Numbered from the stretch's first letter, positions 1 through 64,000 are shown. The stretch is 64,000 bases of DNA from Acidobacteriota bacterium (GCA_003697135.1 RFGC01000038.1:162320-226319), one strand, 5' to 3'. Numbers and translations: made by a program. Notes: a model not told the origin generated them from the letters alone.

Positions 1-753
1 ATAGACTTTAGATATTCAAATCTTCTGCATACAGCAGACAACTTGATGCTTTTCAAATACATTGTCAAAAACACAGCTGCCAAATTTGGTAAAACGGCAA
101 CCTTTATGCCGAAGCCTATTTTTGGCGATAACGGCTCCGGAATGCACTGCCATCAATCGCTTTGGAAAGACGGACAACCGCTTTTTGCTGGTGACGACTA
201 TGCCGGACTTTCCGATACGGCAAAATTCTATATCGGCGGATTACTCAAACACGCGCCTGCCATCGTAGCCTTTGCTGCTCCTACGACCAATAGTTACAAG
301 CGCTTAGTCCCCGGATTTGAAGCACCTGTAAACTTGGCTTATTCGGCAAGAAACCGCTCTGCCGCTATCAGAATCCCAATGTTTTCAAGCTCTCCCAAAG
401 CCAAGCGGATTGAGTTCCGTCCGCCCGATCCATCATGTAATCCTTATTTGGCTTTTTCGGCAATGCTTTTGGCGGGACTTGACGGTATTCAAAATCGCAT
501 TGATCCGGGCGATCCGCTTGACAAAGACATATACGATTTGCCGCCAGAAGAATTGGCAAATGTCCCATCATTACCGGGTAGCCTCGATGAAGCTCTGAAA
601 GCACTCGAAAATGACCATGAATTCTTGCTCAAAGGTGGCGTCTTTACAACTCAAATCATTGAAAGATGGATTTCCTATAAACGCGAGCGAGAAGTAAATC
701 AAATGCGCTTAAGACCACATCCTTTTGAGTTTGCAATGTATTATGATGTTTAA
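1..753 (+). CDS. glnA: Glutamine synthetase type I, C-terminal portion (5' end outside window)
   Basis: Frame 1 is open from base 1 ([15 protein letters not shown] precedes listed ORF 43..753). GSI hallmarks are present: [48 protein letters not shown] and the Tyr loop [10 protein letters not shown]. Confidence 0.95.
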
Positions 754-780
754 TCGTCATTGAAACAAAACCAATTCAAA

Positions 781-845
781 GGTGTTGCTTTTGTGAATGA
801 GCAAAGCAAAACCGAATCGAACTCTGCCTTTCACAAAGCAACACC
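781..845 (+). terminator. Long imperfect hairpin about 27 nt after the glnA stop; candidate intrinsic terminator
   Basis: GGTGTTGCTTTTGTGAA (781-797) pairs with TTCACAAAGCAACACC (830-845), with one bulged T and a loop of about 32 nt. It is followed by CAAATTTCTTTAT. Confidence 0.4.
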
Positions 846-947
846 CAAATTTCTTTATGCCAGCAAAGCAAGAAAAACCTCACCTCTCATCTCCTGTAAG
901 GTAGCAATTGGCGAAAAATCTAGATTAAAATCTTGTTTTGACAAGCA

Positions 948-1091
948 ATGGACCAAACAGACAAACTGAAGAAGTCGGAAAAGTTAATTCGGTGGATTAA
1001 AAAACTAGGAGTTTTTGGCTTTCTGTTTTTCTTAATCAAAGGACTTCTTTGGCTGATAATTCCACTCTTGATAGCATATTTTGCATGGTGA
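948..1091 (+). CDS. Possible 47-aa small membrane protein (below the ORF-track size cutoff)
   Basis: ATG at 948 to TGA at 1089-1091 gives MDQTDKLKKSEKLIRWIKKLGVFGFLFFLIKGLLWLIIPLLIAYFAW. The N-terminus is basic and is followed by about 27 hydrophobic residues. There is no clear Shine-Dalgarno. Confidence 0.3.
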   Translation: MDQTDKLKKSEKLIRWIKKLGVFGFLFFLIKGLLWLIIPLLIAYFAW

Positions 1092-1304
1092 CTTTCCACA
1101 GAGAGAGACTTTGAGCTTGTTTTCAAACACTATCTCGAAATAGTCAATAGCTATTAAATTTGCATTTGGGTTTTGACCAAAGAACTCATGCTCAAAAATT
1201 TGTTTTACTTGATGTCCTGCAAATTTTTCTCGATAAGTGGAGACTTTCTTTTGAATCGGAGCTAAAAGAACGGAAACAAGTTGCGTTAGAATAACCTTGA
1301 AGTC

Positions 1305-3191
1305 ATGGAAACACTAAATCTTGCCTCGCTTATAAACTTGCTTGGTTTCGCTTTGGGAGTAATTCTTTACAGCCTCTTGTTTTTTATGGTTGTTTACTAC
1401 CGCGAAAAGCCAAAAGTTTCTTCATTGAATTTTTTTCTCCTGGCAACAGCTTGTTTAGGAATTTTATGGAACTTAGGTGAGCTTGCAAATACCGTTTGGA
1501 AAAGTTTTTTTGAACTTACAGTTTCAAGCTTTGTTAATGCCATTTCTTACTCCGCATTGGCTTTCTTGCTCGCAGTTACCGTTCACTCATCTTTGAAGGA
1601 TTCTCACAAAAAAAGATTCCTGATTTTGATTGGTTATGCTTTGAGCTCAACTGTAACGCTTTTGAACTTCTATTCTTTTGCAGAATCAAACCAAGCCCCA
1701 TCAAGTTTAGCACTTCAAATTTTGACCTATGGGTCTTTAGGCATTATCTTGGCTCTTCTAGCATTGGATTTTCGTCAAACCATTCAGCGAAAAGCACTTT
1801 TGATCTTGGCTTTAGGAATTCTGGTCATATCGGCATTCCATTTGAGCGGTGACATAGAAGAGAAATCATGGCTAGTCGAACTTCTCGCCCATCAAGCATC
1901 ATTGCCCTTTGCTTTTGTGATTCTTTTGCAAGATTACCGATTTGCCTTTGCTGATATTTTCTTAAAGCGCGCTCTTTCGCTCGTTTTGCTCACGTTGACT
2001 GCCTCTTCGCTATATGTTTTCGTGGTCATTCCCTTAATGAACGACAAAGGAAAATTACAATCAACAGCCGTTGTTTTGAGCCTATGGATTGCTACTGCTA
2101 TTTTCTATCCGTTTCTACGCAAAAAAGCAATTTGGATTGTTGACTTGCTTTTGCGCCGCCCCGACTATGAAAAATTGAGAGTGGAACTGAGCAAAAAGAT
2201 AGAACAACAGGAATCGGTAGAAAAGATTTTGGCTTTGCTTTGTGAAGAGCTTTCAAAAACTTTCACCGCTGCAAAAACTCTATGGGTGGAAACCCTCGAC
2301 AAAGAGATTGGTATTTCGATAAGCCCACAAAGCGTGAAAATTCTCATACCGACGGCAGATGAACCCTTTTACTTGATAACTCTAGAAGATTTTCTCGGCG
2401 GAAGACGCCTCCTTTCAGAAGAAAAAGATTTTCTTGAAAAAGTAGCTTTAATGACAGCCCGACGAATTGATGCTTTGAGAGTTAGCCATGAAAGATGTGA
2501 GCAAGAACTCCGTGAACAGGAATTTTCCAAACTTGCCACTGAAGCAAAGCTTTCTGCGCTCCGAGCACAGATAAACCCTCATTTTTTGTTCAATGCCCTA
2601 ACAACCATCGGCTATCTGATTCAAGCTTCACCTGATAAGGCTCTTTCTACACTTATGCGTCTTACACAGCTTTTGCGTGCAGTTTTGCGTTCCGAAGAAG
2701 AATTCACACCTCTTTCACAAGAACTGAAACTGATAGAATCTTACCTTGAAATCGAAAAGGCACGCTTTGAAGAAAGATTGCAGGTTTCGATCCAAGTCCC
2801 GAAAAAACTTGAAAAAATAAGAATACCATCGCTGATACTACAGCCTTTAGTAGAAAATGCAATAAAGCATGGCATCTCAAAGCTCAAAAACGGCGGGAAA
2901 GTAGAAATCTCAGCAAAAATCATCAAAACCGATAAAGGTAATTTTTTGCAACTAACTGTATTTGACGAAGGCGGCAATTTTGATAAAGCCGATCTCGAAA
3001 AGGCCATGAAAAAAGGTATCGGTTTGAATAACATTCGGCAAAGGCTTAAAAACTATTATGGAAGCTTAGCGCAATTGGAAATCTTCTCGGAAAAAGGGAA
3101 AGGGACGGAAGCAAAAATTTTACTTCCTCTTTTGGAGAAAAATAAATCCTCAGTTGAAACCAAAAAATTTTTCGGGCGAATTAACCAATAG
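1305..3191 (+). CDS. Sensor histidine kinase, LytS/YehU-type, with a multi-span membrane N-terminus
   Basis: 628-aa ORF with many hydrophobic spans in the first ~270 aa. The H-box region LRAQINPHFLFNALTTIGYLI is typical of LytS-type His_kinase domains. HATPase N-box LQPLVENAIKHG and G-box KGIGLNNIRQRL are present. Confidence 0.9.
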   Translation: METLNLASLINLLGFALGVILYSLLFFMVVYYREKPKVSSLNFFLLATACLGILWNLGELANTVWKSFFELTVSSFVNAISYSALAFLLAVTVHSSLKDSHKKRFLILIGYALSSTVTLLNFYSFAESNQAPSSLALQILTYGSLGIILALLALDFRQTIQRKALLILALGILVISAFHLSGDIEEKSWLVELLAHQASLPFAFVILLQDYRFAFADIFLKRALSLVLLTLTASSLYVFVVIPLMNDKGKLQSTAVVLSLWIATAIFYPFLRKKAIWIVDLLLRRPDYEKLRVELSKKIEQQESVEKILALLCEELSKTFTAAKTLWVETLDKEIGISISPQSVKILIPTADEPFYLITLEDFLGGRRLLSEEKDFLEKVALMTARRIDALRVSHERCEQELREQEFSKLATEAKLSALRAQINPHFLFNALTTIGYLIQASPDKALSTLMRLTQLLRAVLRSEEEFTPLSQELKLIESYLEIEKARFEERLQVSIQVPKKLEKIRIPSLILQPLVENAIKHGISKLKNGGKVEISAKIIKTDKGNFLQLTVFDEGGNFDKADLEKAMKKGIGLNNIRQRLKNYYGSLAQLEIFSEKGKGTEAKILLPLLEKNKSSVETKKFFGRINQ

Positions 3192-3267
3192 ACTTTGGCA
3201 AACTCGGCTCGGTTTAGTTAAACTTATCTTGGCTTATCGGTGCTTGATTGAAAAGAGACTTTGAAAC

Positions 3268-6205
<2,938 letters not shown>

Positions 6206-6325
6206 CATACAAACCGAAATGTTTTGACGATAAACTATTTTCGCTCTTGATTGCCCATTTTCCTTGTCTTTTTTGAATTGGATTATAAAAATTAAAGTGT
6301 GAAAATTTCAGGGAGATTGTGATAT

Positions 6326-6868
6326 ATGTGGAAGCGAATAATTCTCGCATTTCTTATCGCAAACATCGCCGCTTATGGATTATCCTGCAAAAGCAATCCC
6401 ACAGGGAAGTCAGAAAAAGAGCTTGAAGAAGAAGTCAAAAGAGAGTTCAACAAAGAAGTTGAGCTTATGGAAAAGAGACTAAGCGAAGCACTGTCTAATC
6501 TGAAAACTTCTACTCCCAAGAAAGAGATAAAAGCGTCTAACTCGTCAAACACGACAGTTTCGGCCACTTCTGCGGATTTTTCAGGTGTTTACCGTAACAA
6601 GTTTGGAAAAGTAGAAATCAAAAATCAGACGCAATCTTTTTCATTCAACATATCGGTAAAATCAGGCTCTTCTACAGGAGAAATCAGCGGAAAAGCCAAG
6701 TGGACGGGCCAAAATACTGCTGAATATAGTGAATATATCCCCGACTTTAAGGAAAACTGTAAACTTTTGTTTACCTTTTTCGATGGTAAAGTTGTGATTA
6801 AGGAAAAGGGCGCCTGTCACTACTACCGCGGCGTAGGAACCACTTTTGACGGAACTTACACTCGCTGA
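6326..6868 (+). CDS. Hypothetical lipoprotein
   Basis: 180-aa ORF with signal peptide plus lipobox (IAAYGLSC). GGGAG lies upstream of the ATG. No recognisable domain. Confidence 0.7.
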   Translation: MWKRIILAFLIANIAAYGLSCKSNPTGKSEKELEEEVKREFNKEVELMEKRLSEALSNLKTSTPKKEIKASNSSNTTVSATSADFSGVYRNKFGKVEIKNQTQSFSFNISVKSGSSTGEISGKAKWTGQNTAEYSEYIPDFKENCKLLFTFFDGKVVIKEKGACHYYRGVGTTFDGTYTR

Positions 6869-6906
6869 AATGTAAAAATGACAAACTCAAAGATGAACCG
6901 ATTTTG

Positions 6907-8520
6907 TTAAATTACAATTTTTTCCTGATATTCTCCCCAAACTTTTCTAAGCGTGTTAGAGATTTCTCCCACAGTCGCGTAATTTTCGACGCATTCCAAT
7001 ATGTAAGGAAGCAAATTTTCAGTTCCCTGAGCCGCCTGTTGAAGTCTCTTTAGCGATTGCTCGACCTTTTCAGAATTTCTCTTCTGACGAACTGCTCTGG
7101 TGCGCTCGATTTGATTTTTCTCGATCTCAGGATCGATCTTCAAAATCGGTATGCTTGTGTCTTCCTGAATCTGAAACTTGTTAACCCCGACCACTATTGC
7201 ATCTCCGCTTTCGACTGCCTTTTGGTATTGATAAGCCGATTCTTGAATTTCCTGCTGTGGATAGCCGATTTCGATTGCTCTGAGCATTCCGCCCATTTCG
7301 TCAATTTTCTGGATATACTCGATAGCTTTCTTTTCGAGTTGATTTGTAAGTTCCTCGATTGCATAGCTTCCGGCAAGTGGATCAACTATGTCGGCAACGC
7401 CAGACTCATAAGCTATAACCTGTTGCGTTCTCAAAGCGATTCTAGCGGCGTGTTCTGTTGGTAGTGACAATGCCTCATCCATAGAGTTCGTATGCAGGCT
7501 TTGAGTTCCGCCCAAAACAGCCGCTAGTGCTTGAATTGTTGTTCTGATAATGTTCACTTCAGGCTGTTGAGCTGTTAAGGTCGAGCCGGCGGTTTGAGTG
7601 TGGAAGCGTAGCATCATTGATTTAGGATTCTTCGCTCCGAACCGATCTCGCATGATTTTTGCCCAAAGGCGGCGGGCGGCGCGAAATTTTGCAACCTCTT
7701 CAAGCAAATTGTTGTGAGCGTTGAAAAAGAACGAAAGTCTCGGAGCGAATTGGTCAACTTCCAAACCTGCTGAGATTGCGGCTTCAACGTAGCAAATTGC
7801 ATTGGCTAAAGTGAAAGCAATCTCTTGGACAGCCGTTGCGCCCGCTTCGCGGATATGGTAGCCGGAAATCGAAATCGTGTTCCAATTCGGCACTTCCTTT
7901 GCACAGAAAGCAAAAATATCGGTTATAAGCCTTAATGAAGGTCTCGGCGGATAAATGTAAGTTCCACGTGCGATGTATTCCTTCAAAATGTCGTTCTGAA
8001 TAGTGCCGTTGAGTTTATCGAAACTTACGCCTTGCCTTTTAGCGACAGCAAGATAAAGGCAAAGCAGTATCGCCGCAGTTGCGTTGATTGTCATTGAAGT
8101 TGAAACTTTGTCGAGCGGGATTCCGTCGAGAAGAATCAGCATGTCTTCCAGCGAATCTATCGCAACTCCGACTTTACCGACCTCACCCGCCGCAAGCGGA
8201 TCGTCCGAGTCAAGCCCGATTTGTGTAGGCAAATCAAAAGCGATTGAAAGCCCAGTAGTGCCTTGCGATAAGAGATATTTGTATCTTTTGTTCGACTCTT
8301 CAGCAGTGGCAAAGCCTGCATATTGTCGCATCGTCCAGAGCTTGCCACGATACATATTCTTGCGAATCCCGCGTGTAAACGGGAATTCGCCCGGATCGCC
8401 TAAATCTGTTTCATAATCGAAATGCGAGTTGCTCGGATTAAAATCATTCGGTAGCTCAATTCCCGATGACGTTAAAAATTTCTCGCGTCTTTCTCCCTGC
8501 ATCTTTGGACTTTCAGCCAT
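6907..8520 (-). CDS. Methylmalonyl-CoA mutase family, catalytic (N-terminal TIM-barrel) subunit without a B12-binding domain
   Basis: 537 aa. Contains [45 protein letters not shown] and [15 protein letters not shown], typical of the MCM large-subunit barrel. It ends before any DxHxxG B12 domain. Confidence 0.93.
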
Positions 8521-8601
8521 AAATCAAGATTACTCCAAAACCAAAAAGTTTTGAAGCAATAAACTTGCAAGTTTTCGACGCTTTGCTTATGCTTCCTTTC
8601 T

Positions 8602-9312
8602 GTGAAAAAAACTTCGAGCGGAAAATCAGATGAAACTGCGTTTTGGAAGTATTTTTCCGAGATAGAAAGTGCTTTGAGCAAGAAGTGCGGAAGAAAAATC
8701 TTCTTAAGCCCGCTGGATTGGGGATTGATAGAATCTTGGCAAAAGCGCGGCGTTCCTTTGCACATAATCTTGAAAGCTATTGACTCATTCGACACCGCTG
8801 GAAATCACAAAAGAAAACTTAACTCGCTTCGTATTTTCCGAAACAAAATCGAATCAGAATTTAGCTTTTGGCTCAAAAGAAGTGTCGGGAAACACGATAA
8901 AAACGAACCAATAGTTTCAAAACCGCTCGATGCGAATTCTTTAGCTTCAGAGAAACAAGCGCACCTACAAGAAAAAATAGACCTTCTCAATTCAGCAATC
9001 ACGGTAAACAACGAACAAATCGGAAAGGCTCTGAGCAAAACAATCGCTCAACTTGAAAATCTCAAACAATTCAACGATTTTGAAGCTTTAGAAGTCGAAC
9101 TTGAGAAACTGGAAAAAGAAATCAACAAGGCTTTGTTAACTTATGCCGATTCCGAAACTCTCGAAAAACTCAAGCGAGAAGTTGAAAAGCAGATGTCCAG
9201 ATACAAATTCCGCACCGATGAAAAAACTTTCAAACGAAACTGCGAGCTAATGCTTTTGAAACTACTGCGAAAGCACTATAACATTCCGCATCTGGGACTA
9301 TTCGATGTTTAA
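8602..9312 (+). CDS. Hypothetical protein; weak DnaD-like N-terminal segment plus a coiled-coil C-terminus
   Basis: 236-aa ORF with a GTG start. LSPLDWGLIESWQKRGVPLHIILKAID resembles the DnaD/DnaB_2 replication-initiation domain pattern. The C-terminal half is K/E-rich and helical. Confidence 0.6.
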   Translation: MKKTSSGKSDETAFWKYFSEIESALSKKCGRKIFLSPLDWGLIESWQKRGVPLHIILKAIDSFDTAGNHKRKLNSLRIFRNKIESEFSFWLKRSVGKHDKNEPIVSKPLDANSLASEKQAHLQEKIDLLNSAITVNNEQIGKALSKTIAQLENLKQFNDFEALEVELEKLEKEINKALLTYADSETLEKLKREVEKQMSRYKFRTDEKTFKRNCELMLLKLLRKHYNIPHLGLFDV

Positions 9313-9354
9313 CCTTAAGGGCGAAAGTTGTTTCAGATTCGAGTTGTAGATGAG

Positions 9355-10161
9355 TTATGTTTTCTTGATTTTCGAGAGCTTATCGAATTTTTTACGATAG
9401 TCAGGACCTTCAACCACGATTGTTTGACACATTTCATAAAGCCTTGAACGCAATCTTGCGCCGATTCTGTCTTCTAGCGTTTCTTCTCTTTCGTCTCTGC
9501 GTTCGTCCAAATAATTCGTGGTAAATATGGTTAGTTTTTCGTCGTTATACCGAGTGTTGATGATAAACGACATTGTATCTTTGACCCATTCTGTGGGCTT
9601 TGAAGCTCCGAGTTCATCGAGAACCAAAATTTCCGCTTCCAGAACCGGTTCTAAAACCTTCAACTCCGATGATTGAGTTGCGGGATTGTAGGAGTTCTGA
9701 ATTTCTCGTAAAAGCGAGCCGAATTCGCAGAATAAACAATTGAAGCCTCTTTCCGTTAAGCACTTCAAGATCGAGACGGCAAGATGTGTTTTACCAGTCC
9801 CGACGCCGCCCATGAAGAGCAAACCTTTTTCGACATCTGGATATTTCTGCGCAAGAGTATACGCACGTTTGAAAGCATTTTTTTGCGATTCTGTCAAGGT
9901 TTGATAGTTTGAAAACGAACAATTTGAATATCGCTTCGGGATTCTAACTCTCTCGAAAAGATTCTCTTGAATTCTCTTCCGACGACAGCTACAAGGACGC
10001 GCTCCCTTGCCCGGAATAAGCTCCATTCCCGAACCGTAGCATTTCGGGCAAACTTCTACTGCTTTCTCCGGAAAGGGCAAAGATTTATCAGTTTGACCCG
10101 GAACAACATAAAACTTGGGATTAGACATCTCCTGCGCCATCGTCTCAAAAAATCTTTTCAA
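9355..10161 (-). CDS. DnaC/DnaI-type AAA+ helicase-loader-like ATPase with an N-terminal Cys4 finger
   Basis: Walker A GGVGTGKTHLAVS, Walker B ILVLDELG and IIFTTN-type sensor (LTIFTTNY). N-terminal CPKCYGSG...CSC zinc-ribbon-like motif. Confidence 0.85.
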   Translation of the reverse strand: MKRFFETMAQEMSNPKFYVVPGQTDKSLPFPEKAVEVCPKCYGSGMELIPGKGARPCSCRRKRIQENLFERVRIPKRYSNCSFSNYQTLTESQKNAFKRAYTLAQKYPDVEKGLLFMGGVGTGKTHLAVSILKCLTERGFNCLFCEFGSLLREIQNSYNPATQSSELKVLEPVLEAEILVLDELGASKPTEWVKDTMSFIINTRYNDEKLTIFTTNYLDERRDEREETLEDRIGARLRSRLYEMCQTIVVEGPDYRKKFDKLSKIKKT

Positions 10162-10369
10162 CTTTTCAGCGTTTTCGGATTATAACACTGATGAAAAAGA
10201 ACTCTCAAGTCGAAAAAAGGCATCTGTAGATTTTTTTTGCACAACTTCAAAACTTTAATTTACTTAAGGTTAGCGGGCAAAAACACTAAACAGCAAGACT
10301 GGTAGGCTCTACTTTTGAGTTTCTCCGCAAACTTGAAAAATCGTTTATCAAGCCTTTAAGCTACAAGTT

Positions 10370-12010
10370 ATGAGAAAAATTGCTATCTTACTATTTGCAT
10401 TCATTTTTCTTCAGGATTTATCAGCTCAAAACAAGTTTGAAGGCTACAACATTATTTTGGAAGTTCCTGAAGATCAGAAACAGACGGCTTGCGCTATTCG
10501 CTACGCACCGCCTTCAACTGAGATAAAGATAGTTGATTTGAATAGAGCCACGCCAGCCAAAATCTCTCCGTGTGCTGGTTCTACGGCTAAGCTTTCCCAA
10601 ACCGGTTCAGGGTTTGTCTTAAAGGCAGGTGAAACCGATTTCAAGTGGTGCTTTCAAGCCGAAGACAAACGCTATCAAATAAAATTCAAAGACAGTAGCG
10701 GCAAAGAAGTTGTTTATAACTGGATTGCAACGCCTGAAAATCCCGGCATCTACAACGTCAAAGACTTTGGAGCGGTCGGCGATGGCATCACCGACGACAC
10801 AGTGGCAATCAAAAGCGCATTGGCTTTCATAGCAACACGAAACGGCGGGACTTTGCAATTTCCTGAAGGTGATTTTGTCGTAACCTCGCCGATAGTTTTG
10901 CCGTCCGGTGTAACGATTCAAGGCGTTGGAAGTCTCGGCACCGGCTCGCCAACAAATAATGTCGTTCAAAAAGCCGCAAGCCGAATCAAACTAAAAGGCA
11001 CCAATAGCTCGATATTCCGAATCGGCGAATGCACCGAAAGAGTTCAGATTCGTGATATTGAACTCTACGCTGAAAGCAGCGATAAAACCATCGGAATCGA
11101 AGCCGTAGGAGCTTACAATTCAAGCCAAGACTTTTTCTTCGAGCGCGTAACTTTCAACAACTTTTTCAGAGGTATATACGTTCGTGGACTTCCGCAAACC
11201 GACAAGGCTTGGCAGTTCGATTACATAAAGGTAAAAAACTGCCGTTTTATCTACAACACAGATGCCGGTATTTACAGCTACGCCCGTAATGCAGGCTGGA
11301 AAATCGAAGGATGCGTTTTCATTAACCCAAAACGCACGGAATCACAAAAAGCAGATTCAATGACTTTCTGGCACGCGGGTTTCGTCTTAATTCAAGATAC
11401 CTTCGGTGGCGGATTTCCAAACGCAAAAGGCGGCATATTTATCAACATAATTGACAACTCCAACGTAACGGTGATTGGCTCGCAAACTGAATCAATGACT
11501 TACTCGTTCGTTTACAACGAACCGCGTTTCCCCTATCATGGCGATTACTCTTATCCGATTACCTTCATAAACAACATTTTTGGTGACCCAATAGAGTTTC
11601 GCGGTAGAAGAACATTCGTTTCCATTGGTAATCTATATGGTCCACGCACCTTTATTGCCGATCCAAGCGTTAGAGTTTACTCAGTGGGCGATAGATTCTG
11701 TTATGACGGAAACATACTCGGCTGTCAAGGAACAGCTCAACAAAACGGATTTGACAAAGCGACTGTGATAATGATGACAGCTCAACCTGATGATGGATCA
11801 GTTAAAGGGCATTCAACCTTTTTCGGCACTGATGTTAAATTCGGCGCTCCAATTCAAACTCCGTCATTCAAGCAGGAAAATCTTCCAAAAGACAAGCCGA
11901 ATGGTTCTCTGGTTTATTGCGAAAACTGCAAACGCAACACAACGCCTTGTGAATCTGGTGGATCAGGCGCACCGGCAATGATGGTTGCCGGACAATGGAG
12001 TTGCTTGTGA
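10370..12010 (+). CDS. Secreted right-handed beta-helix protein (pectate-lyase-superfamily / glycosidase-like)
   Basis: Signal peptide, then YNVKDFGAVGDGITDDTVAIKSAL...GGTLQFPEGDFVV, typical of the Pectate_lyase_3 N-terminus. Cys-rich C-terminal tail. Confidence 0.8.
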   Translation: MRKIAILLFAFIFLQDLSAQNKFEGYNIILEVPEDQKQTACAIRYAPPSTEIKIVDLNRATPAKISPCAGSTAKLSQTGSGFVLKAGETDFKWCFQAEDKRYQIKFKDSSGKEVVYNWIATPENPGIYNVKDFGAVGDGITDDTVAIKSALAFIATRNGGTLQFPEGDFVVTSPIVLPSGVTIQGVGSLGTGSPTNNVVQKAASRIKLKGTNSSIFRIGECTERVQIRDIELYAESSDKTIGIEAVGAYNSSQDFFFERVTFNNFFRGIYVRGLPQTDKAWQFDYIKVKNCRFIYNTDAGIYSYARNAGWKIEGCVFINPKRTESQKADSMTFWHAGFVLIQDTFGGGFPNAKGGIFINIIDNSNVTVIGSQTESMTYSFVYNEPRFPYHGDYSYPITFINNIFGDPIEFRGRRTFVSIGNLYGPRTFIADPSVRVYSVGDRFCYDGNILGCQGTAQQNGFDKATVIMMTAQPDDGSVKGHSTFFGTDVKFGAPIQTPSFKQENLPKDKPNGSLVYCENCKRNTTPCESGGSGAPAMMVAGQWSCL

Positions 12011-12063
12011 TTTTTCAAGAAACTCACGATTAAAGTTGCTACTGTCAAGTCCGGTAAAAAGCT

Positions 12064-13062
12064 ATGGATCAAAGAAACAAAATTTCAATCGTGCTTTGCA
12101 CCTACAACGGCGAAAGATTTTTACCTGCTCAACTTGAAAGTATCCGCACGCAAACTCGCCAACCTGATGAGATGATCGTCAATGACGACGGCTCAACGGA
12201 TAGAACTGTCGAGATTATCGAAGAATTCTCGAAAAAAGTTCCCTTTCCCGTTAGACTCGAAATTAACGAGCGAAACTTAGGTTCAACCAAAAACTTTGAA
12301 CGCGCAATATGGCGCGCAAGCGGCCACCTTATTTTTCTTTGCGATCAAGATGACGTCTGGCTAAATCACAAAATTGAACGAATCGAAAGCGTGTTCGATT
12401 CTGATGATTCCGTCGGGCTAGTTTTTTCCAATGCAACTTTGATTGATGAAAATTCTCGTCCCATCGGAAAAAATCTTTGGGATTACAGTTTCCCGAAACA
12501 ACAGCGGGAAGAGAAAAACATGCTAAAAGTTTTACTGCGTCAAAATGTTGTCACCGGGGCCACTGCCGCTTTTCGAGCAGAATTCAGAAAGCTTTTTTCA
12601 CCTATACCAACCGATATTCCAAACGTGATCCACGATGGCTGGATAGCTTTAGTCATATCAACCACTGCAAAGCTCGTGGCGCTTGATGAGAACTTGATAA
12701 TGTATCGTCAGCATTCGGGACAGCAACTCGGCATAATCAGAGAGAGCAAAACTCTATCAGATTACGCAGATGACATCTTTTACGAGGAAAAGGAAATACA
12801 AAGACTTGAAAGGATATTCTCCGCTTTGCAGAATTTGCCTGCTTTCCAAAGTCACAAGGTTTCGAGTTCGGTTCAAAAAATCATCGAGCTTTACATAGAA
12901 GAAAAGCAGGAAAGAATCGAGCATTTACGAGCAAGAAAGAATTTACCCAAAGCCAGATTTCGTCGTTTAATTCCAATTTGGCGAGAACTACTGACAGGGC
13001 GCTATCATCGTTTTAGTAGAGGCTTTTTGAGTGCCGCTAAAGATTTTTGGTTGAGGAAATGA
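12064..13062 (+). CDS. Family 2 glycosyltransferase
   Basis: SIVLCTYNGERFL...VNDDGSTDRT and the LCDQDD (DxD) motifs. Confidence 0.9.
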   Translation: MDQRNKISIVLCTYNGERFLPAQLESIRTQTRQPDEMIVNDDGSTDRTVEIIEEFSKKVPFPVRLEINERNLGSTKNFERAIWRASGHLIFLCDQDDVWLNHKIERIESVFDSDDSVGLVFSNATLIDENSRPIGKNLWDYSFPKQQREEKNMLKVLLRQNVVTGATAAFRAEFRKLFSPIPTDIPNVIHDGWIALVISTTAKLVALDENLIMYRQHSGQQLGIIRESKTLSDYADDIFYEEKEIQRLERIFSALQNLPAFQSHKVSSSVQKIIELYIEEKQERIEHLRARKNLPKARFRRLIPIWRELLTGRYHRFSRGFLSAAKDFWLRK

Positions 13063-13067
13063 AAATT

Positions 13068-14813
13068 ATGACTCAAAATTTAAGGCTTAAAAAAACGCAT
13101 CTATCAGCCAGAAGTTTTGTGCCGTTCTTTTTGCGAGTGACTTTTCTTTTCTTGGCTGTCTTGCTGATTTTTCATCACGGTTTTTCTCAGCGCCGATTTC
13201 GTGAGCGTCCGAGTGAATCAGGCGGGCCTTTGATTTACGAGCAAGCGGCTTATGACGTTTTGAGCTATTCGATCTCGCTGGAGATTTTTCCTGAAAACCG
13301 CTCAATTTCAGGCTCGGTTTTGATAACTGCAAAAATCGTCCAACCAGTGGCGTTTTTTGTTGTTGATTTGGAAGATGTGTTCACTATCTCGAAAGTTCAA
13401 CTCGTAGAAAATCGAGCATCGCAAGAACTGAAATTCAATCGAGTTGAAGGGAAAATCTGGATAAAGTTGCCGGTGACGAAGCAACCTGGTGAGTTGGTTG
13501 CAATTAGGATTTTTTATTCCGGCAAACCTCGCATAGCTCCGAACCCGCCTTGGGTAGGTGGTTTCGTGTGGGAAAAAACAAAAGAAGGGTTTGATTGGAT
13601 AGGCGTTGCTTGCCAAAGCGACGGAGCAGACGTTTGGCTGCCGGTAAAGGACCATCCCTCGGATAAACCAAATTCAGTTTCTTTGCAAATCACCGTGCCC
13701 AAACCACTTTACGTAGCTTCAAACGGTAGATTGATAAAGGTAGAAGAAAACGCAAACGGAAAACGAACGTTCTACTGGCAAATGTCAAGCCCGATAAACA
13801 ATTACAACATTACGATAAACGTTGCACCTTACAAGCTAGTAAAGGACTCATACAGGAGCATTGACGGAAAAGTTTTCCCGATTATTTTTTATGTTCTTCC
13901 AGAAAATTACGAAAAAGCGAAAAACTTAATCGAGCAGACGAAAAAATTTTTAGCATTTTACGAAAAGTTTTTAGGCCCATATCCGTTTCGTAGCGAAAAA
14001 CTGGGCATCGCACAAACTCCATATCTCGGAATGGAGCATTCGACCATAATTTCTTACGGAAACAATTTTCAAAATAATTCTTACGGATTCGACTGGTTGC
14101 TACTTCACGAATTAGGGCATGAATGGTGGGGAAATCTGGTTACAAATTCGGACTGGAGAGATTTTTGGCTTCATGAAGGTTTCCAATCTTTCATGGATAC
14201 GCTTTATGTTGAGGAAATTCAAGGCAAGAAAGCTTATTTTGAAGAGATGCAGAAAAGAGTCAAAAGAATCCGAAACAAACAACCCGTTGCGCCGCGAGAG
14301 CCAAAGTTTGCCTATCAGGTTTATATGGCAGAACCTGATTACACTTCAAGCGACGGTGATATTTACGACAAAGGCGCTATAGTGCTTCATACGCTTCGCT
14401 TCCTCGTAGGTGATGAAGCATTTTTCCGTTCGCTCAGGAAAATGGCTTATCCGATAAAGAAAATGGAGACCATAACTGACGGCACTCAAGTTCGTTTTGC
14501 AACAACCGATGATTTCAAGCACATAGTCGAAACCGAGTCGGGCATGGATTTGGATTGGTTTTTTGAAGTTTATCTTCGTCAACCAGAGCTACCTAAACTC
14601 ATAGTTGAAAAAACCGAAACAGGGAAAACAAAAATTTATTGGGAAACGCCCAAAAATTTGTCCTTCCCGATGCCGATTGAGATTGAAATTGAAGGCAAAA
14701 TCCAAAAATTTCAGATGAAAAAAGCCATCGAAATCTCTCAAGCAAACATAAAAGTTGATCCGAAAGGCTGGATTCTGAAAGAGGAAGAATATCGCAGTAA
14801 GACTTCACCTTAG
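13068..14813 (+). CDS. M1-family zinc metallopeptidase (aminopeptidase N-like), membrane-anchored or secreted
   Basis: HELGHEWWGN followed 18 residues later by E (WLHEGF), i.e. HEXXH-X18-E. N-terminal hydrophobic anchor. Start chosen at ATG 13068, 9 nt after GAGGAA. ATG 13059 (ATGA overlap with the GT2 stop) and TTG 13047 are alternatives. Confidence 0.88.
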   Translation: MTQNLRLKKTHLSARSFVPFFLRVTFLFLAVLLIFHHGFSQRRFRERPSESGGPLIYEQAAYDVLSYSISLEIFPENRSISGSVLITAKIVQPVAFFVVDLEDVFTISKVQLVENRASQELKFNRVEGKIWIKLPVTKQPGELVAIRIFYSGKPRIAPNPPWVGGFVWEKTKEGFDWIGVACQSDGADVWLPVKDHPSDKPNSVSLQITVPKPLYVASNGRLIKVEENANGKRTFYWQMSSPINNYNITINVAPYKLVKDSYRSIDGKVFPIIFYVLPENYEKAKNLIEQTKKFLAFYEKFLGPYPFRSEKLGIAQTPYLGMEHSTIISYGNNFQNNSYGFDWLLLHELGHEWWGNLVTNSDWRDFWLHEGFQSFMDTLYVEEIQGKKAYFEEMQKRVKRIRNKQPVAPREPKFAYQVYMAEPDYTSSDGDIYDKGAIVLHTLRFLVGDEAFFRSLRKMAYPIKKMETITDGTQVRFATTDDFKHIVETESGMDLDWFFEVYLRQPELPKLIVEKTETGKTKIYWETPKNLSFPMPIEIEIEGKIQKFQMKKAIEISQANIKVDPKGWILKEEEYRSKTSP

Positions 14814-16292
14814 CCTTGAAAGCATTTGATACAGAGCGTGTTTTTCTGATTCATTAAGTTCAAATCCTGCCTTTTCGTAAACATTGTAGCAGGAAGCAAG
14901 AGCTGTTGCTCTTAAGGCTTCATCTCGGATTGATGCGATTGTTTGTAGGTTTTCAAACATAGCGTTTCGTGCTTTTTCAACCTCACCGTGTTGCAAGAAA
15001 CGCTCGGCAATCTCGTTGTAAGCATTTGACCTCGAAGATAGCTGAGGAACTGTCTCGACCAGTTCATAAGCACGATTTACAAATTTCAAAGCCTCATTTT
15101 TCAATCCCAAAGATGCCTTTGCATCAGAAACAGCAATCAAGGCAAACATTCTTCCATCTTCTTGGTTTATGGCGATGATGCTTTGCTCAACCATGTCATC
15201 TTTATTTTGAAGTGCAAAAATTTGGGCAATTTGCGAAAGTGCCGTTACTTGTTCGCTTTCGTCTTCAATCTCTTGTGCTATTTCGATTGCTCTTTCGCCT
15301 TTGCCGAGTTTTGCAAACTCAATGGCTATCAATCTGAAAAGCCCAAATCTTTCCTTACTCGAACGTATTTCGCTCTGCGATTGCGACTTCAAAATCTGAT
15401 AGGCTTCTTCCAAAGTCTCCAACGCTTCATTGAGATCGCCGTTTGCAAAAAAGTGGTCTGCAAAACCAATCAAAGTTGAGGAGATTTTAGCTTTATCTGA
15501 CACTAAATCAAGCGTTCTATCAGCAATTTCCAAACTTCCCGCATGTAAAAATCCAAGTGCTATATGCGAGAGAAGATTCTCGCGAGCTGTTTCTTCCAAT
15601 CTTTCGGCTCTTTGTCTTGCTTTCTCAAGTATTTCTATTGCTCTATCTTTCCTACCTAATCGAATAAAAATCTCCGCTGTTTCTTGCAGCGCATTTATCG
15701 CATCAATCTCATAGTCAATTTCTTCTATGAAATCACATGCTTGAATAAGAAAATTGATTGATTCTTCTCTTTTGCCTTGCTTTAACAAAATTTCGCTCAA
15801 GCCTTGCAAAGCCAAGACCTTTTCGGAAGGAAGCAAAATTTGCTCGATCAACTTCTTACTTTTTTCGATGTCTCCTTTTTCGGCATATTTCAAGGCGATT
15901 TCTCCATAGATTTTCTCAGGCGTATCAATCATTTCCGCAATCTTGAAAGCCTTGTCGAATTGGCTTTTCTCGATTTTTTGAAGAGCTATTTTTTCAAGCG
16001 CTTCTATGCGGATAGCCTCATCGTCAATTGCTTCGGAAAGCTGAAGTGCGTATTCATCATCGTCTATGGCGGCGCACCTTTCTGCTGTAAGCATTAGGAG
16101 ATAGTCACGAACGAAAGGGTCTTGAACGCTGTCGGAAAGTTCAGCCGCAAGATCAACTTCATCTTTTTGCAAATAAAGCGGAACAATCTTGCCAATCGCT
16201 TCCGCATAGCCATCGCTACTATCAATCTTCTCGGCTAAATACAATGCCGCTTTCAAAACGTCCTCTTTTGCTTCTTCCAACTCAAAATGCAT
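14805..16292 (-). CDS. Hypothetical all-helical repeat (TPR/HEAT-like) protein
   Basis: 495-aa acidic ORF with repeated ~35-40-aa helical units (..A..AL..IA..F...G....A...). Its 3' end overlaps the convergent M1 peptidase by 9 bp. Confidence 0.72.
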   Translation of the reverse strand: MHFELEEAKEDVLKAALYLAEKIDSSDGYAEAIGKIVPLYLQKDEVDLAAELSDSVQDPFVRDYLLMLTAERCAAIDDDEYALQLSEAIDDEAIRIEALEKIALQKIEKSQFDKAFKIAEMIDTPEKIYGEIALKYAEKGDIEKSKKLIEQILLPSEKVLALQGLSEILLKQGKREESINFLIQACDFIEEIDYEIDAINALQETAEIFIRLGRKDRAIEILEKARQRAERLEETARENLLSHIALGFLHAGSLEIADRTLDLVSDKAKISSTLIGFADHFFANGDLNEALETLEEAYQILKSQSQSEIRSSKERFGLFRLIAIEFAKLGKGERAIEIAQEIEDESEQVTALSQIAQIFALQNKDDMVEQSIIAINQEDGRMFALIAVSDAKASLGLKNEALKFVNRAYELVETVPQLSSRSNAYNEIAERFLQHGEVEKARNAMFENLQTIASIRDEALRATALASCYNVYEKAGFELNESEKHALYQMLSRLR

Positions 16293-16360
16293 AGGTTTAC
16301 TGTAGCCTTGTGAAATCTCTCAAAATATCAAACGCAAATCTGAAATCGAATTTGGCTATT

Positions 16361-17797
16361 TCAGAAGATAATCCGATACTTTTTCACCAATGCTTCAGCG
16401 GTTAGCTGTGAAATATCGTTTATGTAAATGTCAGCATTTTTTTCGGCTTCTTCTGGATTCATCTGCTTGAGCCTTTCGCCCAGTTCGTATATCTCTGATG
16501 CCTTTTCGCCTAGATTTTCCAAGTGCGCGCAGAGAAGTTTATGCCCGTCTTTTTTGATGATGACCTCAAGCGCATCTAAAACTTGTCTGTGAGGAGTTCC
16601 CTCCCAGATCGGCAAAATCATTGCTTCACGTAATAGTCTTTCGACCGGATATTCGCTCAAAACGCCCATTCCGCCGTTGACTTCCATTGCCCACTTGCAA
16701 TTTTGAACCGCAATTTCGGCAGTCCAGAATTTCGCAAGATGCGTTAGAAGCCTGAAGAGCGTGTATTTTTCCGAGTAAGGCGGCTTTTGAAACAATACTT
16801 CATCAAGCATCAAAACACATTCCCAAGCCAAAGCAAAGGCTTTTAGGAGTTGGGAAGATTTATCTTCAAACTGCCTTTTGAGAAGCGGATGGTCTATGAT
16901 GCTCTTACCAAAAGCCACTCTTCTACTGGCGAATTTCTGGGCTTCGTAAACAGCTCTTTGGGCAAGTGCGACACTACCAATGCTGTTAGCCACTCTCGAT
17001 ATATTCAGAGCTTCCAAAATCAAGTAAATGCCCCATTCTTCTTTGCCGATAAGATAGCCTTCAGAATTTTTCAATTCGATTTCGCCTGTTGGCACGCTTC
17101 TGGTGCCTATTTTGTCTTTTATCCTTCTGATAAAGTAGTTCAAAGTCCCGTCCTTTTTGTATCTAGGCACTAAAAACAGCGAAAGATTCTTGACATGTTT
17201 GGGTTTATCCTTGACTCTGGCGGCAACTATCGCAAGCTCAGCTCCGGCGTTACTGGAAAAATACTTCTCACCATTGAGCGTCCATTTATCGTTGTTGTAT
17301 TCGGCAATCGTTTCAACATTATTTGCAAGGTCTGAACCGCCGCCCGCTTCCGTCATCCACGTTGCACCTTGCCATAGGTTATCGTTCTTCCTTATCATCT
17401 TCGGAAAATACTCGTCACGAACCTTTTCATCTGCATATTTGTAAACGCTCATCGCAGTAGCCATCGAAACGGTGTAAGGACAATAAAGCCCAGGATCGAA
17501 AAATGAAGTCACATAGCCCAATATGTAAAAAAACTTCAAAGATTTTTCCTCGAAAGGACGAGCAATTATTCCCATTCTGTAGGCTTTGTGGAGCATTCTG
17601 TAGTATTCCGAAGGATAAAGCAGTTCATCTGTTCTGTTGCCGAATCTATCGAACATTTTCAGATGAACCGTTCCCATTCTGTCAACGCTTTCTGAAATTT
17701 TTAAGCCCTCTTCAAAAAACCAATTTTCATAATCTCGGATTTCTTCGCCCAAGTTTATGTCGAAAAGCTCCAAAAATGCAGTCGGTGTTAGTTTCAT
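16361..17797 (-). CDS. Acyl-CoA dehydrogenase family protein
   Basis: MTEAGGGSD matches the ACAD signature [LIVM][ST]E-x2-[GSAN]G[ST]D. The C-terminal helical domain (RQVLDALE...) is typical. Confidence 0.9.
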   Translation of the reverse strand: MKLTPTAFLELFDINLGEEIRDYENWFFEEGLKISESVDRMGTVHLKMFDRFGNRTDELLYPSEYYRMLHKAYRMGIIARPFEEKSLKFFYILGYVTSFFDPGLYCPYTVSMATAMSVYKYADEKVRDEYFPKMIRKNDNLWQGATWMTEAGGGSDLANNVETIAEYNNDKWTLNGEKYFSSNAGAELAIVAARVKDKPKHVKNLSLFLVPRYKKDGTLNYFIRRIKDKIGTRSVPTGEIELKNSEGYLIGKEEWGIYLILEALNISRVANSIGSVALAQRAVYEAQKFASRRVAFGKSIIDHPLLKRQFEDKSSQLLKAFALAWECVLMLDEVLFQKPPYSEKYTLFRLLTHLAKFWTAEIAVQNCKWAMEVNGGMGVLSEYPVERLLREAMILPIWEGTPHRQVLDALEVIIKKDGHKLLCAHLENLGEKASEIYELGERLKQMNPEEAEKNADIYINDISQLTAEALVKKYRIIF

Positions 17798-17856
17798 AAG
17801 TTTTTGAAGAGATTATATCATTTCCGCGATTTTACAGCCCAATTTTTGAAGTCTTT

Positions 17857-18564
17857 TCAAGGTCTGCCTGGCTTTTTAGCAGAAGAACGCTTTTTATTCT
17901 TTTTCTGAAGAGAATCTATTTCGGAAAACGGAATGTCATAGATTGCATACTCTTGCCAATCCTTGTAATCAAAATGCCACCATTCGTAAGGATTGACCGT
18001 GAAGCCTTCTTCCTGCATCACTTTTATCAGCAAATCACGATTTCGTCTTTCTTCCTGCGTTCCGCCTTGATAGCTTGGCGAAGCCCGTTCGGTGAATTCA
18101 TCGTATTCAGAAGGCATGGGCAGGAGTTTTCCAGTTTTCAAATCATAAAGGCTCAAGTCAACGGCACAGCCGCGGTTGTGCTTAGAACCTTTCGCAGGAT
18201 CGGCAACAAAATTTCTTTTTTCGGGCGGTGTAACTTCCCAAAAGAGCTTCGTAACGGACCAAGGACGGTAGGCATCGAAAATCACCAGTCCAAGCCCCAT
18301 TTTCTTCAGCTTTCTGTGAACTCTAACCAGAGCTTCAGCCGCAGGACGTTGCAAAAAAGCCCTAGCTTCGCTATAAACCGCTCTGCCTACGAAGTTGTTG
18401 CTCGTTGCGTATCTTATATCAAGTTTTATCGTTTTATCGAGCTTTATCAATTCGACCAAGTCCGCCTCCCTTTTGTTTTCTTCTTTCGGTGGTTGAATTT
18501 CCTGAGCAAAAGTAGCCGCAAGAAAAACAAGAAAAACCGAAGCTACCAGAACTTTTGCTTTCAT
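17857..18564 (-). CDS. D-alanyl-D-alanine dipeptidase (VanX/DdpX, peptidase M15D), secreted
   Basis: Signal peptide. Zn ligand motif GSKHNRGCAVDLSL (SxHxxGxAxD) and EWWHFDY. Confidence 0.9.
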   Translation of the reverse strand: MKAKVLVASVFLVFLAATFAQEIQPPKEENKREADLVELIKLDKTIKLDIRYATSNNFVGRAVYSEARAFLQRPAAEALVRVHRKLKKMGLGLVIFDAYRPWSVTKLFWEVTPPEKRNFVADPAKGSKHNRGCAVDLSLYDLKTGKLLPMPSEYDEFTERASPSYQGGTQEERRNRDLLIKVMQEEGFTVNPYEWWHFDYKDWQEYAIYDIPFSEIDSLQKKNKKRSSAKKPGRP

Positions 18565-18709
18565 AGAAACCAGATTATAAGCTATTTGCGAATTAAATTC
18601 CCTAGCCGATTTATCGGTTTGTGAGAAAAGACAATTGCAGATTCTGTCTTTCCTTTAGCAACAGAAACCGTTGCATTCAGCGTTATTTCCAAGCTAAATT
18701 GAATAGAGT

Positions 18710-20503
18710 ATGAGACTAAACGGCAAAATACTCGCTCTCTTTTTCATGCTCTTTTCTTTGGTTTCCTTCGGTCAAACCCAGCCGAAAGGGACCAAAGAAA
18801 AGACCACAAGAGAACTTCAAAGAAAGCAGGCTGTATTGATTCTGAAGAACAACCTGCTGAATTCAAAAAGCATTGCAAACAAATATCAGCAAACCGATGT
18901 AATCGCTCAGGCTTTTTTGGCACTGTGGAATGAAGATCGTCGTTTCGCCACGGATTTCCTCATGGAGTCAATAAAATCCGACCTAAAAAGTTATGAATCT
19001 TTATTGGAGAAAGAATCTGAAGAAAAATCCGAAGAAAAAGAAGAACTTGCGTATTCCATAAATACGAAAATAAAGGCACTTGCGAAAAAGGAAGTAGCGG
19101 CTGCGGATTCTTTGATGAAAGAGTTTATCCGAATGAAATCAAACGAAATACTTTCTCAGCAAGACCTCAACCAAAGAATGAAAATAGCGATGGAAGGATT
19201 TGATCCGGAAAATCCTCAACATTTGCTCCTTATGACTCAAATAATCGAAATCGGCATCCCAGACATTTTCCCAAAGTTCATAGTAGATTTAAGCCTTAAA
19301 AAACCTGATGTAGCAAATCAAATAGTTCAACAAGCAATCAGAAATCTATCAAGCAGAAACTCTTACAAACTCAGGCACGCAATTTTAATCAGCACGTTGG
19401 TTTTCAAGGAAAACATGCTCTTAATTCCTGTTTTGGAAGAAAACTCAGATGAATTTTTCGTGCTAACAACTCCTTTAGCCGATGCTCCAAAACTTAGGAA
19501 CTCCGATAATCCTGAAACTTTCAGGAATCTAATAACAAATTTTCTTTCATCGTGCATTAGATTTTTCCAGAATAAGCTCCAAGACTCGGTAAACACGGGA
19601 TTCAACGAAAGAAACGAAGTTTTTCAGGCTTACTTTTTGCTGAAGAAAATCCAAGCCTATAGCAATACTCTCAACCTTCCTCAAGATGCATGGGCAGGCA
19701 TCGAAACTCAATTAAGCTTACAGTGCCAACAGGCAAATCTGTCATCGCAGATTTTATCCGATGTAAAGGCTTACGCTGAACGACTCGCCTTTTCAAATAA
19801 TCCGCTCGCTATTGACGATGGAACGACTAGCCTCAAAAAGGCTGAAGAAGCAACCGACCCAAGACAAAAAATCATTCACCTAATTGATGCTGTAGTTCTC
19901 ATGATTCAAAGAAGGAAGTTCGACGAAGCAGAAAAGAAAATATCAGAAATCCCAATCGAAGAACTCCGCAAGCCTTTGAAGAATTTTCTGAACCTGCAAT
20001 TATCGCTGGTTTATCTCGACGAAAAAAATTGGCTTGATTTTGAAAAGCAGGTCTCTCAAATAGATGATGAAACCGTAAAAACTTACCTTTACTTGAAGGC
20101 TATCGAAAAGAATCCGAAAGAAATTCGTTATTCTTTGGAGCTGAGAAAATCAATCGAAAAAATTGACAATCCGACCACAAAAACAGCCGCTTATTTTACA
20201 CTTGTTTCAACCTTGCTTAAGTTGAAGCATAAAGATTTCGATACCGTCTTCTTCGACGCATTGAAAGCTCTAAATCAGACGCCAGACTACGAAGAACAAC
20301 CCTTTGGAGTAGAAATAAAAATAATCCCGCTTGAAAGAATTATTTTCGCCTCTTATTTTCAGGAAAATGCCTTCAGAGACACTTTTGCAAACCTGGCAAA
20401 GAGAAACTGGGAAATCGCAAAAGTCCGCTCTTCAGACATCAAAGCCCAGGGACTGAGAGCAATCGCCGAAGTAACAGCCGCTTCGGCTATGCTAGAGCAA
20501 TAA
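18710..20503 (+). CDS. Hypothetical secreted helical protein
   Basis: 597-aa ORF with signal peptide MRLNGKILALFFMLFSLVSFGQ. No recognisable catalytic motif. Its stop codon is 7 bp from the first CRISPR repeat. Confidence 0.75.
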   Translation: MRLNGKILALFFMLFSLVSFGQTQPKGTKEKTTRELQRKQAVLILKNNLLNSKSIANKYQQTDVIAQAFLALWNEDRRFATDFLMESIKSDLKSYESLLEKESEEKSEEKEELAYSINTKIKALAKKEVAAADSLMKEFIRMKSNEILSQQDLNQRMKIAMEGFDPENPQHLLLMTQIIEIGIPDIFPKFIVDLSLKKPDVANQIVQQAIRNLSSRNSYKLRHAILISTLVFKENMLLIPVLEENSDEFFVLTTPLADAPKLRNSDNPETFRNLITNFLSSCIRFFQNKLQDSVNTGFNERNEVFQAYFLLKKIQAYSNTLNLPQDAWAGIETQLSLQCQQANLSSQILSDVKAYAERLAFSNNPLAIDDGTTSLKKAEEATDPRQKIIHLIDAVVLMIQRRKFDEAEKKISEIPIEELRKPLKNFLNLQLSLVYLDEKNWLDFEKQVSQIDDETVKTYLYLKAIEKNPKEIRYSLELRKSIEKIDNPTTKTAAYFTLVSTLLKLKHKDFDTVFFDALKALNQTPDYEEQPFGVEIKIIPLERIIFASYFQENAFRDTFANLAKRNWEIAKVRSSDIKAQGLRAIAEVTAASAMLEQ

Positions 20504-20510
20504 AGATACC

Positions 20511-21933
20511 GCTTCAATGGGGCCACGACTTTTTGGTCGTGGAAATCAGTGTTGATGATTGAACGCCTAGGCCTAATGATAAGCTTCAATGGGGCCACGA
20601 CTTTTTGGTCGTGGAAATGCTGTAGAAGAAAGTATTCCTTCGATTCCTTCTGCGCTTCAATGGGGCCACGACTTTTTGGTCGTGGAAATCAGTATTCACT
20701 CGAGCAACAACGTCTTCAAAGCACGAGCTTCAATGGGGCCACGACTTTTTGGTCGTGGAAATCTTATCTCTGATTTCACACCAGTCAAACTAGAATCAGC
20801 TTCAATGGGGCCACGACTTTTTGGTCGTGGAAATAAATCCTCTGTGTTAAGAAGCTCAACGCTGAAGCTATGGCTTCAATGGGGCCACGACTTTTTGGTC
20901 GTGGAAATCTTTTCCCGAAGCCCTTCAGCTTCCATTCTCAATATAGCTTCAATGGGGCCACGACTTTTTGGTCGTGGAAATTCGTCAAAATACAGATTCC
21001 ACAGTCCGTGAGCCTCATACGCTTCAATGGGGCCACGACTTTTTGGTCGTGGAAATTTTCTTTCTGTTGTTTCTTTTTTGAAACGGCATAACTTGCTTCA
21101 ATGGGGCCACGACTTTTTGGTCGTGGAAATAAGGTTTCAACAGCATATTAAACACCCGTGAAGTTTGGCTTCAATGGGGCCACGACTTTTTGGTCGTGGA
21201 AATACGGCGTTGCACTTTCCAGTTTTGCTTGCGCAATTCATGCTTCAATGGGGCCACGACTTTTTGGTCGTGGAAATTGAAATGCCGACTCTACAGTTTT
21301 TGCAACAATTTTCTCGCTTCAATGGGGCCACGACTTTTTGGTCGTGGAAATGCGTGATGGTTACGGACTGTATGCTGATGTGGACAGCGCTTCAATGGGG
21401 CCACGACTTTTTGGTCGTGGAAATTCAATCGATTGCGGTTTGGTTACACTTAGAAGCTCGTGCTTCAATGGGGCCACGACTTTTTGGTCGTGGAAATCTT
21501 TTGTTGATGTTTGTGGCGCGGCAGTTGGGCGAAGCTTCAATGGGGCCACGACTTTTTGGTCGTGGAAATCTGTTTGCCCGTTTCAACATCAGAGAACCAG
21601 TTGATGCTTCAATGGGGCCACGACTTTTTGGTCGTGGAAATTTACCAGAATATAATATTCTCTTATTTTAGTCAAGAGCTTCAATGGGGCCACGACTTTT
21701 TGGTCGTGGAAATTTGGGTGAAGTAGTCATAGAGGGAGGAAGGGAGAGAGCTTCAATGGGGCCACGACTTTTTGGTCGTGGAAATCCGCAACAACCTCAA
21801 CAACCTCAACAACCTCAACAACCTGCTTCAATGGGGCCACGACTTTTTGGTCGTGGAAATTATCGGACGTCGTATGTGATATCATCACCACGCACCGGCT
21901 TCAATGGGGCCACGACTTTTTGGTCGTGGAAAT
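20511..21933 (-). CRISPR. CRISPR array with 20 identical 36-bp repeats and 19 spacers (35-39 bp); minus-strand direction is inferred
   Basis: GCTTCAATGGGGCCACGACTTTTTGGTCGTGGAAAT starts at 20511, 20583, 20654, 20727, 20799, 20873, 20946, 21021, 21095, 21168, 21242, 21316, 21389, 21462, 21534, 21606, 21678, 21750, 21825 and 21898, with no mismatches seen. The reverse complement ends in ATTGAAGC, which gives the strand inference. Confidence 0.98.
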
Positions 21934-22244
21934 AGTAGCTAGTATAAGAGCCGTATTTTCAAAGACCTACAAGGCAACTTTCGAGAGCCTCGCTCATTCT
22001 TTCTAAAAGTTAAACTTTTTTGCCAGGTTTGTCAAGTAAATTTTGCTTGTTTCTTCTGAATTTTGTTAAAGTTACGAAAATTCGAGAGGTTATTTTTGAA
22101 AATTTGAAGAGAATTGAGATTGCAGAATTGCTTGAAGTGCCGATTTTTAGGCTTTGGGAAGTGCTGAGAATTTTCAATTCATGTCATAAAAATCGAAAAT
22201 CTCAAAATCACCACCTAACCGCTCGAAAATTGAGTTCTATCGAA
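21934..22244 (-). promoter_or_regulatory. Putative CRISPR leader (A/T-rich non-coding flank)
   Basis: 311 bp without a credible CDS lie between the last repeat and the convergent peptidase stop. The opposite flank has only 7 bp to a stop codon. Confidence 0.45.
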
Positions 22245-24077
22245 TCAGTTTTTGATTGAGATCACAAAAGACTTCTGTCCTGAGATTGTGTATTCTAGCT
22301 TTTCAGATTCTTTTTCAAGCAATATAGAAAGTGTTGCGGGAGTAGCTTGTCCGTTTGAACGAGAGTTTCCAAGTGTTGCCAAAACCGAAGGTGGTAAGTT
22401 AGGGAGTTCTTTTATACCTATTATTGCTCCATCGGATTGTTTGGTTAAGAGGACATAAATTTTATCGGTGCTTTTGGTTTTGTTGAGCTTCTCGATTAGT
22501 TCGCTCAGATTTTTCGGCACAAATAGGTTTTCAGGTAGGACTTGTTGAGCCGAATTTCCATCGCCGACCAAAAGATTGTATTTTCCACTAGCTAAATCTT
22601 TGGGAATATCTAGCACGAGTTTTTTGTTCAACTGTTTTCCATCGCTCGTTCGGAGAAAAGCCTGAATTTCTAGTGTTTCTCCAGGTTTTAACTCAGTGCG
22701 GTTCAGTGAAATTCTCTCTATTGTTGCCGACCTTTCACCATCGGTAAAGGAAAGCTGGAGTTTGATACTATCTATTTTTGGCTCGAAACCGCTTTGAAGT
22801 AGCAAGCTAACGGGAGCGGCTACTGAGTTTGCTGTGAAAATAGCGGCGTTACTGCCTGTAAGTTTTCTTTCTAGTTTCACGGGAGACTGACCTTGAATGT
22901 TTATGTCTCCGCTGAATTCTATGGTAGCTTCGCCAAGCATTCTTTCATTTGAAACTATGGCATTGTAGATGGTTATATTCAACAAAAGCGGTGTTAGAAA
23001 GCTATCTTCGACGATCTCGAAATAAACTTTTTCGTTTTTGCCGCGGCTTGTTTTCAGAGAGATTTCAACAGGAATCATTTTCGGCTCTTGTCCGAGCTTA
23101 CCTAAAACGCCTGTGTTTCGGTCTTGCGTCATTGTGCCAACCGTTGCATCTGAAACTGCGAGCTTAAAAGAGTTATAAATACTCGGCACAATGGCAACGA
23201 CTTTGGACTCCGACATTGGCAAATTGGAAACTCCAAGATTCAAAAACGGGTGTCCGAAGGCATAAACGTTTTCACCATCGCGAAAAGTTACAGTTCCGTA
23301 TGCGGTTATTGAATAATCGCCGCGTGTTAGTTCCATTGCGACTGAAGAGCCAGGTTGCAAGGTTTTCTCGTCATATTTTTTGAAGACTCTATTCTTGCTA
23401 CTTCCGCCTACAGACGAAACTGGCAAAAGCCCTAGAGCTTTTAGTTGAGATGAGAAAAGCTCTAAAGTTTGAGGGGTAAAACCGCTGAAAGCCACAGGAG
23501 TGGCAATAGGTTGAAAGGCTTGTTCAAAGATGTTGGCTTTTTGCGTATCTGTGGAAATACTGAATTGCCGAGCCGTGCCATGAATTTCAGATTCAGAGAA
23601 GACTTTTTTTACTTGCATCGGTCGAGTTTTCTCAGTATCGCTAAATATGCCAATCATCTGTTCAATCGGCGTGATACCACAGATTGGCTCTTTAGAGAAC
23701 GGGAAGCTATATGAAATTGCGCCAATCAGCTTGCCGTCAACGAAAACAGGCGAACCGCTCATACCTGCAAAGACGGCTGTTTTTTCTACCTGGCTCCCGC
23801 TGATTTTCCCGATAATCAGGTCCTGGTTAGGGCCGATAGCATTCGGTAAAACACCCAAGATTTCGACATCAAACTCTTCGGGTTCGGTTCCACGAAAAAC
23901 GGTTTTGGCTTTGCCACGCATTCCTTCCTTGACCTGCGAAAGCGGTAGAAATGCGAGAGTTGAAGACTCTGTCGAAATCTTTTCGTAATTACTCGAAACC
24001 ACAGATTGAGCTGAAACAGTTAAAAACGCCGCCGTCAGAATCATTCCGAGTGTGTAGAAAATCCTAGCCTTTCTCAT
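22245..24077 (-). CDS. Secreted SpoIVB-like serine peptidase (S55 family)
   Basis: Signal peptide, then TVFRGTEPEEFDVEILGVL...GMSGSPVFVDGKLIGAISYSF, typical of the S55 catalytic domain. Confidence 0.82.
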   Translation of the reverse strand: MRKARIFYTLGMILTAAFLTVSAQSVVSSNYEKISTESSTLAFLPLSQVKEGMRGKAKTVFRGTEPEEFDVEILGVLPNAIGPNQDLIIGKISGSQVEKTAVFAGMSGSPVFVDGKLIGAISYSFPFSKEPICGITPIEQMIGIFSDTEKTRPMQVKKVFSESEIHGTARQFSISTDTQKANIFEQAFQPIATPVAFSGFTPQTLELFSSQLKALGLLPVSSVGGSSKNRVFKKYDEKTLQPGSSVAMELTRGDYSITAYGTVTFRDGENVYAFGHPFLNLGVSNLPMSESKVVAIVPSIYNSFKLAVSDATVGTMTQDRNTGVLGKLGQEPKMIPVEISLKTSRGKNEKVYFEIVEDSFLTPLLLNITIYNAIVSNERMLGEATIEFSGDINIQGQSPVKLERKLTGSNAAIFTANSVAAPVSLLLQSGFEPKIDSIKLQLSFTDGERSATIERISLNRTELKPGETLEIQAFLRTSDGKQLNKKLVLDIPKDLASGKYNLLVGDGNSAQQVLPENLFVPKNLSELIEKLNKTKSTDKIYVLLTKQSDGAIIGIKELPNLPPSVLATLGNSRSNGQATPATLSILLEKESEKLEYTISGQKSFVISIKN

Positions 24078-24181
24078 TTTTGATAAGCCTCTTTCCTAAT
24101 CGCCAGAAATATGGTAACATTTTCATCGGTTTGCTGAAAGCAGTTTTTAAAGCGAACCTATCTCAACAATTTCAGGAATAT

Positions 24182-25231
24182 ATGAGAATCCCAAAGCGAC
24201 TGATCAAGGCTCTGTACAAGCTCATTTTGCCGATTGTGATTTTAATTCTTCTGATTTTCTTTGGCCTTTCACTTTCGCTTATTCACATTGCTAGTGATCC
24301 GCCGAAAGCGACATATTTGATAACACCTGACAAATACGGCCGCTTAAGTGCTCGTGGAGCGAAAATAACAGATGAAACATGGTCAAATCTGGACGGAACT
24401 CAAGCGCGCGGGTGGCTTTTGCGCGGAGCGCAAGGTAAACCTGCAATAATACTTTTGCATCACTACGGCGCAGACCGTTCCCATGTTTTGAATCTGGGTG
24501 TAAAGCTGAACGAAGCAACGGATTTTACGATTTTGATGCCAGATTTGCGAGGTCATGGCCAGAATCCACTTGTCCGCTATACTACACTCGGCGGTAGCGA
24601 AACAGAAGACGTGTTGGCAGCAATAGAGTTTCTAAAATCCCTGAAGACACCCGAAAACACAATGCTGGTGGGAAACGAAATCGGAATCTACGGCGTTGAA
24701 CTCGGAGCTTTTGCTGGATTCAGAGCCGCAAGCAAAGAAAATTCCATTACGGTTCTAGCTTTGGATTCTGTTCCGCTTACTTCCGATGAAATCTTGTATC
24801 TTTCAATACGCCGTAAATATCCTTTTGCCGCTAGCTACACTTCTTCGTTAGCATCAACAGTTGCAAATCTTTATCTGTATGGAAGATACACAAGAGATTC
24901 TCTTTGCGACGTAGCACCTTTGTTAAAAGATAGAAAAGTAATGCTTCTTGCAGGTATTGAAGAACCTTTGCTTCAGGACTCAACACAAAAATTGATAGGT
25001 TGCTTTGGTCCGGGAGCAGATATTCAATCCTACACCGGCTTAGCACCTTCAGGATACGACCTTATCAATGCCTCACCCGAACAAGGAAACGCTTACGACC
25101 AAAGAGTTATTGACTTTTTCAAACGAGCTTTCGGCGTTCAAACCTTGCCAGAGCCAAGCCAAGCAGTAACTACGATTAAAATGCCAGATCAAAAAGCATC
25201 GCCGAGTTCTACTTCAATGACCGAATATTGA
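24182..25231 (+). CDS. Membrane-anchored alpha/beta-hydrolase-fold protein, probably catalytically inactive
   Basis: Start moved to ATG 24182 (MRIPKRL), because the listed start at 24080 would abut the divergent gene. TM anchor and HG-type loop ILLHHYG are present. The nucleophile elbow reads GVELG instead of GxSxG, and the expected GH reads GY. Confidence 0.78.
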   Translation: MRIPKRLIKALYKLILPIVILILLIFFGLSLSLIHIASDPPKATYLITPDKYGRLSARGAKITDETWSNLDGTQARGWLLRGAQGKPAIILLHHYGADRSHVLNLGVKLNEATDFTILMPDLRGHGQNPLVRYTTLGGSETEDVLAAIEFLKSLKTPENTMLVGNEIGIYGVELGAFAGFRAASKENSITVLALDSVPLTSDEILYLSIRRKYPFAASYTSSLASTVANLYLYGRYTRDSLCDVAPLLKDRKVMLLAGIEEPLLQDSTQKLIGCFGPGADIQSYTGLAPSGYDLINASPEQGNAYDQRVIDFFKRAFGVQTLPEPSQAVTTIKMPDQKASPSSTSMTEY

Positions 25232-25267
25232 AAATATCTCGGCTTTCGAGATTCAATCTAGAAACTC

Positions 25268-25819
25268 ATGAAATTACTTTCAGAAAGAGAAGGCTTAGCG
25301 AGACTGAAAAAACTCAAAGAAAATTTCCGCAAAATTATAAGAGAATCTTACGAGTATCGAGCGAAAAACTGTTTAACATGCGAGCATCAAGGTATTTGTT
25401 GTCTTGATGATCATTTCGTAAACGTCCACATAACCGAACTAGAAGCTAATCTTATCCTGAAGGAGGTCGAAAAGCTATCATCGGAGAAGATCGAAACTCT
25501 CAAAAAGCGAAACTTGCAAACTGTTGCAAAATACAATTTGAGCGAGGGAAACAGCAATCAAACCTTCGCCTGCCCATTTCTAGAGAAAGGCAAAGGCTGC
25601 TTGATTCACGAAGTAAAGCCGCTTGCCTGTATTCAACATGCCTGTTATGAAAGAAAAGAACATCTACCGCCAGATAGTCTCCAAGAAGAATACGAAAGAA
25701 AAATCGAAAGGCTGAACCGACAAGTTTACGGGAAACCTGCTAAATGGCTTCCGCTTCCCGTTTGGATAAAAATCCTTACGGAAATAGGTTGCGAGAAATC
25801 AAAAATCACTAAAACTTGA
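25268..25819 (+). CDS. YkgJ-family cysteine-cluster protein (putative Zn/Fe-binding, UPF0153-like)
   Basis: CLTCEHQGICC ... CPFLEKGKGCLIHEVKPLACIQHAC pattern. Confidence 0.75.
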   Translation: MKLLSEREGLARLKKLKENFRKIIRESYEYRAKNCLTCEHQGICCLDDHFVNVHITELEANLILKEVEKLSSEKIETLKKRNLQTVAKYNLSEGNSNQTFACPFLEKGKGCLIHEVKPLACIQHACYERKEHLPPDSLQEEYERKIERLNRQVYGKPAKWLPLPVWIKILTEIGCEKSKITKT

Positions 25820-25843
25820 GAAATTTCAAAAGCCGATTTTGTT

Positions 25844-27121
25844 TTAATCTTTCTCAAAAGGAAAATAAACCGCAAGTAAAAACGCAGCCCACATGATAGC
25901 GGCCGCAATCCAAAAGGTGCGTTTCAGTGTCCAAGAATCAACTTGGTTGGAGGGATACCCAAGTGAGAGCCCGCAAATAATTGGTCCTATCACCCTTGCA
26001 AGGCTTCCAGCAGATTGTATTATTCCCAGAACTTTCCCTTGCTCAGCTTCACTGGCACTCTTCGATACTAAGCTGGTAAGCGACGGTGAAGCAATTGAAT
26101 TTCCTAATGAAAAAAAGGCAGTTCCTACCAAAAGCGCGGTTAATCCGCCGCTTTCTTTCGATATGAAAGGCACTACAAAGAGACTGAGAACCAAGATCAG
26201 TGCTCCATAAATTACCAGCTTTTCTTCACCAAATCTAACGGCAAGTTTGCCCAAAAGTCCGCCTTGCACAATTACCGCTACCAAACCGATATAGCCGAGA
26301 AGATAGCCAGTTTCTGAAGCATCGTAACCAAAGTTCGTCATTGTGTAGTATGCAAAAGCTGTTGTCATTATGGAAAAAGCCGTTACCAAAAGGAAGTATT
26401 CGGCAGTTAAAGTCGTAAAACGTTTATTTTTGGGCAATGCTATGAGTTCCAAAAACAGATTCGCTCGTTTCCCATAAATCAAATGCTTGAAAGAAAAATT
26501 CTCATGAATGCTGTTTTCCCTTTTAACCGTTTCGGGCAAGATAAAATAGAGCAAAACCGCATTGAAAAACGCAAATCCTGAAGCTACTAGGAACGGAAGC
26601 TTGTAATCTATTTCACTCAAAAAACCAGCTATCGCAGGACCTAAGATGAAACCTAATCCGAAAGCTGTTCCGAAAAGTCCCATTCCTTTAGCCCGGTTTT
26701 GAGGAGTTGTCACATCTGCAATGTAAGCCTGAGCTGTTGCAAGATTGCCTGCGGTTATTCCGCCGAAAATTCGGCTTGCATAAATCATCCAAAGGCTGTA
26801 AGTTTCAAGGCTACCAGCAAAAGCAAGCATCAAATAGCTAAGCGCCGAGCCGATGATGCTGAAGAAAAGAATCGGGCGCCTGCCGTATATGTCAGAAAGT
26901 CCACCCAAAATAGGCGCAAAAATAAACTGCATCAGTGAATAAGACGCAACCAACAAACCTATATCCAACGGCGTTGCCCCGTATCTTTCGGCATAAAACG
27001 TCAGAAGCGGTATGACTATTCCAAATCCAATTAAGTCAATCAAAACCGTCAAAAAGATAATCAAAAGCGGCTTTGTAAGGAATTTGTTTTCATCTGCGTC
27101 TCGAAGATTTGCTATTTCCAT
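25844..27121 (-). CDS. MFS transporter (DHA1 / TetA-like)
   Basis: 12 predicted spans and motif A GGLSDIYGRRP. Confidence 0.9.
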   Translation of the reverse strand: MEIANLRDADENKFLTKPLLIIFLTVLIDLIGFGIVIPLLTFYAERYGATPLDIGLLVASYSLMQFIFAPILGGLSDIYGRRPILFFSIIGSALSYLMLAFAGSLETYSLWMIYASRIFGGITAGNLATAQAYIADVTTPQNRAKGMGLFGTAFGLGFILGPAIAGFLSEIDYKLPFLVASGFAFFNAVLLYFILPETVKRENSIHENFSFKHLIYGKRANLFLELIALPKNKRFTTLTAEYFLLVTAFSIMTTAFAYYTMTNFGYDASETGYLLGYIGLVAVIVQGGLLGKLAVRFGEEKLVIYGALILVLSLFVVPFISKESGGLTALLVGTAFFSLGNSIASPSLTSLVSKSASEAEQGKVLGIIQSAGSLARVIGPIICGLSLGYPSNQVDSWTLKRTFWIAAAIMWAAFLLAVYFPFEKD

Positions 27122-27201
27122 CAGTGCACCATGCTAATCTGAGAAAAATTTTGTAGAATAACTCAAAGACTAAAAATACCACTTCGCCGAAAGACGGAAA
27201 A

Positions 27202-29037
27202 ATGATGAGAAGAATTAGGCTGAAGACTTTTTTATTCTTGCTGGTTTTGATTTTTGTTATGCACAAGGAAGTTAAAACGCAGAAAGCAACTGCTGAAAAG
27301 AGCGGTGTTCTACCGCAAATTGAGTTCACAATCTCGATGTCAAAGCCTTGGACACATCTTTTAGAAGTTGAAATGCGCGTTCGTCACGATGCTATGCCAG
27401 AAAAGTCCGAACTTGTAATGCCTGTTTGGACTCCCGGCAGTTATCTGATTCGCGAATATGCGCGCCATGTTCAAGACTTCGAGGCAAAAGACGCAAGCGG
27501 TAAACCGCTTAATTGGCGGAAAATCAACAAAAATACCTGGCAAATAGACACTAAAGACATCAAAGAATACATCGTAAGCTACAAAGTCTATGCCAATGAG
27601 CTTACCGTTAGAACAAACGAGCTAAACATGGAGCACGCATTTTGGAACAATACGGCTCTGCTCTTTCACCCTAAAGGTTTTCTAAACGCACCTTCAACCG
27701 TTAAAGTCATACCTTACGGCAACTGGAAAGTTGCAACAGGGCTTCCCGCTATCGGGCCAAATGTCTTTTATGCTGAAAACTTCGATATACTCTACGATTC
27801 ACCTTTCGAGGTAAGCGATTTCAACGAGATAGAATTTGAGGTTCGCGGAATTCCCCACAAGTGGGTTGTAACAGGCAAAGGCAATTACGACCTGAAAAAA
27901 CTTGCGCGCGATTCGGCGAAAATTGTAGAAGAATCAGCTAAAATTTTCGGCGACTTGCCTTACAAAAATTACCTTTTCATCTTGAACCTGCGTGGTAGAG
28001 GTGGGCTTGAGCATCTGAATTCAACAGCCTTGCAATGGGATAGATTCGGTTTCAAACCAGAATCGCGCTACATTGATTTTCTCAGTCTCGTAGCACATGA
28101 ACATTTTCACGCATGGAACGTTAAGCGGATTCGCCCCGACGTTTTAGGTCCTTCTTTTGACTATTCAAACGAGAACTATACAAAACTGCTTTGGGTTGCT
28201 GAAGGTGCGACTTCGTATTACGAAAATATCATTTTGCTTCGCGCAGGTTTCATCACGGACAAAGATTTTCTATCAAAAATGGCTTCTGCTATCCAGAATT
28301 TGCAGGATAGACCGGGCCGCTTCCAAACAAGCCTCGAAGAAGCTAGTTTCGATGCATGGATAAAATACTACCGTCAAGATGAAAACTCAATCAATAATCA
28401 AATCTCCTACTATGACAAAGGCGAAATAGTAAGTTTCCTGCTTGACCTAAAAATTCGCCATTCTTCGGACGGTAAGAAAACCTTAGACGATGTTTTTAGA
28501 TACCTCTATAACGAATTCTACAAGAAAAACAGGAACTACACACCTGAAGATTTTCAAAGTGTTTGCGAGATGATGGCAGGCGTTTCTTTGAAAGAATTTT
28601 TCGACAAATATGTGCGCGGTCGCGCCGAGATAGACTATAACGAAATCTTAAACGAATTTGGGCTTGAACTTCAGAAACCTGATGGAAGAGGAGTAGCATT
28701 TCTAGGAGCGAATCTTTCCCAACAAGGTGAAAGACTGAATGTCACTTCTGTTCCAGCAAATACTCCAGCTTACGACTACGGACTATCGGCTTTCGACCAG
28801 ATCGTCGCCGTTGACGGTTTTAGAGCAACTCAGCAATTCTTGCAAAGCTACCTCGAAGAAAAAAAGCCAGGCGATAAGATTAAGCTAACAATTTTTCGAT
28901 TCGATCAATTGATGGATATTGAAGTGCAGCTTGGCAGTCGCCCAAGATCAGCTATGAAAATTGTTCCCGTTAGCAACCCAACCGAACGACAAAAAAGACT
29001 TTACAAAGAATTCATGGGAACAGAACTCGTAAAGTGA
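27202..29037 (+). CDS. M61 glycyl-aminopeptidase-like metallopeptidase with a C-terminal PDZ domain
   Basis: Signal peptide, HEHFHAWNVKRIRP (HEXXH), and a C-terminal PDZ-like GANLSQQGERLNVTSVPANTPAYDYGLSAFDQIVAVDG. Confidence 0.9.
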   Translation: MMRRIRLKTFLFLLVLIFVMHKEVKTQKATAEKSGVLPQIEFTISMSKPWTHLLEVEMRVRHDAMPEKSELVMPVWTPGSYLIREYARHVQDFEAKDASGKPLNWRKINKNTWQIDTKDIKEYIVSYKVYANELTVRTNELNMEHAFWNNTALLFHPKGFLNAPSTVKVIPYGNWKVATGLPAIGPNVFYAENFDILYDSPFEVSDFNEIEFEVRGIPHKWVVTGKGNYDLKKLARDSAKIVEESAKIFGDLPYKNYLFILNLRGRGGLEHLNSTALQWDRFGFKPESRYIDFLSLVAHEHFHAWNVKRIRPDVLGPSFDYSNENYTKLLWVAEGATSYYENIILLRAGFITDKDFLSKMASAIQNLQDRPGRFQTSLEEASFDAWIKYYRQDENSINNQISYYDKGEIVSFLLDLKIRHSSDGKKTLDDVFRYLYNEFYKKNRNYTPEDFQSVCEMMAGVSLKEFFDKYVRGRAEIDYNEILNEFGLELQKPDGRGVAFLGANLSQQGERLNVTSVPANTPAYDYGLSAFDQIVAVDGFRATQQFLQSYLEEKKPGDKIKLTIFRFDQLMDIEVQLGSRPRSAMKIVPVSNPTERQKRLYKEFMGTELVK

Positions 29038-29144
29038 ATAGGGAAAAGTCTAATATCCATAGGGGCTTAGGCAAATTGACCCTAAAATCCTGCTGTGTAA
29101 AATTTTACTTTCGCATAAACTTCCGAAAGCCGATTGAGTCAAAG

Positions 29145-30515
29145 ATGAAAGAATTGAGTAAGCAGTGCGGAAAAGATGCTATTTTACTTGCGAAGTTACG
29201 AAAAACTTGGCTGTTAGTTCTCACACTTTGCCTTCTGCTGACTAATTGCGAAAAGAGAGAAGAAATAGCCCAACCTCAAAACCTGTGGCAGAACGTGCCT
29301 GTGATAAAACTTGGCTTTCGCTTTGAAGCAGATGTTCCTGCACCTTCTAGCACAGAAGAAGAAAAGCAAAACGCTTTTTTCCCAACCGTGAAAGACGATT
29401 TTGAAAGAAATCGTCCGCAAGATATTCTGGACGAAACAATTGTTTCGCCCGACGGGACAAAGGTTTTGGCGCTTTATCACTTGCCGACTGATGCCGAAAA
29501 ACAATATCGCCTTGATCTTTACGCCGCCAATGGAACTTTGCTTAGGAAAATAACACCCGAAGGGCTGGCTGTAACGAGATTTCCAGATACAATCGCATGG
29601 TCTCCAGACTCAAAAAACATCGCCTTCGTTGGAATGTTGAGACTTAAAACAGTAACCGAAACCATAACACCGCCACAGATAGAAGAAGTCGAGCCGACTC
29701 CTTCACAAAACGCAAACACGGCAGAATCAAATACGCAAGAAACAAATGCCAATACATCACAAAGCAATATCCAAACAACTCCGAGCGTCCAGCCGACTCC
29801 CATCGTCACAGCATTTCGGACTGAGCAAATTTATCTTTGTGATTCAAACGGAGAAAATCTCAGAGCGCTCACCGAAACTGAAGGTCTGATTCATTTTTAT
29901 TTGGCTTGGGCGCCAGACAGCTCTGCACTGGTTGCATTAGCCGCCACCTGGCGTGAATGGGAAACCGAAAAGGCAGAAGCTCTAAGCAAAGGCGAGATTT
30001 TCATTCCTTCAGGTCGCCCAAGAATCGTAGAGAAAAATGGGCGCGTTAGACTTTTAGATGACAGAAAAACAAAAGTCCTGCCAGTCTGGTCGCCTGATTC
30101 ATCGAAAGTCGCCGCCGCTTTCGATACGGAAATTCGCATCTACGACGCAACCGAAGACCCAACACAAGCCGCAATACCACTTCGGAATCAACTTTTAATT
30201 GCGTCTCAAGAATACGAGAAAACCTTGAACCAAAGCCTGCAAGCAAATGAACAAAATCAACAAGAATCAAAACAAAAGTCCAGCCAAAATTCAAATCAGC
30301 AACCCCGCCTACCTTCAAATGCAAATATCGGTGTTAGCACCATACCAAGCGAAGAAGAATTAGTTTCATTCAATCCGATTGTAAAACTCTTATGGACTGA
30401 AGACAGAGTGCTTTACTTTCAAACTGGCTACGTCCGAGAAGCGCAAAACCCAGCAGAAAGCGTGCGTTCGTTTATGCGTTGGCATCGTTTGATATTCAGC
30501 CTTCAACAGTCTTGA
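29145..30515 (+). CDS. Lipoprotein with TolB/DPP-IV-like beta-propeller repeats and Q/N-rich linkers
   Basis: Start set at ATG 29145 (MKELSKQ...), with lipobox LLLTNC. Recurrent WSPDS / WAPDS / VWSPDS blades. Confidence 0.7.
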   Translation: MKELSKQCGKDAILLAKLRKTWLLVLTLCLLLTNCEKREEIAQPQNLWQNVPVIKLGFRFEADVPAPSSTEEEKQNAFFPTVKDDFERNRPQDILDETIVSPDGTKVLALYHLPTDAEKQYRLDLYAANGTLLRKITPEGLAVTRFPDTIAWSPDSKNIAFVGMLRLKTVTETITPPQIEEVEPTPSQNANTAESNTQETNANTSQSNIQTTPSVQPTPIVTAFRTEQIYLCDSNGENLRALTETEGLIHFYLAWAPDSSALVALAATWREWETEKAEALSKGEIFIPSGRPRIVEKNGRVRLLDDRKTKVLPVWSPDSSKVAAAFDTEIRIYDATEDPTQAAIPLRNQLLIASQEYEKTLNQSLQANEQNQQESKQKSSQNSNQQPRLPSNANIGVSTIPSEEELVSFNPIVKLLWTEDRVLYFQTGYVREAQNPAESVRSFMRWHRLIFSLQQS

Positions 30516-32463
30516 AAGTGTTTTTATGGGCGTTCAGCTCATGAAATTTTTTCAAATAGTGCTGGACAGTAGCCACAAAACTTGAATGAGACCAGGTCAA
30601 AGGCGAAACCGAAAGTTGTTTTCCGCTCAAAGGATCAATCTGCTCGGAAAGCACGCCTGAAGGCAAGGCGTATTTTGCAACCCAATTGAGAATTTCGATT
30701 GCACTTTTGAGATTTTCTAACTTCTCAGCCGAAATAATGTAGTAATCGGCGAGCCAAAGCGTGCAGAGAATCCACGCATTACCGACGACTTCCTTTGAAA
30801 CTCTCATGTATTCGTCGTTTTCGTAGCGTGCAACGCCACCGATTGAAGTTCTTATGCACAGTTTCTCTTCGATAGCTTTTACAGTTCGCTTAATCCTTTC
30901 ATCTTGCGGCGTTAAAACTCCGAAATAAAACAATCCACAAAGCGACGAATCAACGGTTCCATCAGGCGTGAAGTTTTTATCGTCGTAAGTTTCAAGCGAG
31001 CGCAAGAATCTGCCTCGTTTCCTGCAATAAAGATGCTCAAGCAAACCTTCTGTGAATTCTTCAGCAGTCTTATCGTATTGCTCGGCACGTGCCATTTCCC
31101 CAAAAATCCTTGCAAAATTAGCCGCTGCCTTAAGCGCTCCTATCACGCTTGAAACCGTGAAAGTATGAATGCCACGCCGATCTTCCCAAAGATTCCAAGA
31201 AGATTTCGGCAGTTTCATTTCTTCAAGTCGAAAACCAGCCATAAAATCGGCGCATCTTTTTATCAAAGGTTCATAAAGAGGATGAACGAATTCAACGTCC
31301 CGGTATTTTTCATAATGTTTCCACAAAGCCCACACAACAAGTGCCGTTTCATCTTCCTGAATCGGCGCAAGCGTTTTCTTCAAATAAACATCCCACAGCG
31401 GATGCCAACTCGATGCTACGCTCCCATCAGGATTGTATCTTTGCAAAAAGTAGCCGTTCGGATGAACTATCTTGGCGCAGAATTCAAAAAACTTACGCGT
31501 AAGCGATGGATAACCTGCTAAATCGAGCGCATAAGCAACAAATGCTCCGTCACGGGTCCACAGATAACTGTAATGATCGGTCGCTCTATCTGAAACATCA
31601 GAGTCATTCGCCGCTAAAATAGCACCGCCGTTGTCAATCTGAGTGCGAATCAAAAGAAGCGAACGCTTGTAGAGTTTGATAATTTCTTCAGGCAAATCGG
31701 CAAAATTTGTGTCAGCTTCACTTAGCCAATTCATCCAGAAAATCCTGTTTCTTTCAATCAAGTTTTCAGGTTTTTCGGCTTCAACAAACTCGTTCAAATC
31801 TTGAACCTCACTCAAAGATTTGCCTGCGCAAATCCAGTAATAAACTTCTGCGGAGCTTGAAAGATTAACTTGAATCGTTGAATCTATCGAACCTTCAGCG
31901 ATTGCGTTTTGGTGAAGATAGCCGTCTTCAGCATCTCTCCATGTCCCTTCCATGTTGCGAAAGGCTTTACGCCCAATAGCAAAACCGCCGAAATCAGGCT
32001 TCGTTTTTATCAAAAAATACCGATTTTTCTTGTAATGAACAATCGAAAACGTTTCGGGATCAAAAAATGCACAGTCACCTATTTTCGTTTCCAAAATGCG
32101 AAAATCATGGTGAAGAAAAATGCGAATATCGCTCTCCTTCGCATCAGTGTTGATGATACGAATTCTTCTGAGAAAAACGTTCTTGTCACTAACGACCGTA
32201 TCGTTGCAGAAAATCTCAAGTCGCAAAGTTTCGTTCTTCAATCGAACGTCGGTGACGAGAGTATCGGGAAGATAAGATAAATTCCGCTCCCAATCTTCTG
32301 AAAAAACCCAAGAAAACCTGCCATCTTTCCAGATGCCAAATCTGAAAGGAAAACCTTTTGTGTGATTTTCTTGCCCAACGTGCGGAAAGTATATGTCGCG
32401 AATTTGATATTTCTCGTCAAAAGTCACTAACAACGAGCCGTTGCCAACAGGTATGTCTCTCAT
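30496..32463 (-). CDS. Glycoside hydrolase family 15 (glucoamylase/trehalase-like)
   Basis: YSYLWTRDGAFV and WNLWEDRRGIHTFT (general-acid region) in an (alpha/alpha)6-type C-terminal half, with an N-terminal beta-sandwich. Its 3' end overlaps the convergent upstream gene by 20 bp. Confidence 0.9.
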   Translation of the reverse strand: MRDIPVGNGSLLVTFDEKYQIRDIYFPHVGQENHTKGFPFRFGIWKDGRFSWVFSEDWERNLSYLPDTLVTDVRLKNETLRLEIFCNDTVVSDKNVFLRRIRIINTDAKESDIRIFLHHDFRILETKIGDCAFFDPETFSIVHYKKNRYFLIKTKPDFGGFAIGRKAFRNMEGTWRDAEDGYLHQNAIAEGSIDSTIQVNLSSSAEVYYWICAGKSLSEVQDLNEFVEAEKPENLIERNRIFWMNWLSEADTNFADLPEEIIKLYKRSLLLIRTQIDNGGAILAANDSDVSDRATDHYSYLWTRDGAFVAYALDLAGYPSLTRKFFEFCAKIVHPNGYFLQRYNPDGSVASSWHPLWDVYLKKTLAPIQEDETALVVWALWKHYEKYRDVEFVHPLYEPLIKRCADFMAGFRLEEMKLPKSSWNLWEDRRGIHTFTVSSVIGALKAAANFARIFGEMARAEQYDKTAEEFTEGLLEHLYCRKRGRFLRSLETYDDKNFTPDGTVDSSLCGLFYFGVLTPQDERIKRTVKAIEEKLCIRTSIGGVARYENDEYMRVSKEVVGNAWILCTLWLADYYIISAEKLENLKSAIEILNWVAKYALPSGVLSEQIDPLSGKQLSVSPLTWSHSSFVATVQHYLKKFHELNAHKNTFKTVEG

Positions 32464-32506
32464 AAAGTCTTATCTTCATTAAATCGCTAACATCTCAAAA
32501 TCCCGA

Positions 32507-33103
32507 TTATTGCCCTGAGCTTATAACCTTCTCCAATACTTCGTCCATCTCTGTTTTTATCTGTTCGTTGAAGCCCACGAACTTTTTTACAAGTCTGCCT
32601 TTGCGATCAAAAATAGCCGTTTGCGGAATTTCCGAAACCGTACCGAAAACGAACCTAACAAGCTCTTCTTCGGGAGTTGCAAGCGGATAGGTAATCTGTA
32701 GTTTCTTATGGAAATCAGGAACTCTCGCCCTATCCTCGCCTCCGCCTACGTGAAGGCCAATGATTTGCAGGTTTTCGCTTCCGTAGCGCTGTTGTAAGCT
32801 CTTCAGATGCGGAATTTCTTCCAAGCAAGGCGGACAATAAGTTGCCCAAAAATCCAATATCAAAACTTTTCCCTGAAAATCTCCTAGCTTCTGAATTTCC
32901 AAATCTTTGTTGGTTTCGGGATCGAAAACTTGCCACGTCATCAGATGAATAGGTTTGCTAGGCGGAAAAGGCTGATCGGAAATTGGGATGCCGTTTATTG
33001 AAGTAGGCCGATTTGAGATTTCCTTTGGCGCAGCTGGCGGTCGGCATCCCGAAAACAAACAAAGTCCTAGAACAAGCAGAAAAGCTACCTTCAGCGAATC
33101 CAT
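32507..33103 (-). CDS. TlpA-like periplasmic thiol:disulfide oxidoreductase lipoprotein
   Basis: Lipobox LFSGC and thioredoxin motif WATYCPPC. Confidence 0.9.
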   Translation of the reverse strand: MDSLKVAFLLVLGLCLFSGCRPPAAPKEISNRPTSINGIPISDQPFPPSKPIHLMTWQVFDPETNKDLEIQKLGDFQGKVLILDFWATYCPPCLEEIPHLKSLQQRYGSENLQIIGLHVGGGEDRARVPDFHKKLQITYPLATPEEELVRFVFGTVSEIPQTAIFDRKGRLVKKFVGFNEQIKTEMDEVLEKVISSGQ

Positions 33104-33202
33104 AAATCATTATTTTACAAACCTTTTGAACACAACCGAGAAAGTGAAAACATGAATCCCATGAAAATTGGCAGTTGGCGTTTATGATAAACTTTCAAGA
33201 AG

Positions 33203-33790
33203 ATGGCATATCCGCAAAAAATAATTTCGAGACTGCAAAACATCAAGAATGCGGGCGAACCTAAGAGAGTCGACTGCATAGGGAAAGATGCTTCATTTGC
33301 TTGCGGAACAGCAGTCCAATTTGCGCTTCAAATTGACAAAACCGAGAAGAGAATAATTCAGGCAAAGTTCAAAACCAACGGCTGTGGCTTTGCCGTAGCT
33401 ATAGCCGATCTTTTGGCTGAAATCATAACTGATAAAACACTCGCTGACCTGAAAGGCTTGGAAAGAGAAAACCTTAGCAGAGTAATTCAAGCAGAATTCG
33501 GCGAACTTCCTTCTGAGAAAAGACAATGCCTTGAAATGGTTTTAACGGCTTTGAAAGCCGCTTTCATGGATTTTCGCAATAGGCAAATCGAAGAATTTGC
33601 AGGCGAAAAAGCGCTCGTATGCTCTTGCTTTGGCATCTCTGAAGACACGATTGAAAAGCTGATTTCTGGTAGAAAAGCAAAAACCGTTGAAGACGTTGGC
33701 AAACTTTGCCGAGCCGGAACAGGTTGCGGTTCATGCAGATTTCTAATTCAAGAAATGCTCGACAGCGTCTTGCAAGTCGAAGAATTTTAG
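33203..33790 (+). CDS. NifU-like protein: IscU-type scaffold domain fused to a BFD-like [2Fe-2S] domain
   Basis: Scaffold cysteines sit in FACGTA, NGCGFAVA and RQCLEM. The C-terminal CSCFGISEDTIEKLI...CRAGTGCGSC matches the BFD-like Cys4 pattern. Confidence 0.85.
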   Translation: MAYPQKIISRLQNIKNAGEPKRVDCIGKDASFACGTAVQFALQIDKTEKRIIQAKFKTNGCGFAVAIADLLAEIITDKTLADLKGLERENLSRVIQAEFGELPSEKRQCLEMVLTALKAAFMDFRNRQIEEFAGEKALVCSCFGISEDTIEKLISGRKAKTVEDVGKLCRAGTGCGSCRFLIQEMLDSVLQVEEF

Positions 33791-33851
33791 TAACTGGCGA
33801 AATACCAAAGTCTTCGGCAAGTTTTTCAATAACTTTAGTCGAGTAAGAAGG

Positions 33852-35105
33852 TCACTCCAGTTTGCTTTCCACTTGCCGACTTGCGAGCCATAAACAGATG
33901 GCACTAAGCAAGCATGAGACGGGGCAGACAAGAAGAGCGTATCTCATCATTATCGGATTTGCCGTAGCACCGAGTTGATCGTTCAGAAAGCCGATTAAAT
34001 TCGATCCAATCAAATAAGCCGCAATGTTGACGCTGAAGAAATAAATCGCAACTGCTAGTCCTCGAAGATTCGGACCCGCAATTTCCGTCACATCAGCCGC
34101 CGCCGCACCAAGCCAAGCTAAGGCTAAAAAGAGCAAAAACCCGTTAGCTATCAATATCAAAAAAACGTTATCGGTTACTATCCACAAAATCCAAAAAGGA
34201 ACAGAAATACCTGAAATCAGCATGCCGTAAAGCATTCTTCCGCTCCTTTTCCTTTTGCGAAACCAGTCGGCGATAGCACCACCAAAAAGCGTCGCCGGAA
34301 TCCCGCCAAGCAAGGTCAAAACACCACCCCAAAATCCGATTGTAGCTAGATCAAACCCATGAAGGCGGTTGTAAAAACTCGAACCCCAAATCGAAAGATT
34401 ATTCGTTGCAAGCCCCAAAAAAGCATAACCCAAACAAAGCAAGATAAAAGCTTTGTTCGACAAAAGCTTCGTCCAATCGGTCGGTGCATAGCTGAAACTC
34501 GACAGACTCGAACTCGCTTGATCTGCTTTTCTTTCAGGTTCTTTAAGCAAAAAAACAAGCAAAGCAGCTAAAATTCCTGGAAAGCCAAATAGATAAAAAG
34601 CAACTCTCCAACCATAGATTTCACCGATTTGACCGCCGAAAAAAGCGGCAAACCCGGCTCCTAAAGCTATGCCTGTTGAATAAATGCTCGTTACTGTAGC
34701 TCTTTTCGATGGTGGAAAGTAATCAGAAAGAAGCGATATAGCGGCAGGCCCAAGCGTAGCTTCGCCAACTCCAACCATTAAACGGCAAAAAAACAAACTC
34801 CAGAAATCCCAAGCAAAACCCGTTAAACCCGTGAATAAACTCCAAACCGCAAGTCCGATAGCTATGATTTTTGTTCGACTCTTTTTATCTGCCAATCTTC
34901 CGAAAGGTATTCCCAAAGTTGTGTAAAACACAGCAAATGCCGTTGTGCCAAAAAGAGCAAGTTGCAAGTCTGAAAATGAAAATTCCTTTTTTATCGGCGG
35001 GAAAAGATAGAGAATTATGACTCGGTCCAGAAAATTCAAGACATACACAAAAGTCAAAAGCGCAAGAGCGTAATAGGCATAAGCCTTGCCGATTTTCTCA
35101 CTCAT
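33852..35105 (-). CDS. MFS transporter
   Basis: 417 aa with 12 hydrophobic spans and a GRLADKKSR motif-A-like loop. 8-bp overlap with the upstream MaoC gene. Confidence 0.9.
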   Translation of the reverse strand: MSEKIGKAYAYYALALLTFVYVLNFLDRVIILYLFPPIKKEFSFSDLQLALFGTTAFAVFYTTLGIPFGRLADKKSRTKIIAIGLAVWSLFTGLTGFAWDFWSLFFCRLMVGVGEATLGPAAISLLSDYFPPSKRATVTSIYSTGIALGAGFAAFFGGQIGEIYGWRVAFYLFGFPGILAALLVFLLKEPERKADQASSSLSSFSYAPTDWTKLLSNKAFILLCLGYAFLGLATNNLSIWGSSFYNRLHGFDLATIGFWGGVLTLLGGIPATLFGGAIADWFRKRKRSGRMLYGMLISGISVPFWILWIVTDNVFLILIANGFLLFLALAWLGAAAADVTEIAGPNLRGLAVAIYFFSVNIAAYLIGSNLIGFLNDQLGATANPIMMRYALLVCPVSCLLSAICLWLASRQVESKLE

Positions 35106-35505
35106 AGACCATTATTTTCCCTTCGCCCTTGACGACAACTTCGCCGTTTTGATTCGTGCAGATGGTTTCAAGCGTAATTATCGGTTTATCTTCCCGAATA
35201 TGCGTCACGGTAGCAGTTGCCGTAATTGTATCATCAATGAAAACAGGGGCTACAAAATTCAGCGTTTGCGATAGATAAACAATTTTCTTTTCTGCGAACT
35301 CATTTCCCAAAACGGCAGAAATCAAAGCACCTGAGATCATGCCGTGCGCTATTCTCTTTCGGAATCTCGTGTTTTTAGCAAAGTCCTCGTCTAAATGTAT
35401 CGGATTGAAATCGCCAGAAAGCTCCGCAAATTTACGAACAACCTCATCTGTGATTTTCTTGGTTTTTGAAAATTTATCTCCCACTTTTACTTTCATAAGC
35501 CTCAT
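35098..35505 (-). CDS. MaoC-like (R)-specific enoyl-CoA hydratase / hot-dog dehydratase
   Basis: GDFNPIHLDEDFA....RIAHGM hydratase-2 motif. 4-bp overlap with the upstream hydrolase gene. Confidence 0.9.
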   Translation of the reverse strand: MRLMKVKVGDKFSKTKKITDEVVRKFAELSGDFNPIHLDEDFAKNTRFRKRIAHGMISGALISAVLGNEFAEKKIVYLSQTLNFVAPVFIDDTITATATVTHIREDKPIITLETICTNQNGEVVVKGEGKIMVYE

Positions 35506-36362
35506 CTTGCCGTCAAAAATTCTTCTACAACTCGATTGAATTCAACTGCTTTTTCGATCTGCGGAACATGACCGCAGTTCTCAAAAATCGTGAGTTTCGA
35601 GCCTGCTATTTCGCTGTTAAATTTATATGCGTCGCTTACAGGCAAAAGTCCGTCTTCTTTGCCCCAAATTATCAGTGTCGGGCTTTTTATCTGGTTTAAT
35701 TTCCCATCAAGAAAATCCTCTTTTCGTTTGATTGACTCAATCAGGCTTTGAATCGTGTAACCATCGTTCGCTAATACTCTTTGGCTCAGAATCTCATCGG
35801 CAAAAGCATCAGCCTGAAAAAGCGGATTTACAAAAAATCTTTTCAAGACACTTTTGATTTCCTCGCGCGTTGAGCCATTCAAAAGATATATTTCTTCGTA
35901 ATTCAAATTCGGCGGTAAAATGCCTGCAGAACCTACCAAAATCAATTTCTCGACTCGACTCGGATATTTTATCGCCATAAGAGCTGAAATCCACCCGCCT
36001 AGCGAATTCCCGACAAGACTAGCTCTTTCAATCTTCAATTCGGTCATGAATTTGTCCAGAAAATCAACGTAGGTCAAAACGCGATATTTGAGAAAAGGTT
36101 TATCGGATTTTCCGAATCCGACTTGATCTGGAGCTATCACTCGAAACTTTTGGCTCAAAGGCGCAATGTTAAATCGCCACAATTCAGCATTTGCGCCGAG
36201 TCCGTGAAGAAGAATAACGACCTTTTCGTTTTTCTCTCCAGCTTCTAAGTAGCGTATTTTAGCGCCGAAAACCGTTACGAATTTTTCTTTCGGGCTTTCT
36301 TGACCGAAAACTACAAAACAAGCAACAATCAAAAAGACACTTGCAAACAAGCTTTTCTTCAT
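35502..36362 (-). CDS. Secreted alpha/beta hydrolase
   Basis: Signal peptide MKKSLFASVFLIVACFVVFGQ, oxyanion HGLG, canonical elbow GNSLGG and C-terminal CGHVPQIE (catalytic His). Confidence 0.9.
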   Translation of the reverse strand: MKKSLFASVFLIVACFVVFGQESPKEKFVTVFGAKIRYLEAGEKNEKVVILLHGLGANAELWRFNIAPLSQKFRVIAPDQVGFGKSDKPFLKYRVLTYVDFLDKFMTELKIERASLVGNSLGGWISALMAIKYPSRVEKLILVGSAGILPPNLNYEEIYLLNGSTREEIKSVLKRFFVNPLFQADAFADEILSQRVLANDGYTIQSLIESIKRKEDFLDGKLNQIKSPTLIIWGKEDGLLPVSDAYKFNSEIAGSKLTIFENCGHVPQIEKAVEFNRVVEEFLTAR

Positions 36363-36418
36363 GCAATAAACCTCCGTATGAATTCAAAATCTTAATCGAG
36401 AATACAAACAAAATCGTC

Positions 36419-38077
36419 CTAAATCGAATAAAGATTTTCCAGCGTATCCCTGAAATTCCGTTCGACCACTTCTCGCCTAAGTTTCAATGTAGGCGTCACT
36501 TCGTCTTTCTCTATCGAAAAATCCCTATCCAAAATCAAAAATTTCTTGATTCTTTCGGGCGAAGAAACTCTCTCGTTCGTTCTTCTTATGGTTTCCTCTA
36601 TTTCCTTGCGGACTATCTCATTTTTTGTCAAATCGGAGAAGTTCTCGTATTTGATTCCTCTTGACCTTGCAAAAGCCTCGACTTCAGCCGCATTCAAGGT
36701 TATCAGCGCAACGCAATAGTTTTTTCCTTCGCCGTAGAGAAAACATTGGCTAACGAGATGATTTTCCTTGACCATGTTTTCAATAACCGAAGGCACAACC
36801 TTTTTTCCATTCGATAAAACGATGATTTCCTTCTTTCTTCCCGTAACTTTCAAGAATCCGTCCTCATCAAGCTCGCCAATGTCTCCAGTTTTCAGCCAGC
36901 CTTCTTCGTCGAACATTTCTTTAGTTTTTTCAGGCTCTTTGTAATAGCCAGAGAACATCATCTCGCTTTTGACGAGAATTTCACCATCGGGAGCGATCTT
37001 GACCTGACACATCGGCATTGGTTTACCGACAGTTCCGAATTTCAGATTCTCGAAAGTGTTGAACGCAACACAGATATTTTCGGTCAAACCGTATGCTTGC
37101 AGAATCGGAAGCCCCGCTTTAGCAAAAAAGTCGGCTATTTCAATCGGTAGCGGCGCTCCGCCCGATGTCAAAAGCCTTATTCGCCCACCGAAAGCAGATT
37201 TGACTATTTCTGCATCCACGTTTTTGCCGTGTTTTGCAACTATCATTGCATAAATTTTTTCAAAAAATCTCGGAAGCGAAGCAAACACAGTTGGCTTTAC
37301 TTCCAGCATGTAGTCGTAAAGTTTCGATAAATCATCTACGAAATGAGCAGGCGTTCCGCTCGACAAGCGATTGTAGATTCCCGAAATTCTCTCGGCAACA
37401 TGGCATCCGGGCAAATATGAAAGCGTAACATCATCGTGAAAGATTGGGACAGATTGACGTAGTGACTCAACTGAATTCAGAATGTAACGATGCGAAAGCA
37501 TCGCTCCTTTTGGATTACCTGTTGTGCCTGAAGTATAGACCATTATGGCTATGTCTTCCGAATCGGCACCGAATCCTCTTTCCTCAACTATCGGCAAAAA
37601 CTTTTGGCGATTTTCACGCCCAAAACGAAGAAACTCATCAAAGGAGATAACTTTCTTATTCGCTTCACAAGGTTCAAGAGTGATGATTTTTTTAAGCTTC
37701 GGACAAGTGTTTTGAAGGATTTTCGCCAACTGTTCAGGCTTATCCACGAAAGCAAATTCTGCGTCTGAGTGATTGATGATATAGCCAACCTGTTCGGGAG
37801 AGCTTGTTGGATAAATTCCAACTCCGATGCCTCCTGCCGCAATCGTTGCAACATCAACAATCGTCCACTCAGGAATGTTGCTCGCCAAAATCGCAACAGA
37901 AGTGCCTTTTTCAAGCCCCATCGCAACCAAAGCGCAGGCAAAATCGTGAACTTTCTGCCTGAAACTTTCCCACGTTTCGGGAATCCAATCTTCGCCAATG
38001 CGCCTGTAAAACACGGCTTCGGACTCATATCTCGCCGTTTGATGACTGAATAAGCTATAAACGTTCGGAAATCTCAT
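36419..38077 (-). CDS. Long-chain acyl-CoA synthetase (AMP-dependent ligase, FadD-like)
   Basis: AMP-binding motif YTSGTTGNPKGAMLSH, plus GWLKTGDIG and GRKKE. Confidence 0.93.
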   Translation of the reverse strand: MRFPNVYSLFSHQTARYESEAVFYRRIGEDWIPETWESFRQKVHDFACALVAMGLEKGTSVAILASNIPEWTIVDVATIAAGGIGVGIYPTSSPEQVGYIINHSDAEFAFVDKPEQLAKILQNTCPKLKKIITLEPCEANKKVISFDEFLRFGRENRQKFLPIVEERGFGADSEDIAIMVYTSGTTGNPKGAMLSHRYILNSVESLRQSVPIFHDDVTLSYLPGCHVAERISGIYNRLSSGTPAHFVDDLSKLYDYMLEVKPTVFASLPRFFEKIYAMIVAKHGKNVDAEIVKSAFGGRIRLLTSGGAPLPIEIADFFAKAGLPILQAYGLTENICVAFNTFENLKFGTVGKPMPMCQVKIAPDGEILVKSEMMFSGYYKEPEKTKEMFDEEGWLKTGDIGELDEDGFLKVTGRKKEIIVLSNGKKVVPSVIENMVKENHLVSQCFLYGEGKNYCVALITLNAAEVEAFARSRGIKYENFSDLTKNEIVRKEIEETIRRTNERVSSPERIKKFLILDRDFSIEKDEVTPTLKLRREVVERNFRDTLENLYSI

Positions 38078-38080
38078 ATC

Positions 38081-39070
38081 TCAAAACCTAAAAGCAACTG
38101 CTGCCATATTCAAACCGCCACCAGAAGCGCACATTACGAAATTATCGCCTCGATTTAGTTTTCCCTCTGCTATCGCATCATGTAGCGCCATCGGGATACA
38201 CGCCGAACCCGTGTAGCCCCATTTATGCATGATTGTATGAGTTCTTTCAAATGGAAGTCCCAATTCATTCATCACGATTTTGATCGTCGAAAGATTGACC
38301 TGCGTCCAGAGAAAAAGTTTTATATCATCAAGCGAAAGGTTAGCCCTTTGCAGAACCTGTTTGACAATCCTTTGCCAGCCTTCAATGTTGACTTCAGGTG
38401 GATATTTCTTGGCAAATCGCACTTTCGTTCTATAACCTTCAGCCAGCTCCTTCTCATCAATCGGATATTTCGTGCCACCAGCGAAAATCCCCAAGAAATC
38501 ATGATAACTACCATCAGCTTCTAGCTTTGAAGCCAGCAAGCCTGCGTTTTCTTTAGTAGCCTGCAACAAAATCGCTCCTGCGCCATCGGCAAATATCGTA
38601 GCAGTCTTTTTTTCTTTCCAATCCAAAAACTTCGTCATGGCGTATGCGCCGATGACAAGAACATTTCTGTAGCTTTTATCAGCCGCTATGTATTTGCAAG
38701 CAGCGTCAAGCGCAGTAACGAAGCCTGCACAAGCACAGTTAATATCGAAAGTTCCAGCATTTTTCGCTCCTATACGATGCTGAACCACAACCGACGTAGC
38801 CGGAGAGATATATTCGGGCGTGTCGGTAGCTAAAATTATTAAGTCAACCTCTTCAGCTTTGATACTTGCGTTTTTCAAAGCATTTTGAGCCGCTTCTGAT
38901 GCAATATCAGCCGTGCTTTCATTCTCAGAAAGAACATGACGCTCTCTAATCCCTAGCGTATTGGATACGAAGTCGTCAATGTCTTCGCCAAGCATTAAAC
39001 TTAAGTCCTCATTTTTCAAAACTTTCTTTGGAACAGAAATCCCAGTTCCGATTATTTTTGCATTCACCAT
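38081..39070 (-). CDS. KAS III (FabH)-like enzyme with a non-canonical catalytic triad
   Basis: Aligns end to end with E. coli FabH (GIRERH, FDINCACAGF, GDGAGA-like ADGAGA, GGGL). Where FabH has PHQAN it has WTQVN, and where FabH has GNTSAAS it has GYTGSAC. Confidence 0.9.
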   Translation of the reverse strand: MVNAKIIGTGISVPKKVLKNEDLSLMLGEDIDDFVSNTLGIRERHVLSENESTADIASEAAQNALKNASIKAEEVDLIILATDTPEYISPATSVVVQHRIGAKNAGTFDINCACAGFVTALDAACKYIAADKSYRNVLVIGAYAMTKFLDWKEKKTATIFADGAGAILLQATKENAGLLASKLEADGSYHDFLGIFAGGTKYPIDEKELAEGYRTKVRFAKKYPPEVNIEGWQRIVKQVLQRANLSLDDIKLFLWTQVNLSTIKIVMNELGLPFERTHTIMHKWGYTGSACIPMALHDAIAEGKLNRGDNFVMCASGGGLNMAAVAFRF

Positions 39071-39141
39071 AACTTTCGCCTTCCATAATCAAACAAAGCA
39101 AATCTTCCCCCTTCCGAAACTGCCTAAATTCTGGCAAATAG

Positions 39142-39179
39142 AGGCAAGCCAATTCGCAGAGAATCGGCTTGCCTTTTTT
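39142..39179 (-). terminator. Hairpin immediately after the TonB-dependent receptor stop
   Basis: AGGCAAGCC (39142-39150) pairs with GGCTTGCCT (39166-39174), with 4 further inner pairs. It is flanked by an A-run on one side and TTTTT on the other, so it could act bidirectionally. The U-tract on the minus-strand side is weak. Confidence 0.4.
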
Positions 39180-42100
39180 CTAAAAGCCGAGTTTGAAAGC
39201 TAATTGCACGACTCTTGGTCCCGTGCTTGCAGAAGTTATGCGCCCGAAAGTTGGCGTTCCAATCAAGTTGCCCGGATTGGCGTAGTTTACCCAATTGAAG
39301 ATGTTGAAAAATTCGGCTCTAAACTCAGCTCTGAGTCTTTCGCCGATAGGGAAGAACTTGATAAATGAAAGATCAACATTTTTCTGTCCGGGACCAAAGA
39401 GAAAGTTACGTGGAGTGTTTCCGAAAGGATTATTCGGATCGAATGTGGCAGTCCCGAATCTTGAAGTAACAAAAGCCGATGTGTTGAAGTATTGATTTAA
39501 TCGGCGTGAAGTAGGTCCTGAGCCTTGTATTTGTCCACCGGTAAAGTTGGGATTGAAGTTTGCTCGCTGAATTATTGTAGTTCCGTTGGAGTCAACGATT
39601 GAAAAAGGCAATCCTGTTTGGAAAACAGCTATTCCTGCCAATTGCCAATCGTTCAAAAGCCATTTCGCCGGATTTGATTTGCTCACCAAACTCGGTAGGT
39701 CATAAACACCGCTGATCACGAGACGATGCTTGCGGTTGAAATCAGATGGACCTCGATTAGTTCGCCAGTTGAATTGATCTCCGGGAATGTTAGTCAATTC
39801 ATTGACCGCAGAACCTGAATAGTAATCTATCGAGCGCCCGACAGTGTAAGCCGCTAAGAACTGCAATCCATTAGCAAATCTTCTGCTCAATGACATTTGC
39901 AAAGAGTTGTAGCTGGAAATTGATGTTGTCTGCACTTGTTGCATTCCACCGGTAATGTTTTTGTTTGCAGAAAGAATGCTCGACGGCGCAAGTGGCGGAG
40001 TGAAAGTGTTAGTTGCCGGATTGTAAACAGGTTGGTTTAACGTAATAACCTGCAAAAGGTGTGTTCCGCGATTGCCTACGTAACTTACGTCGAAGACAAA
40101 ATCTCTAAACAATCTTCCCTGAATGCCAATGCTGTATTGCTGAACGTAAGGAGTTTGCAAGTCCGGATCAACGAAAATTCCCGCAATCGGAACTCCTACG
40201 ACAGGCACGATAGCAGAAAGAGGTGAAGGAATCGTCGCCGCTACTGGAAATTGCGAAGGCGGTGGTAAAGGAATGAAGGGATTTGAAAGATTGCGGAATA
40301 TGGGATTAGGCTGAGCGACTAATGAATTTACAAGGCCTACTCCGAGCGCAAAATACGGGAAGTTGAAAAGTTGTGTGTTGGCGTAGCGTGTCGAAAACCT
40401 ATCGTAATAAATCCCGTAACCACCGCGTAAAACAAGTTTGTCATCTCCCCAAATTCTGTAAGCAAAGCCTATTCGTGGTGCGAAGTTATTTTTGTCAACG
40501 GGAACCAAAGTTTTCTCAACTGTAGGTACTCCTGCAAGTTTGCCTCCTTCAGCTTGAACAAATCCGTTCGGTGGCGCTGCAGGCGACGTAGTTGTGCCAA
40601 CCCGAAGCTGTGAGGGTAAGAAATTAACCAAGCGACCTTCGTTTTCAGAAGGTAAGCCGAAAAGGTCATAGCGAAGCCCGAGATTAAGCGTCAGCCTCTT
40701 GGTTACCTTCCAATCATCTTGAATGAAAAAGTTGAAATCTTTGACTTTGAAATATCTATCGAAAACCCCCGAACCCTGTAGCGAAGTGCCGATGCCTTGT
40801 AGGAAATTCTGAAAAGCTGTTGTCACCACCGGAGTGCCGCCAACGATTGTAACCGTGTCGGTAAAGATGATTTGCCCTCTAGTAAAAGCATTGAAATAAA
40901 ACTTCACCTGTGAGAAGCGATACTCTGTGCCAAACCTCAAACGGTGATTTCCGACATTCCACGATAAAGTATCAGCAATCGTGTATGCATTTATTCTCGA
41001 AGATTGATCTGCCAGTGGCGATGAGCCGAAGGAAAACAATGCATCGCTACCGTTGAACGCAAGAGTCGGAGCGCCGGGATACAAACTAGAAAAAGGAGTT
41101 GTCATGCCAAACTGAGAAGCAGTAAAAGGCTCTTCAGGGACGCTTGTGACGCGTATTCTGCTGAAACCAAATCGGAGTTGATTGACGATATTTGGAGAAA
41201 CAATGTAGTTGTCGGTTATGGAATAAAGTTTTTGCTTTATCGTCAAATCACCGCCGAAACCTATCAATTGATTGATGCCGTTGCCCAAACCAGCGAAATT
41301 GTAGTTAGCCTGAAAAGTCGGATTGTCTGCAATGAAAAATTTAGCCGATAGTGAATGTTTAGACGTAAAGTTGAAATCTCCATTTATGTTTGCTTGATTT
41401 TCACGGAATTTGGAGATTCCCGACTGCGGCTGCGTAAGCCCAAGTAGCGAAGCACTTCTATTTGGAATCTGCGAAGACGGAATTGCAAATTGTCCGTTTG
41501 GAAGCTTTGCGTTTAGAATAGCTACAGCTACCGGGCTTATCAAAGCCGGATTCAATCCGAAAGTCGCCGCAAGCCCTGTAGGTGTTCTGTTTGTGTCCGT
41601 AAGCCCCGTCGGTATCACGGGAAAAGTTAAACTGTTCAATAGAGAAGCACCATTTTTCTCACGCGTTCCTTGATATGAAACAAAGAAAAACGCTCGATCT
41701 CTTACGATTCTGCCGCCCAAAGTTCCACCGAATTGGCTTCTGTTTAGAACAGGACGTTTAATTGAAGCCGCCTTCAGAAACGGATCGTTTGCATTGAGCG
41801 ACTCATCACGCAGGAAATAATAAACGTTGCCGCGATATTCGTTTGTGCCACTTTTAGTTATCGCCTCGACGTTACCGCCAGAATTTCTTCCGCTAGACGC
41901 ATCATAAAGCGATGTCTGAACGATGAATTCTTGAAGGCTATCCGTAGCAGGAACGGCAATGTTAGGGGTCGAGTTTGTGCCGATAGAGTTTGCGTCTATT
42001 CCGTTGATTCTAACAGAGTTTGAGGTAGTTCTCTGCCCATTAACGCTTATCGTCGTATCGCCGCGGCCAAGCTCAGTGCTGTTCGATAGAGAATTTTGAG

Positions 42101-42584
42101 CACCTGGCGAAAGCGTTAGAAGTTGTTGAAAATTTCTAGTAGGCAAAGGTAACTGTTTTAGCGTCTCGCCGGTAACTACACGCCCGTTTTGCGAAGTCTC
42201 TGTTTGAACAATGGGTGCCTCTACTACAACGAGATAGTTTGTAATTCCAGCAGGACTTAGTTCAACATTCAAAGTTGTTGTTTGAGTTATGTTAACTATC
42301 ACTTCAGTTCGGTATGTTTGAAAACCTTCGGCCAAAATCTCAACTCTGTATCTTCCTGGCGGTAGAAGCTGGAAAGAATAACCACCATCAGCGTTAGTAA
42401 CTGTTTGGCGTAGCAAACCTGTATCTAAACTGGTTAACTTAACTTCCGCACCTTGCACAACAGCACCAGTAGAATCAGAAACAATGCCAGAAATCTGCCC
42501 TGTGGTGCCTTGTGCAAAACCGTTAATCACAGAAAAAGCAATTAGCACTAAACCAAAAATCAGTTTAAGCCTTATCTTCAACAT
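39180..42584 (-). CDS. TonB-dependent outer-membrane receptor with an N-terminal CarboxypepD_reg domain
   Basis: 1134 aa with a signal peptide. GIVSDSTGAVVQGAEVKLT...DGGYSFQLLPPGRYRV (carboxypeptidase-regulatory fold), a plug region and a C-terminal barrel ending ...VQLAFKLGF (terminal aromatic residue). Confidence 0.93.
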   Translation of the reverse strand: MLKIRLKLIFGLVLIAFSVINGFAQGTTGQISGIVSDSTGAVVQGAEVKLTSLDTGLLRQTVTNADGGYSFQLLPPGRYRVEILAEGFQTYRTEVIVNITQTTTLNVELSPAGITNYLVVVEAPIVQTETSQNGRVVTGETLKQLPLPTRNFQQLLTLSPGAQNSLSNSTELGRGDTTISVNGQRTTSNSVRINGIDANSIGTNSTPNIAVPATDSLQEFIVQTSLYDASSGRNSGGNVEAITKSGTNEYRGNVYYFLRDESLNANDPFLKAASIKRPVLNRSQFGGTLGGRIVRDRAFFFVSYQGTREKNGASLLNSLTFPVIPTGLTDTNRTPTGLAATFGLNPALISPVAVAILNAKLPNGQFAIPSSQIPNRSASLLGLTQPQSGISKFRENQANINGDFNFTSKHSLSAKFFIADNPTFQANYNFAGLGNGINQLIGFGGDLTIKQKLYSITDNYIVSPNIVNQLRFGFSRIRVTSVPEEPFTASQFGMTTPFSSLYPGAPTLAFNGSDALFSFGSSPLADQSSRINAYTIADTLSWNVGNHRLRFGTEYRFSQVKFYFNAFTRGQIIFTDTVTIVGGTPVVTTAFQNFLQGIGTSLQGSGVFDRYFKVKDFNFFIQDDWKVTKRLTLNLGLRYDLFGLPSENEGRLVNFLPSQLRVGTTTSPAAPPNGFVQAEGGKLAGVPTVEKTLVPVDKNNFAPRIGFAYRIWGDDKLVLRGGYGIYYDRFSTRYANTQLFNFPYFALGVGLVNSLVAQPNPIFRNLSNPFIPLPPPSQFPVAATIPSPLSAIVPVVGVPIAGIFVDPDLQTPYVQQYSIGIQGRLFRDFVFDVSYVGNRGTHLLQVITLNQPVYNPATNTFTPPLAPSSILSANKNITGGMQQVQTTSISSYNSLQMSLSRRFANGLQFLAAYTVGRSIDYYSGSAVNELTNIPGDQFNWRTNRGPSDFNRKHRLVISGVYDLPSLVSKSNPAKWLLNDWQLAGIAVFQTGLPFSIVDSNGTTIIQRANFNPNFTGGQIQGSGPTSRRLNQYFNTSAFVTSRFGTATFDPNNPFGNTPRNFLFGPGQKNVDLSFIKFFPIGERLRAEFRAEFFNIFNWVNYANPGNLIGTPTFGRITSASTGPRVVQLAFKLGF

Positions 42585-42863
42585 TTTTTCTACCTCTCCT
42601 TTGTATAAAGTTCCTCATAATGCCAAAAATCATGAAAATTTAATTTCATCCGATTCAACTTCGCCTCCAACAACAAATCAAAACCAGTGCTCTGAAAATC
42701 AGGTAATAACTTCGCAAAACTTTCGGCCACTTAATTCACATATCTCGCTTTGCCTCCGACTTCTTGCATTGCGCCTTACATCAGCTTTCGCTCTTAGCTC
42801 TCTCACCATTTCTTATACTCGCCTTTCCTTTTCGCTCACCAACATAAATTTATAACAATAAAA

Positions 42864-42876
42864 ACGAACGTCCGTT
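42864..42876 (-). promoter_or_regulatory. Candidate TetR operator copy A (AACGGACGTTCGT on the minus strand), upstream of the TonB receptor gene
   Basis: Identical 13-mer to 43590-43602, in inverted orientation. Near-palindrome ACGnACGTnCGT. On the sense strand a TATAAA lies about 10 nt downstream. Confidence 0.4.
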
Positions 42877-42918
42877 TTTGTTTGTTTAAATTTCAAAAAA
42901 CAGAAGATTCAAAATTTC

Positions 42919-43581
42919 TCAGGCTTTTTTCACGTATTCTCTTTTTATTTGGGAAAGTTTCTCGCTACTTAAAATTCCGTAACTGAACATTTTTGTTAAA
43001 AAGTTTAGGGCTTGTTCATCGCTCATGCCCAGATGAGAGTTACCGCCGAACAATTTTTCTACCAGAAAATAGTTAAAAAACTGCATGTAAGCGGCAGTGA
43101 AAGCACAAGCTGGATCGAGTCCCGGACGAACATCGCCTCTTTGAACTGCTCTTTGAAACTGATCTGCAAACTTACGCCTAAAGTTTTCCGCTAATCCGTC
43201 AAACATTTTACGAAAATGCCGATTTCTAAATTCCAAAACGTCAATATACATCAGAAGCCAAAAATCCGAGTGGGAATTAACCAACTCACCTATCTTTTCT
43301 CCCAAAAACCTTAAGCTCCTCGGCTCTATGGGATCATCAATCTCGTCGAGAATCTTTTTGAGCTTTTCATTCACGATCTTCAAATAATCGTTAATTATTG
43401 ACTCAAAAATAGCTTCCTTTGTCTCGAAATAATTATACAGATTACCCAAAGAAACATTGGCTTTCTTGGCAATATCACGCATCGAAGTTGCATGAAACCC
43501 GCGCTCTATGAATAATTCCTTCGCCGCTTTGGATATTAAAGCTTTTTTCTTCTCTATTTTTTGTCCATCAAGTTTCGGCAT
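42919..43581 (-). CDS. TetR/AcrR-family transcriptional regulator
   Basis: N-terminal HTH FHATSMRDIAKKANVSLGNLYNYFETKEAIF and a helical ligand-binding C-terminal domain. Confidence 0.92.
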   Translation of the reverse strand: MPKLDGQKIEKKKALISKAAKELFIERGFHATSMRDIAKKANVSLGNLYNYFETKEAIFESIINDYLKIVNEKLKKILDEIDDPIEPRSLRFLGEKIGELVNSHSDFWLLMYIDVLEFRNRHFRKMFDGLAENFRRKFADQFQRAVQRGDVRPGLDPACAFTAAYMQFFNYFLVEKLFGGNSHLGMSDEQALNFLTKMFSYGILSSEKLSQIKREYVKKA

Positions 43582-43589
43582 CTTCTATG

Positions 43590-43602
43590 AACGGACGTTC
43601 GT
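43590..43602 (+). promoter_or_regulatory. Candidate TetR operator copy B, 9-21 nt upstream of the tetR start codon
   Basis: AACGGACGTTCGT lies in the divergent tetR-thiD intergenic region. An extra half-site GTCCGT is at 43622-43627. Confidence 0.4.
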
Positions 43603-43751
43603 ATTTATTAACTCATTTTTTGTCCGTTGTCAAGTGAAAAAACAAAAATCAAATGCAAAGCATCAATTTCTTCAAAAACTGAAAAACTTTATCTTAAACC
43701 TAATTTCAAAATTTGCTCTTTAAGTTTTTAGCCTTGTATTCTTTGAATTTG

Positions 43752-44591
43752 ATGGAAAAGCAAAAGGTTTGTTTAACGATAGCCGGACTTGATCCTTCTG
43801 GTGGAGCTGGGATAATTGCCGACATAAAAGCGTTCCGAGCTTTCGGATGCTTTGCCACAGCCGCCATAACTTCAATAACTTTCCAAAACACTCAAGGCGT
43901 CTTCGGAGCTGTTCATCAAACTGCCGAGACCGTGCGAAAACAAATCTTGCCAATCTTGGAAGACTTTGAGGTTGCATCTGTAAAAACGGGAATGCTACCG
44001 ACAAGGGAAATCATAGAAGAAGTTGCGGAAATAATAAGCAAGAATAATATCAAAAATTTCATTGTTGACCCGGTCGTTCGTTCAACTTCCGGTTACGACT
44101 TGATTGATGATGAATCGCTGAAAGCCTTAATTGATAAACTCTTTCCGCTGGCTTCGATTGTCACTCCGAACATACCAGAAACTGAACGAATTTGCGGAAT
44201 GAAAATCCAAAGACTAGAAGACTTTGACAAAGCGGCTCTCAAAATCGTATCAATGGGCGCAAAAGCGGTTTTGATAAAGGGCGGACACCTTTACTTTGAA
44301 AAAATCGAAAGGTCACTGAAGCCAATCTACATAAGTCCCAAAGCCCGAAGATCGGCTCGAAAAGCAGTAGATTTGCTTTTTTTCGATGGAGAAAGAAAAG
44401 CTTTTGTTGCTGAATACATAGAAACGAAAGCTACTCACGGAACCGGTTGCACTTTAGCATCGGCAATTGCCGCAGGGCTGGCTTTGGGAAAGAATTTGCA
44501 AGAAGCCGTTTTTGAAGCTAAAAAATTCGTCACCAATGCCATACTTACGTCTCCAAACATAGGCAAAGGCTTTCCGCCCATAAATGTTTAG
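43752..44591 (+). CDS. thiD: Hydroxymethylpyrimidine/phosphomethylpyrimidine kinase
   Basis: LTIAGLDPSGGAGIIADIKAF, VKTGML, GGH and THGTGCTLASAIAA motifs. Start set at ATG 43752 (MEKQKV...). Confidence 0.93.
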   Translation: MEKQKVCLTIAGLDPSGGAGIIADIKAFRAFGCFATAAITSITFQNTQGVFGAVHQTAETVRKQILPILEDFEVASVKTGMLPTREIIEEVAEIISKNNIKNFIVDPVVRSTSGYDLIDDESLKALIDKLFPLASIVTPNIPETERICGMKIQRLEDFDKAALKIVSMGAKAVLIKGGHLYFEKIERSLKPIYISPKARRSARKAVDLLFFDGERKAFVAEYIETKATHGTGCTLASAIAAGLALGKNLQEAVFEAKKFVTNAILTSPNIGKGFPPINV

Positions 44592-44773
44592 TTAACAAAG
44601 GCACAACAATACGGCTTTCAAGCAAAACTATCAAGCCAAAAATAAAGCAATCTGCTCTCCTTGCGCTTTTTGCCTCGTGTGTTTTTTATCATGTTTTCGA
44701 TTAAGTCTTTTCAACAAGCTTTCCTGATTATTTCTATCAGTTAAAGCTATTGCTCTAAAATCAATCAAGTGTT

Positions 44774-44808
44774 AAACTCATTTTTGCTGTTTAATGAAAA
44801 ATGAGTTT
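44774..44808 (+). promoter_or_regulatory. Perfect 12-bp hairpin enclosing the yvcK start codon
   Basis: AAACTCATTTTT (44774-44785) pairs with AAAAATGAGTTT (44797-44808), with an 11-nt loop. The ATG at 44801-44803 lies inside the 3' arm. One more A-U pair is possible outside. Confidence 0.4.
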
Positions 44809-45814
44809 AGAGTTTGGAAAGGGGTTAAAACTAGTAGCGATTGGCGGTGGCACAGGGCTTTCGACGTTACTTTCAGGGCTGAAAATTTTTGTTAGGAACC
44901 CTGAAAAGCCAGTATGGCTGGAAGAGCTATCAGCCATCGTGGCTGTTTCCGATGATGGCGGTAGTTCAGGAAGATTAAGAGATGAGTTTCAGGTTTTGCC
45001 ACCGGGCGATATTCGTAACTGCATTGTTGCGCTTTCAGAAGATTCCTTGCTACTTTCAAAACTCTTCAAATACCGATTTCGCAGTAACGGCGAGCTTGGC
45101 GGTCACAGCTTCGGAAATCTTTTTCTGATAGCTTTGACAGAAATAACCGGAGACTTTACTGAAGCTATAAAACTTTCTTCAGAGATTTTGGCAACCAAAG
45201 GACATATCTATCCTGCGACAACTACTGACGTTAGGCTCATCGCTGAACTTGAAAATGGAAGTTTTGTGAAAGGTGAAACAAACATAAGCAAAACTCACGG
45301 TAAGATTAAACGTTTGAAACTTGAACCAGAAAATTGTAAAGCCTTGCCTGAAGCCTTGAAAGCCATAGAAGAAGCTGATTTGATAACCATTGGCCCCGGC
45401 TCTCTCTACACAAGTCTTCTACCACCGCTTTTGGTCAAAGACATTGCTGAAGGGATTGAGAAATCCAAAGCATTGAAAATTTTTATCTGCAACTTGATGA
45501 CTCAACCCGGTGAAACAGATGGATATTCAGCGCAAAAACATCTGGAAGTAATTTACAATCATGTTCCGAGCATCAAGTTCGACTACCTTATCTTAAACAA
45601 TCGTCCGATAAGTCAGTTGCAAGCTGAACTTTATGCGAAGGAAGGAGCGGAGCAAATTGATTTTTTGAGTATAAACGAAGTTTTGCCCAAAGAAACAAAA
45701 ATCATAGCTGAGGATTTGCTTGATGAAAGCGATAAAGTGCGCCATAATCCTGAAAAGCTTGCTCTCTCGGTGCTGAATTGTTTTTCAAAAACTCTGAGCA
45801 AAGGAAATTCCTAA
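44801..45814 (+). CDS. yvcK: YvcK/GlmR-family (UPF0052, CofD-like) gluconeogenesis / cell-wall precursor regulator
   Basis: LVAIGGGTGLSTLLSGLK, VSDDGGSSGRLR, GPGSLYTSLLP. Confidence 0.9.
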   Translation: MSLEFGKGLKLVAIGGGTGLSTLLSGLKIFVRNPEKPVWLEELSAIVAVSDDGGSSGRLRDEFQVLPPGDIRNCIVALSEDSLLLSKLFKYRFRSNGELGGHSFGNLFLIALTEITGDFTEAIKLSSEILATKGHIYPATTTDVRLIAELENGSFVKGETNISKTHGKIKRLKLEPENCKALPEALKAIEEADLITIGPGSLYTSLLPPLLVKDIAEGIEKSKALKIFICNLMTQPGETDGYSAQKHLEVIYNHVPSIKFDYLILNNRPISQLQAELYAKEGAEQIDFLSINEVLPKETKIIAEDLLDESDKVRHNPEKLALSVLNCFSKTLSKGNS

Positions 45815-45917
45815 AACTTTTCTGAAAATGTGCTCTGGCAGTTAGGCAAAAACGCGATTTTTTGGAATTCTTTTTTAGAGTGGTAAATTCTCATCAATCG
45901 AAAACAAGGAAAAAAAT

Positions 45918-47369
45918 ATGGAGGTTTCGCATATTCAATCGAATTTGAACATCTTGATATTAGCGGCAGGTTTAGGAACAAGGATGCGCTCAAAGGTTGC
46001 AAAAGTTTTGCATCGTCTTGGTGGGCGTCCGATGATAAATTATGTTTGTCAGACAGCGATGGCGCTAATGCCTGAAAAAATTTACGTTGTTATCGGATAC
46101 CAAGGCGAAGAAGTAAAGGGAGCAATTTTGAAAGAGCTTGACGAAAGCTTGGTTGAGTTTATTTGGCAAGAAGAACAGTTAGGCACGGGACATGCTGTAA
46201 ATACCGCACGCAAGTTTTTTGAAGGCAAAGACACGACTATTTTAGTTCTATCAGGAGACGTTCCTTTGATTCGTCCCACAACCTTAGCCGCTTTGATTCA
46301 AAAACATCGCACCCACAGAGGTAAAGGCGCCGCTTGCACCATCTTGACAGTTAAACTCGACGATCCGACAGGTTATGGAAGAATCGTTCGCGACGAAACC
46401 GGTCTTTTCAGCCGAATTGTAGAGCAAAGAGATGCAAGCGAAGAAGAAAAGCAAATTAAGGAAATAAACACAGGTATTTACTGCTTCAATTCGACAAAGC
46501 TTTTTGAGGCTTTATCAAAGGTTGGTAACGAAAACGCTCAAAAAGAATACTACCTAACAGATGTTCCGCACATTCTAATCGAAGCAGGCGAAAGCGTCGC
46601 TCTTTATCAACACAATGATCCCAAAGAAGTAGCAGGCGTCAACAATCGAATGGAACTAGCTGAAATGGAAAGAATTCTACAACGTCGCATAATCAAGCGA
46701 TTGATGCTTGACTGTGGCGTAACCTTCATTGACCCAAACGCGGTTTATATCAATGATGAAGTTTTGATAGGTCAAGATACTATCGTTTATCCGAACGTTA
46801 TAATCGAGGGAAAAACTGAGATTGGCGAAGGTTGCATTATCAGATCGGGAACGAGAATATCAAACTCAAAAATCGGCAAAGACGTCGAAATTTTAGATAA
46901 TTGCTTGATTGTTGATTCAGAAATCGCTGATGGATGCGTCATTGGCCCGATGGCACATTTGCGTGGTAAGGCAAAGCTAAAGCAAAAAGTTAAGATCGGC
47001 AACTTCGTTGAGGTGAAAAACACAACTATCGGCGAAGGTTCAAAAGCTAGTCATCTAACATATCTTGGCGATGCAACTATTGGAACAAATACAAATATCG
47101 GAGCCGGAACAATTACTTGTAACTATGATGGAAAGCAAAAGCACCCAACCCACATAGGCGATAACGTCAAGATCGGTTCAGACACAATGCTGGTTGCACC
47201 CGTGAAAGTTGGTGATAATGCCGTAACCGGCGCGGGAAGTGTTGTAATCGAAGACGTGCCACCAAATTCACTTGTCGTTGGCGTTCCGGCAAAGGTTAAA
47301 AAGATTCTCAAGCAGGAAGAATCTAACGCAGAAGAATTAGTCGAAACAGGATCGAAAAAAGAAGTTTGA
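45918..47369 (+). CDS. glmU: Bifunctional UDP-N-acetylglucosamine pyrophosphorylase / GlcN-1-P acetyltransferase
   Basis: [23 protein letters not shown], and C-terminal left-handed beta-helix hexapeptide repeats. Confidence 0.96.
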
Positions 47370-47370
47370 T

Positions 47371-49233
47371 ATGTGCGGGATTGTAGGATACGTCGGAGAT
47401 AAGCAAGTAGTTCCGCTTCTTTTAGAAGGTTTAAGGAAGCTGGAATATCGTGGTTACGATTCGGCAGGAATTGCCGTAGTTGACGACAAAGGGAATCTTT
47501 GGATTCGGCGAGCAGAAGGAAAACTGCGAAATCTCGAAGAAGCCATAAGACTGAATCCAATTGAAGGAAATTACGGGATTGGACACACGCGCTGGGCAAC
47601 TCACGGAAGACCTACTGAAGAAAATGCGCATCCGCATCGAGATCAATCAGGGCGCGTCGTCGTGGTTCATAACGGCATTATCGAAAACTATATGCAACTC
47701 AAAGAGAAACTTATCGAAGCAGGAAGCGAATTCAAAACAGAGACAGACACCGAAGTCATTGCTCACCTCATCGGCTACTACAAAAACAGCGATGGACTTT
47801 GCCTCGAGGAAGCCGTCCGCAAGGCAGTCAAAGAGCTTAAAGGCATATTTGCTTTGGCGATAATATCCGCTGATGAACCCGATACAATAGTTGCTGTCAG
47901 GGAAGGTGCGCCAGTAGTCATAGGGCTTGGTGATGGTGAATTCTTCGTTGCTTCCGATATTCCGCCAATTTTGCAACATACGCGAGATGTTCTCTACTTG
48001 GGCGAAAGAGAACTAGCCGTTATAACAAAAGACTCGGTTAAGGTTACGGATTTTGATGGAAATCCGGTAGAACCGAAGCGCCAGCGAATCAACTGGGACC
48101 CGATTGCGGCGGAAAAAGGCGGATTTAAGCATTTCATGCTGAAAGAAATCTACGAACAACCTCGCGCCGTTCGAGATACGGTTAGCGGACGCATTTCTTT
48201 GGATACAGGGAAAATTTATCTCGACCCAATGGACATTACCGAAGAAGAATTTAGAAACTTTACCTCAATAAAGATAGCGGCATGTGGAACATCTTGGCAT
48301 GCGGCGCTTGCCGGAAAATACATGATCGAGGCACTAGCCAGAATCCCCGTCGAAGTTGACTATGCCTCTGAGTTTCGGTATCGAAATCCCGTGCTAGACG
48401 AAAAAACTTTGATGATGGTTATATCGCAATCAGGCGAAACTGCCGACACTATAGCCGCAATGAGAGAGGCAAAAAATGCAGGATGCCGATGCCTAGCCAT
48501 CTGCAATGTTCAGGGTTCGATGATTGATAGAGAATCAGATGGCACTATTTTAACTCACGCAGGGCCTGAAATCGGCGTTGCTTCTACAAAAGCTTTCACG
48601 GCGCAGATGATTGCTCTTTATCTCTTCGCCTTGTATTTGGCAGAGTTGCGCGGGAAAATTAGCCTGGAAGATTCTAAAATCCATGCTCAAAAGATCGCAG
48701 AATTGCCACTAAAGATTGAGCATATTCTAAACGACGTTGATTCAATCGAAGAACTTTCAAAGGAATTCTTCAGATCGCAAGACTTTCTATATCTTGGGCG
48801 CGGCATAAACTTTCCTGTAGCACTTGAAGGCGCATTGAAACTAAAGGAAATTTCATACATTCATGCAGAAGGCTATCCTGCAGGTGAGATGAAACATGGT
48901 CCAAATGCTTTGATTGATGAGAAACTCCCCGTAGTAATCATAAACACCAAAGAGAGAGGAAACCCTGCTTCAGAGTTAAGATATGAAAAAACCCACTCAA
49001 ACATTGTTGAAGTAAAGGCACGCGACGGCATCGTGATTTCGGTTTTGACGGAAGGAGACGACATGAGTGCAAAAGTTTCAGATTATGTTATAGAAATTCC
49101 TGAAACAGCCGATCTTTTGTCGCCGATTTTGTCAATAGTTCCGCTTCAACTTCTAGCTTATCATATCGCTGTTCGGCGAGGTTGCGACGTTGATCAACCG
49201 AGAAATCTTGCAAAATCGGTTACGGTTGAATAG
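47371..49233 (+). CDS. glmS: Glutamine--fructose-6-phosphate aminotransferase
   Basis: [10 protein letters not shown]-terminal nucleophile, two SIS domains and the C-terminal ...LAKSVTVE. Confidence 0.97.
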
Positions 49234-49238
49234 AGAAT

Positions 49239-49946
49239 CTATCTCTCAATCGGAACTGTTAAGCTATCGTTTTCTGGGATTTTTTTCTGGTTGAAATTGA
49301 TAGTTGTAGCGTTACTGCCGCGAAACAAGGGCGTGAAAATCCATTTTGAATGATTCTCTATTCCGTAATATGCAATGACAGACTTTGCCCTGCTTTGACT
49401 TACTACACCCACAAACGGAGAACTATCGGTTCTTAATTCTGAATATCCCAAATCAGTATCTTCTGATGAATCTTCGCTTTCATCAGGTTCCGTGTCTGTT
49501 GAAGTTATGAACACACCAACTTGGTTGAGTATGTTTGGATGAACATTTTCCGACGAAGGCAAAGCACCGCCCATGTGATTCTGTACTCTGCGAGCAAATT
49601 TTCTCAATACAGGGCTTTCAGGTCCGACTAAAAGCCATTTGCCGTCTTCGCTCAGTGGATCAATGGCTGCTGACGGACGCAAAATCTGTCTTCTTTTAGT
49701 GCCTTGCGGCAAGCCTTCCAGAAGGTCTTCTATTGAACTTGGAAGCCTCGTGCCTTGATAGAAGTTTATGTATTCACGAATTGCTTCAGCAACCTCCTCG
49801 CCACGTCTGATAGCCTCCAACTCCTTTTGACGCTGGACCTCTTGCTGAATGCTAGGCGCTACCGCAAGCATTGCTAACGAGAAAAGCGTCATCATCACAA
49901 TCAATGTTGTTGTAGTGTATCCGCGCTCACTTAATCCCATCTTCAT
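49239..49946 (-). CDS. GspG-like pseudopilin with an atypical prepilin leader
   Basis: MKMGLSERG/YTTTTLIVMMTLFSLAMLAVAP hydrophobic N-helix, then a GspG-like body (AIREYINFYQGTRLPSSIEDL...IDPLSEDGKW). The start is uncertain (ATG 49946, 49940, 49952 or 49997). The +5 Glu is absent. Confidence 0.68.
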   Translation of the reverse strand: MKMGLSERGYTTTTLIVMMTLFSLAMLAVAPSIQQEVQRQKELEAIRRGEEVAEAIREYINFYQGTRLPSSIEDLLEGLPQGTKRRQILRPSAAIDPLSEDGKWLLVGPESPVLRKFARRVQNHMGGALPSSENVHPNILNQVGVFITSTDTEPDESEDSSEDTDLGYSELRTDSSPFVGVVSQSRAKSVIAYYGIENHSKWIFTPLFRGSNATTINFNQKKIPENDSLTVPIER

Positions 49947-50997
49947 TATCATCTTCGTCTTCCATTTCTTGTTTCTTACGTTGATTTGGTGGAACATAAC
50001 GTGGTATGTTCGGCGGAATACCAGGGATAACCTCCGTGTTCGGAGGATTTACAGGATTTGGCGGATTCACAGGCGGCGGTGCGTACACTATATCTGGCGG
50101 AAATCCCGGCGGCGGATTAAATGTTCGTGGTTGTTGAGCCGAAACACCGCCTTGAGCCATCGCCAATTTGTGACGAAAGCCTAAATAAATGTCTTCCAAG
50201 ACGACCTCTTTTGAAGAGATACTCACCAAGCGAAATCTTTCACCTACAACATCATTCAATCTCGCTCCAAAAGGTTCTTTGTCTCCTTCTTGAAAATAAG
50301 CAGTGTCATTGTTATAGCTTCTGCGAGCAATCAAACCAACATATTTGAATTGTGGTCTCGGTGGTGGCTGAACATTCAATATAAGAGGCAGTGAGTAAAG
50401 CTTTCCGTCCGGTGAACGAACTTCAATCCTCGCCGCTCCTTCGTTGGCTATCAAAGTTGCTGGAACGTCTGCTGTCAAAACTTGTGAATTCACAAAGTTA
50501 GTTGGAAGCTGTATTCCGTTCCAGAAAATATATGTGTCAGGTGTGAAATTTGCACCACTGACTTGCAGTTTAAGAGACTTTGTGCCTGCATAAACACTTT
50601 GCGGCGTGATTGAAGTAAGCGTTAAGGGTGGAGTTGGCGTCGGTTTTGGAAGTTCTACAGTGGGAATCGGTGTTGGTTGAAATGGATCAGGCGGTGGCGG
50701 CTCGTAGAATGCAAAAATGTTTCTCGTTGGCTCTGGTGCTAAAAATGCCGATGGATTGTAGGAAACGGGCGTTGTTAACCAATAAGAATTTATATCATCT
50801 TGATTCAGCGGCTGTGGCCTTTCAGCATCCTTAGTCGGCGAAGGTGTTTGCCTGGCGCTTGCACTAGTAGTTTTCTTGCCACTGACAAAAAAACCACTGA
50901 GCGTATAGGTTAGCGAAACCACCGCCAGAATGCCTAAAACCACTGCTAAAATTATCTTGTTCTTCTCTTTCTGGCTTTTTCCTTCAAGAAATTTCAT
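49927..50997 (-). CDS. PilP-like protein with an inserted IPT/TIG-like domain and Pro-rich linkers
   Basis: TM anchor and Pro-rich spacer. IPT-like ITPQSVYAGTKSLKLQVSGANFTPDTYIFWNG. PilP-like beta domain FKYVGLIARRSYNNDTAYFQEGDKEPFGARLNDVVGERFRLVSISSKEVVLED. Confidence 0.65.
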   Translation of the reverse strand: MKFLEGKSQKEKNKIILAVVLGILAVVSLTYTLSGFFVSGKKTTSASARQTPSPTKDAERPQPLNQDDINSYWLTTPVSYNPSAFLAPEPTRNIFAFYEPPPPDPFQPTPIPTVELPKPTPTPPLTLTSITPQSVYAGTKSLKLQVSGANFTPDTYIFWNGIQLPTNFVNSQVLTADVPATLIANEGAARIEVRSPDGKLYSLPLILNVQPPPRPQFKYVGLIARRSYNNDTAYFQEGDKEPFGARLNDVVGERFRLVSISSKEVVLEDIYLGFRHKLAMAQGGVSAQQPRTFNPPPGFPPDIVYAPPPVNPPNPVNPPNTEVIPGIPPNIPRYVPPNQRKKQEMEDEDDNEDGIK

Positions 50998-51013
50998 AAA
51001 AACCCGCTCCTTT

Positions 51014-51817
51014 TCACATGTTGGCGAAGCTAGAAATCGAAGGTCGCCTGAAATAAGATGCCAGTTCTATTTTCAGACTCACAACTTCGCCACTTATTTT
51101 TCCTTTTGATTGATTCGATTGAACAAACCCACCGTAGGGTGGATTATTCACAACACCAGGCTTTGTCAATGTATTCACCTCACCGGGCCTCGTAAACGGT
51201 TGATTTGAAACTTCTTCTGATTGTCCCTCTGGAGAAATTTCTTGTTGCCTGCTTGAAGGCTCAAGCTCGATAGAGGCAATAATCGTAAACTGACTACCTG
51301 CTTCTATGTCTCGTATAAACTTGCGCAAGTTGCTGTAAGTTCCTTCAACCGTCATCGTCACGTAAACACCCGGAAAGAGGCTTTGAAAACGGCTTCTTCC
51401 TCGCTCCTCAGCTTGAGACTGCCTAGTGACAATGTCAAGAGGAGCATAATCAGGCCCTGAAGTGTTTACGAGTTTGTATTGTGAGATCAAACTATTCAAG
51501 CGCTGATAAAGCGCAGTCCGCCCAAAATCCGCAACAGGTAAATATCTGATCTCGAAATCTTCGACACTCTTCACCAAAGCATTTATCTGCTCTTCGGTTG
51601 TAGTGAAACTTCTGTATTTTTGGCTTTCTACTTCAAGCTCCACTTGTAGCCTGTTTCTCTCTGATATATTCTGCTTAAGACTCCTTTCTTCTGGTAAAAC
51701 CGCAAACACATAAAAGAGTATTGACAAAATTAAGAATACTGCGGAAACTGCAACAACTATGATTTCCGTCTTGCCCCAAGGCTTAAGATTGACCCTCCGC
51801 TGTTTGGCTTCAGCCAT
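51014..51817 (-). CDS. pilO: PilO-like type IV pilus assembly protein
   Basis: Single TM, coiled coil, then a ferredoxin-like core YVTMTVEGTYSNLRKFIRDIEAGSQFTIIASIELEP. Confidence 0.72.
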   Translation of the reverse strand: MAEAKQRRVNLKPWGKTEIIVVAVSAVFLILSILFYVFAVLPEERSLKQNISERNRLQVELEVESQKYRSFTTTEEQINALVKSVEDFEIRYLPVADFGRTALYQRLNSLISQYKLVNTSGPDYAPLDIVTRQSQAEERGRSRFQSLFPGVYVTMTVEGTYSNLRKFIRDIEAGSQFTIIASIELEPSSRQQEISPEGQSEEVSNQPFTRPGEVNTLTKPGVVNNPPYGGFVQSNQSKGKISGEVVSLKIELASYFRRPSISSFANM

Positions 51818-51819
51818 AA

Positions 51820-52428
51820 TTACTCCTCTCTTTTAGCCATTTCACTTTCTCGGAGCGAATAAGAAACAGGCTGCGTGTAGATCAAGCGAAGCCTGTACTC
51901 GGTGTAAGTAAAGTAATCCTTCTTTTGCAGGCTTTGCGATCTAAGCTCAGCACGAAAAATACCCGATGAGTTCATTGACTCTATCATATTTATTACGCTT
52001 TGATAATCACGGCTCAAAACTCCAAATTCAAGCTCTGCTTGTGTCCTATCATCTTTCTGATAAACATTCTCGACGCTGATTCGTGCAACGCTAACTCCTG
52101 AAGGCAAAACCTTCTCCAGGTCGCTCAAGAGCCTAGACCAGCCGAAGTTCTTTTGAGCAACGAGTTTATGAGCGGCTATCAAAAGCGCCTTCTGCTCTGG
52201 TGAAAGTGTTTGTTTAACTTGTTCACTTTTCGCTTTATAGTCTTCGAGTTGTTTTTTTAGCTCTCCAACTTCCTTCTGAACAAGCAAGTTTTGTCCCCTC
52301 GCAGTTTGCAATGAGTTAAACCCATAGACAAAAAACGCAAAAGACGCGGCAAAGATCAAAAAAGCCAAAAGATAAGGAACTTTTTTGTTTCTGAACGGAC
52401 GCGACGAAAGATTAAGATTTTCTATCAT
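51820..52428 (-). CDS. pilN: PilN-like type IV pilus assembly protein
   Basis: N-terminal MIENLNLSSRPFRNKK (INLxxRPF-type PilM-binding motif), TM and coiled coil. 2-nt gap to pilO. Confidence 0.78.
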   Translation of the reverse strand: MIENLNLSSRPFRNKKVPYLLAFLIFAASFAFFVYGFNSLQTARGQNLLVQKEVGELKKQLEDYKAKSEQVKQTLSPEQKALLIAAHKLVAQKNFGWSRLLSDLEKVLPSGVSVARISVENVYQKDDRTQAELEFGVLSRDYQSVINMIESMNSSGIFRAELRSQSLQKKDYFTYTEYRLRLIYTQPVSYSLRESEMAKREE

Positions 52429-52577
52429 CTTTTCTTCGGAAACAGTTTACCACGAATTTTCTGAAAAGTCTTCAACAATTCTTCACGCCCGAAAGTTCGC
52501 AAATGTTGCAGTTTGTTTGTTGGGAAAGTTTTGAACAACTCTTCTCCTTTGAAGCTATCAAGACATTCCTCATCTGT

Positions 52578-55379
52578 TCAAGATTCAGCACCGTGGCATT
52601 TTTTGTATTTTTTGCCCGAACCACAAAAGCAGGGATCGTTGGGCTTTATTTTAGGTTGTTTGCGCACGAAGGGCGTATGCTTTTTGCTTTCCTCACCAGC
52701 AGCGGCAACGCCTTCATAAGCGCTTGTGTAAGCGGCGGCGCCTCTGCGTGCCTTTTGCCTTTTGAGTCTTTCAATTCGCTCGATTTCTTCCTGCTCATCT
52801 CTTACGACAACTTGCAAATTAAACAGAGCCTTGACGGTGTTTATGTCAATTCTATCGAGCATTTCTTGGAACATGTCGAAACTCTGTTTTTTGAATTCAA
52901 CAAGTGGGTCTTTCTGCCCGTAGCCAACAAGCCCAATTCCTTGTCTAAGGTGATCAATCGAAAGCAGATGGTCCTTCCACTGCGCATCAATTATGTTGAG
53001 CATTATAAAGCGTTCGTATGCTCTTAAAGTCTCTGCTCCTATAATCTTTTCCTTTTCTTCGTAATTTGCATAGGCTTTTTGCCAAATTCGTTCTTCGATT
53101 TCAGCAGGACTCATGGTTTTGAAATCTACACCAGCATCAACCGCTGGATCAACGCCGTAAATGCTCTCGATTTCGGCGGCGTAAGTGTCAACATCCCAGT
53201 TATAACGCGGCACCTTCGGATTCAAATACATTTCAGTTAGATCATGAAGCAAATCACGCGCAACGCCGTGTTCACCTACAAGATATTCGCGATGATCTTT
53301 TTCAAACAGCAACCGACGACGCAAACCGTAAATAGTTTCGCGCTGTTTATTCATTACGTCGTCATATTTCAAAACGTATTTCCTTGCCTCAAAATTACGG
53401 GCTTCAACGGCCTTTTGTGCTCGTTCAATTTGCTTGGAAACAGTTTTTGATTCAATCGCAACACCTTTTTCCATTCCAAGCCACTTCATCATCGAGCGAA
53501 GCTTGTCGCCCGCAAAAATGCGCATCAAATCGTCTTCAAGCGAGATTATGAATCTCGAGCTTCCGGGATCGCCTTGACGCCCTGCACGCCCTCGGAGCTG
53601 ATTGTCAATTCGACGTGACTCATGGCGTTCAGTTCCTAGAATGTGAAGCCCGCCGAGTGCAACTACCTCTTCGTGTTCTTTCTCGACTATTGCCTTCGCT
53701 TCCCTTAGGGCTTCTTCATACTGTTCAGGCGTAGCTTCATCAGGATTTATTTCTTTTCGCTTCAAAAACTCGCGTGCCAAAAACTCCGGATTTCCGCCTA
53801 AAAGAATATCAGTTCCGCGTCCTGCCATGTTCGTTGCAATCGTAACCGCACCTTTGCGACCAGCTTGAGCAACTATTTCTGCCTCTCTTGCATGATATTT
53901 CGCATTCAGCACGTTATGCGGAATTCCCAACTTCTTGAGCCTTTCAGAAATCAACTCTGAATTTTCTACCGAAACCGTCCCGACCAGAATAGGCTGTCCT
54001 TTTTCGTATTTCTCCTGAATCTCCTTAACCACAGCGTCCCATTTTTCCTCCAGAGTTCGGTAAATTACGTCTGGATAATCTTTGCGTATCATGGGCTTGT
54101 GCGTGGGAATAACGATGACGTCAAGGTTATAAACAGTCGCAAATTCTTCGGCTTCGGTTTCGGCAGTGCCTGTCATTCCGGCTAGCTTTTCATAAAGTCG
54201 GAAGTAATTTTGCAAGGTTATAGTCGCAAGTGTTTGATTTTCTCTTTCTATTTTGACACCTTCTTTAGCTTCAATTGCCTGATGAAGCCCATCTGACCAG
54301 CGCCTGCCGTGCATCAACCTGCCCGTAAAATCATCAACTATGATTACCTGTCCGTCTTGAACAACGTAATGATGATCTCGCTTATAAAGCGTGTGAGCTT
54401 TGAGAGCCTGCTCAACACAATGAAGAATCTCCATGTTCGCAGGATCATAAAGATTTGAAATCCCGAGTAGTTTCTCCACCTTCGCAATTCCCTGCTCCGT
54501 CAAAACGGCCGAATGATTTTTTTCGTCAACTATGTAATCACCCGTAGTAACTTTTGTCTCTTCGTCCTTGTGTCCGCGCTGTAGTTTCGGAATTATGTCA
54601 TTTGCAATGTAGTATTTGTCGGTGGCTTCTTCCGAAGGTCCTGAAATTATAAGCGGCGTTCTGGCTTCGTCAATCAAGATTGAATCAACTTCGTCCACGA
54701 TTGCATAGTAATGCCCGCGCTGGACGAGCGACTCGACGTCATATTTCATGTTATCGCGCAGATAATCAAAACCGAATTCGTTATTCGTCCCGTATGTAAT
54801 ATCACAAGCATAGGCCTCTTTTCTTTCTCGGTCGTCCATGTGGTTTTGAATGCATCCAACCGTCAAGCCGAGAAAACGATATATTTTGCCCATCCATTCA
54901 GCATCGCGCGAGGCAAGATAATCATTCACGGTGACAACATGAACGCCGCGGCCTGTCAAGGCATTAAGATAACTTGGCAAAGTCGCAACAAGAGTTTTTC
55001 CTTCACCGGTTTTCATCTCTGCAATTCTGCCTTGATGAAGCGCTATCCCACCGATGAGCTGAACGTCAAAATGACGCATGCCTGTTGTTCTTACAGAAGC
55101 CTCGCGAACAACGGCAAAGGCTTCAGGCAATAACTCATCGAGAATCTGCTGTTCACGTTTCAAGCGCTTCTCAGGGTCTTCGATGCCTTCAACAGCTTTG
55201 GCTACTATCTCTTTGAACTTAAAGGTCTTAGCCCGTAGCTCCTCATCAGAAAGCTTCTGCATCATAGGCTCAAGCTCATTGATTCTCTGAATCGTTGGGC
55301 GAACCGCTTTCAAAAATCTTTCACTCGTAGAACCAAAAATTTTCTTGAAAATCTTGTCAACTATTGGATTCACTGGCAT
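52578..55379 (-). CDS. secA: Preprotein translocase ATPase SecA
   Basis: [14 protein letters not shown] (Walker A), [29 protein letters not shown], and the C-terminal Zn finger [14 protein letters not shown]. Confidence 0.97.
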
Positions 55380-55493
55380 AACTTTTGTCTCCGTTTTCTG
55401 CGATTTTATCGAATGTTTAACATCTTGAAAGTGAGAGATCGTCTTGGGTTAGAAAACCCAAGCCGTAAATTCACTGAAGGCAAACTTCAGAAG

Positions 55494-56066
55494 CTAGATT
55501 GATGCACGCGGGAAACAGTGAACAACCAAGATTTTGCCAACGCTGTTTGCGATCTTGCTAATTTCGTAAACTTGCGTTTTTAGAGTGCTTTGAATTGATA
55601 AGTCAAGCTCTTCAAAAATCCTGCCGAGAAAAAGATAAGGTATTCCCGAAAATCTAAAACTGTCCGTCTTTGAATCTACTCGGTTTTCCCTATCAAAACC
55701 AAAAGCCAGCAAAGTTTGCTTCGGTTTTGCTTCTAGAGAAACTGATGAAAAAGCTACGACGAAAGCACCGTAAGATTCAAAAACTCTCAGCAATCTTCTA
55801 GTAGCAACAAAATCGGTTTGTTTAGAGAAATTCTTGCTGAGTTCTTCGGCGATTTTGAAACTAAAGCTTGCAAAACTTGTGTTCTGTTCATCTTCGACCT
55901 TAAAACCACTCAAGTCATTAAGATCGAAGTCAAACAGGTCATTGCTGAATACGTTTTTTGCTTGCAAAGTCTCACGCAAAACAGAAGGCGAAGCGCCCGC
56001 AAAAATCAAGCTCAAACAAACAAAAGTAGCTAAAAATCCCCAATTTTTTCCTTGCTTCGATTTCAT
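55494..56066 (-). CDS. Hypothetical secreted protein
   Basis: 190-aa ORF with a signal peptide. ATGA start/stop overlap with the upstream gene. Confidence 0.62.
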   Translation of the reverse strand: MKSKQGKNWGFLATFVCLSLIFAGASPSVLRETLQAKNVFSNDLFDFDLNDLSGFKVEDEQNTSFASFSFKIAEELSKNFSKQTDFVATRRLLRVFESYGAFVVAFSSVSLEAKPKQTLLAFGFDRENRVDSKTDSFRFSGIPYLFLGRIFEELDLSIQSTLKTQVYEISKIANSVGKILVVHCFPRASI

Positions 56067-57460
56067 CCTTCTCTGCTTTCAAGTCTTTTCCCTGACAAAT
56101 CGCTGTTCGGTTTTTTCTGCTTTTCCTGAAGACTTCGCAGGTTTTTCTCTATCAACTCCATTTTTTCATTATGCGGTATTTTGAAATTAACAACAAACAG
56201 ATTGCCCTGTGAAGTGATTTCAGCTCTACTGATTAGCTTTGCTTCATCAGATTCGGGATTCATGTTTGATAAAGCGCCTCTGATAATCAAGCTTACACTG
56301 CTTCTTATTGAAGAAGCCCGATTAGGCGTTCCGGCATCAGAAGTTATCACCGCCTGAAGATGCTCTTTGTTTTGAGAAAACGTAATTTTGACCGATCTTA
56401 TGCCGACATCATAAAGAGTGCGTAAAAGCTGTGAATCACTGAAAGCCGATATAGCTTCTTTTGCAACTTCAACCATCTTAGCATCGCTTTCAGGCTTCGC
56501 TGAATAAGTTGCATCAATGAGCTTTCCGAATTCATTTAAGTTTGCCTTAATTTCAATCTCAAAAGGTGCATTCAAGTCGAGTTCTTTATTCAAAATTGCG
56601 GTTCCGTATTTTATCCCGAAATCTTCCAAAGGCTTTTTGTTAAAGAGCTTTTCTTCTTCGAGCTTCTTTTCTTGCGCTGTTTGATCAGCATTCACATTGG
56701 TATTCTGGTTTGCATTTTGACTTACGCTTTGATTTGCGTTCACATTTGGATTCGCATTAGAAGCAACGTTAATGTCGTTCTGCGTCGGATTCAAAGTCGG
56801 GATTTTCTTTTCGTCTATATTTGCCAAAGCATCGGGAGTCTTATTTTCCGTGCGTTTGCTGAAATCAGGTAGCGGGCGATTTCTTGGTCTCTTTGGTTTT
56901 GGGGAAGTGTCATTAAGGGAAGGCGGCTTCGGCAAATCGCCGATCACGGGATTTGGATTCGGAGTCGGTAGAGTTTGCGGTTGAGTTATATCAAGCGGTA
57001 TGCCCGGAATCTGGTTATTTTCCGTAACAGAAAACGAATTTTGCTCACTCATCTCTCTTGCCAGGGCAAAATAACCGGGCGGATAGGTGAATCTATCGGT
57101 TACATCTACAAAAGTAACTTCTAAATCTTCCGTGAGTTCGGTCTTTTCGTATTCTCGTGAAGAAAATTCTGTATCGGTGCCTAGAAATTTTGTGGCAACA
57201 TAGACAGTATCTAAAACCTGGCAAACCTTACCAATATAAGGGCTATCGCAGGCTTTGCTACCGAATAAATCTACTTGCGATATAAGTGCTATCGAAAGAA
57301 CATGAATAAGAACAGAAGCTATAATGCCCTTGTAAAGCCAATCGGAATACTTCCAGCCCTTTATCTCGTATTCATGAAAAATTTCTCTGCTGTCTTGAAA
57401 AATTCCTTCGCTTTGAAAAATCTCTTCGTTCATAGCCTTTCTGTTTAGACGCCTCACCAA
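56063..57460 (-). CDS. Hypothetical membrane-anchored protein with Pro-rich and Asn/Gln-rich linkers
   Basis: 465 aa. TM (IIASVLIHVLSIALI), then PQTLPTPNPNPVIGDLPKPPS...PKPKRPRNRPLP, then NANPNVNANQSVSQNANQNTNVNADQ, then a globular C-terminus of about 190 aa. Confidence 0.68.
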   Translation of the reverse strand: MVRRLNRKAMNEEIFQSEGIFQDSREIFHEYEIKGWKYSDWLYKGIIASVLIHVLSIALISQVDLFGSKACDSPYIGKVCQVLDTVYVATKFLGTDTEFSSREYEKTELTEDLEVTFVDVTDRFTYPPGYFALAREMSEQNSFSVTENNQIPGIPLDITQPQTLPTPNPNPVIGDLPKPPSLNDTSPKPKRPRNRPLPDFSKRTENKTPDALANIDEKKIPTLNPTQNDINVASNANPNVNANQSVSQNANQNTNVNADQTAQEKKLEEEKLFNKKPLEDFGIKYGTAILNKELDLNAPFEIEIKANLNEFGKLIDATYSAKPESDAKMVEVAKEAISAFSDSQLLRTLYDVGIRSVKITFSQNKEHLQAVITSDAGTPNRASSIRSSVSLIIRGALSNMNPESDEAKLISRAEITSQGNLFVVNFKIPHNEKMELIEKNLRSLQEKQKKPNSDLSGKRLESREG

Positions 57461-57505
57461 GCGAAGTAGTTGCGATTACTATGCTAACATTTCCGAGAAA
57501 AATAG

Positions 57506-60500
57506 TCACTCTTCAAATTCTATCGCATCGGCTTTCGTAGTTTCCGATTCTTCTTCATCTTCTTCTCTGAGTATCGAAGCGCTGGTGACGAAATCATCGC
57601 TGTTTGTGTTGATCAAGATAACTCCTTGAGCGCTTCTTCCGGTTTCGCGAATTTTATCAACGCCTATTCTTATCAATTTACCTTGCCTTGTGATGATCAT
57701 GACCTCAGAATTTTCATCAACCGGAAAAGCGGCAACTACGTTTCCAGTTTTTTCCGTGACTTTCATGTTTATAACGCCGTAAGCTCCGCGCTTGGTCAAA
57801 CGGTAACTGCTTACCTGAGTTTGTTTCCCATAGCCTTTTTCCGATATTGAGAGGATTTTCTCGCTACCCTCGGGCGAAACTGCACAGGCTGAAACTACAA
57901 AATCACCGTCTCTTAATGAAATCCCGCGAACGCCCATAGCGACTCTTCCCATCGGACGGACATCTGATTCATCAAATCTAACAGCCATTCCTCGTCCTGT
58001 TGCTATAAAAATCTGCTTTTTGCCATCGGTAAGCATTGCGGTTATAAGCTCATCACCTTCGGACACTTTTATTGCATTTATGCCGCTTGAACGAATGTTT
58101 TGATACTCGGAAAGCGGAGTCTTTTTGATCGTTCCTTCTTTCGTAACCATCGTTACGTATGCGTCCAAATTGAAATCACGAATCGGCAAGACTGCAACAA
58201 TCTTTTTGTCCGAAGGAATCGGCAAAAGATTGACTATAGCCTTTCCTCTTGCCGAAGGCTCAGCTTCGGGTATTTCGTGAACTTTGAGTTTATAGACCTG
58301 CCCGTCATTTGTAAAAATCATCAAATATGCGTGAGTTGAAGCAATAAACAGATGCTCGACAAAATCTTCGTCTTTTGCCTTTGCGCCCAATTTTCCTTTT
58401 CCGCCTCGCCGTTGTCTCGAATAACTCGTAACCGGAGTTCGCTTTATGTAGCCCATTTTCGTTACGGTTATCACCACATCTTCATCTGCAATCAGGTCTT
58501 CTATTTTGATTTCAACTCCGGCATCAACTATTTCGGTTCTTCTCGGATCGCCAAATTGTTTTTTTATTTCCTGAAGTTCCTTTATGATAACCTGCCTTAA
58601 AAGTTTCTCACTTGCCAAAATCGCTTCAAGTTCTGAGATTTGCTTTAGAAGTTGCTCAAGCTCATCAATTATTTTTTGCCTTTCCAGAGCAGACAATCGC
58701 CTCAGTTGCAAATCCAAAATAGCCTGTGCTTGAATTTCCGAAAAATTCAGCCTTGCTATGGCTTTTTCCAAATCTTTCAAAAATCCCGAAACTGTCTTAT
58801 CGGAAGGTATGCCGCGCCAGTTTTTGACTTCGTAAAGAGTTGAAAAGTCTCCAGTAAGCCAAGCCTTCGCCTCTTCAATTGAGCGCGAATTTCTGATAAG
58901 CGGAATTATGTAATCGAGTGCATCAATAGCTTTGTTCAAGCCTTCCAAAACATGAGCGCGGGCTTTGGCTTTTTTCAGCTCATATTCAGTCCGTCTTCTA
59001 ACAACTTCACGGCGAAAGTTTACAAACGCCTCAAGAAGCTGTTTGAGATTCAAAATCTTTGGCTGACCATTAACCAAAGCCAGATTGATTATGCCGAAGC
59101 TGGACTGCATCGGCGTTAGCTTATAAAGCTTGTTCAAAATGACCTGAGCGGTAGCACCTCGTTTGAGTTCAAGAACTACTCTGATGCCTTCTCTGTTGGA
59201 CTCATCACGAATTTCTGCAATGTCTTCCAGCTTTCTTTCCTGTATCAATTCGGCAATCTTCTCGATAAGTTTCGCCTTGTTTACCTGATATGGAATTTCC
59301 GTTATAACGATAGCGTCACGCGAACTTGAACCGTGTTCGATTCTGTCTATTGCCGCTTTTGCGCGAATCTGAATCACGCCTCGGCCTTCTTTGTAAGCCC
59401 TGTAAATACCTTCGCGACCGTAGATGAAACCTCCTGTAGGAAAATCAGGCCCCGGAACATATTTGATTAGCTCATCAATTGTGATGTCTGGGTTTTTTAT
59501 CAGTTCTATCGTTGCGTCAATTATCTCCGATAAATTGTGCGGCGGAATCTTCGTAGCCATGCCTACGGCAATTCCTTCAGAGCCATTCACCAAAAGATTC
59601 GGAAAACGCGCAGGCAAAACGACCGGCTCGGAAAGTGAATCATCGTAATTCGGCTGAAAATCAACGGTCTCTTTTTCGATGTCTGCAAGAAGTTCTTCAG
59701 CTATCCTTGCCATTCTAACTTCCGTGTATCTTTGAGCCGCCGCAAGGTCGCCATCAATACTGCCAAAATTTCCCTGTCCATCAATCAAGGGATAACGCAT
59801 CGAAAACGACTGCGCCATTCTAACAATGGTCTCATAAACGGCCATGTCACCGTGCGGATGATATTTACCTAAACAGTTATGAACCGCACAACCCTGAACC
59901 AAGAATTCATGTCCTTCATCTTCGATTTCAACATCGAAAGTTTCAGCTCTCTCGCCTTTGTCAACAACCGTAACGCATTCAACAATCGAGTAATTCTTAA
60001 CTATGTCTTCGAGTTTTTCTACAATCAGTGAATCTGTATCGTTCAGATTTGCCAAAATACTGCTAGATTCTGCACGTAAATTCTCTTGCGTCAAAAACGT
60101 TCGATTCAAAATTTCATAGGTCGCTTTCAGCTCAGTTTTCAAATAAGGACGAATCCAATCAAAAAAGCGCAGAGCAGTTTTGCCTCTCAACTTCAAAGCA
60201 AATTTCTCTAGACAACTGTTCTCTATACTGTCAACAATCTCTTTGCTTTCATTTGCAGTGCCGTGCAAACCTACATCAGCAAGCATTGCTTGAATTTGCA
60301 AGACAAGAGACTTTGAAGCAGCAGACAAGACCACTTCATGCGTAGAAATCCCAAAATCAGCGATTCCAATAGCCTGGACTCCTTTAACTCTCTGAATCCC
60401 AGAGATTTTGGAACTTTTAAGTGCATTGTAATCGAAGTCATTAACGCTTAAAGAAAAAACTCCCTGAACCAAACCAGCAAGGAAAGGCGCAAAAAGCCTT

Positions 60501-61117
60501 CTATCTTCCAAAATCCAGAAAGGAATCTCGTTTGAAAATTCTTTGGCGAGAAGGAAGCCTGCTTTGCAGGCTGAGTTTATTTTTTCTTGGCTGTTGTGAG
60601 TTTCTGGAAGATTGAATTTTTCAGGACTAGAAACCAAAACCTTTTTTCCTGCCAGATTTTCAGCGTATTCCCAAACTATTTCGAGATCATTTGTCAAAAC
60701 ACGAAACTTTTGCTTTTTCGTAACCTTCAGCGAACATCCATTTGAGAGAAAAACTTCGACAATTTCCGAAGGTGGATTGTGATAAGTTTGAATGACGCGG
60801 CTTGTTTTGCCATTCGGCATTAAAACCGACTCACCGATCTCGATTTTCTCAATCGGTTTCAAACCCTTTGCAGTATGAACCAAACTCCCCGCAACAAAAC
60901 ATTCGCCGACAATACGGGCTGACTTTTTGTAAGGTTTGTTATGCGTATTTCCCAGCTCGTGCATCGCCCACAGAACGCGACGGTGAACTGGTTTTAGTCC
61001 ATCGCGAACATCAGGCAAAGCACGCCCAATGATTACGCTCATAGCGTAATCCAAATAAGAACGCCGCATTTCGTCTTCAATGCTAACTTGGCTCGTTATA
61101 AAATCTTTTGTCTGCAT
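57506..61117 (-). CDS. gyrA: DNA gyrase subunit A, interrupted in frame by an intein
   Basis: [37 protein letters not shown], active-site [10 protein letters not shown], and a C-terminal beta-pinwheel with an acidic tail. It is 1203 aa; without residues 73-414 it is 861 aa. Confidence 0.95.
59876..60901 (-). mobile_element. Intein (342 aa) within gyrA
   Basis: The extein ...KSARIVGE is followed by [10 protein letters not shown] (block A). The element ends in [23 protein letters not shown] (blocks F/G) and is followed by +1 Cys, then LGKYHPHGD. The central region carries a LAGLIDADG-like [11 protein letters not shown]. Codons were checked: TGT at 60901-60899, AAC at 59878-59876, TGT at 59875-59873. 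Confidence 0.85.
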
Positions 61118-61299
61118 ATCTTTTCGTCAGGTAAATACCAAAACTAAAATTTTACAGGCATTTTGGCTATCTAACAAATTTGGCTTTTTGGCGCCCGTGT
61201 GTTCGGTTTTTCAAGAATGTTAAATCATAGCTGATGGTAGAGTTCACGAAGTCTCAAAGGATTCTGCCGTTTTGATTTGAAAACATGAGATGCAAGTTT

Positions 61300-62298
61300 T
61301 CAGGACTGAGACTTCAGCGGTTCTTTTGTATTTTCGTATTTTTCTAAAACATCAAGTAGTGTTGGCTTTTCGGTTTCTACATCTAAAATTTTGGCGCCGT
61401 TTTGCACCAGCACTTCAAGAACTTCACTCAAAACACTGTCGCCCACTTCACGCGTAAAGGTAAGAACAGTGGTTTCATCTTGCTTCTCGATTGAAAAGTT
61501 TTTGAGCCACTTCAGGCTATCGAAATGATTTGTCCCGAAAAATGTTATGGAAACTTGCTCGGTTTGTTTATGTTTTCTTTTGAGATTTTCGGGAGTGTCA
61601 ATGTCTTGAATCTCACCTTTCGAGATTATTGCAACCCTATGGCAAAGCTCTTCTATCTCTGATAGATTATGAGAAGTCAACAGGATAGAAACGCCTTTCA
61701 GTGAAGCTATTAAAGCCCGCATCTCGGCCGCCGCTAATGGATCAAGCGATCTTGTAGGCTCATCAAGAAGCAACACTTCAGGATTCGGTAGCAAAGCGCG
61801 CGCTACTGCTAAACGCTGTCTATTGCCTGTTGAAAGTTCTGAAAATCGTCTTTTGGCAAGCGAAGTTAAATTCAGTTTCTCGAAAAGCTCATAAATTCTT
61901 TTCTTAGCCTCACGATCACTCATTGAGTAAAGTCGGGCAAAAAACATCATGTTCTGCTCGCAACTCAAACGCCAGTAAAACGAGCGTTCCTCAGCCGTAG
62001 CTAAGCCTATCAAAGAACGAACCTTTACTTCATCACGCACAGAATCGTATCCCTTTACCAAAACCCTGCCACTCGTCGGCTGAATCAAAGTAGCTATGAT
62101 TTTCGTTAGCGTTGTCTTTCCTGCACCGTTTTTGCCAATTAGTCCAAAAATCTCCCCTTCTTCTATCCCAAACGAAACATTTTTCAGAGCCTCTACAGGC
62201 GGATTGAATTTTATCCCAAGAAACTTTTTCAAGCGTGGAAAGGAAACCGGATAGGTTTTTGAAATGTTTTCTACTAAAACCGCAAACTGTGAAGACAT
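61300..62298 (-). CDS. ABC transporter ATP-binding protein (ABC-2/DrrA-like, with a C-terminal extension)
   Basis: Walker A GKNGAGKTT, signature LSTGNRQRL, Walker B LLLDEPT and an H-loop SHN. Confidence 0.93.
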   Translation of the reverse strand: MSSQFAVLVENISKTYPVSFPRLKKFLGIKFNPPVEALKNVSFGIEEGEIFGLIGKNGAGKTTLTKIIATLIQPTSGRVLVKGYDSVRDEVKVRSLIGLATAEERSFYWRLSCEQNMMFFARLYSMSDREAKKRIYELFEKLNLTSLAKRRFSELSTGNRQRLAVARALLPNPEVLLLDEPTRSLDPLAAAEMRALIASLKGVSILLTSHNLSEIEELCHRVAIISKGEIQDIDTPENLKRKHKQTEQVSITFFGTNHFDSLKWLKNFSIEKQDETTVLTFTREVGDSVLSEVLEVLVQNGAKILDVETEKPTLLDVLEKYENTKEPLKSQS

Positions 62299-62428
62299 TT
62301 TTGCTAAACTTAAAATGCTTTCTCTATGTTCATTTTACAAAAAACGCGCAATTTATTGCGTGCGCGAATTGCGAAAAAGCTCGATTCTTTGGAATCGCTT
62401 TCTTGAGCTCAAGAAATTTTGTCTCGGC

Positions 62429-62457
62429 TTGACAAAAACCCAAGCAGAAAATATATT
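62429..62457 (+). promoter_or_regulatory. Sigma-70-like promoter for tRNA-Thr
   Basis: TTGACA (62429-62434), a 17-nt spacer, then TATATT (62452-62457), 13 nt before the tRNA 5' end. Confidence 0.45.
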
Positions 62458-62470
62458 TTGATTTGAACAA

Positions 62471-62543
62471 GCCACCTTAGCTCAGTTGGTAGAGCATTCG
62501 ATTCGTAATCGAAAGGTCGTCGGTTCAAGTCCGACAGGTGGCT
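62471..62543 (+). tRNA. tRNA-Thr, anticodon CGU
   Basis: Manual cloverleaf: acceptor GCCACCT/AGGTGGC, D arm GCTC-AGTTGGTA-GAGC, anticodon arm TTCGA-TTCGTAA-TCGAA, variable AGGTC, T arm GTCGG-TTCAAGT-CCGAC, discriminator T. CCA is not encoded. Confidence 0.93.
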
Positions 62544-62728
62544 TTTGAAATTTTTTCAACTCAAGTCCCGCTCTAAAAATCTGAATTTTAACTTTCCCTC
62601 AAAGCATACTTGGCAACGGTAACCTTGAAAAACGAAAGATTTTTTTTGACCTGATACAACTTATCAAACTTGGTGCGCCATCGAAATCGGCGGGAAATCC
62701 CCAGAAAACCTTAGAAAAAGGAGGTTAT

Positions 62729-63589
62729 ATGAAAAAAATTTTTGTCTTGCTTGTTGTTCTAGGCTTGCTCAACATAGCTTCTTTCGCACAAGTTCAAATT
62801 TGGAGTTACTTCAGTGATTCTGGTTATCTAGGAGTGCAGGTTCAGGAAGTCACAAAAGAGAATTACTCAAAGTATGGGCTTAGCTCTGTTCAGGGTGTTG
62901 CTGTTGAAGAAGTCATTAAAGATTCTCCAGCAGCACAAGCCGGTATTCAAGCAGGTGATGTTATAATTCGCTTTAACCGTGAAGAAGTGACTAGTGTCCG
63001 TAAGCTGAGAAGGCTGATTTCGGAAGTCGCTCCCGATCATCAAGCGAAAATAACCGTTCTGCGCAAAGGAAAGGAAATTGAATTCACCGTTACTTTGGGA
63101 AAGAAATCTGAACCGCAAATAGAAAATATCAGAATCCCAATGCCGAAACTTCCTGAAAGAATAGAAATTCCACCGATAGAACCGCCGTTATTGCCGGACT
63201 ACAGAGATCATGTTTTTGTATTTCGCGGCGCTAACCGTCGAATCGGCGTTGAAATAATGCCTTTAACAAAACAACTCGGTGAATACTTTGGTGTTGCTGA
63301 CGGCAAAGGTCTTTTGGTAACTCAAGTCAAACCCGACTCACCAGCGGCAAAAGCAGGTATTCGTGCTGGCGACGTTATAGTCGAGGTTGAAGGCAAACAA
63401 GTTTCAAATTTCAGGGATTTAGTCAACGCCATTAACAGCAAAGATGAAGGCGATGTGACGATAACCATCGTCCGAGACCGAAATCGCCAGTCGTTTACCT
63501 TGAAACCTGAAAAAATAAAAGCAGAAAGATTCTATTACCCGGACGAATCTTTTGAAAACTATAAAAGTATCCGAAGAGAGATACTCTAA
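62729..63589 (+). CDS. Secreted tandem-PDZ protein without a protease domain
   Basis: AAGGAGG Shine-Dalgarno and a signal peptide. Two PDZ units centred on DSPAAQAGIQAGDVII and DSPAAKAGIRAGDVIV. Confidence 0.85.
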   Translation: MKKIFVLLVVLGLLNIASFAQVQIWSYFSDSGYLGVQVQEVTKENYSKYGLSSVQGVAVEEVIKDSPAAQAGIQAGDVIIRFNREEVTSVRKLRRLISEVAPDHQAKITVLRKGKEIEFTVTLGKKSEPQIENIRIPMPKLPERIEIPPIEPPLLPDYRDHVFVFRGANRRIGVEIMPLTKQLGEYFGVADGKGLLVTQVKPDSPAAKAGIRAGDVIVEVEGKQVSNFRDLVNAINSKDEGDVTITIVRDRNRQSFTLKPEKIKAERFYYPDESFENYKSIRREIL

Positions 63590-63603
63590 AACCGAACAAA
63601 AAA

Positions 63604-63631
63604 GCCGAGAGTTAGCTCTTCAACTCTCGGC
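63604..63631 (-). terminator. Perfect 10-bp hairpin between convergent genes; intrinsic terminator, strongest for the minus-strand gene
   Basis: GCCGAGAGTT (63604-63613) pairs with AACTCTCGGC (63622-63631), with an 8-nt loop. On the minus strand it is followed by TTTTTTGTTCGGTTTT. Confidence 0.55.
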
Positions 63632-63661
63632 CAATTTATGCTTTAGCAAGGTTCAGAAACT

Positions 63662-64000
63662 TCAGAAAACGCTTATCGAAAGACCTTTAGTTGATATTTT
63701 CCAATCCGAAAGAACTTTAACGCCGGGTAGCTTTGACAATGCCGATTCGAGATCAGCTTTTCGACCTTCTTCGCAGAAAAAAGCAATGCATCCGCCCCCG
63801 CCCGCACCGCAAACCTTCGGGGCTACAGCACCATTTGAAAGCGCAAAATCAATGACTTGATCCATGTGAGGCGTTGTTATGTTCTCGAAAAATCTCTTTC
63901 TCTCAAGATGAGCCTGATATAGAATCTCTCCAACAAGTTTCCAGTCTCTTTCTACCAACGCTTGTCTAAAGCTCAACGCATTATCTCGTATCCCTTCGAG
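63662..64000 (-). CDS. GHMP-family kinase, C-terminal part (5' end outside window)
   Basis: The frame stays open to base 64000 (LEGIRDNA precedes the listed TTG). GHMP motif III KVCGAGGGGC is present. Confidence 0.8.
   Translation of the reverse strand, partial: LEGIRDNALSFRQALVERDWKLVGEILYQAHLERKRFFENITTPHMDQVIDFALSNGAVAPKVCGAGGGGCIAFFCEEGRKADLESALSKLPGVKVLSDWKISTKGLSISVF

Follow-up and report, generated by a model that had tools for sequence, protein, structure and literature searches.

A remote CRISPR array of the type I-G repeat family with recent spacer uptake, probably serviced in trans, in an uncultured Pyrinomonadaceae bacterium (Acidobacteriota)

Introduction

CRISPR arrays are often found at a distance from cas genes, a situation that is well documented (PMC8616872, PMC13142298). 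Such arrays are termed 'isolated' when cas genes are present elsewhere in the genome and 'orphaned' when the genome contains none (PMC13142298). The isolated CR3 array of the type I-F system in Pseudomonas aeruginosa, for instance, works in immunity, acquires spacers and has a leader like those found next to cas genes (PMC13142298).

A repeat of type I-G (previously I-U) that has been studied by experiment is that of Thioalkalivibrio sulfidiphilus (GTCATCCGCGGCATTTAGCCGCGGCCTCATTGAAGC, from the supplement of PMC9638904). In this system, Csb2 cuts the 36-nt repeat 4 nt 3' of a 7-bp stem (PMC9638904). Cleavage leaves the canonical 8-nt 5' handle, and Csb2 remains bound to the 3' hairpin (PMC9638904). 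Here, we describe an array with a closely comparable repeat in a 64,000-nt stretch of DNA (hereafter, the window) from a member of the Pyrinomonadaceae. By exact protein matches, the window corresponds to about 162,321-226,320 of contig Ga0181962_1022736 (249,521 bp) in JGI metagenome 3300014796.

Results

Anatomy of the array

In general, a CRISPR array is recognised by identical direct repeats of 23-55 nt, regular spacing and unique spacers of similar length, and the array in the window has all of these. The 36-mer GCTTCAATGGGGCCACGACTTTTTGGTCGTGGAAAT (plus strand) occurs in exactly 20 copies with 0 mismatches between 20511 and 21933, and the end repeats are intact on both sides. The 19 spacers measure 35-39 nt and are all distinct, the highest pairwise ungapped identity being 46%. 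The exact-match count and the spacer list thus agree with a sequence-only reading of the same DNA, which had reported 20 mismatch-free 36-mers at these coordinates, 19 different spacers of 35-39 bp and two intact terminal repeats (all 20 copies are indeed identical). That reading had also considered that the 36-mer might be a dispersed repeat; no additional copy is present in the 64-kb window at up to 3 mismatches, with a chance expectation of 0 copies. Tandem Repeats Finder detects the same array with periods of 71-74. The nearest Rfam model is CRISPR-DR16 (RF01330), to which all 20 repeats match on the minus strand with 20.3-26.5 bits. These scores stay below its gathering threshold (35 bits), the Rfam scan at that threshold returns no match, and the repeat is not a CRISPR-DR16 member by the Rfam criterion. 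Read in the RNA sense (minus strand), the repeat is ATTTCCACGACCAAAAAGTCGTGGCCCCATTGAAGC. The features of the locus are as follows.

20511..21933, minus strand: CRISPR array, 20 identical 36-nt repeats and 19 unique 35-39-nt spacers, delimited by exact matches
20511..20546, minus strand: trailer-end repeat, intact; starts 7 nt past the stop codon of a convergent 597-aa ORF (18710-20503)
20547..21749, minus strand: 17 older spacers with intervening repeats, in the same order in the NCBI metagenome-assembled genome (MAG) GCA_026002895.1
21786..21897, minus strand: two leader-proximal spacers and the repeat between them, strain-only, the newest acquisitions
21934..22244, minus strand: leader, 311 nt, non-coding, 34% G+C compared with 42% for the window
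21979..21987, minus strand: leader motif CTCTCGAAA, begins 54 nt upstream of the first repeat

Two plus-strand ORFs of 140 aa (20589-21011) and 168 aa (21165-21671) cross the array and are read-through artefacts of the repeats. The proteins that flank the array are deposited as GIU82290/GIU82291 and RMH32981/RMH32983, and, to judge from the gap in accession numbers between RMH32981 and RMH32983, one public annotation may include a spurious protein within the array. The second-newest spacer (21786-21824) consists almost entirely of a tandem repeat, CAACAACCT x4 on the plus strand (Tandem Repeats Finder row 21789-21824), and must derive from a target with a 9-nt (3-codon) repeat.

Orientation, leader and recent spacer uptake

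Turnover of spacers at one end of an array in otherwise identical genomes is a classic mark of leader-proximal acquisition. Two assemblies allow such a comparison with the window. In the NCBI MAG GCA_026002895.1 (contig BPGF01000001.1, 2.69 Mb), the same locus holds 25 repeats, and the sequence and order of its 17 left-hand spacers are those of the window. Towards the right-hand end, spacers are private to each assembly: two in the window (21861-21897 and 21786-21824), seven in the NCBI MAG and at least four in ENA ERZ6863514, a lower bound as the ENA contig ends inside the array. None of them is common between assemblies. The ENA contig also has the 311-nt stretch that adjoins the array on the right, next to its four other spacers, and the leader is 100% identical in all three assemblies. 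Outside the array, the flanks of the window are 100% identical to those of the NCBI MAG over 20.0 kb and to those of the ENA contig over 8.1 kb; despite this identity, the two newest spacers of the window are missing from both other arrays. Because three assemblies with identical flanks carry different leader-end spacers, the array has been updated very recently, and its acquisition of spacers is polarised and strain-specific. Having the same flanks but private new spacers, the three strains could serve as a natural time series of adaptation if their source samples were revisited. The array had already been judged unlikely to be a decaying relic on account of its intact end repeats. That judgement stands, given that the three assemblies differ only in the spacers at one end, and the turnover of spacers settles the matter more firmly than the intact end repeats do.

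The functional strand is the minus strand, with the leader to the right of the array; the plus-strand reading of the repeat given earlier has to be reversed. This orientation follows from the spacer turnover at the right-hand end, from the matching sense of the repeat on the cas strand in cas-linked relatives (see below) and from the sub-threshold CRISPR-DR16 matches, which all lie on the minus strand. The leader extends from the first repeat to the stop codon of a gene for an S55-peptidase-like protein. An AT-rich leader at one end and polarised addition of spacers at that same end are both as expected of a CRISPR locus. A sigma-70-like site within the leader (minus strand, 22069-22040) is a weak match to the consensus only and is not counted as evidence.

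The locus also coincides with contig ends. The 718,814-bp contig of ENA ERZ6863514 (L076) has its start within the array, and the trailer-end repeat is where two short Logan contigs (L003, L004) stop. Differences in spacer content between strains seem to interrupt assemblies at this site.

Repeat fold and likeness to the type I-G repeat

The window repeat is predicted to form a hairpin of 7 bp (nt 5-24), with the remaining 12 nt at its 3' end unpaired (-10.7 kcal/mol, z = -3.5). After the predicted stem come CCCC and then the 8 nt ATTGAAGC. The Thioalkalivibrio sulfidiphilus repeat shares the length of 36 nt, a 7-bp stem with the 3' arm ending at nt 24, and 4 nt after the stem that are followed by the identical octamer. 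In the published Thioalkalivibrio construct the spacer is 36 nt long, compared with 35-39 nt in the window. The sequences of stem and loop are unlike, with 20 of 36 positions identical in a manual position-by-position comparison. Moreover, the cas genes are known in Thioalkalivibrio, whereas no cas gene lies in the ~82 kb around the window array. The predicted fold, together with the same layout and handle as in the studied repeat, corresponds to the architecture that is recognised by Csb2; as far as prediction and analogy go, the window repeat has exactly the unusual geometry of the Csb2 type.

Related arrays and their cas genes

The exact 36-mer has 0 matches in the genome and metagenome contig collections, which evidently exclude the source assemblies. 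The last 19 nt of the repeat, GTCGTGGCCCCATTGAAGC, are found at 64 loci in the genome contig collection. Some 40 of them are arrays whose 36-nt repeats read NNTTCCACGAC-loop-GTCGTGGCCCCATTGAAGC; the hosts are Methanothrix/Methanosaeta, Thermoplasmata, Planctomycetota, Dehalococcoidia and other Chloroflexota. A proportion of 92% of their spacers (n = 690 in total) measures 35-39 nt. The loop varies freely among the related repeats, and the 5' stem arm varies only with G-U pairing kept; with the 3' arm fixed by the search pattern, this behaviour of the 5' arm is weak evidence for the hairpin.

The flanks of the related arrays contain recurrent ORF clusters with NCBIfam matches above the curated cut-offs. 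The families concerned are the Cas4g/Cas1g fusion (NF049935, E = 1e-190 to 1e-217), Cas2 (TIGR01573), the Cas5/Cas6 fusion Csb2 (TIGR02165), Csb1/Cas7g (TIGR02570) and Csx17/Cas8g (TIGR04113). A Pfam census of 140 flanking ORFs counted Cas1 (16 members), Cas4 (16), Cas_GSU0053 (8) and Cas3 (2), and no other recurrent cas family besides those of type I-G. The repeat family therefore adjoins the signature genes of type I-G, in other genomes only. At around 20 related loci, cas4/1, cas2 or csb genes occur within an 8-kb block, whereas the window array has housekeeping neighbours. The repeats of the cas-linked type I-G arrays (L006-L068) differ from the window repeat at 2-8 of 36 positions, with the last 19 nt identical, and those of L052 and L037 differ in the loop only. 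Spacer lengths are alike as well, as is a CNCTCG motif at -53 to -55 in the leader. Two of the loci, L015 and L017, have the order csb1-csb2-cas4/1-cas2, a leader of ~180 nt and then the array, with the repeat in the sense ATTTCC...GAAGC on the cas strand. The orientation of the window array as deduced from spacer turnover agrees with this sense.

The same 19-mer is thus identical in methanogenic archaea, Thermoplasmata, Planctomycetota, Chloroflexota and a member of the Acidobacteriota, an observation that may be of use to CRISPR specialists. Such identity across archaea and bacteria points to a wide horizontal spread of one type I-G lineage. At one locus from the Logan collection (L087, SRR29604911), a type I-G operon of the order csb1-csb2-cas3-341 aa-cas4/1-cas2 is immediately followed by a phage-type integrase gene and a Prim-Pol gene, a hint that integrative elements carry some of the type I-G loci.

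Leader motif

A CNCTCG motif is present at -53 to -55 in 16 leaders (array starts) of related arrays from both archaea and bacteria; loci with this conserved motif include L010, L013, L015-L017, L019, L024, L028, L029, L040, L045, L047, L049, L064 and L065. By our own estimate, the chance of the minimal motif in a 3-nt window is ~0.003. The full 9-mer CTCTCGAAA of the window leader also occurs in seven Methanothrix/Methanosaeta leaders. In the loci checked in this respect, L015 and L017, type I-G cas2 immediately precedes the CNCTCG leader. The window leader hence has its motif in common with cas-adjacent arrays of the same repeat family. To judge from these sequences, the remote array carries both the repeat and the leader signature of the other arrays of its family, as would be expected if the same integrase serves it, and CNCTCG(AAA), at a constant distance of ~54 nt to the first repeat, may be the site that is recognised during type I-G spacer integration.

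The window leader contains a second copy of the motif, CTCTCGAA, at -155 (22081-22088, minus strand). Elsewhere in the window, three copies of CTCTCGAAA lie within 9158-9958, probably by coincidence.

Genes around the array

Among all 45 window ORFs of at least 100 aa, Pfam identifies housekeeping genes only and no cas gene. They include glutamine synthetase, NusB, LigA, methylmalonyl-CoA mutase, peptidases and MFS transporters, as well as a TonB-type outer-membrane protein, GlmU, GlmS, SecA and GyrA. PADLOC and NCBIfam searches of the ORFs without a Pfam match return no Cas model, no intergenic gap in the window holds a Cas2-sized ORF, and the 10 kb past each window end on the source contig is likewise free of cas genes. 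The earlier claim that the window lacks cas genes is thereby borne out by all four approaches and extended to a cas-free stretch of ~82 kb, which covers 29 kb or more beyond the trailer end of the array and 52 kb or more beyond its leader end. Two protein searches for Cas4g/Cas1g, one with a ten-protein profile and one with the Cas4/1 of L052, whose repeat is the closest to that of the window, gave more than 6800 matches each; among the 120 matches listed, none stems from the known contigs of the organism or from a named member of the Pyrinomonadaceae. One candidate from these searches (P0043), with a mix of sources like that of the window proteins, was rejected as it belongs to another genome (GCA_041488095.1).

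Two other regions of the window deserve mention. At 8602-10161, a stand-alone DnaC/IstB-like AAA ATPase (9355-10161) occurs without an adjacent IstA transposase, and the 236-aa ORF beside it (8602-9312) has a weak LmuB-like match in PADLOC (E = 4e-5). Furthermore, gyrA (57506-61117, minus strand) encodes 1203 aa, far above the usual length, and shows weak Pfam matches to Intein_splicing and Hint at about residues 73-414, ahead of the topoisomerase IV domain. This gyrA probably carries an intein.

Insertion site and origin of the array

Both neighbours of the array encode proteins whose N-termini, read by eye, resemble signal peptides, consistent with the earlier description of an array between two genes for secreted proteins. 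The closest syntenic relative (L083, JGI 3300020567) has an S55-type peptidase that is 72% identical to the one beside the window leader, with gene order kept on both sides and a gene for an M15 dipeptidase located 269 nt after the peptidase gene. Its syntenic site contains no array, no equivalent of the 597-aa ORF (18710-20503) and no related repeat. More distant relatives have no array either, and there synteny is broken. Because the closest syntenic relative is without the array, the sequence comparison identifies the array as a lineage-specific gain at this site.

The product of the 597-aa ORF (plus strand) starts with a signal peptide, its predicted structure is entirely helical, and it has no match in Pfam, NCBIfam, PADLOC or, by sequence, the PDB. 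Its family is small, with 71 representative clusters among 1.84 billion proteins, and a single-sequence AlphaFold model (mean pLDDT 50.8) is too poor for a fold search. A homologue in L086 (34% identical) has no array beside it. Based on the lack of a family match and on this homologue, a CRISPR-related role for the ORF was rejected.

Spacer targets

The earlier reading had proposed a search for the targets of the spacers, which yielded no protospacer in phage or plasmid records or in scans of viral and metagenome contigs. A blastn search of the whole array against phage and plasmid collections returned nothing significant, eight 20-mers, drawn from the newest spacers and from some of the older ones, gave 0 matches in viral contigs, and one spacer 20-mer gave 0 matches in metagenome contigs. 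The spacers of all three strains, compared with 84 kb of host sequence and with the fetched type I-G cas loci, produced only chance matches of 12-16 nt.

Discussion

Taken together, these sequence comparisons make it likely that the locus is a working isolated CRISPR array with a repeat of the type I-G family, for which a type I-G system of its Pyrinomonadaceae (Acidobacteriota) host acts in trans. Servicing in trans is suggested by the type I-G architecture of the repeat, by the position of related repeats beside type I-G cas genes and by a leader motif that is also found in cas-linked leaders. The sequence-only reading had left a choice between a distant cas locus that acts in trans and a non-canonical use of the array. 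The former fits the repeat, its relatives and the leader motif, while nothing supports the latter, the 84 kb of available host sequence containing no self-match. We infer the cas locus of this genome from the association of the repeat and leader with cas genes in other genomes and from the recent uptake of spacers; the genes would be expected elsewhere on a chromosome of ~2.7 Mb or larger.

The following mode of action can be proposed. The array, whose orientation is given by the spacer turnover, would be transcribed on the minus strand from a putative promoter in the 311-nt leader. Each repeat would then fold into its 7-bp hairpin, and Csb2, the Cas5-Cas6 fusion of type I-G, would cut 4 nt 3' of the stem. 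By analogy with processing in the Thioalkalivibrio type I-G system, this would yield crRNAs with the 8-nt 5' handle AUUGAAGC and a 3' hairpin. These crRNAs would presumably be assembled into a type I-G Cascade (Cas8g, Cas7g, Csb2) that recruits Cas3 to matching DNA. New spacers would be added next to the leader by a Cas4/Cas1-Cas2 integrase, putatively encoded elsewhere, that recognises the repeat and the leader motif. Against this scheme stand the ~82 kb around the array without a cas gene, the lack of protospacers in the phage, plasmid, viral and metagenome sequences scanned, and the possibility that crRNAs from such arrays also feed a co-resident type III effector.

A different explanation is that the array is orphaned, i.e., that the genome lost its cas genes or never had any, and that the array was recently left behind and serves no function today. 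The stretch of ~82 kb without a cas gene would agree with this, as would the fact that none of the 120 matches listed in the two Cas4/Cas1 searches comes from the organism. The vacant site in L083, moreover, marks the array as a lineage-specific gain that may have arrived without cas genes. Nonetheless, all 20 repeats are identical, including the one at the trailer end, and three assemblies with 100% identical flanks have different spacers beside an identical leader. Different new spacers within identical flanks mean that adaptation machinery was at work on this very array until very recently. Such uptake speaks for an 'isolated' rather than an 'orphaned' array, and we regard the latter as unlikely.

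Similarly unlikely, in our view, is an active array whose crRNAs are mainly or also used by another effector (e.g., type III), or for which the adaptation genes are provided by a mobile element of the population. A handle of the ATTGAAGC type is common to several Cas6-processed class 1 systems; in addition, transfer of the repeat family between archaea and bacteria is evident, and the type I-G operon of L087 lies beside an integrase and a primase-polymerase gene. Against these points, type I-G families are the only recurrent cas families beside the related arrays, and no mobile-element gene adjoins the array in the window.

A more speculative variant holds that the chromosome has no cas genes of its own. 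In that case, type I-G genes would visit on a mobile element of the hot-spring population, or the array would have come as a portable cassette with the 597-aa gene, an idea that arises because the closest relative has neither of the two at the syntenic site. If true, the array would act as a 'memory-only' module on the chromosome, within an immune system that operates at the level of the population. We consider this quite improbable.

A non-canonical role is very improbable. Host-gene regulation by self-matching spacers and the blocking of CRISPR-Cas uptake by an anti-cas array are both known for some orphan arrays, namely in Listeria and for CRISPR4 of E. coli (PMC8616872). Yet, matches of the spacers to the 84 kb of host sequence and to the fetched type I-G cas loci do not rise above the chance level of 12-16 nt, and rapid turnover at the leader end is characteristic of immunity, not of a regulatory guide that stays fixed. 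Finally, the notion that the locus is something other than a CRISPR array, such as a coding sequence or some different dispersed or tandem repeat, as the readable plus-strand ORFs of 140 and 168 aa might suggest, has next to no probability and was rejected in view of the regular spacing, the unique spacers, the hairpin-forming repeat, the near-identical repeats that adjoin cas genes in around 20 other genomes, the sub-threshold match of all 20 copies to CRISPR-DR16 and the read-through nature of the ORFs.

The outcome for the preferred reading, a probable isolated array served in trans, is that an unannotated array is assigned to the type I-G repeat family, with its strand and leader fixed and with spacer uptake as an observed property. 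Its significance reaches little beyond the annotation of an uncultured Pyrinomonadaceae bacterium.

Comparison with known remote arrays

The CR3 array of Pseudomonas aeruginosa is the closest parallel in organisation: like the window array, it is remote, has a leader like those of cas-adjacent arrays and takes up spacers. Both differ in type (I-F for CR3, I-G for the family of the window repeat) and in the nature of the evidence, as function is experimental for CR3 and deduced from comparative data here. As far as they are covered by their citation in PMC13142298, the remote arrays of Yersinia pestis can be likened to the window array as well. The orphan CRISPR4 array of E. coli (I-F) is alike in that no cas genes are nearby, but it is small and static, with spacers against cas genes (PMC8616872), whereas the window array has 19 spacers, turnover at the leader end and no match to the fetched type I-G cas loci. 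Set beside these systems, the window array is an ordinary remote array rather than something new.
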